Part shown: positions 1 to 38,473 of the stretch, one piece after another
Numbering within the stretch: the first letter of the stretch is position 1
Layout: each line of letters begins with the position of its first letter
Source of the DNA: Methanomassiliicoccales archaeon
Lineage (GTDB): Archaea > Thermoplasmatota > Thermoplasmata > Methanomassiliicoccales > UBA472
Direction of reading: 5' to 3'
Assembly (NCBI GenBank): GCA_016926075.1
Contig: JAFGPG010000001.1
Location: 1 to 38,473, forward strand
DNA: 38,473 nucleotides
Notes under the pieces: model-generated
Told to the model about the DNA's origin: nothing
Database searches by the model: none
Seen by the model: only the letters and a program-made list of their open reading frames with translations
Translations under genes and position numbers: made by a program

Positions 1-363
1 GCGGTGCACTCCTCCTCCTTCGACGACGTGCACAACGTGGGGGTGCCCTGCTCCTTCCTGATACATATGGACGGGAAGGTCGTCTATCACGCCGGCGACA
101 CCGCGCTCTTCGGGGACATGCGGTTGGTCGGAGAGGAGGCGCCGATCGACCTGGCCATGTTGCCGGTGGGAGGTACGTTCACCATGGGACTGAAGGACGC
201 GGTCAAGGCCATGGGGTTCCTGGGCGCCAAGAGGATGGTCCCCATGCACTACGGTACCTTCGAGGCCATCGCTCTGGCGGTCTCGGAGATAAGGGAGGCC
301 TGTTCTTGCGCCCCCTTCCAACTGATCGTGATGGAACCGGGGGGGCGCTTGGGGCTCGATTGA
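1..363 (+). CDS. Metallo-beta-lactamase-fold metal-dependent hydrolase (UPF0173-like), 5'-truncated
   Basis: Motifs HSSS, VYHAGDT, LPVGGTFTM, PMHYGTF; frame open at window edge. Confidence 0.85.
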   Translation, partial: AVHSSSFDDVHNVGVPCSFLIHMDGKVVYHAGDTALFGDMRLVGEEAPIDLAMLPVGGTFTMGLKDAVKAMGFLGAKRMVPMHYGTFEAIALAVSEIREACSCAPFQLIVMEPGGRLGLD

Positions 364-403
364 AGCAAACGTTTTATGTTCCGGGGGCATGGAGGAGGTT
401 GCC

Positions 404-1945
404 ATGTTGCACGGCGGAAAAGCGGCCCTGGCCCTGATGGCGCTCATGTTCCTGTTGGTCAGCCTCAGCCCCCTATCGCAGGCCGCCCCCCAGGACGTCT
501 CGGTCTGTCCGGTGGAGGACCAGCATCGCCTGGAGGCGGGGGACACGGCCTCCTTCCAGTGGGTCGTCTACAATAACGGGAGCAGTCCTCTTCTGCTGAC
601 CTTGGAGCTGGAGACCACCCTCCCTTCCAGGATGTCCTACCAGCTGGACCCTTACTACATCGTGCTGGGGCCGGGGGAGGGACGGGACGTCTATCTGAAC
701 GTCACCGCCGACCGGGACATGTACAACCTTATCCTCCAACTGGAGCTAGGGTTCATCATCGTGGACATGGTGGACGGAGGCAGCGCGCAGGAGACGTACT
801 GGGTGACGTTGGACGTCCGCGCCTTCTACGGTGAGCTGGACCGGGAGAACAAGGTCCTCGGCATCTGGGACAACTTCCTGCCCGCCCCCCTGGACGGGGT
901 TTGGGGGGCCTTCGGGGTCAGCGTGCTCCTGTGGTTGCTCATCGCCTACCTGGTCCTAGTGGTTCTGGGGCCCAGGGTCCGGCGTATGGCCGAGAGGACA
1001 GCCACGCGTTGGGACGATGTCCTGGTCGGGGTGCTCAGACAGCCGCTGTTCCTTTTCATATTGCTCTACGGCGCGATATCCTCCCTTCAGATACTGGGGC
1101 TCGACCCGGGGACGGTGTCGGACCTCGAACTCCTGTACCTGGTGGGGCTGGTGATCATCGGCGCCCTACTGGCCTATCGTTTGTTGGTCAGGATGGTGGT
1201 ATGTTTCGGAAGGGAGCGCTACCAGCGTAACGGCAAAGAAGGGACCTACAGCCTGGTCAGCGCGGTGGAGATGCTGGGGAAGGTGGTGATACCCGTGGCG
1301 GCCATATTCGTCCTCGCCGCCATGTTCGGACTGGACCTGACGGGGGCCGTACTGGGCCTGGGGTTCCTGGGGCTGGTCATCGGCTATGCCACGCAGTCCA
1401 CCCTCAGCAACTTCTTCGCCGGCCTGCAGCTGATGGTGGACCGGCCCTTCCGGGCCGGCGACCGCGTGCCCTTGGAGGACGGGCATGTCGCGGAGGTGCG
1501 CAAGGTCGGGCTGCGCATGACCACCTTATACGATCTGGACACCAACGAGCTGGTCATGGTGCCCAACAACCTGATCGAGAACCAGGTCATAGTGAACATG
1601 TCCGCCCCGGACATCCGCTTCAAGGTCAACGTCAAGGTGAGGGTGCCCCTGAACGAGGACCCGAAGAAGGTGGAGGAGCTGATGATGGAGGCCTCCCGGC
1701 TCACCCCCCAGATATTGCAGGGAGCGAACGCCCCTGTGGTTAGGGTGTCCGAGGTCAAGGATGGCAGGATGCTCCTGACCATCTTCATCTGGGTGGACAG
1801 TGTGTACGATCGACATATCGCCCGCACCGAGTATCGCGCCAACCTCTACCGCCTGTTCCGGGAGAACGGTGTGGAGTTCGCCTACCCACGCATGATGGTC
1901 TGGTTACACAGGGAAGGAGGGGAGGGCCCGCAAGAGGGGGCCTGA
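404..1945 (+). CDS. MscS-family mechanosensitive channel with signal peptide and N-terminal extracellular Ig-like domain
   Basis: C-terminal GYATQSTLSNFFAG..DRPFRAGDRV..VGLRMT..VPNN..VNMS and EFAYP MscS motifs; hydrophobic N-terminus; GGAGG SD before ATG 404 (ORF track starts 389). Confidence 0.9.
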   Translation: MLHGGKAALALMALMFLLVSLSPLSQAAPQDVSVCPVEDQHRLEAGDTASFQWVVYNNGSSPLLLTLELETTLPSRMSYQLDPYYIVLGPGEGRDVYLNVTADRDMYNLILQLELGFIIVDMVDGGSAQETYWVTLDVRAFYGELDRENKVLGIWDNFLPAPLDGVWGAFGVSVLLWLLIAYLVLVVLGPRVRRMAERTATRWDDVLVGVLRQPLFLFILLYGAISSLQILGLDPGTVSDLELLYLVGLVIIGALLAYRLLVRMVVCFGRERYQRNGKEGTYSLVSAVEMLGKVVIPVAAIFVLAAMFGLDLTGAVLGLGFLGLVIGYATQSTLSNFFAGLQLMVDRPFRAGDRVPLEDGHVAEVRKVGLRMTTLYDLDTNELVMVPNNLIENQVIVNMSAPDIRFKVNVKVRVPLNEDPKKVEELMMEASRLTPQILQGANAPVVRVSEVKDGRMLLTIFIWVDSVYDRHIARTEYRANLYRLFRENGVEFAYPRMMVWLHREGGEGPQEGA

Positions 1946-1956
1946 GGACGGTGAAG

Positions 1957-2031
1957 CGAGCGGGGAGGGATTCGAACCCCCGACCTGCAGCTTAGGAGGC
2001 TGCTGCCATATCCAGACTAGGCCACCCGCCC
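1957..2031 (-). tRNA. tRNA-Arg (anticodon CCT)
   Basis: Reverse complement folds as cloverleaf: acceptor GGGCGGG/CCCGCTC, anticodon arm GCAGC-CTCCTAA-GCTGC, T-loop TTCGAAT; CCA not encoded; upstream CCAAAACAATTTAAATA BRE/TATA-like. Confidence 0.97.
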
Positions 2032-2083
2032 GTGCGATGCGTTGATTGGGAATGGATTATTTAAATTGTTTTGGAAAGAGGGC

Positions 2084-2905
2084 TCACAGCTCCTCGGGGG
2101 CCTTCTCTTCCTGGGCCTCTTCAGCGGGTGTGACCGGTGCCTCCTCAGGGCTCTCCTTCTCCTCGGAGGGTGTGGCCGGTGCCTCCTCAGGGCTCTCCTC
2201 CTTCCTGAGGTACTCCTCGACCAGTTCCACGGTCACCTGACCGAAGACCTCGCGCAGGTCGGCCACCACCTTGTACTTGGAAAGCAGCCATCTCTGGTCG
2301 TACTTGCATACGTCTGGGAGGTAAAGCACTATCTTGCCCTCCTCCACCACCGCCCGGAAGCCCTCGCTGGTGTTGTAGTCCATCTCGCAGATGGCCAGGA
2401 CCTTGTCCGCGTCGTCATCGATCCTGTCCAGGACCGTGTAGTCGTACCTTAGGCTGTCGCCGGCGAAACGCCGGTTGAAGTCCACTCGGACCATACGATT
2501 GGTCACCGTGATAACGGTGCCCATGCGGTTCTTGATATTGACCTCCATCCCCGGTTCGGGGCGGATATCCTGCCTGAGGAACTCGCGCAGGGCGATGTTC
2601 TCCACGAGCTTGGGATCGCGGGCCCCGGCGGCCTTCTCCGGGGGGATCTCCGCGCTTCCCTGAACGCCCACCTCGGCGCCATCCAAGGCCTCGTCGAATC
2701 CGGCGAAGACCCTGCCGCCGCCTATCAGTATGGGCATGGGATGGTAGGTCAGTTCCTCGCTGAAGATGCCGGCCTCCTTGGCCTTCTCCTCGTTGGTGGT
2801 ATCGAAGAGCATGCCCCCTTCCACGAGGTATGCGTCGTAATCAACGTGTACGATGTCCCCTTTGGAGACCTTGATGGTCGCAGTTTCATCGGTCATGAGC
2901 TTCAC
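2084..2905 (-). CDS. Long-type archaeal FKBP peptidyl-prolyl isomerase (SlyD-like)
   Basis: KGDIVHVDY..LFDTT, GFDEAL, IPPEKAAG.RD, VRVDFN..FAG..L.Y, C-terminal domain and acidic tail; start may be 2896. Confidence 0.9.
   Translation of the reverse strand: MKLMTDETATIKVSKGDIVHVDYDAYLVEGGMLFDTTNEEKAKEAGIFSEELTYHPMPILIGGGRVFAGFDEALDGAEVGVQGSAEIPPEKAAGARDPKLVENIALREFLRQDIRPEPGMEVNIKNRMGTVITVTNRMVRVDFNRRFAGDSLRYDYTVLDRIDDDADKVLAICEMDYNTSEGFRAVVEEGKIVLYLPDVCKYDQRWLLSKYKVVADLREVFGQVTVELVEEYLRKEESPEEAPATPSEEKESPEEAPVTPAEEAQEEKAPEEL
2126..2199. repeat. 42-bp-period tandem duplication in the acidic tail of the FKBP gene
   Basis: gggtgtg(a/g)ccggtgcctcctcagggctctcct at 2126-2157 and 2168-2199 (31/32 identical); encodes ESPEEAP(A/V)TP twice. 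Confidence 0.9.
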
Positions 2906-3028
2906 CAGTAATCCTGATTAAGGCGGATTGGTTGAATGGTTCCCCATAATTATACCTTTTGGTAATTCCAGTCTCGCCTGCAGGCCGGAGCCTCGACTTC
3001 CTTGGGCCGTGAATGCTTGGGAACAGGC

Positions 3029-3622
3029 CTAGGACGTGTCGCCCAAGGGCAATACGTCCCTCTGATAAACGCCGTTCAACACCATGGCCAATGCGGTATA
3101 GATGGCCGATGCACCGCAGACGATCCCTATGAGACCGGCGATGGTGGTGATGTCCGATATTCCCGTGAAATCGCCCAAGGCCAGGACGAAGAAGAGCAGG
3201 GCCAGTGAGCCGAACACGAACTGGGTGGCCCGGTTGATCCTCAGGCTCCCGAAGAACATGAAGAAGGTGAACAGCCCCCACATGAGGAGATAGTAGCCCA
3301 TGGCCGTTCCATCGGCGGCCTCGGCCAGACCCAGCTCAGGCAGTATCAACAGTCCGACCAGGGAGAGCCAGAACAGACCATAGGACACGAACGCGGTGGT
3401 CCCGAAGGTGTTGCCCTTCTTCCATTCCATGACTCCGGCCAGGATCTGGGCCAGGCCTCCGTAGAAAATACCCATGGCCAGGATCATGCTGCCAAGCGCT
3501 ATGAACCCTGCATTGTGCAGGTTAAGCAGCACGGTGGTCATTCCGAATCCCATCAGCCCAAGCGGAGCCGGGTTGGCGGTGCAATCGACCAGAACCCTGT
3601 TCTCCGAACCCTCGCCCCTCAT
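3029..3622 (-). CDS. satP: Acetate uptake transporter, GPR1/FUN34/YaaH (SatP) family
   Basis: [15 protein letters not shown] signature, [16 protein letters not shown], about six TM helices; GGAGG SD before ATG 3622. Confidence 0.93.
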
Positions 3623-3787
3623 GCCCTCCAATGACTCACCTGCTACGCGTAAAAATTTGTGCTTTATTAAATCATTGTCGGCATTCACTACGTTAATTGT
3701 CTACAATTTCCGACAAAGTGACGGAAAATTACGAATTTCGTTGACGGGGACCGTGGTCCATCGACACCTTACGCCCTCACCGGGGAC

Positions 3788-3805
3788 GTGAAAACGGTTA
3801 AATCC
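3788..3805 (+). promoter_or_regulatory. BRE/TATA promoter of tRNA-Thr
   Basis: GAAAACGGTTAAAT about 25 nt upstream of the tRNA 5' end. Confidence 0.6.
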
Positions 3806-3827
3806 TGTACACCGTTCCAGAGGTGAG

Positions 3828-3900
3828 GCCACCATAGCTCAGCTGGTGGAGCGGCTGACTTGTAATCAGCAGGTCGGGAGTTCGAATCTCCCTGGTGGCT
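3828..3900 (+). tRNA. tRNA-Thr (anticodon TGT)
   Basis: Acceptor GCCACCA/TGGTGGC, D arm GCTC/GAGC, anticodon arm GCTGA-CTTGTAA-TCAGC, T arm GGGAG-TTCGAAT-CTCCC; CCA not encoded. Confidence 0.97.
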
Positions 3901-3925
3901 TCCCTTTTCCTGAGGGGACGTTCGC

Positions 3926-4285
3926 CTACTGCCGGTCCAACCATACGGTGTCATGGTCCTTGAGGTCCACCTTCAACACCAATATGCGGAAGTCGTTCTC
4001 GATGACCGGGTTGCCGTGAACGTCCCCCGGCTCGCAGACCAGACAGTCGCCCTCTCTCATGACCGTTGGCTTTCCGTTGATGACGAAGGGGGCCGGACCC
4101 CTCAGGCAATAGAAGATCTCCCGGGTGACCTGGTGGAAGTGGAAGGCCACCCTGTCCCCGGCCTTGAACTCTACCTCCTGCATCATGACCCCATCCACCC
4201 CGATGTCCGCCGCCTCCAGCATTATGCGCTTGAGATAACCGTCCCCCCTGACCTCCCTGAAATCCTCGTGCGGTATGAGTCTCAT
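3926..4285 (-). CDS. Cupin-domain protein
   Basis: HFHQVTREIFYCLRG...GDCLVCEPGDVHG cupin metal motifs; ATG 4285 overlaps upstream stop (ATGA); real gene is the 3' part of ORF 3926..5023. Confidence 0.85.
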   Translation of the reverse strand: MRLIPHEDFREVRGDGYLKRIMLEAADIGVDGVMMQEVEFKAGDRVAFHFHQVTREIFYCLRGPAPFVINGKPTVMREGDCLVCEPGDVHGNPVIENDFRILVLKVDLKDHDTVWLDRQ

Positions 4286-5634
4286 GCCCTGTCCCTGACC
4301 GCATCGGAGATGCTCTCCTCCAGTATGTCCATCCCCCGCTCCAGGTTCCTCTCCTCGATGGTCAACGGAGGTATGAGCCGTATGCCGGAGCGACCGCAGC
4401 CCAGCAGCACCAGGCCTTTGTGGAAGGCCCTGGAGACGATGTCGTTGCGCAGCTTGACCGCCGGCTCCTTGCTCCTGCGGTCCTCCACGAACTCCAGGGC
4501 CCGCATCATGCCTAGTCCCCTCACGTCGCCCACGTTCTCGAAGCGCGCCTTGATCTCCTCGGACCGCTCGCGCATGACCTCCCCCTTTTTGGCCGCCTGT
4601 TGCACGACCCCTTCCTCCTCGATCACGTCCAGCGTGGCTAGTGCCCCCGAGCAGGCCAGACAGTTGCCGCCATAGGTGCTGGAGTGGGCTCCGGACTGTT
4701 TCCAATCCAGCTCCTTGCGGAACACCGTGGCGGCGATGGGCATGCCTGAGCCCAGGGACTTGGCCATGCAGACGATGTCCGGGTCCACCCCGAAGTGCTC
4801 CACCGCCCACATCCTGCCTGTCCTCCCCATCCCGGCCTGCACCTCGTCGTCGACGGTCAGGATGCCATGCGCCCGGCATATCTTGGCCAGCTCGGGAATG
4901 AACTCCCGGGGTGGAACGATGTACCCGCCCTCGCCCTGGACCGGCTCGAAGAACATAGCGGCCACCTCTTCCGGGGGCAGCAGGGCGTCCAGGTAGACCT
5001 CCTCCAGTATCTTGGCGCACCATATGCCGCAGGAGGGATATTCCAGATGGTATGGGCAGCGATAGCAGTAGGCATAGGGGATATGGGTCACCCCGGGCAC
5101 CAGCGGGAAGTAGCGGGCCCTCTGTACCCTCTTGCTGCAGGTCAACGACAGCGCTCCCTGTGTGCGGCCATGGAAGGCGCCGATGAAGGCGATGAACTGC
5201 TTCCGTCCAGAGGACCAGCGGGAGACCTTTATGGCCGCCTCGACGCTCTCCGTCCCGCTGTTGCTCAGGAAGACCTTCCTCTCCCCCCTACCGGGAGCCA
5301 CCCGGGCCAGTCGTTCCACCAGGCGCGACTGCACATCGTAGTAGAAATCGGTCCCCGCGAAATGTATCACCTTGGCCGCCTGGTCCTGAACGGCCCTGAC
5401 CACCTTGGGATGACAGTGCCCGATGTTGATGACGGAGACCCCGCTGGCGAAGTCCAGGAACAGGTTGCCGTCCACGTCCCAGACCAGTTCTCCTTGGGCC
5501 CTTTCCACGGCCAGGGGCGATGCCTTGGTCACCGTGGCCAGAAATCGTTCGTCCTTGTCTATGATCTCTCGGGCCTTAGGGCCGGGCAGGTCCGTGACCA
5601 CCTTCGGTACCTCATGTTCTCCTCTTTCGCTCAT
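4282..5634 (-). CDS. Class-III PLP aminotransferase (ornithine omega-/4-aminobutyrate aminotransferase-like)
   Basis: LPGPKA, DVDGN.FLDF, SNSGTESVEAAIK, FHGRT, EPVQGEGG, DDEVQAGMGRTG, MAKSLGSG. Confidence 0.9.
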   Translation of the reverse strand: MSERGEHEVPKVVTDLPGPKAREIIDKDERFLATVTKASPLAVERAQGELVWDVDGNLFLDFASGVSVINIGHCHPKVVRAVQDQAAKVIHFAGTDFYYDVQSRLVERLARVAPGRGERKVFLSNSGTESVEAAIKVSRWSSGRKQFIAFIGAFHGRTQGALSLTCSKRVQRARYFPLVPGVTHIPYAYCYRCPYHLEYPSCGIWCAKILEEVYLDALLPPEEVAAMFFEPVQGEGGYIVPPREFIPELAKICRAHGILTVDDEVQAGMGRTGRMWAVEHFGVDPDIVCMAKSLGSGMPIAATVFRKELDWKQSGAHSSTYGGNCLACSGALATLDVIEEEGVVQQAAKKGEVMRERSEEIKARFENVGDVRGLGMMRALEFVEDRRSKEPAVKLRNDIVSRAFHKGLVLLGCGRSGIRLIPPLTIEERNLERGMDILEESISDAVRDRA

Positions 5635-5676
5635 CGCTTATAATAGCGCATGACCGAATAAATGGCTTTGGAGTTC

Positions 5677-6363
5677 TCAGCCGCGGTTCTCGGTGGCCCT
5701 CTCCGCGCCCTCCAGTAGGCCGGAGAGGATGGAATAGGCCCTTATCATGTCCCTCTCGTGCACGATGAAGATGGTGTCCGTGTAGCAGGAGACGGTCTCC
5801 ACCATGTTCACGCCCTGCTCGGAGAGGTTGGATGCCAGATAGGAGAACACGCCGCTGGTCTCCCCTATCTTCTGCGGGCTTTTGACCGTTATCTCCACCA
5901 GGTCCTCCCGCACCTTGAGGACGTTGGTCTCCCCCACCTCGTTCACCACCTCGTGGCGCAACTTCTCGTCGGCGATGATGGTGATGGCCTGTGCCCCCTG
6001 TATGACCTGCATGAGGGCCTTCTGGTTGATGAGCTTGGCGAAGATGCGTTCCAGGCGCTGCAGCACCGTCCAGTCGTTGCTGGCGGTGACGATACTGATC
6101 TTGGTCTTGACCTCCAGCCGGCTGTCGGCAAGTATGGCCAGGATGTCCCTCTCGTGGTCCCTCTGGGAGAGCTTCTGGGCGTAGCGGCGGCAGGCGATCA
6201 TGACCGCTTCCTCGTTCTTGATGCCCAGGTCCTTCATGATCAGTCGTGCCAATGAGGAATAGTTGATGAGGTCCTTGGCCATGCAGTCCTTGACCGAAGG
6301 GTGGGCATCGATATAGGCGCGGGTCCTTTCCGCCACGCTCTCCTTGTGGGGGGATTCCTTCAT
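5677..6363 (-). CDS. ACT-domain protein with putative N-terminal HTH-like domain
   Basis: INYSSLAR..EAVMIACRRY helical N-terminus; C-terminal GVFSYLASNLSEQGVNMVETVSCYTD ACT motif. Confidence 0.8.
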   Translation of the reverse strand: MKESPHKESVAERTRAYIDAHPSVKDCMAKDLINYSSLARLIMKDLGIKNEEAVMIACRRYAQKLSQRDHERDILAILADSRLEVKTKISIVTASNDWTVLQRLERIFAKLINQKALMQVIQGAQAITIIADEKLRHEVVNEVGETNVLKVREDLVEITVKSPQKIGETSGVFSYLASNLSEQGVNMVETVSCYTDTIFIVHERDMIRAYSILSGLLEGAERATENRG

Positions 6364-6413
6364 CGCTTGCCCATAATCCGCGGCGATATATATTGTTTTA
6401 TTTCAGACATCCT

Positions 6414-7589
6414 TCAGCCGAGGAAATCGCGCATGGCCTGGTCCAAGGCATCGATGGACCCCTGGGAGACGATGAGCGGGGGCACCATCCGGACCACCTT
6501 GCCCGCGCTCACGTTGACCAGCAGTCCCTTGCCCAGCGCGTACCTCTGGAACTCGCGGGCCAGGTCGCCCATCTCCACCCCCACCATGAGTCCCTTCCCG
6601 CGCACATCGATGACCTCCTCATGCCCCGAGGCGATGGAGCGCAGCTCGTCCATCCATTTCTCCCCCATCTCCGCGGCCCGCTCCACCAGGGCGTCCCTCT
6701 TGAGCACATGGATGACCGCGTTGGCCGCCGCGCAGACCAGGGGGTTGCCTCCGAAGGTGGTGCCGTGCGTCCCCGGTGTGAATGTCCTGGCGATCTCGGG
6801 GGTGGAAACGATGGCCCCGATGGGGACCCCTCCCCCCAGCGCCTTGGCCAGGGAGATGACGTCCGGGACCACACCGAAATGCTGGAAGCCGAACCACCTG
6901 CCGGTGCGTCCCATTCCGGTCTGCACCTCGTCCACGATCATGAGCGCCCCCCGCTCAGTGCACAGGTCGCGTGCGGTGCGGAAGTACTCGGAGGAGGCCG
7001 GTATGACCCCTCCCTCCCCCTGCACGGATTCCAGGATGACCGCCGCGGTGTCCCCGTCCACCGCCCCCTTGATCGCCTCCAGGTCGTTGAAGTCGATGAA
7101 CTCCACGTTCTTGGAGAGCAGGGGCTCGAAGCCCTTCCGATGTTTGTCCTGGCCGGTGACGGACAGGGTGGCCGAGGTGCGCCCATGGAAGGAATTGCGA
7201 CAGGCGATGACCCGCCTACGCCCGGTGTGCTTGATGGCCAGCTTGAGGGCGGCCTCGTTGGCCTCGGCCCCGCTGTTGCAGAACATGGACCGGCCCAGAG
7301 GTGCGGGCACCACCGAGGCCAGGGCCTCCGCCAGATCGACCTGTTCCTTGATCTGATAGAGATTGGAGACGTGGATGAGGCGGGAGGCCTGCTCCGCAAC
7401 AGCCCTCACCAGATCGGGATGGGCATGGCCGAGGCAGTTCACGGCTATCCCGGCCACGAAGTCCACATAGCGATTACCTTCCAGGTCCCACAGGTGCTCG
7501 CCCTTCCCATGGGAGAAGCATATGGTCTCTCGTCCGTAGTTCTGGAACAGATAATATGAGCTCAGTTCCGCAACTTGTTTGCTATCCAT
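6414..7589 (-). CDS. argD: Acetylornithine aminotransferase
   Basis: GIAVNCLGHAHP, FCNSGAEANEAALK, SFHGRT, DEVQTGMGRTG, HGTTFGGNPL; operon with argCJB. Confidence 0.93.
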   Translation of the reverse strand: MDSKQVAELSSYYLFQNYGRETICFSHGKGEHLWDLEGNRYVDFVAGIAVNCLGHAHPDLVRAVAEQASRLIHVSNLYQIKEQVDLAEALASVVPAPLGRSMFCNSGAEANEAALKLAIKHTGRRRVIACRNSFHGRTSATLSVTGQDKHRKGFEPLLSKNVEFIDFNDLEAIKGAVDGDTAAVILESVQGEGGVIPASSEYFRTARDLCTERGALMIVDEVQTGMGRTGRWFGFQHFGVVPDVISLAKALGGGVPIGAIVSTPEIARTFTPGTHGTTFGGNPLVCAAANAVIHVLKRDALVERAAEMGEKWMDELRSIASGHEEVIDVRGKGLMVGVEMGDLAREFQRYALGKGLLVNVSAGKVVRMVPPLIVSQGSIDALDQAMRDFLG

Positions 7590-7599
7590 TTCGTTCGCC

Positions 7600-8448
7600 T
7601 CATAAGGTCAATTTGGTGCCTAGGTTCCTGCCGCTGAGCAGCTGGTCCACTATGGCGTTGGGGGTCGTCCCTTCGATGATGTGCGCCGCCCTCACCCCAC
7701 CATGCAAGGCCAGGAAGCAGGCCTCCACCTTGGGGATCATACCGTCCTTCAGAAGCCCTGACGCCATCATGGTCGGCAGGTCCGCCTCCCGTATCTCGGG
7801 TATGGTCGAGGTGGGGTCCTGGAGGTCCCGAAGCACGCCGGGCACCTCGGTCACCAGCACCAGGTCCCGGGCCCCTATCCCTGCGGCCAAGGCCGCCGCG
7901 GCGGTGTCCGCGTTCACGTTCATCAATCGCCCCTCTTCGTCCGCGCAGATGGCGTACACCACCGGTACGCAGCCCTGTTGGCACAGCAGCTCCACGGCCT
8001 TGGGCTCAACCTTGACCACCTGGCCCACGAGACCCAGGTCCACCGTCTCCGCACCGTTGGGGCCCTCGACGCGCAACGGTCCCATCCTGTGGGCCACCAG
8101 GGTGTTGAACTCGCTTCCGGCCAGGCCGATGCTGCTCAGTCCGGCCTTGCGCAGGGACATCACCACCCGGTCGTTGATGCGGGACAGAACGGACTTGGCT
8201 ATCTGCAGGGTGGTATCATCGGTGACCCGCAGGCCGGCCACCTTCCTGACCGGCAGGCCGCAGCGCCTCATCTCCTCGGAGATCTCGGGCCCCCCGCCGT
8301 GAAGGATGATCGGGGCCAGGCCTCGGTCCTTCAGCTCGGATATCTGTTCGGCGAAGAGATCGATGCGCTCCATCCCCCCGATGGACGAGCCTCCGAACTT
8401 CACCACAACCTTGTTCCCGACCGGACCGATACTGGACGCTGAGCTCAT
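7600..8448 (-). CDS. argB: Acetylglutamate kinase
   Basis: VVKFGG, HGGGPEI, GLRVTD, NVNADTAA, GMIPKV. Confidence 0.95.
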   Translation of the reverse strand: MSSASSIGPVGNKVVVKFGGSSIGGMERIDLFAEQISELKDRGLAPIILHGGGPEISEEMRRCGLPVRKVAGLRVTDDTTLQIAKSVLSRINDRVVMSLRKAGLSSIGLAGSEFNTLVAHRMGPLRVEGPNGAETVDLGLVGQVVKVEPKAVELLCQQGCVPVVYAICADEEGRLMNVNADTAAAALAAGIGARDLVLVTEVPGVLRDLQDPTSTIPEIREADLPTMMASGLLKDGMIPKVEACFLALHGGVRAAHIIEGTTPNAIVDQLLSGRNLGTKLTL

Positions 8449-8452
8449 TCCA

Positions 8453-9679
8453 TCACGTGGTGTACATGGCGTTTATCTTCACATAGTCATAGCTTAGGTC
8501 GCAGCCCCAGGCCTCACCGGAGGCGTTGCCGGTCCTCAGGTCCAGGTCCACGATCACCTTCCTGTGGGACAGGACCTTGCGTGCGGCCGCCTCGATATCG
8601 TTCCCGGGTAGGAGGGTGGGGGACCCGTTCTCGAAGAGGGTGACGGAATCGCCATTGTTGCTGAGCACCAACTTCACCTTGTCCAGGTCGAAATCGGCCT
8701 CGGAGTTGCCCAGCGCCGATAGGATACGGCCGAAGTTGGGGTCGCCCCCGAATATGGCGGTCTTGACCAGGGACGAGGTGATGATCGCCCGCGCTGCAGA
8801 GCGGGCCTGCCTGGGGTCCTTGGCCCCGTGTACCAGGACCTCGATGAGCTTGGTGGCCCCCTCCCCGTCGATGACGATCTTCTTGGCCAGCTGCTGCGCC
8901 ACGTACCTCACGCCTTCCCAGAAGGCGGGATCATCGTCCGCCGGCACGCCTCCGGCCATGCCATTGGCCATGAGCACAGATATATCGTTGGTGCTCTGGT
9001 CCCCGTCCACGCTGATGACGTTGAAGCTCTCGTCCATGATCTCCTGCCAGTAGCGGTTGAGGTCCTCGTTCAGGTGGGCATCGGTCACCATGAAGGTGAG
9101 GGTGGTGGCGTGCATGACCTTCAGGGCCGGGGAGATCATTCCACTGCCCTTGGTGATCCCGGCGATGGTCACCATGGTCCCGTCCCCCAGGGTGACCCGG
9201 CAGGCCGCTTGTTTCTTCACCGTGTCCGTGGTGAGGATGGCCCGGGCCGCCATGTCGTCGGCCTCCTCACCACTTCCCAAAATGTGCACCGCCTTGCCGA
9301 TCCCCGCGGATATCTTGTCCATGGGCAGGTAGCGGGAGATGACCCCTGTGGACGCCACCCCCACCAGGCGGTCCTTGATGCCCAAGGCCTCCGCCGTCAG
9401 GGACACCATGCTCTGGGCGTCATGGATGCCCTGGGCACCGGTGATGGCGTTGGCGTTGCCGCTGTTGATGATGAGCGCCTGCAAAGACCGGGGGTTCTTC
9501 TGCATCATTATCTGTATGGGCGCCGCGCGCACCTTGTTCTGGGTGTAGGCGATGGCGCAGTTCGCGGGGACCTCGGAGAAGATGAGCGCCAGGTCGGGCC
9601 TCTCCTTCTTGATGCCACAATGAAGTCCGGTGGCCTTGAAACCCTTCGGCGAGGTGATTCCGCCCTCTATGACCTCCAT
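8453..9679 (-). CDS. argJ: Ornithine acetyltransferase / N-acetylglutamate synthase
   Basis: PKGF, NSGNANA.TG, STGVI, AILTTDT, KGSGMI..ATTL, DGDQSTND, DGEGATK, GCDLSYDYVKINA.Y. Confidence 0.95.
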   Translation of the reverse strand: MEVIEGGITSPKGFKATGLHCGIKKERPDLALIFSEVPANCAIAYTQNKVRAAPIQIMMQKNPRSLQALIINSGNANAITGAQGIHDAQSMVSLTAEALGIKDRLVGVASTGVISRYLPMDKISAGIGKAVHILGSGEEADDMAARAILTTDTVKKQAACRVTLGDGTMVTIAGITKGSGMISPALKVMHATTLTFMVTDAHLNEDLNRYWQEIMDESFNVISVDGDQSTNDISVLMANGMAGGVPADDDPAFWEGVRYVAQQLAKKIVIDGEGATKLIEVLVHGAKDPRQARSAARAIITSSLVKTAIFGGDPNFGRILSALGNSEADFDLDKVKLVLSNNGDSVTLFENGSPTLLPGNDIEAAARKVLSHRKVIVDLDLRTGNASGEAWGCDLSYDYVKINAMYTT

Positions 9680-9681
9680 TC

Positions 9682-10698
9682 TCAGACCCCCAGCCCCGGG
9701 AAGTCCAATCCCGTCTCTTCGGGCCATCCGAACATGGCGTTGCAGTTCTGAATGGCCTGCCCGGCACCGCCCTTCACCAGATTGTCGATCGCGCTCATTA
9801 TCACCACATTCCTGTTCCCCAGGACCTCCAAGCCCACCTCGCAGTGGTTGGAGCCGACCACGGCCTGCATGGAGGGAACGTCCGTCAGACGCACGAAGCG
9901 CTTCCCACGGAAGAACTCCGCATATATTCCCATGAGCCTCTTCTTATCGATGTCCTCGTTGAGCTTGAGGTACATTGTGCACAGCATGCCGCGCACCACC
10001 GGTATGAGATGGGGGACGAACACCACATCGGCCGGACGTCCCTGTAGATGGCCCAAGGTCTGGGCGATCTCCGGGGCATGACGGTGCCTGCCCACCTTGT
10101 AGGGGTTCACGCTCGCCCCGCAGTTGGGATGGTGGGTGGCCCTGGTGAGCTCCATGCCCGCCCCGGAGGTGCCGCTCTTGGCGTCTACGGCCACGCCCTC
10201 CTTCACCAACCCCTCGACGAAGAGGGGAGCCAGTCCCAGTATGGCGCAGGTGGGATAGCAGCCGGGGTTGGATACGAAGTCCGAATCGGAGACCTGCTGC
10301 CAATACAGTTCGCTGAGCCCGTACACCGCCCTCTTGAGGTTGTGGGGGTCGGTATGCTCGTGTCCGTACCATTCCTGGTACACCTTGGGGTCCTTCAGAC
10401 GGTAATCCCCGCTGAGGTCGATGACCTTGGCCCCGCTACGTACCAGGTCGGGCACCAGTTGCATGGAGGCCCCGTGAGGGGTGGCCAGGAATATGACGTC
10501 CATTCCCTCACCGGTGATGGACCCGCTGAACTCCAGGTCGACATATTCCCGGAGGTAGGGATGTGTGTCCGACACCATCTTCCCGGCCAGCTGCCGGGAG
10601 GTTATGGCCTCCAAGGATATCATAGGATGACGGCTCAACAAACGAGCTAGCTCTCCGCCTATATAACCGGAACCTCCGACCACTGCTGCCTTGATCAT
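9682..10698 (-). CDS. argC: N-acetyl-gamma-glutamyl-phosphate reductase
   Basis: VGGSGYIGGEL, IDLSGDYRL, NPGCYPT, SGTSGAG, HRHAPEI, DNLVKGGAGQAIQN. Confidence 0.96.
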   Translation of the reverse strand: MIKAAVVGGSGYIGGELARLLSRHPMISLEAITSRQLAGKMVSDTHPYLREYVDLEFSGSITGEGMDVIFLATPHGASMQLVPDLVRSGAKVIDLSGDYRLKDPKVYQEWYGHEHTDPHNLKRAVYGLSELYWQQVSDSDFVSNPGCYPTCAILGLAPLFVEGLVKEGVAVDAKSGTSGAGMELTRATHHPNCGASVNPYKVGRHRHAPEIAQTLGHLQGRPADVVFVPHLIPVVRGMLCTMYLKLNEDIDKKRLMGIYAEFFRGKRFVRLTDVPSMQAVVGSNHCEVGLEVLGNRNVVIMSAIDNLVKGGAGQAIQNCNAMFGWPEETGLDFPGLGV

Positions 10699-10725
10699 GC
10701 CTGCCTCTTTGCTATGGGAGTGTGC

Positions 10726-10748
10726 CGAATTAAGAATTCGTTTATTAA
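10726..10748 (-). promoter_or_regulatory. argC promoter: TATA (TTAATAAA) with adjacent palindrome CGAATT-N3-AATTCG
   Basis: Inverted repeat 10726-10740 directly downstream of TATA-like 10741-10748. Confidence 0.55.
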
Positions 10749-10930
10749 GCATTATGACCCAAACGAGACATTTGTCCCATGATCGGCGTCCGTGAGCTCT
10801 TTCAAGGTTCCAGGCGGGCCTGAGTAACACCTTTACATAAGGTAAAGTAATAATACCCTGCGCCGCTCAATCCTCGGGCATTGTTTTTTCCTTTCCAGCC
10901 CGGCCAACCAGGAAAGGTTGAGGTACGAGC

Positions 10931-12331
10931 ATGATTGGCCGAAGGCTCAGGGAGTTCAGATGGAAACCCTATCACACAGTATGGTTGCTGCTGTTCACCG
11001 CCTGGGCCATGTGCTATCTGGACCGGGCCATCACCGGGCCGGTGGTGTCCTGGATGATCGCCAATGGCTCCCCCCTGCTGGCCGGTTTGGAGCAGCCGCA
11101 TGCGGTGGGAGGTCTCATCGGTTCCATGTTCTTCGCCGGGTACATGCTCACCCAGTTCCCGGCAGGATACCTGGGGGATCACTTTGGCAGGCGGACCATG
11201 GTGGTCATAAGCACCGTATGGGCTGGGGTGACCACCACCGTAAGCGGGCTGTCGCGCTCCCTCACGGTGTTCGCGGGAACCAGGGTGATGACCGGTCTGG
11301 GGGAGGGCGCCTACTATTCCAATGACCGGGGCCTTGTGGTCAGGAACACACCCCCGGAGAAGGTCGGGACGGGGATGGGGGTGGTGTTCGTGGGACTGGC
11401 CATAGGGATGACCGTGGCCACCGTGTCAGCTCCCTGGTTGATTGACCAGGTTGGCGGGATGCTGGGTGAGGACGCCTGGGCCTTCCCCTTCCTGCTCTTC
11501 GGTCCCCCCACTGTCTTGGTAGGATATGTCCTGCACCGGTACCTTCCCAAAGGGGAGACGGAATCGTATCGGGGCGCCTTTCCCCGCCTGCTACTGTACT
11601 CGCTCCTGTTCCTGACCGTGATCATGGGATTCTATCAATTGTCCTTGGTGCTCCACCTGGACATTCTTTGGCAGACGCTCTTCACCCTGATGGCATCCTT
11701 CTTGCTGATAGTGGTCATCTATGCCCGACTGGGTACCATAAGCGCCCTGGTGCTCAGGGACCGTTCGCTGCAGCTGATGTACCTTTCGGCCATTCCGATC
11801 CTCTTCACCTTGTGGTTCTTCGGTTTCTGGGCCCTGCTGGTAGTGGCCGAATCGGCCGAGCTGGGATTGAGCGGGGCGGCCGTTTATGCCGGTCTTTTCG
11901 GGGCGGCCAATGCCATAGGTTACCCTCTGGGGGGAGTGATGTGCGATCGTTTTCCGGGCATCAGGCATCGGAGTGGATTGTACGCCGGTCTTTGCATGGC
12001 GGTGTGCGGCACGGTGCTGCTGCTGGTCCCGGCAATACTGAGCACCGACCTGATTGTTCTGGGCCTCCTGCTGTTCCTCATAGGAGCGCTCTTCTCGGCC
12101 ATGCAGACCGTGCACATGACCCTGACCGCCGACCTGGCCCCTACCGAGGCGCTGGGACAGGCCTTCGGCATGTGGAACCTGGTCGCGGAGGTGGGAGCAC
12201 TGCTCTCCCCTGTGGTGTGTGGTTGGCTGAGGGATGCCTTCGGCGGTTGGGAGCCGGCCATACTGCTGACCGCTCTGCTGCTCGCCATAAGCGCCGGACT
12301 GGTGTCCGTCATCCCTCGCACTGTCCGATAA
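10931..12331 (+). CDS. MFS transporter
   Basis: YLDRA, MFS motif A GYLGDHFGRR, RVMTGLGEG, many TM helices; GAGGT SD. Confidence 0.92.
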   Translation: MIGRRLREFRWKPYHTVWLLLFTAWAMCYLDRAITGPVVSWMIANGSPLLAGLEQPHAVGGLIGSMFFAGYMLTQFPAGYLGDHFGRRTMVVISTVWAGVTTTVSGLSRSLTVFAGTRVMTGLGEGAYYSNDRGLVVRNTPPEKVGTGMGVVFVGLAIGMTVATVSAPWLIDQVGGMLGEDAWAFPFLLFGPPTVLVGYVLHRYLPKGETESYRGAFPRLLLYSLLFLTVIMGFYQLSLVLHLDILWQTLFTLMASFLLIVVIYARLGTISALVLRDRSLQLMYLSAIPILFTLWFFGFWALLVVAESAELGLSGAAVYAGLFGAANAIGYPLGGVMCDRFPGIRHRSGLYAGLCMAVCGTVLLLVPAILSTDLIVLGLLLFLIGALFSAMQTVHMTLTADLAPTEALGQAFGMWNLVAEVGALLSPVVCGWLRDAFGGWEPAILLTALLLAISAGLVSVIPRTVR

Positions 12332-12410
12332 TGAACTCTTATCAGGAACAATGTCCGCGGTTCGGCGTTTCAGATTAATATGCTCGCACTCTACCACGCC
12401 GCGGATTCAC

Positions 12411-13631
12411 ATGGTAGCGAGCGGAGAAAAGGTTCGTGACAAGGTCGTCCTGGCGTACTCCGGAGGTCTGGACACCTCGATTGCCATTCGTTGGTTGCAA
12501 CAGAAGTACGACCTGGACGTCATCGCGGTGGGGGTCAATGTTGGCCAGCCTGGTGACCTGCAGGAGGCGGTGGACAGGGCGCTGAGGATAGGGGCGGTGC
12601 AGGCCTATGCCTTCGACGCCACGGAACGGTTCGTGGAGGAGTACGTGGGACCGTCGCTCAAGGCCAACGCATTGTACATGGGCACCTACCCCCTGGCCAC
12701 GGCCATCGCCAGGCCTTTGATAGCCAAGATCATGGTGGACATCGCACGGAAGGAGAAGGCCAAGTACATCGCCCACGGCTGCACGGCCAAGGGCAACGAC
12801 CAGGTGCGTTTCGACGTGAGCATCGCCGCCCTGGCCCCTGAGATCGGGATCATCGCCCCCATGAGGGAATGGGTCATGACCAGGGAGGACGAGATCGAGT
12901 ATGCCAAACAGAACGATGTGCCTATCACGGTCAAGAAGGAATGCCCCTACAGCACTGATGAGAACATCTGGGGACGCAGTTGCGAGTGCGGTGTCCTGGA
13001 GGACGCCATGGTGGAGCCGCCCCGGGACTCCTTCGAGTGGACGGTGGACCCTTTGGAGGCCCCGGAGGAGCCCTCGTACGTTGACATCCACTTCCAAAAA
13101 GGCCTCCCGGTGGGACTGGACGGCTCCAAGGGGATGTCCCTCACGGAGATCGTGAGGAAGCTCAACGACCTGGGAGGGAGCCATGGGTACGGGCGAATAG
13201 ACCATATCGAGGACCGCCTGGTGGGCATCAAGTCCCGCGAGACCTACGAGGCCCCGGCCGCGCTCTTGTTGATCGCCGCCCATAAGGACCTGGAGAAGAT
13301 GGTCCTGACCAAGGACGTGCTGGCCTTCAAGCGTTCGGTGGAGCAACGGTACTCCGAGCTGTGCTATGACGGGCTATGGTTCTCCCCGCTGAGGGAGGCC
13401 CTTGACGCCTTCATCGATCAGACCCAGGAGCGCGTCGAGGGAACGGTCAGGGTCAAGCTGTACAAGGGGAGCGCCACCATCGTGGGCCGCGCCTCATCCC
13501 GCTCGCTGTACGATACAGGACTGGCCACCTATGCGGAGGGTGACCTCTTCGACCATCGCAGCGCGGAGGGCTTCATCTATGTGTGGGGACTGCCCTTGCG
13601 TACCGTGGCCAAGGCCCAGAAGAAGCAGTGA
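12411..13631 (+). CDS. argG: Argininosuccinate synthase
   Basis: VVLAYSGGLDTS, AIARPLI, HGCTAKGNDQVRF, YSTDENIWGRS.E, RLVGIKSRE.YEAP. Confidence 0.97.
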   Translation: MVASGEKVRDKVVLAYSGGLDTSIAIRWLQQKYDLDVIAVGVNVGQPGDLQEAVDRALRIGAVQAYAFDATERFVEEYVGPSLKANALYMGTYPLATAIARPLIAKIMVDIARKEKAKYIAHGCTAKGNDQVRFDVSIAALAPEIGIIAPMREWVMTREDEIEYAKQNDVPITVKKECPYSTDENIWGRSCECGVLEDAMVEPPRDSFEWTVDPLEAPEEPSYVDIHFQKGLPVGLDGSKGMSLTEIVRKLNDLGGSHGYGRIDHIEDRLVGIKSRETYEAPAALLLIAAHKDLEKMVLTKDVLAFKRSVEQRYSELCYDGLWFSPLREALDAFIDQTQERVEGTVRVKLYKGSATIVGRASSRSLYDTGLATYAEGDLFDHRSAEGFIYVWGLPLRTVAKAQKKQ

Positions 13632-13636
13632 TCCGC

Positions 13637-15088
13637 ATGGCCGAGAAGCAGCTATGGTCAGGTCGTTTCTCCGAAGGCCCCAGTGAGTTGACCCTTTCCT
13701 TCACCTCCTCCCTGTCCGTGGACGCCAAGCTGGCCTGGTACGACATCGCCGGCTCATTGGCCCACGCGCGCATGTTGGGGTCGACGGGGATCGTGCCGAG
13801 GGAGGAGTCGGAGAGCATGGTGCAGGGGCTCCTGCAGCTGCTGGAGCGATTGGAGGCGGGCCAGCTGGACCTCTCTGAGGAACTGGAGGACGTGCATACC
13901 AACGTGGAGGATATGCTCACCAAGGCCGTCGGGGACGCGGGAAGGCGCTTGCACACCGCCCGCAGCCGGAACGACCAGGTGTCGACAGACCTGCGCATGT
14001 TCGTGCGGGACGCCATACTGGAGATCGTCGCCCTTCTCATCGATGTGCAGGAGATACTCACGGACCGGGCGGAGGAGGAGAGGGCTACCATGATGCCCGG
14101 GTTCACCCATCTGCAGCACGCTCAACCGGTGAGCGTGGGATTCCATCTCATGGCCCATGTGTTCCGCCTTCAGCGGGACGCCGAGCGTTTCCTGGACGCC
14201 TACAAGCGAGTGAACCAATCACCCCTGGGTGCCGGTGCGCTGGCCGGTACCGGTCATCCCATCGACCGGGAGATGACCGCTCAGGCCCTGGGCTTCGATC
14301 GCCCCACGGACAACGCCATGGACTCGGTCAGCGACCGCGACTTCGTCCTGGAGTTCGCCTTCGCCTGCGCCCAGACCATGGTGCACCTCAGCAGCATGGG
14401 AGAGGAGCTGGTCATCTGGACCTCACCGGAGTTCGGTTTCGCGGAGATGTCCGACGCCTTCGCCACCGGCAGTTCCATCATGCCGCAGAAGAAGAACCCG
14501 GACGTCGCCGAGCTGGTGAGGGGCAGGAGCTCGCTGACCATCGGCAACCTGATGCAGCTGCTAGTCCTGATGAAGGGACTGCCCCTGAGCTACAACCGCG
14601 ACCTACAGGAGGACAAGGGGGCTGTGTTCAGCTGCTATGAGACCCTGAGCGCCTGCCTCTTCGTCCTTGGCCCCATGTACCACTCCCTGACCCTCTGCCG
14701 GGAGAGGATGGCCGTGGCCTGCGCCCAGGGGTTCCTCAACGCCACCGATCTGGCCGATCATCTCGTTCAGAGGGGGATGCCGTTCCGCCAGGCCCACGAG
14801 GTGGTGGGGGCGGTGGTGCGGCACTGCATCGAGCGGGGCAGGACCTTGGAGGAGCTGAGCGTGGAGGAGCTACGGGGGTTCTCCCCCCTTTTCGACCCCT
14901 CCTCCTTAGAGCACATACGGCTGGAGGCCTGCCTTGATCGGCGTGGTTCGTTGGGTGGTACCTCACCCGTTCAGGTCCAGGAGCAGATATCCGCCGCCCG
15001 TGCGCGGGCGGAGGGGCAGCGGGCTCTATGCTACGGGGAGATCGAGCGCCTGGAGAAGGTCTGGTCCAAGCTTCGTGCCGAGCGGTAG
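13637..15088 (+). CDS. argH: Argininosuccinate lyase
   Basis: LWSGRF, EDVH, HTARSRNDQV, PGFTHLQHAQP, GSSIMPQKKNPD. Confidence 0.97.
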   Translation: MAEKQLWSGRFSEGPSELTLSFTSSLSVDAKLAWYDIAGSLAHARMLGSTGIVPREESESMVQGLLQLLERLEAGQLDLSEELEDVHTNVEDMLTKAVGDAGRRLHTARSRNDQVSTDLRMFVRDAILEIVALLIDVQEILTDRAEEERATMMPGFTHLQHAQPVSVGFHLMAHVFRLQRDAERFLDAYKRVNQSPLGAGALAGTGHPIDREMTAQALGFDRPTDNAMDSVSDRDFVLEFAFACAQTMVHLSSMGEELVIWTSPEFGFAEMSDAFATGSSIMPQKKNPDVAELVRGRSSLTIGNLMQLLVLMKGLPLSYNRDLQEDKGAVFSCYETLSACLFVLGPMYHSLTLCRERMAVACAQGFLNATDLADHLVQRGMPFRQAHEVVGAVVRHCIERGRTLEELSVEELRGFSPLFDPSSLEHIRLEACLDRRGSLGGTSPVQVQEQISAARARAEGQRALCYGEIERLEKVWSKLRAER

Positions 15089-15121
15089 CTGTGTTTATGG
15101 TGCGAGAGCGCGCCGGTCCGT

Positions 15122-15496
15122 TCAGCCATCCATGCAGGAAAGGGCGTTCCATTCCAGCTCGTGGTCCACCCCGCTGCGGGTGAGAAGCTTGCTCAGCTTC
15201 TCCGTCACCCGTACCACCTCCCCGCTCTTGGAGGACCCTTTGACATAGAACTCCATGCGCTTGTTGGTGATAGGGAATATCAGGCGCATCCTGCCCTTGC
15301 GGTTGTAACCCTCTGGTTTGCGGTTGTTCTTCAGCTCGACCATGTTGAGGTGGACGAACATCTGAAGTATCTCGGGGTCCTCGGGCATCTGGTCGGTCTC
15401 CTCCAGAAAGAGCTTGAGGAGATTGGGAAAGATCTCTGCCATGTCCCGGTACTCGAAACGGTCGTTCAGAACGAAATGGCCACTGTTAGCCTTCAT
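15122..15496 (-). CDS. Hypothetical protein (124 aa)
   Basis: Globular-looking composition, fills the gap between argH and thiDN, upstream TATATATA-type box near 15520-15528. Confidence 0.7.
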   Translation of the reverse strand: MKANSGHFVLNDRFEYRDMAEIFPNLLKLFLEETDQMPEDPEILQMFVHLNMVELKNNRKPEGYNRKGRMRLIFPITNKRMEFYVKGSSKSGEVVRVTEKLSKLLTRSGVDHELEWNALSCMDG

Positions 15497-15608
15497 CCCC
15501 TTTTCGATGAGGAGTTCATTATATATACTTTACCAGTTTCCTCCACAGGCGGCCCATCCCTGCCTATCAGTCCTGATATTTATTAGGGAGCACTCGCCTT
15601 TCCCCATC

Positions 15609-16919
15609 ATGGTCCTCGTACTGACCGTGGCCGGCTCAGATTCCGTGGGCGGGGCAGGTGTGGAGGCCGACCTCAAGGCCGTCGCCTCCATGGGCGGGCA
15701 TGGGGCGGTGGCGTTGACCGCGATCACCGCACAGAACACAGTCCAGGTGCGCAAGGTCTTCCCTCTTCCCCCCGAACAGGTCACCGCACAGATCATGGCG
15801 GTGATGGAGGACACCTCACCCGGGGCGGTGAAGACCGGCATGCTGTACTCCCCGTCTATAGTGTTGGCCGTGGCCCCCCTGTTGGAGGAGCTGGGAGCGC
15901 CCCTGGTGGTCGATCCGGTCCTCTTCGCGGGAGCGGGCAGCCCCTTGCATCGGGAGGGTCTGGCTGAGTCCCTGGTCCAGGACCTCTTCCCATTGGCCAC
16001 CATAATAACCCCCAACCGGGAGGAGGCCGAGGCCCTTTCCGGATTGGACATCTCCGGACCGGAGTCCCTGGACCAGGTGGGGGCCCGGCTTCTGGAGAGC
16101 GGGACCCAGGGAGTTCTTTTGAAAGGTGGGCATATGGGAGGGGCAATGGCGGTGGACATCCTGTACACGGCCGATGGTACCTATGAGTTCGCATCGCCCC
16201 GGCTGGACCGCAAGGTGCACGGTGCGGGATGCACCCTGGCCTCCTTCATCGCCTGCGGTCTGGCATTGGGAATGTCCCTGCGTGACGCGGTGCGGGAGGC
16301 CAAACGGCGCATCTACGACTCCATAGCTATGTCCCTGCCCGTGGGTCAGGGCATGGACTGCATCAATCCATTGGCCACGCTGTACAAGGAGGCCATGAGG
16401 TCCCGGGTCCTGGATGCGGTTAGGGCCGGGGTGAGGGAGCTCGAGGAGCGCCTCCCTCCGGAACTGGTCCCGGAGGTGGGCATGAACCTGGCCTACGCCC
16501 TTCCCTATCCCCAGGGGTATGACGAGGTGTGCGGGGTGCAGGGCAGGCTGGTGCGGGCCGGGGAGCGGGTGAGGATGGCCGGGGAGGTGTGCTTCGGGGG
16601 GAGCAGGCATATCGCCAGGGTGGTCATGGCCGCCTCGGCCGCGGAGCCTAGAATGCGCTGCGCCCTGAACCTGCGGTTCAGCGAGGAAAGGATCGAGATG
16701 ATCAGGTCCTTCGGGCTACAGGTGGGGCACTTCGATAGGCTGGGGGAACCGGAGGCGGTGTCCTCCATGGAATGGGGCACCGCAGAGGCCATAAGGGAGA
16801 TGGGACATGTCCCGGACGTGATCTTCGATCGCGGTGGGCCGGGGAAGGAGCCGATGATCAGGGTGCTGGGGGAGGACCCTGGGCATGTGCTCTCGAAGGT
16901 CCGCCCTCTACTGAAGTGA
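15609..16919 (+). CDS. thiDN: Bifunctional HMP/HMP-P kinase ThiD fused to thiamine-phosphate synthase ThiN
   Basis: VLTVAGSDSVGGAGVEADLK, TAQNT, KTGML, TPNREEA, HGAGCT; C-terminal PEVGMN, FGGSRHIAR, SSMEWG, GKEPMIR ThiN domain. Confidence 0.93.
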   Translation: MVLVLTVAGSDSVGGAGVEADLKAVASMGGHGAVALTAITAQNTVQVRKVFPLPPEQVTAQIMAVMEDTSPGAVKTGMLYSPSIVLAVAPLLEELGAPLVVDPVLFAGAGSPLHREGLAESLVQDLFPLATIITPNREEAEALSGLDISGPESLDQVGARLLESGTQGVLLKGGHMGGAMAVDILYTADGTYEFASPRLDRKVHGAGCTLASFIACGLALGMSLRDAVREAKRRIYDSIAMSLPVGQGMDCINPLATLYKEAMRSRVLDAVRAGVRELEERLPPELVPEVGMNLAYALPYPQGYDEVCGVQGRLVRAGERVRMAGEVCFGGSRHIARVVMAASAAEPRMRCALNLRFSEERIEMIRSFGLQVGHFDRLGEPEAVSSMEWGTAEAIREMGHVPDVIFDRGGPGKEPMIRVLGEDPGHVLSKVRPLLK

Positions 16920-16929
16920 GGTTGATAGA

Positions 16930-18099
16930 CTGAAGATAGCCATGTTCACCGATTCCTACCTTCCCACCCGGGACGGTGTGGTCACCTCACTGCTCCTGAC
17001 CAAGAGGGAGCTGGAGAGGATGGGGCATCAGGTGTACATCTTCGCTCCCTGTCCGGCCAAGGGCGGTGAGCGCGAGGAAGGTGTCCATTACTTCAGGTCC
17101 ATCGGGTTCAACAGGTACTCCGGATACCGCATACCTCTCTTCCCCACCAACAAGTGCGAGATACTGACCCATCTGGATGTGGACGTCATACACGTGCATG
17201 GGCTCATGTTCCAGGCTGTGAGGAGCCTGTTGGCCGGCCGGGCCTTGGGCAAGCCGGTGGTGCTGACCTTCCATACCATGGTGACGGATGCGGCCAGGTT
17301 CTACAACTTCACTCCCTTCCCGGAATGGGTGGTCCAGCTGGGCCTGTGGAGCTATTTGCGCATCATATTGAGCCGCCCGGAAGTGGTCATCGCTCCCACC
17401 CACACCATCAAGATGGAGATTAAGCGCTACGCCCCGCACATCCGACGCTTCGAGGTCATCCCCACCGGGGTGGACCTGGACCGCTTCCATCCGGACATCG
17501 ACGGGGGCGCCGTTCGGGAGAGGTACGGACTGCAGGGAAAGAAGGTCATACTGCATCTGGGCCGCATCGCCTGGGAGAAGAACATCGACCTGGTGCTGAG
17601 GGGCTTCACCAGATTGCTGCGCCGGGAGCCGGAGGCCGTATTGGTGATGGTGGGGGAGGGGCCGGCCAAGGAGCACCTGCAGGAGCTGGCCCGCGAGCTG
17701 AACGTTGAGGACAAGGTCCTGTTCACCGGCTTCGTCCCGGATGACGAGCTGCCACAGTTCTACGCCGCCTGCGACGTCCTGACCCTGGCCAGCAAGTTCG
17801 AGACCCAGGGCCTGGTCATCCTGGAGGCCATGGCCTTGGGGAAACCGGTGTCCGGTATCCGCTATCGGGCGGTGGAGGAGCTGATCAGGGAGGGCGAGAA
17901 CGGTGAGCTGTTCAACGAGACCCCTCAGAGCTGGGCCTCGGCCACCTTGCGTTTATTGAGGGACCCGGAAAGATATCGGGAGGGGGCCTTGGCCAGGGCC
18001 AACGAGTTCTCTGCTGGTCAGTGGACCACCAGGCTCGTGGACATATACAGGTACGCCGTGCAGAGCAAGGCGGCCAGGGTGGGCAGAAAGGTTTTATAA
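16930..18099 (+). CDS. GT4 glycosyltransferase (diacylglycerol glucosyltransferase-like); probable CTG start
   Basis: (M)KIAMFTDSYLPTRDGVVTS, IPTGVD, GRIAWEKNID, SKFETQGLVILEAMA; first ATG is 16942. Confidence 0.9.
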   Translation: MKIAMFTDSYLPTRDGVVTSLLLTKRELERMGHQVYIFAPCPAKGGEREEGVHYFRSIGFNRYSGYRIPLFPTNKCEILTHLDVDVIHVHGLMFQAVRSLLAGRALGKPVVLTFHTMVTDAARFYNFTPFPEWVVQLGLWSYLRIILSRPEVVIAPTHTIKMEIKRYAPHIRRFEVIPTGVDLDRFHPDIDGGAVRERYGLQGKKVILHLGRIAWEKNIDLVLRGFTRLLRREPEAVLVMVGEGPAKEHLQELARELNVEDKVLFTGFVPDDELPQFYAACDVLTLASKFETQGLVILEAMALGKPVSGIRYRAVEELIREGENGELFNETPQSWASATLRLLRDPERYREGALARANEFSAGQWTTRLVDIYRYAVQSKAARVGRKVL

Positions 18100-18121
18100 A
18101 CATCTGGGCGTACCAGATGGG

Positions 18122-18742
18122 ATGTTATCCCTCGGCGAGGCCTTCTATGGGTTCTTCTCGCCCCTGGGCCTGCTGGGTTGGCTGATGTGCACCTTCCTGC
18201 TCTTCTACATCGACGCCATCGTCTTTCCCACCCTTCCCGAGCTCTTCGTGGTCCTCTTCTACATGGCCGGCCATGGGACCTTGCCCGATTGGGAGCTATG
18301 GGCCCTTTTCGTGGCCGTCATAGCCCTGGCGGAAATCGGGGGGTTGACCACCCTGTACCTGGTGGTGAGCAGGGTGCGCGTCCCGCCCCGGGTGGCCTCC
18401 GTGGCGGACAGGTACCGGCGTTTCCTGCTGTGCACCGACGAGCGGATGATATTGCTCAATCGCGTGGCCCCCTTCCTTCCTTTCACGGGGGCCTTCGTGG
18501 CCATATTCGGATGGTCCTACAGAAGGTCGCTGTTCTATCTGGTGCTGGGTGGGACCCTCAAGTACGGGCTCATCCTGGCCGCCAGTAGCTATTTCCTCAA
18601 CTATCTGGAGAAGGGGGTGGCGGCCGATATCACCCTCATCATGGTGGCCATCATACTGGTCCTCAGCTTCATCGCCTCCGTCTACCGCAAGCGCAGGGCG
18701 GACAGGGAGGGGTGCGAAGGGCAACCGTCCTCGCCGCTGTGA
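18122..18742 (+). CDS. Membrane protein, DedA/VTT-like
   Basis: About five hydrophobic segments; DAIVFPTLPE and LNRVAPFLP..AIFGWSYRR resemble DedA motifs. Confidence 0.65.
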   Translation: MLSLGEAFYGFFSPLGLLGWLMCTFLLFYIDAIVFPTLPELFVVLFYMAGHGTLPDWELWALFVAVIALAEIGGLTTLYLVVSRVRVPPRVASVADRYRRFLLCTDERMILLNRVAPFLPFTGAFVAIFGWSYRRSLFYLVLGGTLKYGLILAASSYFLNYLEKGVAADITLIMVAIILVLSFIASVYRKRRADREGCEGQPSSPL

Positions 18743-18877
18743 GGACCAGGGGGGCATCTCCCTTTGTCCACGATCGACCGGGGGCCCTCCCCTTCGATGG
18801 TGCGATGAAGAATGGCGGAGGATAGGAGCGCGTATAATGACCGAGCGAGGTACGCCCTCGGAAAGGGGACCGGTACC

Positions 18878-19771
18878 TCAATCGACGATGGAGACCACGG
18901 AGATGATGAACACCAGGGTCTTGCCCTGAAGTTCGCTGTTGTAGTTCCTTACCGCCGTTCCGCCGGCGGTGTCCACCTGGATGACAAAGAAGGTGCTGGA
19001 GCCGTCCACGCCCTTGACCATGTCGCTGTCCGCATCGTCCAGCTGATGCTCGATGGTGATCCGGTCGCTGCCGCTATCGATGTCGGTGACCTGGACGTCC
19101 CATCCGGAGTCGCCATCCCCGTAGATGCGGTACTTCTCGTTGAGTGTTGGCACGTTCTTGACCGTGACCTGATCGGCCTGCACATCCCACTCCAAAACGG
19201 TCACCGGCCAACCGTAGAAGGGGTCGGTGACTGTCAGGCCGTTCACGGGGCCCACCCCATATTCGCTCTGGAAGGAGGAATAGGTATGGGTCTCCAGGAG
19301 GGGGACCGTCTCCACGAGATCGAACGAGATAAGCTTGGACTGGTCCATGGCGCCGTACGCCTCTTCCGGAGGGATCGTCACCGTCTTGGTCTCCCCCACC
19401 CTCATGCCCACCACCCCATTCTCGAACCCGCTGATCATCTCACCCTCGCCCACGGTGAAGGACAGTGGGGTATAGGAGCTCTCGCTGCGCAGGTTGAAGG
19501 ACAGGGTCTTGGGGTAATTGGCATCGTCGATGGCTATGGAGTAGTTGGAGGTGTCGAAGACCCGGCCGTCCGTCAGCTTGCCGATGTAATCCACCGTGAT
19601 GGTGTGCCCCATGGCCACCACATCACTGGTGGACTCCTCGGACTGGCCACCCTGATAGAGCATGATGACCACGGTGCTGGCGCTGACCATCAGCAGGGCG
19701 ATGAGAACGATGAGCAGGACGTTCACTGCGCCCGTGACGTCCCTTGCCAGCTTCGAGGACCTTGGGACCAT
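18878..19771 (-). CDS. Membrane-anchored/secreted FKBP-type PPIase with expanded insert-in-flap region
   Basis: N-terminal TM; ITVDYIGKLTDGRVFDTS, PLSFTVGEGEMISGFE, IPPEEAYG, YNSELQGKTLVF. Confidence 0.88.
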   Translation of the reverse strand: MVPRSSKLARDVTGAVNVLLIVLIALLMVSASTVVIMLYQGGQSEESTSDVVAMGHTITVDYIGKLTDGRVFDTSNYSIAIDDANYPKTLSFNLRSESSYTPLSFTVGEGEMISGFENGVVGMRVGETKTVTIPPEEAYGAMDQSKLISFDLVETVPLLETHTYSSFQSEYGVGPVNGLTVTDPFYGWPVTVLEWDVQADQVTVKNVPTLNEKYRIYGDGDSGWDVQVTDIDSGSDRITIEHQLDDADSDMVKGVDGSSTFFVIQVDTAGGTAVRNYNSELQGKTLVFIISVVSIVD

Positions 19772-19904
19772 GCGTCCCGGCAAAATGATTACTTGAATTT
19801 AAACCTTGCTTACACCCCACCACAGGTCCAGATATCCAGGGGCTTTATCGGAATCGCTTATTTATACACGTTGGCCATTACACATCAACCCACCAGGCGA
19901 TAAG

Positions 19905-21740
19905 ATGCGGACCCTCTACATTCACGCGGACTTCATGGAGTTCGAGGTCAAGAAGCCCACCCCCCTGGCCGAACCGATCACCGATGAGGAGAGAACGGGG
20001 AGGATGGAGGAGGTGCTAGTGGCCTTCCTGACCGTGGAAAGACAGGACCAGGACAGGGCGGTGCAGGTGGCATCCCAGGCCTCTCAGGACATCATGGAGA
20101 CCGCCCGAAGGGTGGGGGCGGAACGCATCATGCTCTATCCCTACGCCCATCTGAGCCCGGACCTTTCCGACGCTGAGACCGGCAAGCGGGTCCTGAGGGA
20201 GATGGAAGGTATCGTTTCCGATTCCGGTTGGCAGGTACATCGCGCCCCCTTTGGCTGGTACAAGGCCTTCAAGATCAGCTGCAAGGGGCACCCCCTCTCC
20301 GAGCTTTCCCGGGAGATAGTGGGGGAGGAGACCGAGGAGGCCCCCAAGGGCGAGGAGCGCTTCATCGTGCTGCTCCCGGACGGAACGGAGATGGCCCCCG
20401 AGGACTTCCAAGGGGGCACCGAATGCTTCCAGATCATGATGGCCAAGGAGGCGCTCAAGAAGGATTGGCCAGGTGTGGGAGAGGTCAAGTACACCCGCCT
20501 CTGCAGGAAGTTCGGTATCAACTGGGAGAGCATGAGCGATTCCGGTCACATGTGCTTCTCGCCCAAGGGAGCCCTGATGTTCGATCTGGTGGCCGACCAT
20601 TCCTGGAACGTGGTGAACTCCCTGGACCTGCCGGTGTACACCGTCCGAGGCACCAACATGTTCAGCCTGGACGAGGGACCGGTGGCCGAGCACGCCAAGC
20701 TCTTCGGGGACCGGCTGTACGTCATCAAGGGTGAGAAGCGGGACTTCGTCATGAGGTACGCCGCCTGCCATCAGCAGTTCGCCATGATGCGCCTGTGGAA
20801 CATCAGCTACAAGACGTTGCCCTTCGGGGCCTTCGAGGTGGCCGACTCGTACCGTCTGGAGCAGTCCGGGGAGACCATGCTCTGCTTCCGCACCCGGCGC
20901 ATGAACATGCCCGACCTGCACGTTGTGTGCGCGGACATACGGGAATCGGAGGAATGGTTCAGGCGTCTGGACCAGCGCATATACCAGGAGGCCGCATACC
21001 TGGGGCGGGACTACGAGATGCTGGTCAACTTCTCTTCGTGGGACGCCTACCGGCAGCACAAGGACATGCTCCTGAGCATCGTGCGTCAGCATGACCGGCC
21101 GGCCTTGCTCCACTTCTACCCCGAGGGGATCAACTACTACTGGACGGTCAACATCGAATACCATATTCTGGACGATATGAGGCGGGCTCGGGAGATCGGG
21201 ACGGTCCAGATCGACGTGGGCAACGCCGAGCGCTTCGGCATCACCTTCACCGATGAGACTGGCAGGAAGGTGTTCCCGGTCATCCTGCACTCCGCGGTCA
21301 TCGGCACCATCGAGCGTTACCTGTACATGCTCTTCGATACCGCGGTGCGGGAGGAACGTCAGGGTAAGGTGGGCACCCTGCCCACCTGGGTCCTGCCGGA
21401 GCAGGTGCGTTTCATGAGCGTCTCCGAGAACCACCTGCATAGGGCCAACCAGCTGGCGGACCGGGTGCAGCAGGCCCAGGTACGGGTGGGGGTGGACGAT
21501 CGCTCGGAGACGGTGGGGAAGAAGGTGCGCGAGGCCAAGCAGGACTGGGTGGCCTACGCCATCGTGGTGGGGGACAGGGAGCTCGATTCGGAGCTTCTGA
21601 CCGTCTATGACAGGGCACAGAACAAGAACGTGGAGATGAGCGTGGACCAGCTCGTGGAAAAGGTGAGGTCGGAGATCGAGGGAATGCCCTTCCGGCCCAT
21701 GTACATGCCCCGCGAGCTGAGCCGGCGGGTGGACTTCTAG
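19905..21740 (+). CDS. thrS: Threonine--tRNA ligase, archaeal type with N-terminal editing domain
   Basis: YPYAHLS, RAPFGWYKAF.ISCKGHPLSELSR, RYAAC, SYRLEQSGE, MPDLH, GTIERY. Confidence 0.97.
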   Translation: MRTLYIHADFMEFEVKKPTPLAEPITDEERTGRMEEVLVAFLTVERQDQDRAVQVASQASQDIMETARRVGAERIMLYPYAHLSPDLSDAETGKRVLREMEGIVSDSGWQVHRAPFGWYKAFKISCKGHPLSELSREIVGEETEEAPKGEERFIVLLPDGTEMAPEDFQGGTECFQIMMAKEALKKDWPGVGEVKYTRLCRKFGINWESMSDSGHMCFSPKGALMFDLVADHSWNVVNSLDLPVYTVRGTNMFSLDEGPVAEHAKLFGDRLYVIKGEKRDFVMRYAACHQQFAMMRLWNISYKTLPFGAFEVADSYRLEQSGETMLCFRTRRMNMPDLHVVCADIRESEEWFRRLDQRIYQEAAYLGRDYEMLVNFSSWDAYRQHKDMLLSIVRQHDRPALLHFYPEGINYYWTVNIEYHILDDMRRAREIGTVQIDVGNAERFGITFTDETGRKVFPVILHSAVIGTIERYLYMLFDTAVREERQGKVGTLPTWVLPEQVRFMSVSENHLHRANQLADRVQQAQVRVGVDDRSETVGKKVREAKQDWVAYAIVVGDRELDSELLTVYDRAQNKNVEMSVDQLVEKVRSEIEGMPFRPMYMPRELSRRVDF

Positions 21741-21750
21741 AGGTGTTCCC

Positions 21751-22827
21751 TTGAGGGTCGTGCAGGTCAGTGCGTTCCACTATCCTTTCATGGGGGGGAT
21801 AGAGCATCGCATGCACCATGTCTGCAGCCGTCTCGGAAGGGACCACGAGGTCTTCGTTATCACCAGCCGTCTTCCGGGGACGGCGGAGCGGGAGAGCATG
21901 GACGGGTACACGGTCATCCGGCTGCCTTCCACCTTCATCGGCCTGTACAATCCCCCGTACGTGCGCATATCAGGGGTGAGGAAGGCACTGTGCGACCTGG
22001 AACCGGACCTGGTGGACCTGCACTATCGCTGGGCGGGTACGCTGACCAAGGCCGTCCTGGACTGCCCCACCCCCCGGGTCTACACCTGTCATAACACCAT
22101 CGGCGAGGGCATGGGCCTGGTCCATTACCTCAGCGAGCTGAACGACCGCCTTTTCCTGAGGCATCTGGGTCAGTTCGACAAGGTCATCTGCGTCTCCGAC
22201 TACATGAAGGCCGATGTGGCCGCGCGCGGCATCCCGGAGGACCGGTTGGTCACCATCTACAACGGCGTGGACCTGCCCAAGGTGAACGGCGAGGAGGGGG
22301 ACTACGTGCTGTCCCTGGGAAGGCTGGTCCGCCTCAAGGGACTGGACCACCTGATAAGGGCCATGGCCCGTACCGACGCCCAGCTGAAGATCTGCGGGGA
22401 GGGGCCGGAGAGGAAGAGCCTGGAGCGGCTGTCATATCGCCTGGGGCTCACCGATCGCATCGACTTCATGGGGTGGGTGAGCGAGGAGGAGAAGCGCGCC
22501 ATGCTTTCCCAATGCCGTATTTTCGTTATACCCTCGGTGCACGAGGCCTATGGCATGGTGGCGGCGGAGGCCATGTCCTATGGGAAACCGGTCATCGCCT
22601 CCTCCACCGGCGGATTGCCGGAGGTGGTGGGGGACGCGGGGATCCTGGTGCCGCCGCAGGACGAGGACAGATTGGCCGGTGCCATCAACGAGCTGAACGG
22701 GGACCCGGAGCGCAGGAGGGCCCTGGGCAGGGCCGCCCGGGAGAGGATGGGAGCCTTCACCTGGGAGGAGATCGCCAAACGAACCGCTGAGACCTACGCG
22801 GAGGTCGTCAACGATAGGCGTCGATGA
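21751..22827 (+). CDS. GT4 glycosyltransferase
   Basis: TTG start after GAGGTG; GGIE, IYNGVD, GRLVRLKG, EAYGMVAAEAMSYGKPVI. Confidence 0.9.
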   Translation: MRVVQVSAFHYPFMGGIEHRMHHVCSRLGRDHEVFVITSRLPGTAERESMDGYTVIRLPSTFIGLYNPPYVRISGVRKALCDLEPDLVDLHYRWAGTLTKAVLDCPTPRVYTCHNTIGEGMGLVHYLSELNDRLFLRHLGQFDKVICVSDYMKADVAARGIPEDRLVTIYNGVDLPKVNGEEGDYVLSLGRLVRLKGLDHLIRAMARTDAQLKICGEGPERKSLERLSYRLGLTDRIDFMGWVSEEEKRAMLSQCRIFVIPSVHEAYGMVAAEAMSYGKPVIASSTGGLPEVVGDAGILVPPQDEDRLAGAINELNGDPERRRALGRAARERMGAFTWEEIAKRTAETYAEVVNDRRR

Positions 22828-23557
22828 CCTGGACCTCGCTCAGTCCCACGCTCCACACCTGGCCCATCTCGAAGCTCACGTCCAGGACATGTCCCCCATA
22901 GGACAGGTCATCGCTCAGGAAGTGCAAATGGAACCCGGCGACGTTGACCTCCCCCAGCCCCTCATGGATCACGAACCCTATGAGCGATCCGCTGATATCG
23001 TGCAGGACCGTGGTCGATTGTGCGGCTATCACCTCGGCCAGAGGGGGATATGGCTCCTGCTGGCCCGGGACGCTACGTATGGTCAGCGATCCGAACTCCG
23101 TCTGGACGAGTACGGCGGACACGATGTGATCGCCCGCCTGCTCGTAGAACCGCTCCTGGAGCACCGTGTAGTTGCCGACATCGTAGGCCCAGAAGGCGTC
23201 GCCGGCATCCTCATCGAAATCGGCCACCATGGCGAAGGGTATACCGGTCCCCCGGGGTACCTCATGGGGCACCATGTCCGTACCGGCCCGGTAGGCGACC
23301 CCGTCCAGAATCATCATCTCCCCATCGATGCCCTCCACGGTGCCGATGCCGAGGCCCCCCTTCTCCAGCAGCTCCTCGATGGTGATCAGCCCGCGGTACC
23401 CCCCGGCACTGAGACTCGCGTATGTCGAGACCTGGAAATATCGAGCGTCACCGCTGAGGTCGTTGCCCTCCCCGGGCGCCATCCAGTAACCCAACAGGCC
23501 GCTGCTCGTCATCAACAGCGCCACCACAAGGACCAGCCCTATCCTCTTCCTCTCCAT
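22808..23557 (-). CDS. Alpha-acetolactate decarboxylase (AlsD/BudA family) with N-terminal signal/TM segment
   Basis: FQVST..L..G.Y, G.GIGT..GIDGEM, RSVP.Q..PYPPL, GFHLHFLSDD..YGGHVLD zinc motif. Confidence 0.88.
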   Translation of the reverse strand: MERKRIGLVLVVALLMTSSGLLGYWMAPGEGNDLSGDARYFQVSTYASLSAGGYRGLITIEELLEKGGLGIGTVEGIDGEMMILDGVAYRAGTDMVPHEVPRGTGIPFAMVADFDEDAGDAFWAYDVGNYTVLQERFYEQAGDHIVSAVLVQTEFGSLTIRSVPGQQEPYPPLAEVIAAQSTTVLHDISGSLIGFVIHEGLGEVNVAGFHLHFLSDDLSYGGHVLDVSFEMGQVWSVGLSEVQVIDAYR

Positions 23558-23646
23558 GTGCGACAAATAATCTTGTCAGGTATATAGAAGTGAACAGGGT
23601 AGAAGGATGGGAGGAAAAGGTTTGAGGTCCGTGTGGGTACGCGCCC

Positions 23647-24762
23647 TCACTTCATCCTGTGTATGGCGTCGACCACCGCGTCCCCCATCTGCCTGGTGGT
23701 GGCATTGCCGCCCAGGTCCTTGGTGTAGACGCCCTGGTCGAAGGCCCCGCGCACCCCGTCGAAGATGACCTGCCCCAGGTCCCGGCGGCCCAGGTTGTCC
23801 ATCATCATCTTGGCCGCTAGTATGGTGGCCACGGGGTTGATGCGGTTCATGCCCTTGTACTTGGGGGCCGAGCCGTGCACCGGTTCGAACATGGATATGC
23901 CCTGGGGGTTGATGTTCCCGCCCGGGGCCAGACCGAGGCCGCCGGTCACCTCGGCCAGCAGGTCGGTGATGATGTCCCCGAACATGTTCGGCGTTGCCAC
24001 GACCCGGAACCTGTCCGGGTTCTTGACCAGGGCCATGGTCATGGCGTCGACGAACATGAAGCCCAGCTGCTTCCCGGCGCGCCGGCACTTATCGGCCCAT
24101 ACCTCCCGCCATAGGGAGTAGATGTTACTGCAAACGTTGGCCTTGTCCACCACGGTGATGTAGTTCTCGTTGATTAGATCGCAGTATTCGATGACGTGGT
24201 CGGCGAAGCGCTCGATGTTCCTGCGGGACATCATGCCTATCTCGAAGGCGTAGTCGTCCGGCGCATCAGCGTCAACGTCCAGGCGCACCTTCATATCGTA
24301 GAGATGTCGCTTCACCCGAAGGTCCAAGGTGCCCTTGCCCTGGGAGATCCTTCCCCCGACCGCCACGTAATAGTCCTCGGTGTTCTCCCGGAAGACGTCT
24401 ATGTTGAAGTCCACCTCCCTCTTGAGACGACCGAAGGGCTTCCACAGCGGCGCCGGGCGGTGGTTGACGTACTGGTCAAAGGTGAAGCGCAGTGCCAGCA
24501 GGATGCCCTTCTCCAGGATGCCGGGTTTCACGCGGTCGTCCCCGATGGCCCCCAGGAAGATGGTGTCGAACCTCTTCAACTGGCCGATGTCCTCGTCGGT
24601 CAGCAGTTCCCCGGTGCGCAGATAGCGCTCGGAATTGATCTCGAACTCCTGGAAGTCGAACTTGACCGAGTAGTTCTCGGACAGTACGTCCAACACCTTC
24701 ATCGCCTCGGCCACCACCTCCGGGCCTATGCCATCGCCCGGCAGCACCGCTATCTTGTACAT
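23647..24762 (-). CDS. leuB: 3-isopropylmalate dehydrogenase (isocitrate/isopropylmalate dehydrogenase family)
   Basis: [43 protein letters not shown]; operon context. Confidence 0.85.
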
Positions 24763-25244
24763 CTCTTATCCTCCCTGATCTTGGCCATGAGGCCCCCTTT
24801 GTCTATCAGTTCCTGGACGAAGGCCGGGAAGGGTGCGAAGCTCCACTCCCTCCCCTTGGTCTCGTTGATTATCGTCCCCGTGCCGAAGTCCACGGCGAGG
24901 ACGTCGCCGTCCTCCGCCTCTATCTGACACTCCACAGGTAACAGGCCGGTGTTAATGCAGTTCCTATAGAATATCCTTGCGTAGCTCTGGGCGACGACGC
25001 ACGATATGCCCATCTGAAGGAGCGCCCGCGGAGCGTGCTCCCGGCTGGAGCCGCAGCCGAAGTTCCTGCCGGCCACTATGATGTCCCCCTTGCTCACCCT
25101 GGCTGCCATGCCCGGCCTCACCTTCTCGAAGGCGAAGGTCCCCAGACGGTCGTTGTTGTCGCTGGTCAGGCGCTCCGCCGGAATGATCTGATCGGTGTCC
25201 ACATGGTCCCCGAAGGCCCATACCCTTCCCCGTACGTTCCTCAT
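24750..25244 (-). CDS. leuD: 3-isopropylmalate dehydratase small subunit
   Basis: GDHVDTDQIIP, GRNFGCGSSREHA, SYARIFYRN. Confidence 0.9.
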   Translation of the reverse strand: MRNVRGRVWAFGDHVDTDQIIPAERLTSDNNDRLGTFAFEKVRPGMAARVSKGDIIVAGRNFGCGSSREHAPRALLQMGISCVVAQSYARIFYRNCINTGLLPVECQIEAEDGDVLAVDFGTGTIINETKGREWSFAPFPAFVQELIDKGGLMAKIREDKRCTR

Positions 25245-26512
25245 CCCCTCACCTCCAGGTCACGGGGGTCGGTGATCCTGCCGGTGACCGCCGAGGCGGC
25301 CACCACCGCCGGTCCGGCCAGGTACACCTCGGAGTCCCGGTGCCCCATGCGCCCGATGAAGTTGCGGTTGGTGCTGCTGACGCACCTCTCACCGGCGGCC
25401 AGTATGCCCATGTGTCCTCCCAGGCAGGCCCCGCAGGTTGGTCCGGAGATGAACGCTCCGGCGCGGGAGAGCTCGGCCAGCAGCCCTTCTGACAGGGCTT
25501 GCTCGAAGACCTTGGTGGAGGCAGGAACGACGATCATGCGCACCTCCGGGTGTACCTTCCTTCCCCGCAGCACCTCCGTCGCCAGGCGCAGGTCCTCGAT
25601 CCTGCCGTTGGTGCAGGAGCCCAGGTAGGCCTGGTCGATGCTCACGTCCACATCCCTGGCCTTCCTCCCGTTGGATGGCAGATGGGGCAGGGCGACCATG
25701 CTCTCCAGCTGGGAGAGGTCGTACTCCAGGACACGTTCGTAGCTGGCACCCTCGTCGGCATGTACGGGGGTGATGTCGTTCTTGCCCACGGATCTCATGA
25801 AGTCCGCCGTGGCCCCATCGCAGGGGAATATGCCTGCCTTCCCGCCAGCCTCGATGGCCATATTGGAAACGGTCAAGCGGTCAGAGACGGTGAGCTCGGC
25901 CACCCCGCTGCCCGCGAACTCCAGGGCCCTGTAGTTGGCCCCGTCCACACCGATGTCGCTGATGAGCTTGAGCACCAGGTCCTTGCCCCCCACGTACCTC
26001 GAGAGGCGACCCTTGAGCATCACGCGTATGGAGGCTGGCACTTTGAACCATAGGCGGCCGGTGGCGAACACCGCCGCCGCCTCGGAGCTGCCTACCCCGG
26101 TGGAGAAGGCGTTGATCCCGCCGTAGGTGCAGGTGTGGGAATCGGCGCCCACCACCAGGGCACCGGGGTAGGCGAAGCCCTCCTCCAGCATGACCTGGTG
26201 GCATACGCCTCCCCTGCCCACCTCGAAGTAGTTGACTATGCCCCAGCGTTTGGCGAACTCCCTCATCTCCTTGGCCTGCTGGGCGGAGGCCACGTCCTTG
26301 TTAGGGACGAAATGGTCGGGGATGAGCACGATGCGCTCCCGTACCGGCTCGCATCCCAGTGCCTCGAACTCCTGGAAGGCCAGAGGGCCGGTCACGTCGT
26401 TGACCATGACATGGTCCACCTCCGCCTCCACGATGTCCCCGGCCCTGGCGTCCTGTCCGGATTTCAGCGATAGAATCTTCTCCGATATGGTCTTGGGATG
26501 GTCTGGCGTCAT
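25241..26512 (-). CDS. leuC: 3-isopropylmalate dehydratase large subunit
   Basis: DHF, GVCHQV, GADSHTCT.G, GSCTNGRIEDL, CGACLG, STNRNF.GRMG. Confidence 0.92.
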   Translation of the reverse strand: MTPDHPKTISEKILSLKSGQDARAGDIVEAEVDHVMVNDVTGPLAFQEFEALGCEPVRERIVLIPDHFVPNKDVASAQQAKEMREFAKRWGIVNYFEVGRGGVCHQVMLEEGFAYPGALVVGADSHTCTYGGINAFSTGVGSSEAAAVFATGRLWFKVPASIRVMLKGRLSRYVGGKDLVLKLISDIGVDGANYRALEFAGSGVAELTVSDRLTVSNMAIEAGGKAGIFPCDGATADFMRSVGKNDITPVHADEGASYERVLEYDLSQLESMVALPHLPSNGRKARDVDVSIDQAYLGSCTNGRIEDLRLATEVLRGRKVHPEVRMIVVPASTKVFEQALSEGLLAELSRAGAFISGPTCGACLGGHMGILAAGERCVSSTNRNFIGRMGHRDSEVYLAGPAVVAASAVTGRITDPRDLEVRG

Positions 26513-26523
26513 GTACTACCTTC

Positions 26524-28128
26524 CTAGATCTTGTGTTTGGACAGCAGGCGGTCGATGGCCTCCATGGCCGCGTCCACGCTGGTGAGCACGATGTCCGTGC
26601 CGATGCCTTTGCCCACCGACATGACCTTCTGGTCACCGTTCATCCTCAGCTTGACGGTCACCTCGCACAGGGCATCGCTCCCCCCGGTGATGGCGTTGAG
26701 ACGGTATTCCACCAGGGTGATGTTCTCGCTGACCGCGGAGCGTATGGCGTTGAGGGCGGCGTCCACCGGCCCTATTCCCACGTTCGAGGAGCGGGCCAGC
26801 TTCCCGTCCACGTCCACCACCACCGTGGAGGTGGGGGTGATGTTCATGCCGGTGAAGACGGTGAACTCCTTCAGCTCCACGTGGCGCCTCCGTTTCTCCA
26901 CCTGTCCGGCGATGTGCGAGGCCAGGGCCACCAGCTCGGCGTCGTCCACCTCCTTCCCGCTCTCCGCCAGCCGTTTCACCTTCTCTACCACGTCCTCAAG
27001 CTGATGCTCCGGTAGGGTGATGTCATACTCACTCAGCTTCTCCTTGACCGAGTGAGCCCCGGTGTGCTTTCCCATGACGATGTTGCGCTGCATGCCCACC
27101 AGCTCGGGGCTGAAGGCCTCGTAGGTCGAGGGGTCCCTCAGTACCCCGTGCACGTGTATGCCGGACTCGTGGGCGAAGGCGTTGTTGCCCACGATGGCCT
27201 TGTTCTCGGGCACCGGGATGCTTGTCAGACGGGCCACGGTCTTGGAGGTCGTTCCCAGCTTGCGGGTGTCCACGTTCGTGCGCACGTCCAGGAAGGCCAG
27301 TAGCCCCATGACCACCTCCTCAAGGGCGGCATTCCCTGCCCTTTCGCCCAGACCGTTCATGCACACGTGCACCTGTCGCGCCCCCTTGCGAACCGCGGAG
27401 AGGGAGTTGGCGGTGGCCATCCCGAAATCGTCATGGCAATGTATGGACAGAGGGACCTTGGTGACCTGCATGACCTCGGAGACCAGATACTCCATGGCCG
27501 CCGGGGACATGGTGCCCACCGTGTCAGGGAGGTTGATCTTGTGCGCTCCGGCCTCCTGCACAGCCATGTGCATCTCCTTGAGGAAGTCCAGTTCGGTGCG
27601 GGTGCCGTCCTCGCAGGAGAACTCCACGGTGACACCGCGGGAACGGGCGTACTCCACGGCATCCACCGCCTTGGCCTTGACCTCCTCCCTGGTCATCTTG
27701 AGCTTGTGCCTCATGTGCCCCTCGGAGGTGGCGATGAAGGTGTGCACATAGTCCACGCCGTTGTCCACCGCGGAGTCGATGTCCTGCCTCGAGCAGCGGG
27801 CCAGTCCGCACACCTTGGCCTTCAGCCCCAGGGAGCTGATCTTGCGTATGGCCTCCTGCTCGCCTTGTGAGGTGCGGGGGAACCCCGCCTCTATGATGTC
27901 GACCCCCAGCTCGTCCAGCAGCTGGGCTATGCGGACCTTGTCGTCCATGGACAGGGCCACACCAGGGGTCTGCTCGCCGTCCCTCAGCGTCGTGTCGAAG
28001 ATCTCCACCGAGGAGGGGGTGGACAAGTCCCGGGCACAGCTATTGAAATGACTGGTGAATATGCTGTTTCCCTGTTGCCCGCCACGGGCTCTATAGTCCT
28101 GACTGCTCGACGATCGAAGTTCGGTCAC
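26524..28128 (-). CDS. leuA: 2-isopropylmalate synthase / (R)-citramalate synthase family enzyme with C-terminal regulatory domain
   Basis: DTTLRDGEQTPG, PDTVG, HCHDDFGMATAN, GERAGNAALEE, AFAHESGIH, G.GPVDA; GTG 28128 is best spaced from GAGGTG SD (track start 28137); LeuA versus CimA not resolvable by eye. Confidence 0.85.
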   Translation of the reverse strand: MTELRSSSSQDYRARGGQQGNSIFTSHFNSCARDLSTPSSVEIFDTTLRDGEQTPGVALSMDDKVRIAQLLDELGVDIIEAGFPRTSQGEQEAIRKISSLGLKAKVCGLARCSRQDIDSAVDNGVDYVHTFIATSEGHMRHKLKMTREEVKAKAVDAVEYARSRGVTVEFSCEDGTRTELDFLKEMHMAVQEAGAHKINLPDTVGTMSPAAMEYLVSEVMQVTKVPLSIHCHDDFGMATANSLSAVRKGARQVHVCMNGLGERAGNAALEEVVMGLLAFLDVRTNVDTRKLGTTSKTVARLTSIPVPENKAIVGNNAFAHESGIHVHGVLRDPSTYEAFSPELVGMQRNIVMGKHTGAHSVKEKLSEYDITLPEHQLEDVVEKVKRLAESGKEVDDAELVALASHIAGQVEKRRRHVELKEFTVFTGMNITPTSTVVVDVDGKLARSSNVGIGPVDAALNAIRSAVSENITLVEYRLNAITGGSDALCEVTVKLRMNGDQKVMSVGKGIGTDIVLTSVDAAMEAIDRLLSKHKI

Positions 28129-28170
28129 GATAACCACCTCTCACATCCAAGGTCGCGGCGATGAGCTGGT

Positions 28171-28221
28171 TCAAGCTCGCAAAAGACCGTGTCCAACCAC
28201 GATATCTGTGCTCATCGTCAT
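28171..28221 (-). CDS. Putative leu-operon leader peptide (MT)MSTDIVVGHGLLRA
   Basis: 17-codon ORF between TATA and leuA; GAGGT SD at 28222-28226, spaced for second ATG at 28215; Ile-Val-Val and Leu-Leu codons. Confidence 0.55.
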   Translation of the reverse strand: MTMSTDIVVGHGLLRA

Positions 28222-28256
28222 ACCTCGTATGTACGGCTGATGAACAGGAAACGGGG

Positions 28257-28265
28257 TATATAAAA
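28257..28265 (-). promoter_or_regulatory. TATA box of leu operon (TTTTATATA)
   Basis: Consensus archaeal TATA about 130 nt upstream of leuA start, implying a leader of about 110 nt. Confidence 0.7.
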
Positions 28266-28288
28266 TCATTGCTAGGGCCTGACCGACC

Positions 28289-28918
28289 TCAGACCCCCTG
28301 ACGGTCCCCCCATATGAGCTTGTGCAGTTGAGGGAGCACCCTTACCTCCAGCTTCCTGGAGAGGACGAAGGAGACCGCGGGCTCAAGGGAGAGCCCGCCC
28401 AAGGGCGTGAAGATGACCGGGCAGCGGGGGGGATGTGCCCTCAGGACCTGCTCGGCCCTCTCCAAATCCTCCATGTCGGCGACCACGAACTTGAGCTGGT
28501 CCTTCGGTCCGAGCAGTTCCAGGTTCCTGAGCAGCATGCGACCCTCCTCCCCGGAGGAAGGGCACTTGTAATCCATGCTGATCAGGAGCTCGGGATGATC
28601 GGGCAAAACGTCCAGGGGCAGGGAGCCGTTGGTCTCCAGCGTCACGTGGCGTCCATCCTCCAGCAGTGCGGACAGGAGGTGGACCGAATCGGGCTGGCAC
28701 AGAGGCTCGCCTCCCGTGAGGCAGACATGCCGCACCGCCATGGAGCGTACCAGGTCCAGCACCTTGGCCACCGACATCTCCTCGCCTCCCTCCCGGGCCT
28801 GTCTGGTGTCGCACCAGCGACAGTCCAGGTTGCATCCGGACAGACGCACGAACGCCGTGGGCAGCCCCATGGTCCGACCCTCTCCTTGGATGGAGAGGAA
28901 GGCCTCGTGCACGAGCAT
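28289..28918 (-). CDS. queE: 7-carboxy-7-deazaguanine synthase (radical SAM)
   Basis: SIQGEG, RLSGCNLDCRWCDT, LTGGEPL, ETNG, PQLHK. Confidence 0.93.
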   Translation of the reverse strand: MLVHEAFLSIQGEGRTMGLPTAFVRLSGCNLDCRWCDTRQAREGGEEMSVAKVLDLVRSMAVRHVCLTGGEPLCQPDSVHLLSALLEDGRHVTLETNGSLPLDVLPDHPELLISMDYKCPSSGEEGRMLLRNLELLGPKDQLKFVVADMEDLERAEQVLRAHPPRCPVIFTPLGGLSLEPAVSFVLSRKLEVRVLPQLHKLIWGDRQGV

Positions 28919-28919
28919 C

Positions 28920-29588
28920 TCATTCCTCGTAGGGCACAGGGTCTATCAATCCCGCTTCCTTGAACCCTTTCAAGCGAAGCAAGCAGGAGTCGCAGTGCCC
29001 GCAGGCCCTCTCCCCTCCCCGGTAGCAGCTCCAGGTGAGCTCGAACGGAACGTCCATTATCTTGCCCATCTTCACTATGTCCCCCTTGGTCTTGCGCAGG
29101 AGAGGATGTTCCACCCGTATGGGATGCCCCAGGGTGCCCATCTTGGTCCCCACCCTCAGCATCTCCTCGAAGGCCTGGAAGAACTCGGGGCGGCAGTCCG
29201 GGTACCCGCTGTAATCGATGGAGTTGGCACCGATGAACACATTGCTGGCCCCCAGGCTCTCGGCCAATCCGGTCGCTACGCTCAGGAAGATGATGTTGCG
29301 CGCCGGGACATAGGTGTCCGGGATGTCGTACCCGATGTCCTCGACCTTGCGGTCCGGGAGGGGAATGGAAGGGTCGATCAGAGAACTACGGAACTCGGTC
29401 AGGGGCAGCTTCATGACCACGTGCCGGACCCGGTAATGACTGGTCACCGCCTTGGCCGCTTCCAGTTCCCGCTGGTGCCTTTGCCCGTAATCGATGGTCA
29501 GGGCGGTCACCTCATGCCCCTTGCACAGGGCATAGGCCAGGGTCACGGTGGAGTCCAGTCCGCCGGAGAGCAGGCAAATGGCCTTCAT
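28920..29588 (-). CDS. queC: 7-cyano-7-deazaguanine synthase
   Basis: LLSGGLDST, YGQRH, TYVPARN, YSGYPDCRPEF, TWSCY, CGHCDSC.LR. Confidence 0.96.
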   Translation of the reverse strand: MKAICLLSGGLDSTVTLAYALCKGHEVTALTIDYGQRHQRELEAAKAVTSHYRVRHVVMKLPLTEFRSSLIDPSIPLPDRKVEDIGYDIPDTYVPARNIIFLSVATGLAESLGASNVFIGANSIDYSGYPDCRPEFFQAFEEMLRVGTKMGTLGHPIRVEHPLLRKTKGDIVKMGKIMDVPFELTWSCYRGGERACGHCDSCLLRLKGFKEAGLIDPVPYEE

Positions 29589-30067
29589 CTCTTCCCTCCC
29601 AATTTCTTGCTGGCCCAGGCGCTCTGGCCCAGTTCCTCGTGCACCCCCACCTCCACCTCCTTGACGTTGGGAGGGAACTCCATGACGTCAAGTAGCTTGT
29701 CGAGTATGACCTTGCACAGCTCCTCCGCGCTGCTCTCCTCGGTGGGCAGCAGCACCACGTCCTCCTTGGGCAATGCGTATTTCTTGCCGTCGGACTTGAT
29801 GAAGACCTCATCCCCCATGGCCACGATGATCTTCTTGGAGTTGGCGGGGACCAACACCCGATGGTCGAGCCCATCGGCGATGGCCCTCAGCTCCTTTTTC
29901 AGGGGGACGAAGTCCATGACCATACCGTCCTTGCCCACCTCGCCCTGCAGCCTGAGACTGACCACATAGGTATGTCCGTGCAGCCTTCCGCACTTATGGT
30001 GCCCAGCTATGAAGTGGCAGGCGGAAAATCTGATATCGGTGTATTTGCCATCAATCTCCAGTCTCAT
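29585..30067 (-). CDS. queD: 6-carboxy-5,6,7,8-tetrahydropterin synthase
   Basis: FSACHF, CGRLHGHTY, MVMDF, LDH, SSAEEL; ATG 30067 after GGAGG; overlaps queC start. Confidence 0.92.
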   Translation of the reverse strand: MRLEIDGKYTDIRFSACHFIAGHHKCGRLHGHTYVVSLRLQGEVGKDGMVMDFVPLKKELRAIADGLDHRVLVPANSKKIIVAMGDEVFIKSDGKKYALPKEDVVLLPTEESSAEELCKVILDKLLDVMEFPPNVKEVEVGVHEELGQSAWASKKLGGKR

Positions 30068-30114
30068 CTCAATGCCCCTCCCCATATTGTACGTGATACT
30101 CGATAATCGTTTTC

Positions 30115-30867
30115 CTAGCCCGAGAGTGCGGAGGCCAGGGCTATGGAGTCCACATAGCACTTCTTGGCCCGGGAGGTGTCCACGAAGACCCGTTCCAGGT
30201 TCAGTATGGGAGCGCCCATGGACACGCATCCGTCCACGAGGTGCATGGTGCGGAATATGAGGTTGCCAGTGATGCCATCGGGGGCCAGGATGAGGTTCTT
30301 CCTGCGCACTGCCTCCTCTATGAGTATCTGGCAATGTTGGACGGAATATCCCTCCCTCCTACCTCGTTCCTCCAGCTCCATGGCGTCCCTGATGGTGCGG
30401 TCCACTATCGCGTTCCTTCCCATATCCCCCAGGCGGCCTCCGGAAAGCACTCCTACCTCCATCCTCAGGTCTAAGGAGGAGAACAACCGGGAAGAGAGCC
30501 GTATGAACTCCATCTTGTCCTCGACCTCCCACCCCTCGTCCACGCCCACGGGGGCCAGGAAGAACATGCGGCCCCCCTTGGGCTGCATGAGGGCCGCCCG
30601 TAGCAGATGGTCCAGGGAGAACTGCCCTTTGATAGCGGCCATGGTGCTGTTGGCGCTCAGGTCGCCCCTTACCGCAGCGTCTATGCTTCCCGAGGCCAGA
30701 GCGGAGACCATCTCCTCCGGGGACCTGAAGGTGGACACCTTCGCGTAACCTCTGCCCTCAGCGGAACGGGCGTTGCTCCTGACCTTGCCAGTATTCTCCC
30801 CCAGTCCTATGCCCACCCGGGCCTGGTTCTCCCTTGCTCTCTTGAATATCTGCTCGGGGGTAAGCAT
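30115..30867 (-). CDS. mtxX: Methanogenesis marker protein Mmp4/MtxX (phosphotransacetylase-like)
   Basis: IDAAVRG, FFLAPVGVDEG, LSGGRLGD.GR, ILIEEA, APDGITGNLIFRT, FVDTSRA; TATA-like TTATTATA near 30892-30899 supports start 30867. Confidence 0.85.
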   Translation of the reverse strand: MLTPEQIFKRARENQARVGIGLGENTGKVRSNARSAEGRGYAKVSTFRSPEEMVSALASGSIDAAVRGDLSANSTMAAIKGQFSLDHLLRAALMQPKGGRMFFLAPVGVDEGWEVEDKMEFIRLSSRLFSSLDLRMEVGVLSGGRLGDMGRNAIVDRTIRDAMELEERGRREGYSVQHCQILIEEAVRRKNLILAPDGITGNLIFRTMHLVDGCVSMGAPILNLERVFVDTSRAKKCYVDSIALASALSG

Positions 30868-31110
30868 GGAAGGATGATTCCCTCTTGCGCCTATAATAAC
30901 TTCATCGCCACCCCTGGTCACGTGGGCGCCCTTGCCCATCGTGTCGGTGCGTGGTCCATTATTCGCTACGACGCCCTGCGCCCTCATGTTTATCCCGTCC
31001 CAGGGATCGGGATGTTGAGCACGGTGGAGCGAGGGTCCGATCGCGAAGATGATGGCCCAACGGTAGCACGGGCCCCGGTCGAGGGAGTGCGATAGAGAAG
31101 GGATAGCGCA

Positions 31111-32103
31111 TCATAGAGGGGTATCCCCGGCCAGTATCTGGTCCAGCCGGTAATCCTCCATATCCCTTAGTCCCAGCACCATCTCCATCTCCTGGGGCGT
31201 CAGCAGGGGCATGGTAAAATGTGGGCCATCATCAATGGCCAGACGAGGACATGCGGTGCTCACCGCGGCCTGCGCCCTGAAAGGCAGCAAGGAACCTGCC
31301 CCGATCTCGCTGAGCAGCAGCAGATCGGCCTTCCTTCCGGCGGCACGCAACCGCTCCACGCATGCACGTGCCAGTGGCAGGCGTCGCTGTCCTGGCTTGT
31401 CGCACACGATCACCAACCAATCCAAGGCATCCCTGGCCTTGGAAATGGCCGCATAACGCTGTCTGAGCACCTTATCCCGACATTCCTGCACATCGTCGAC
31501 CACCCCCCGATAAGGGTCCAGGGAGAGCACCGGAAGCCCGGTGGCCAGGGATAATGCCAGGGGATGGAAATAACCGCTTCCTAGGAAGATGATCTGGTCG
31601 ACCTTACCTTCCAGCATCTGGGCGGATGTCACGTTACAGCCCAGAACCTGTCCCGCCGCAGCGGTGCGGGCGTCCCCGCGACCGATATGCACCTCCCTCC
31701 CCATCCCCTTCAGCAGGTCCTCCGCCACAGAGAGGAGATGTAGATGCTGGGCGGTGGTCACCAGACCGACGCTGGGGGCCACCCGTTCCATGTTATTCGA
31801 CAGGAGGCCGGCCACATCGAGGTCCATGCGCACCTCCAGGAAGACCGTTGGCAGACCGGTTCTCAGATCCGGGATGGGGGTGTGACCGGCGTGTACCAGC
31901 AGGTCGATCCCTTCGGGGTAATGGAGGTCGCAGGCCCCGTAGCATGGGTCCCCTAGAATGATCACCTCACATCCAGTATCCTTTTCCAGCTTCCGGGCCA
32001 TCTCAATGGCCCTGGTCTTCAAGCCCTCCGGCATCTGAAGTCCGATCACCGAAGCCCCTCGCTTGACGATCTCCTTGATCACCTCTTCGGTCCTGAGCTC
32101 CAT
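31111..32103 (-). CDS. dph2: Diphthamide biosynthesis enzyme Dph2
   Basis: GLQMPEGLK, GDPCYGACD, GQVLGCN, G.FHP, TACPRLAIDD (three Fe-S cysteines); TGATG overlap with upstream gene. Confidence 0.93.
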   Translation of the reverse strand: MELRTEEVIKEIVKRGASVIGLQMPEGLKTRAIEMARKLEKDTGCEVIILGDPCYGACDLHYPEGIDLLVHAGHTPIPDLRTGLPTVFLEVRMDLDVAGLLSNNMERVAPSVGLVTTAQHLHLLSVAEDLLKGMGREVHIGRGDARTAAAGQVLGCNVTSAQMLEGKVDQIIFLGSGYFHPLALSLATGLPVLSLDPYRGVVDDVQECRDKVLRQRYAAISKARDALDWLVIVCDKPGQRRLPLARACVERLRAAGRKADLLLLSEIGAGSLLPFRAQAAVSTACPRLAIDDGPHFTMPLLTPQEMEMVLGLRDMEDYRLDQILAGDTPL

Positions 32104-33386
32104 CACCACCCCTTGCCTTTCTTAACGAGATCGATCATTCTGCATACCTTCTTGTCATTACGCTTCTCCTGCAGCTCCATGTAGAAGGCGCCCAGGGACG
32201 CCATCACCGTGGAGAGCAGGACTATCATCACGGTCACGCCCAGTATGGCCGCCGCCGTCCGTTCGCTGAAGACGGTCGGATAGGAGAAGGGCACCGAGGC
32301 CATGACCGCCGCTGCCAGCCCGCGAGGCATCATGTAGAACAGCCCCATCTGGTCCCGGTCGTCCAGTCCGATGTACCTGTCGGCGAGCACCAAGGAAGCG
32401 AAACGTGCCAACAGAAGTCCGAAGAAGACTATCAGCCCCAGCAATATGTACCAGGGGGTGAAATGGATGGTGGTGATCACCAGTCCAAGATAGACGAAGA
32501 AGAACGTTCGGATCATGAACGATATCTCGTCATGGAAGCGCTTGACCCTCTCCTCAAGGGCATAGTGGTCCTCCCGCCTTCTCAGTATGCGGACGAACTC
32601 CCCCCTGTTGCCCAGGGTCAGTCCGAACACCAGAACTGCTATCGCTCCCCCTCCTGCCCTGTCCACCAGAAGGTTGGTGATGGAGAAAACGATGAGCATG
32701 GCCGCGATGGTGATCATGTAGGAGAAGGGTTGGGCACTGAGCCGCTGCAGCACTCTGGTCCACAGTAACCCGGCGACCACGCCTACCATGGTCGAGACCA
32801 TGAAGGAGACGACCAGCAGGCTCGCTCCCGAGGAAAGGTGCGCCCCTTCCTGGCTCATGAACACGATGAGCGAGGTGGACACCACTATGACCAGCACGTC
32901 GGTGATCGCCGATTCCAGGGTCAGTATCATCTTTATGGTGTTCGAGCAGCGCAGACCGGTAAGGATGGGGATGACTATCGCCCCGCTTGTGCCCCCGACG
33001 ATGGCTCCCAGAAGAAGGCAGACGGATATGTCCCAGTCGGTGAGGAGGGAGCAGATTATCGTGGTGACCAGCATGGATGTCACGAAGGCCATGACCGTTT
33101 GGATGATCGATTTCTTGAAGGAACGCACCACCTCATCGATGTGCAGGTCCAGACCGGCCTGGAACATGATCACCGCCAAGGCGGCGGAGGCCACATAGGG
33201 GGTGACCAGCTCGATGTCATAGGCGATGCTATCGGAGATGAGGCCCAGGGCGCTAGGGCCCAGCACGATGCCCAGGAACATGAGCATCAGGACGTCTGGG
33301 GCCTTGAACCGCCGGAACAGATAGTTCGAGATGAACCCCATGAATATGATGGCGCCGGCGGCCAAGAACAACGTGTCAGCGTCCAA
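32103..33386 (-). CDS. CPA1 cation:proton antiporter (NhaP-type)
   Basis: About 12-13 TM helices; ESAITDV, F.IRTFFFVYLG, MPRGLAAAVMA; TTG start. Confidence 0.88.
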   Translation of the reverse strand: MDADTLFLAAGAIIFMGFISNYLFRRFKAPDVLMLMFLGIVLGPSALGLISDSIAYDIELVTPYVASAALAVIMFQAGLDLHIDEVVRSFKKSIIQTVMAFVTSMLVTTIICSLLTDWDISVCLLLGAIVGGTSGAIVIPILTGLRCSNTIKMILTLESAITDVLVIVVSTSLIVFMSQEGAHLSSGASLLVVSFMVSTMVGVVAGLLWTRVLQRLSAQPFSYMITIAAMLIVFSITNLLVDRAGGGAIAVLVFGLTLGNRGEFVRILRRREDHYALEERVKRFHDEISFMIRTFFFVYLGLVITTIHFTPWYILLGLIVFFGLLLARFASLVLADRYIGLDDRDQMGLFYMMPRGLAAAVMASVPFSYPTVFSERTAAAILGVTVMIVLLSTVMASLGAFYMELQEKRNDKKVCRMIDLVKKGKGW

Positions 33387-33471
33387 ATTCGTTCCTTTGG
33401 TGGATAACCGTTCTGGTAATATAATGCTCGCAAAGAAGGTCGGGAGGAATGAAAGGGATGATTTGGGGTTT

Positions 33472-33987
33472 CTACTTGATCAGCTCGGCGCCCTTCTCCA
33501 CCTCGATGAAGCAGGGAGTGGGCAGTTTGAGCGATGCCTTCCACAGGGCCGTCTTGGCGCTGTTGAAGTTGGAAACGGGTATCCTGATGGTGAGTATGGT
33601 CTGACCGGCATGTACCCGTGCCGCGGTTCCCACGTTCTTGCCGAAGGAATGCCTCATACCGCTGGAGACACGGTCGGCACCTGCCCCGGTGGCCAACTTG
33701 TTCTCTCTCAGCACGTGGTGCGGGTACGTCCTGAATTTGATATGGTAGTTGTTCCCCGGGGTCTTGGACATGACCCTGTTGCAGGCGATACGGGCAGCCT
33801 CCATGGCGGTGTGCCTGATCTGGCAGGTCTCCTTGACCTTGAGGTTGATGGTGATGGGGAAATCGGCATTGGTCATCCCCATATTGAAAGTGTTGATCCT
33901 GAGGGCGGGAACTCCTCCCATGTACTCCCTTCTGGTGAAGGCCTGTCCCGTGACCCTCCTGTACATCCTTGCTGGCTTTCTGGCCAT
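33472..33987 (-). CDS. rpl10e: 50S ribosomal protein uL16 (L10e)
   Basis: MARKPARMYR, EAARI..NR, YPHHVLRENK.ATGAGADRVSSGMR.SFGK, KLP. Confidence 0.97.
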   Translation of the reverse strand: MARKPARMYRRVTGQAFTRREYMGGVPALRINTFNMGMTNADFPITINLKVKETCQIRHTAMEAARIACNRVMSKTPGNNYHIKFRTYPHHVLRENKLATGAGADRVSSGMRHSFGKNVGTAARVHAGQTILTIRIPVSNFNSAKTALWKASLKLPTPCFIEVEKGAELIK

Positions 33988-34134
33988 ATCATTTCACCTT
34001 GTGCATCGTCGTAACGGCGGGATGGCTACATTCATATTTTCGTATATAAGCCTGATGCATGTCCGATGTTACCGACCACCGTTCACCAGAAGAAAAAAGA
34101 TACGTGTTGGGACCCTTTGCGGGACGGTGATCTT

Positions 34135-34593
34135 ATGGGGGTGTGGTATGAGGTCATGGCGGAGGATGGGCTCGACCTTATTGAACCCTTGTGGTCGCAG
34201 CTAAGGCAGATGTACCGGGCCAGATCGACGTATTTCAAGGGATCGCTGGGATCGCTCTCATTCCAGGATTACCGGGAGGGGATGCTGGAGAGGGCGGCCG
34301 GAGGGTTGCTCAGGGTCGAGCTGGCCAGGGACGGGGAGGGACGTCCGGTGGCCTATTGCGTGTCCGTCATCGATCCTAACATGACAGGGGAGGTGGACTC
34401 CGTCTTCGTGGCCGTGGGATATCGGGGCCTCGGCATAGGGACCCGTCTCCTGGAGGGTTCCATGAAATGGATGGACGGATTGGGGGTTCACGTTAGGGTA
34501 ATAAGCGTCATCGTGGGTAACGAAGGCCTGCACGACTACCTCGCTCGCTTCGGTTTCAGGCCCAGGAGCGTGATCCTTGAGCGCCTCCAATGA
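34135..34593 (+). CDS. GNAT family N-acetyltransferase
   Basis: VDSVFV..GYRGLGIGTRLL acetyl-CoA motif, GNE...Y.RFGF; GGTGA SD before ATG 34135. Confidence 0.85.
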   Translation: MGVWYEVMAEDGLDLIEPLWSQLRQMYRARSTYFKGSLGSLSFQDYREGMLERAAGGLLRVELARDGEGRPVAYCVSVIDPNMTGEVDSVFVAVGYRGLGIGTRLLEGSMKWMDGLGVHVRVISVIVGNEGLHDYLARFGFRPRSVILERLQ

Positions 34594-34669
34594 GCCTGGT
34601 GTGGAACAGGGAAGTGGAGCAACATATTAAATGAGTCAGTGTTCATGGCACGCCTCAAGGAGAATCCCA

Positions 34670-35014
34670 TTGAGTAGGAAGAAGGTATCCAACAGCCAGG
34701 TGCGGGGCATCGCCCGTAAGAGGATGGAGGTCCTGGTCCGTATGTCCGAACGAGAGGCGCTGGCCGGAAACATGGACAGGGCTAAGCGGTACATGACATT
34801 GGCCAGGCGTATCTCGATCCGTAACAAGACCCCCATGCCGGACCGGGCCTTGTATTGTCGTAGCTGCTCGGTCCCCCTGATACCAGGCCTGAACTGCCGG
34901 GTACGTCTCAGGGACCGGAGGATAAGTGTGCATTGCCTGGAATGTGATACTATCAAGAGAAGGCCCTATCTTCGGGAGATCAAGGAGAGGAGAGCGTGCC
35001 ACCGAGGACAATGA
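34670..35014 (+). CDS. rnp4: Ribonuclease P protein component 4 (Rpp21)
   Basis: IARKRM..L, AKRY..LARRI, CRSC..PLIPG.NCRVR, CLEC..IKR.PY zinc ribbon; TTG start after AGGAG. Confidence 0.92.
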   Translation: MSRKKVSNSQVRGIARKRMEVLVRMSEREALAGNMDRAKRYMTLARRISIRNKTPMPDRALYCRSCSVPLIPGLNCRVRLRDRRISVHCLECDTIKRRPYLREIKERRACHRGQ

Positions 35015-35292
35015 AGGAGATCAAACGGGTAGGCCATGGGATCAAGGCCAGCGTGCATGTGGGAAAGGAGGGGGTCACCGACACCCTTATCGAGGAGATA
35101 GCCAGGCAGGTCAAGGGACGCAAGGTGGTAAAGATAAGGATATTGCCCAGCGTGGACCAGGAGCGCAGGTTGTTGGCCGAGGAGCTGGCCTCACGTTCCC
35201 GCTCGGTGCTGGTGGAGGTCGTTGGTCATATTGTCCTGCTGTGCGATAGAAGGTACATGGAGGGAAGGGAGGACATCGATCAAAAGGGGTGA
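34996..35292 (+). CDS. YhbY/CRM-domain RNA-binding protein
   Basis: VHVGKEGVT..LIEEI, VVKIRIL, VEVVGH.VLL; follows rnp4 as in many archaea. Confidence 0.88.
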   Translation: MPPRTMKEIKRVGHGIKASVHVGKEGVTDTLIEEIARQVKGRKVVKIRILPSVDQERRLLAEELASRSRSVLVEVVGHIVLLCDRRYMEGREDIDQKG

Positions 35293-35297
35293 TGGAC

Positions 35298-36560
35298 TTG
35301 TTGGACGTGAACGTGATCAGGAACGACCCGGAGGCCATACGTGCCATGCTCAGGAACCGTACCTACAGCGAGGACCTGCTGGACCGGTTCCTGGAGATCG
35401 ATGGGGAATGGAGGACTAGCGTCGAGGAGGGCAATCGTCTGCGCAGGTTGAGGAACGAGGCCTCCCTGCGCATCTCGAAGGTGAGCGGGAAGGAGAAGGC
35501 CGAGGCGATCAAAGAGATGAAGGAGGTGGCCTCCCGAATAGGTGAGCTGGACGCCGCCATCGCCGATCTCGAGGCCCAGAGGAACGAGGCGATACTGCTT
35601 TTCCCCAACATACCGCACCGATCGGTCCCGGTGGGGGATTGTTACGAGAGGAACGTCCTGATCTCCACGTTCGGTCAGGAGAGGAGGTTCGATTTCCAGC
35701 CTAAGGACCACATCGCTCTCGGGGAGGACCTGGACATCATAGACTTCCAGAGAGGTGTCAAGGTGGCGGGGAGCGGCTTCTTTGTGCTGAAGGGGGACGG
35801 GGCTCGATTGGAGAGGGCGCTCATCAATTATATGCTGGACCTGCATCATGAACAGGGATACATGGAGGTCTTCCCTCCGGTGGTGATCAACCGGGCGGCG
35901 GTCGTGGGCACCGGACAGTATCCCAAGCTCAAGGAGGACATGTACTGGTGCGAGCGGGACGATCTGTGGCTGAACCCTACGGCGGAGGTTCCGGTGACCA
36001 ACCTGCTGCAGGACGATATCCTGGCCAAGGAGGACCTGCCCATCTACTACACCGCTTACCTGCCCTCCTTCCGGCGAGAGGCTGGGCGCCATGCGGAGAT
36101 GAAGGGGATGATCCGTGTGCATCAGTTCAACAAGGTCGAGCTGGTCAAGTTCGTACTGCCGGATAGCTCCTTCGAGGAGCTGGAGTTGTTGGTGCGGGAC
36201 GCTCAGGAGGTGCTGATGGGGCTGGGATTGCCCTTCCGGACCATGCTGTTGTGTACCGGGGACATGGGGTTCGCCTCCTCCAAGACCTATGATCTGGAGG
36301 CGCATGCTCCAGGCACCAATGGCTGGCTGGAGGTCTCCTCGTGCAGTTGTTTCACCGATTTCCAGGCCCGCCGGGCCAGGGTGAAGTACAGGCCCGAACC
36401 GCACCTCAAGAGCGAGTTCGTGCATACCCTGAACGGTTCTGGGCTGGCCCTGCCACGTACCATGGTCTCGATCATGGAGAACTATCAGGACAGCGGGGGC
36501 CGTATCGAAATTCCCAAGGTCCTACGTCCTTACATGCAAGGGCAGGAGCTCATAGAATAG
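35298..36560 (+). CDS. serS: Serine--tRNA ligase, standard (bacterial/eukaryal) type
   Basis: MLDV..IR, PNIPH.SVP.G, GTGQ.PK, PTAEVP, FRREAG, RVHQFNKVEL, EVSSCS..TDFQARR, HTLNGSGLA; start could be ATG 35292. Confidence 0.97.
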   Translation: MLDVNVIRNDPEAIRAMLRNRTYSEDLLDRFLEIDGEWRTSVEEGNRLRRLRNEASLRISKVSGKEKAEAIKEMKEVASRIGELDAAIADLEAQRNEAILLFPNIPHRSVPVGDCYERNVLISTFGQERRFDFQPKDHIALGEDLDIIDFQRGVKVAGSGFFVLKGDGARLERALINYMLDLHHEQGYMEVFPPVVINRAAVVGTGQYPKLKEDMYWCERDDLWLNPTAEVPVTNLLQDDILAKEDLPIYYTAYLPSFRREAGRHAEMKGMIRVHQFNKVELVKFVLPDSSFEELELLVRDAQEVLMGLGLPFRTMLLCTGDMGFASSKTYDLEAHAPGTNGWLEVSSCSCFTDFQARRARVKYRPEPHLKSEFVHTLNGSGLALPRTMVSIMENYQDSGGRIEIPKVLRPYMQGQELIE

Positions 36561-36632
36561 GGGGATGGATCTCTTAGACCGCGGGAGGACCTTATTGTTC
36601 TGGTCCCGCTCGGTGGAGGTCGTATTCGGCCT

Positions 36633-36860
36633 CTACTCTTTTTCCTCTTCCTCCCCCTCTTCTTTTTCCTCGGACCCCTCTTCCTCTTCAATATCCTCAT
36701 ATCCCATGAAGTCGAAGAGGTCCTCCTCGAGGCCCTTCAATACCTCTATGGCCTCTTCCTGTTCGCCTTCCTCAAGAAGGTCGATGGCCAGGGTGACCTG
36801 GTCTAAAAAGTCTTCTAGGGTGCAGTCGAGCTCCTCGATCAGATCGTTCAGGCTAACCAT
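36633..36860 (-). CDS. Small highly acidic hypothetical protein (75 aa)
   Basis: GAGGT SD before ATG; amphipathic helical pattern; 33 of 75 residues D/E. Confidence 0.75.
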   Translation of the reverse strand: MVSLNDLIEELDCTLEDFLDQVTLAIDLLEEGEQEEAIEVLKGLEEDLFDFMGYEDIEEEEGSEEKEEGEEEEKE

Positions 36861-36881
36861 GCGTCTTACCTCGTTCTCTGA

Positions 36882-36916
36882 TATCTATTGCCAATAGATA
36901 AGATATAGGGTATATC
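36882..36916. promoter_or_regulatory. Two adjacent palindromes (candidate operators) upstream of the acidic-protein gene
   Basis: TATCTATTG-C-CAATAGATA (36882-36900) and GATATA-GGG-TATATC (36902-36916). Confidence 0.6.
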
Positions 36917-36944
36917 GACCGTCTCCGGGAGCAGCGCGGCCCCA

Positions 36945-38473
36945 TCACCATCCAACCGCCTCATGCACGGAGGCCTTGCATAGCCATATGTCCACCAGGT
37001 CCCCCGCCGGCACATGGGGCAGCGAAAGGACCTGGGAAGGCACCCCGCAGATGCCTGCCCCGGCCCTCAACCCCCACCCCGCCCCCTTCTCTCCGAAGAG
37101 GGCGGAGAGCAGGGCCAGGTTGGCCTCCATGGAACTGACGTATTGCACCTCCAGGTCCGTCCCGGGCATCGAGACCATGCTTGGCAGACCGATCCCCCCG
37201 AAGGCGGACGCCCCGAACCAAAGATCATCTTTGGACAAAGGGGCGGAATTGGCCACCTGGAACGGGTTGATGAACCCCTGGAGCAGGGAACCGGATGATC
37301 CGGCCAGTGTGTCTAGCATCTCGCCCAACGTACCACATTGCAGACAAAGCTCCACGCGCAGTCCCGCCCTGATGGCCGATGTGTAGTCATTGGCCGCCAC
37401 TTCCAAGAACATGCCCACCTCCACCTCTCTTCCCAATACCTCGTTCGCCAGCCTCAGTATGAGGTGCAGGATGGTGGAGCTTAGGGTATCGGACAGGGTC
37501 TGTAAAGTGGGCGGGCCGGAGCTCAGTTGATAGAGGGATTCGGTGACCGCGGCAACGAAGGCCTCCTGGAACGGAGGGATGTCGATGAGGGTGAAGGGGT
37601 CGATCCCGTTGCCGTACCCCTTGGTCCCGCTCCTGAACTCCCAGCGGTCCGCTCCGTCCTGCGCCCTCTGCCATGTCCGTCCGTCGTTCCAATGGTCGGT
37701 GCTGAAAGGGGTGTTGTCCACTCTGCGGCCATCGCTGTCGCACAGCAAGATGCTCTCCTGTTCCGGGAACTCATTCCCTTGATTGTCCAGGGCTTGATGG
37801 GGGAAGTGGTACACTAGCCGTTCCTTGGGCATGAGCATCGCGGAACCGATGGGGACCAGGGCTTCCGTGCCATGCGTGGTCCGCACCGTCCATCCGACCA
37901 GGTTCACCGCCTCGGAGGTCGGGTTGTACAGCTCTATCCATTCGTTCCCCGCATCCTCCCCGACGGGGTTCAGTTCGTACTCGTTGATGACCACGTTGTC
38001 CGTCCGGGCCCTCAACAACCTCACGTAGATCCCTGTGTCGAGACTGCCCTTGACCCCGGGCAGGGGGATGGGGATGCTGGACAGAAGCTTTCCCACCCCC
38101 GGTATGTCGGAAAGGGAAAGGGAGATCTTCTGATAGCAGACCAGCTCAGGCATGACGAGTTCGATGCAGGCACCGTCGACAATGCCACGAAGTTCGACCA
38201 TGTGCTGGAAGGTGTCCATGAAGGGATCGAGCACCAGATACACCGACCAGTCGTCACCGCACAGTGTAGCGTTGGTCAATAGCCCATGACCGTCATGCAC
38301 CTTGGTGAGGCGGGTGGTGATCGAGATATGGCAGCCATTGGCCATGAGGTCCATGGCAAGGGCGGCGGGCACGCCCACTCCCGGCAACACCAGTTCCTTG
38401 GGATGGACCATGAGGGTAACGGTCAACCCGAAGAGGCTGAACCTATAGTACCTGGGGCCTATGACGTCGGCCA
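36945..38473 (-). CDS. Large lamin-tail-domain (LTD) protein, 5'-truncated
   Basis: VVINEYELNP.GED.GNEWIELYNP....VNL.GWTV, ND.RTWQR..DG; frame stays open to window edge. Confidence 0.8.
   Translation of the reverse strand, partial: ADVIGPRYYRFSLFGLTVTLMVHPKELVLPGVGVPAALAMDLMANGCHISITTRLTKVHDGHGLLTNATLCGDDWSVYLVLDPFMDTFQHMVELRGIVDGACIELVMPELVCYQKISLSLSDIPGVGKLLSSIPIPLPGVKGSLDTGIYVRLLRARTDNVVINEYELNPVGEDAGNEWIELYNPTSEAVNLVGWTVRTTHGTEALVPIGSAMLMPKERLVYHFPHQALDNQGNEFPEQESILLCDSDGRRVDNTPFSTDHWNDGRTWQRAQDGADRWEFRSGTKGYGNGIDPFTLIDIPPFQEAFVAAVTESLYQLSSGPPTLQTLSDTLSSTILHLILRLANEVLGREVEVGMFLEVAANDYTSAIRAGLRVELCLQCGTLGEMLDTLAGSSGSLLQGFINPFQVANSAPLSKDDLWFGASAFGGIGLPSMVSMPGTDLEVQYVSSMEANLALLSALFGEKGAGWGLRAGAGICGVPSQVLSLPHVPAGDLVDIWLCKASVHEAVGW

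Follow-up and report, generated by a model that had tools for sequence, protein, structure and literature searches.

The locus described here raises the question of whether an archaeal leucine operon can be controlled by a ribosome that reads a leader peptide. In bacteria, attenuation by a leader peptide is textbook knowledge and relies on the coupling of transcription to translation; archaea couple the two processes as well, with a eukaryote-like polymerase and a different termination. The window that we analyzed, a 38,473-nt stretch of a Methanomassiliicoccales genome, contains on its minus strand, between queE and leuA-leuC-leuD-leuB, a TATA box and a ~105-nt leader with a 14-codon upstream open reading frame (uORF). 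The original prediction, made from the window alone, had proposed a branched-chain amino acid attenuator at this site, and the coordinates and features that it gave were all found on the minus strand. The usual archaeal distance between TATA box and start is the basis for the putative transcription start in the following layout, given in the order of transcription.

28274-28269, minus strand: conserved TAGCAA, directly 5' of the TATA box, read by eye
28257..28265, minus strand: TATA box TTTTATATA, read by eye
28232..28234, minus strand: putative transcription start, ~23-25 nt 3' of the TATA box
28222..28233, minus strand: 5' arm of helix P1, UACA..CGAGGU, from MFE folds and pair counts; contains the uORF Shine-Dalgarno (SD) sequence
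28226-28222, minus strand: uORF SD, GAGGT (GAGGU), inside the P1 5' arm
28210..28217, minus strand: 5' arm of helix P2, CGAUGAGC, over the uORF start codon
28171..28215, minus strand: uORF, MSTDIVVGHGLLRA and stop, 14 codons
28178..28185, minus strand: CUUUUGCG, codons 11-13, Leu-Leu-Arg, with the U4 tract at 28184-28181
28157..28166, minus strand: P2 3' arm, GCUCAUCG(CC), conserved motif CUCAUYGCU
28142..28153, minus strand: P1 3' arm, ACCUUG..UGUG, anti-SD-like, ending 1-2 nt 5' of the leuA SD
28126..28140, minus strand: leuA SD GAGGUGG (28140-28134) and GTG start (28128-28126)
23647..28128, minus strand: putatively controlled genes, from ORFs and NCBIfam matches
28128-26524, minus strand: leuA, 2-isopropylmalate synthase (NF002085, 657 bits)
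26512-25241, minus strand: leuC, NCBIfam match
25244-24750, minus strand: leuD, NCBIfam match
24762-23647, minus strand: leuB, NCBIfam match

The first base of P1 is also the inferred first base of the transcript. In relatives, a TTAWATA A/T box with (T)AGCAA 5' of it was recognized by eye at the same distance to the leader. The leuA SD stands directly 3' of P1 and adjoins a helix in most lineages. The U4 over the Leu codons is the sole T4 run of the window's leader, and another T4 tract lies ~28 nt 3' of the leuB stop.

We regard the element as real because it is conserved in relatives; the window alone does not take it beyond chance, its 108-nt leader folding at -32.8 kcal/mol with a z score of -1.07 against 200 shuffles, 35 of which fold as well or better. 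A covariance model, R1, run on 151 genomes of the order Methanomassiliicoccales, matched 75 of them, with a single copy in each, and 73 of the 75 matches are directly 5' of leuA (the D[TS]T[LM]R motif is present in 71/71, plus 2 more). Furthermore, the uORF, its SD, the Leu codons and the helix that the original prediction had called A are common to five families of the order, with compensatory changes. Weak R1 matches that do not adjoin leuA were set aside (two in family f7, three secondary and two outside the order). Outside the order, the search of ~133 genomes of the class returned 2 marginal R1 matches, and neither locus had a leuA match.

When the window was scanned with Rfam 15, only two tRNAs reached the gathering score and no family was assigned to the leader, and a scan of positions 27900-28500 with E values up to 10 gave four weak, unrelated matches, Leu_leader not being among them. 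For the "leuA-Halobacteria" RNA motif, the comparison with the present leader extends to this negative Rfam scan. The leader is probably read by ribosomes as a gauge of leucine, a bacterial-style control for which the literature searched yielded no archaeal report, nor did it yield any other archaeal leader-peptide attenuator.

The core of the original prediction, a translated leader peptide that carries regulatory Leu codons and precedes an archaeal leu operon, is supported by the relatives: 71/71 leaders keep the frame open, the UUG codon is invariant and Leu is enriched. In the window, the frame begins ATG ACG ATG AGC ACA GAT, proceeds through ATC GTG GTT, GGA CAC GGT and CTT TTG, and closes with CGA GCT TGA, ending at 28171; a 14-codon ORF is easily open by chance. 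The uORF measures 14 codons in the window and 14-21 in relatives, which keep the AUG/GUG start and the SD, and across the 71 leaders the indels are in frame without exception. Among the 28 non-redundant leaders, a stop between the start and the codon after UUG occurs in none in frame 0, versus 10 in frame +2. The invariant xUU-UUG lies within codons 10-13 of the leader peptide, which specify Leu-(Leu/Ile)-Leu-Arg. Of the 28 non-redundant leaders, 19 have Leu at position -1 (TTG, CTG or TTA), 28 have TTG at position +1 and 23 have Arg at position +2, encoded by four CGN codons. Outside the two invariant codons, Leu amounts to 21%, compared with 8.9% in six neighboring proteins and with 4.6% and 12% in the other two frames. 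UUG makes up 61 of the 130 Leu codons in the 28 non-redundant uORFs, and its share of Leu codons genome-wide is ~10% in a crude ORF set. The nine N-terminal residues are not conserved. At the nucleotide level, TTTTG is invariant in 71/71 leaders, while the neighboring Leu and Arg codons vary synonymously.

Alignment of relatives, which the original prediction had put forward as one way to check it, showed conservation of the uORF, of its SD and of the Leu codons, along with covariation of helix A. Two of its details were narrowed. It had placed two ATG codons at the start, at 28221 and 28215; the second is conserved and the first is absent from L008, L012 and L016, that is, from 3 of 16 same-genus leaders. 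The Ile-Val-Val codons, from which sensing of Ile and Val had been proposed, are present in the genus and do not extend beyond it. It had also left out the outer helix P1, which hides the uORF's own SD, as well as the invariant spacing and the invariance of UUUUG at the nucleotide level.

This spacing has two parts. The distance from the start (ATG or GTG) to xUU-UUG is 10 codons in 66/71 leaders, 11 in 3 and 16 in 2, and 18 or 19 nt separate the start of UUG from the CAU of the P2 3' arm in 71/71, which fits a ribosome ruler. The stop is more variable: it falls at -10/-9 relative to CAU in 32 leaders, at -6 in 20 and at +5/+8 in 19, or 2, 3 or 7-8 codons after the Leu-Leu-Arg motif, and in the +5/+8 class it is merely 15-27 nt 5' of the leuA start. 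We rejected a hungry-codon frameshift at CUU-UUG that would carry the ribosome to a stop codon overlapping the start of leuA. In 28/71 leaders, mostly same-genus ones and the L017 group (by eye), the +1 frame terminates between -6 and +4 of that start, and frames +1 and +2 are both open to within 13 nt of it in 53/71 (hand count).

The comparison of relatives shows two covarying helices, P1 and P2, by which the SD and the start codon of the uORF itself are paired with a segment 3' of the uORF whose end adjoins the leuA SD. P2 is the former helix A, in which CGATGAGC (28217-28210) is perfectly complementary to GCTCATCG (28166-28159), and it covaries in relatives. Pair counts were made on an alignment fitted to R1, which includes one spurious antisense row: 9/10 pairs of P1 have changes on both sides, as illustrated by L005 and L016, in which GGGGU is paired with ACCCU, and the covarying pair of P2 is AU in 26, GC in 25 and GU in 7, the AUG:CAU pair never covarying. 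RNAalifold on a plain MAFFT alignment also recovered P2, with GC 18, AU 7 and GU 2 at the covarying pair. Paired cells reached 75.8%, versus 64.9% in shuffles, and the covariation score was 0.324, against 0.166 in shuffles (0/500 reach 0.324) and at most 0.154 in slid controls. Cognate arms of P1 pair at -16.2 kcal/mol versus -10.9 kcal/mol for non-cognate arms. By eye, P1 and P2 appear in ~27/30 MFE folds; in a strict test P2 is present in only 38/71, and its predicted probability is below 0.1 in ~16/71 leaders. Between the helix and the invariant motif, nucleotide length is kept and secondary structure is not. A column-wise scan of 42 non-redundant rows for a further covarying helix or an apical hairpin returned only P2 and trivial matches of the U tract to purines, and a conserved apical hairpin was rejected on that ground.

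The other pairings proposed for the P2 3' segment fared less well. Helix B (GAGCU/AGCUC) is confined to the window and was not kept in same-genus leaders, as judged by eye. Helix C, which would engage the leuA SD, can form, and its covariation score (0.137) is no higher than that of shuffles (0.144); together with an ACGAU/AUCGU helix it was rejected, 70.2% of cells being paired versus 69.6% in shuffles and 365/500 shuffles scoring as high. A conserved sequestering hairpin at the leuA ribosome-binding site (RBS) was likewise discarded (mean z of -0.28 against dinucleotide shuffles, 2/28 below -1.5). The absence of a U-tract terminator, noted in the original prediction, extends to relatives: no hairpin-plus-U terminator is conserved, and in the interval from the P2 3' arm to the leuA start T runs reach at most 3 in 53/71 leaders, the longest being 2 in the window. 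Two folds of the window's leader, P1/P2 (-32.0 kcal/mol) and one that sequesters the leuA SD (-32.8 kcal/mol), are isoenergetic. Bistability was rejected as a general design: the window has a P2 probability of 0.5 only when the leader is cut at the leuA start, the value is 0.97-0.98 once further sequence is included, and relatives differ widely in it.

Control of SD access, the output that had been proposed, depends in folding on how much leuA sequence is included. When the folded leader ends at the leuA start, the opening cost of the leuA RBS goes from 2.6 to 5.9 kcal/mol once the 5' arms are blocked, and across leaders without coding sequence the cost rises by a median of 3.9 kcal/mol, with a rise above 1 in 58/71 and a fall above 1 in 6/71. 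The effect vanishes once 15 or 60 nt of the leuA CDS are added (median change +0.35, means of ~12 kcal/mol in all states). A simple SD-accessibility switch was rejected: the leuA SD and start are unpaired with a probability of ~0.35 whatever the state of the ribosome, and with 60 nt of CDS the cost is ~12 kcal/mol throughout.

Based on these comparisons of sequence, we think that the leader rather probably acts as a ribosome-mediated sensor of charged Leu-tRNA, through its leader peptide. How the ribosome would be read is a more tentative matter, and the translational toggle described here, its sign included, is a working model that may well turn out otherwise. Ribosomes would load on the uORF only during RNA synthesis, before the 3' arms exist. 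With Leu-tRNA scarce, the ribosome would stall on CUU-UUG with its front edge still a few bases away from the P2 3' arm; with Leu-tRNA plentiful, it would reach the stop codon and cover the P2 3' arm in all three stop classes. Because the stall site and the stop site lie differently with respect to that arm, the place where the first ribosome stands would decide the pairing of the 3' arms: these anti-SD-like segments would either pair with the uORF start region or stay free for the emerging leuA SD. Folded back, with P1/P2 formed and the leuA RBS free, they would leave the operon ON; paired with the leuA SD, they would turn it OFF. The toggle requires that the helix close around the stalled ribosome; a trailing ribosome, exactly 10 codons 5' of the first, could instead keep the 5' arms open and so reverse the sign.

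The same uORF sensor might instead have the invariant U4 as its output site, with the RNA cleaved or transcription terminated there, which we consider unlikely. A stalled ribosome would hide U4 from aCPSF1/FttA, the termination nuclease that binds U tracts, or from some other factor specific for U; after the departure of an unstalled ribosome, P1/P2 would close, reloading would be blocked and U4 would be displayed in a loop, so that the transcript would be cut or terminated and leuA would be OFF. Such an output has the correct physiological sign without any SD switch, and it would give a reason for the invariance of TTTTG in 71/71 leaders whose neighboring Leu and Arg codons change synonymously; the U4 is also unique in the window's leader and has a counterpart after leuB. 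According to PMC8716108, in Methanococcus maripaludis the U4 tract is the unit of the terminator signal, aCPSF1 binds U tracts via its KH domains and single-U4 terminators have a median efficiency of 43%, but efficient binding in vitro takes a minimum of two U4 tracts, and our leader has one. Selection against internal U4, considered as a sign of termination at U4, was rejected since TTTT is not depleted in coding regions (observed/synonymous-shuffle expectation of 1.08), and T4 3' of stop codons (99/855) is no commoner than A4 (85). Moreover, the fixed 10-codon spacing is not explained by the U4 idea alone.

Three further explanations give the ribosome another part or none. The leader could work like a riboswitch or an autoregulatory site, its folded RNA being bound by a small ligand or a protein and its frame being accessory or incidental; the unpaired UUUUGC, invariant and at a fixed distance from a covarying closing helix, would suit such a site, and a protein-binding role is favored for the actinobacterial LEU element by its authors (PMC1262725). 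We judge this improbable, given that Leu is enriched in one frame, that indels are in frame, that Leu and Arg codons vary synonymously and that AUG/GUG and SD are kept; besides, the region from helix to motif retains its length and not its structure, which fits a machine tracking along the RNA better than a folded pocket, and no Rfam family matches. It is also quite improbable that the leader is constitutive and senses no amino acid, its hairpin being a stabilizer of the mRNA 5' end or a standby/enhancer for leuA translation and its uORF either a by-product or the source of a small hydrophobic peptide that has a separate function. P1 starting at the inferred first base and the leuA SD adjoining the helix in most lineages would agree with such a role, but the element occurs solely before leuA, in single copy per genome, the enriched residue is the end product of the pathway and minor Leu codons are preferred. 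Finally, nascent-peptide arrest, for which TnaC and the fungal arginine attenuator peptide are the models, would have the nascent Leu-Leu-Arg halt the ribosome in response to free leucine and occlude the leuA start region. The conserved L-(L/I)-L-R peptide, with an Arg that comes from four different codons, and the stops of the +5/+8 class so close to the leuA start speak for it; however, the distance from motif to stop is variable (2, 3 or 7-8 codons) and therefore sets no fixed geometry for arrest at a stop codon, the nine N-terminal residues are not conserved and the UUUU invariance is left unexplained, which makes arrest the kind of account we would hardly expect to hold.

The sensing of charged Leu-tRNA that we favor does not cover everything either: codon sensing alone fails to explain why there is not one synonymous change at UUUU in 71 leaders. 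A speculative and, in our view, doubtful combination would be an archaeal ribosome-read gauge of amino acids of a design unseen in bacteria, with a one-shot uORF, an RBS shut by the closing helix on completion of the RNA and sensing codons that double as a U4 pause or termination-factor signal. If this is true, a ribosome stalled on CUU-UUG would report the charging of Leu-tRNA and at the same time physically mask or release the signal on which the outcome for the leuA transcript depends, and the 10-codon spacing, approximately one ribosome footprint or the distance from polymerase to ribosome, would be a ruler that couples the polymerase, the first ribosome and the fold.

The element provides a well-defined, order-wide candidate for archaeal amino acid attenuation, with invariant features (xUU-UUG, the 10-codon spacing and the closing helix) that can be mutated singly. 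In practice, it offers a handle on leucine regulation in Methanomassiliicoccales, which are hard to grow, and might serve methanogen engineering as a part that responds to amino acids. When the whole genome was scanned for further leader ORFs with runs of one amino acid, there were 73 raw matches, mostly spurious frames in this genome of 61% GC, and the four that were examined are inside upstream coding sequence.

Among known systems, enterobacterial leuL and the classical attenuators have a short leader ORF rich in codons for the end product, with a bias to minor codons, and competing pairings, directly 5' of the first biosynthetic gene. The present leader resembles the leuL type in its leader ORF with a cluster of Leu codons, L-(L/I)-L being at fixed positions. 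It differs in its archaeal host, in lacking the hairpin-plus-U terminator and in remaining unmatched by the Rfam Leu_leader even at E values up to 10; in addition, its main conserved helix hides the SD and AUG of the leader ORF itself and is not a 3:4 terminator. In the translational attenuation of erm and cat, which needs no terminator, the position of a ribosome on a short leader ORF selects between folds that hide and folds that expose an SD. There, stalling is due to a drug and the nascent peptide, not to uncharged tRNA, and the SD-hiding hairpin is well defined, whereas its present counterpart does not covary.

The actinobacterial LEU element is comparable in several respects. According to Seliverstov et al. 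(2005, PMC1262725), its base stem is formed by a run of Leu codons paired with the leuA SD, and a pseudoknot is proposed. The pairing of this type in our leaders, UUUU to GAGG, scores only as trivial U-purine pairing, and the sequences and taxa are unrelated. Both elements are found 5' of leuA, have no obvious terminator and combine a uORF containing Leu codons with a compact fold and a base stem beside the leuA SD; they differ in what the stem is made of, the base stem P1 of the present leader joining the uORF SD region to the segment before the leuA SD, with the Leu codons in an apical position.

The leader that precedes leuA in this Methanomassiliicoccales genome probably encodes a leucine-sensing leader peptide, as the original prediction held; the other part of that prediction, control of access to the leuA Shine-Dalgarno (SD) sequence, is tentative in both output and sign. 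Inspection of the sequence found every predicted element in place, confirming the underlying observation. In the following list, uORF denotes the small reading frame of the leader, and P1 and P2 denote the outer and inner helices around it.

Features of the leuA leader and its flanking genes
29588-28920, minus strand: queC (ORF call)
28918-28289, minus strand: queE (ORF call), followed by a 160-nt gap before leuA
28265-28257, minus strand: TATA box TTTTATATA (sequence)
28233-28222 with 28153-28142, minus strand: P1, including the 5' end of the inferred transcript and the uORF SD
28226-28222, minus strand: uORF SD, GAGGT (sequence)
28221 and 28215, minus strand: ATG codons (sequence)
TGA stop at 28173-28171, minus strand: uORF (MT)MSTDIVVGHGLLRA (sequence)
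28217-28210 with 28166-28159, minus strand: P2, between the bases around the start codon and CUCAUYGC(U) 3' of the uORF; 5' arm CGATGAGC, complementary to GCTCATCG
28140-28134, minus strand: leuA SD, GAGGTGG (sequence)
28128 (GTG start) to 26524, minus strand: leuA (ORF call and NCBIfam)

Taken alone, the window sequence gave nothing above chance (minimum free energy [MFE] of the 108-nt leader, -32.8 kcal/mol; z = -1.07), and Rfam returned no match to the leader at the gathering score or at E values up to 10. After the gap, the minus strand carries leuA, leuC, leuD, and leuB, in that order. NCBIfam identifies the leuA product as 2-isopropylmalate synthase (NF002085; score 657 bits, cut-off 517), those of leuC and leuD as the two isopropylmalate isomerase subunits (large and small), and that of leuB as isopropylmalate dehydrogenase. 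The assembly (1.25 Mb, 124 contigs, 79% complete, 61% GC) encodes a LeuA 83 to 86% identical to those of public Methanomassiliicoccales and Methanomassiliicoccus MAGs. An N-terminal extension of about 40 residues (28128-28010, minus strand) precedes the catalytic domain, which begins near VEIFDTTLRDGEQ; relatives share the extension and retain the start M(T/V)(D/E)(L/R)R, and the first leuA codons are conserved at the nucleotide level within the genus (ACCGAACTTCGA). A (T)AGCAA element at 28274-28269 (minus strand), 2 to 3 nt 5' of the TATA box and retained across families of the order, could be a BRE or a transcription factor site.

A LeuA orthologue is present in 41 of 41 related genomes, and the same small frame lies upstream of leuA at all 30 loci fetched. 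The covariance model built from these 30 leaders (R1; 104 positions, 17 pairs) matches 75 of the 151 genomes of the order, once per genome, with family counts of 42/46 (f1), 1/1 (f2), 4/4 (f3), 0/1 (f4), 9/10 (f5), 16/24 (f6), and 2/64 (f7). Seventy-one of the 75 matches were aligned, and all 71 have the LeuA motif D[TS]T[LM]R within 99 codons downstream; two weak f6 matches are also true copies before leuA, giving 73 true elements. The two f7 matches and three secondary matches are not adjacent to leuA. Among about 133 sampled genomes of the class outside the order, R1 gave two marginal matches, neither at a locus with a leuA match. Related genomes G001 to G040 hold two to seven LeuA-family matches each, at about 45%, 39%, and 33% identity, the extra ones presumably being homocitrate or citramalate synthase-type enzymes; R1 matches only the leuA orthologue and none of the other family members. 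Since the 73 true copies stand before leuA and the other matches do not lie beside it, the element is specific to leuA and restricted to five families of the order among the genomes searched.

Sequence comparison indicates that the uORF is a real reading frame. It is open in 71/71 leaders, and in 28 nonredundant leaders no stop interrupts the stretch from the start to the codon following UUG, against 10/28 in frame +2, frame +1 being uninformative as a control because AUGA always creates a stop there. The distance from the start (ATG or GTG) to an invariant xUU-UUG codon pair is 10 codons in 66 of the 71 leaders, 11 in three, and 16 in the two leaders without the AUG; two additional f6 copies have 11 by eye, and no out-of-frame length change was seen among the aligned leaders. 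In the two 16-codon cases (L135 and L136, family f6), a small deletion removed the aligned AUG, and the frame is open from a GTG six codons upstream. The ATG at 28221 is missing from 3 of 16 same-genus leaders, so that 28215 is the conserved start; a GAGG-like SD lies 6 to 9 nt 5' of the uORF start in most leaders.

Around the codon pair, the preceding residue is Leu in 19/28 (TTG 15, CTG 3, TTA 1), xUU encodes L/I/F in 18/9/1, UUG encodes Leu in 28/28, and the next residue is Arg in 23/28 (CGC 11, CGT 9, CGG 2, CGA 1), a synonymous variation of Leu and Arg codons showing that selection acts on the amino acids. When the two invariant codons are set aside, 21% of uORF residues are Leu; the share is 8.9% for six neighbouring proteins, and the two alternative frames give 4.6% and 12%. 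The predicted Ile and Val codons are present here (DIVV), with IIIV in most same-genus leaders, but are not conserved beyond the genus. UUG accounts for 61 of the 130 Leu codons of the uORFs; in this genome UUG and CUU represent about 10% and 14% of Leu codons, as counted in a crude ORF set in which some frames are certainly false. Rfam places two tRNA genes in the window (3828-3900, plus strand; 1957-2031, minus strand), and aragorn finds 22 tRNAs in the whole 79%-complete assembly, with Leu anticodons UAA, CAG, and GAG and no CAA, the cognate for UUG, an absence that may be an effect of assembly incompleteness. From the U4 tract within the codon pair, the +1 frame is open (28184-28126, minus strand) to a stop overlapping the leuA start, GTGA here and ATGA in many relatives. 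This frame ends at +1 in 17/71 leaders, including all same-genus rows listed except L014, which ends at -2; the overlap is not maintained across families in the 71 leaders.

Two nested helices surround the uORF. The original prediction had recognised P2, which RNAalifold recovers from a plain MAFFT alignment with one pair as GC 18, AU 7, and GU 2 times, and had missed P1, whose 3' arm ends 1 to 2 nt before the leuA SD. In the 72-row model alignment, whose pair counts lean towards structure because it was fitted to R1 and holds one spurious antisense row, pairing covers 75.8% of cells (shuffles, 64.9%), covariation scores 0.324 (shuffles, 0.166, with 0/500 reaching the observed value; slid partners, at most 0.154), and changes on both sides occur at 9/10 P1 pairs and 3/7 P2 pairs. 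The helix that hides the uORF's own SD and AUG covaries, and its 3' arm adjoins the leuA SD. The AUG:CAU pair shows no covariation in the model alignment, as would follow from a need to preserve AUG as the uORF start.

Three independent checks by energy and folding calculations lend the predicted helices mixed support. The mean pairing energy of P1 arms is -16.2 kcal/mol for cognate arms versus -10.9 for arms from different groups; about 27 of 30 single-sequence MFE folds of 130 nt contain P1 and P2 (by eye), with AUG:CAU paired in only 38/71 under the strict test on leaders cut at the leuA start; and the P2 probability exceeds 0.9 in 36 to 44 of 71 leaders, varying with the amount of downstream sequence folded, and falls below 0.1 in about 16. 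In two lineages the leader is longer and carries an additional conserved hairpin adjoining the leuA SD, one lineage comprising L024, L028, L105, L119, L120, L128, L130, and L132, with the hairpin about 30 to 40 nt before the leuA start, and the other L025, L106, L107, and L114. One lineage's hairpin is GUCCGYGUCGGAC; the other's, GGCGCG-UUUU-CGCGCC, is flanked by A-rich and U-rich runs and is terminator-like.

The landmarks are held at fixed distances. The C of CAU follows the first base of UUG by 18 nt in 21 leaders and by 19 in 50. Measured from CAU, uORF stops form three classes, at -10/-9 (32), -6 (20), and +5/+8 (19), the last with a frame running through the P2 3' arm as Ser-Leu-Leu. The segments between landmarks vary in sequence at constant length and showed no conserved pairing; linear spacing fixed without a fixed fold points to a tracking machine (ribosome or polymerase) on the RNA rather than a folded ligand pocket. 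In bacterial toeprints, the leading edge of the ribosome lies about 12 to 15 nt beyond the A or P site. By this measure, stalling on CUU-UUG would halt the front of the ribosome a few bases before the P2 3' arm, and a ribosome at any of the stop positions would sit over that arm. The 10-codon spacing might also mark a polymerase loading pause.

Our preferred, if tentative, reading is a kinetic toggle in which stalling is ON and run-through is OFF. In the finished RNA, P1/P2 would close the uORF ribosome-binding site, leaving the uORF to be read mainly by ribosomes that load during transcription, an arrangement that would suit a one-time decision. With the first ribosome stalled at the Leu codons, the 3' arms would fold back into P1/P2 and the leuA site would emerge free; with that ribosome at the stop, the P2 3' arm would be masked during synthesis of the leuA SD, and the anti-SD-like arms would pair with this SD. 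In support of the toggle, opening the leuA site in the leader up to the leuA start costs 2.6 kcal/mol, and 5.9 with the 5' arms blocked (a rise above 1 kcal/mol in 58/71 leaders and a fall above 1 in 6/71), and the window has two isoenergetic folds (-32.0 and -32.8 kcal/mol; pair probability, 0.5). The predicted SD-access control holds only for the leader folded to the leuA start, the effect being gone when 15 or 60 nt of leuA coding sequence are folded along, and an accessibility test of the leuA site was flat across states. The proposed helix sequestering the leuA SD shows no covariation, and the leuA site's own local hairpin is unremarkable. The toggle would require helix closure around the stalled ribosome, and another ribosome, waiting exactly 10 codons upstream of it, could keep the 5' arms open and so reverse the sign.

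Codon sensing leaves one feature unexplained: TTTT is the same in every leader, even though synonymous changes occur in the Leu and Arg codons next to it. Termination by the nuclease aCPSF1/FttA at U4, the tract being hidden by a stalled ribosome and displayed by P1/P2 after unstalled passage, would need no SD switch to give the right sign; we consider it unlikely. According to PMC8716108, the KH domains of the Methanococcus maripaludis protein bind U-tracts, with U4 as the unit terminator signal, but efficient in vitro binding takes a minimum of two U4 tracts. In this genome a T4 tract does lie about 28 nt past the leuB stop (23647); this run (CCTTTTCC, 23615-23618, minus strand), the only one between leuB and the TATA-like box of the next gene (TTCTATATA, about 23590-23581), may be the operon terminator. 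Genome-wide, however, TTTT is not avoided in coding regions, and past stop codons its frequency does not exceed that of AAAA.

The element, as we read it, shares its working principle with classical bacterial leader-peptide attenuators and its logic with erm/cat translational attenuation. It lacks the terminator that defines the former: as predicted, there is no U-tract terminator, T runs ahead of the leuA start reaching no more than 3 in 53/71 leaders, with no conserved hairpin-plus-U, and no Rfam model matches. Haloarchaea have an RNA motif named 'leuA-Halobacteria'. The actinobacterial LEU element, as described in PMC1262725, likewise lies upstream of leuA with a Leu uORF, and its base stem joins the Leu codons to the leuA SD, with a pseudoknot proposed; here, in contrast, the base stem joins the uORF's SD and AUG to the segment after the uORF. 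Our search of full-text articles, largely from outside the subscription journals, found no archaeal leader-peptide attenuator. The attenuation principle is bacterial and well known; what is new is its occurrence in an archaeal host and a terminator-free design built on a closing helix.
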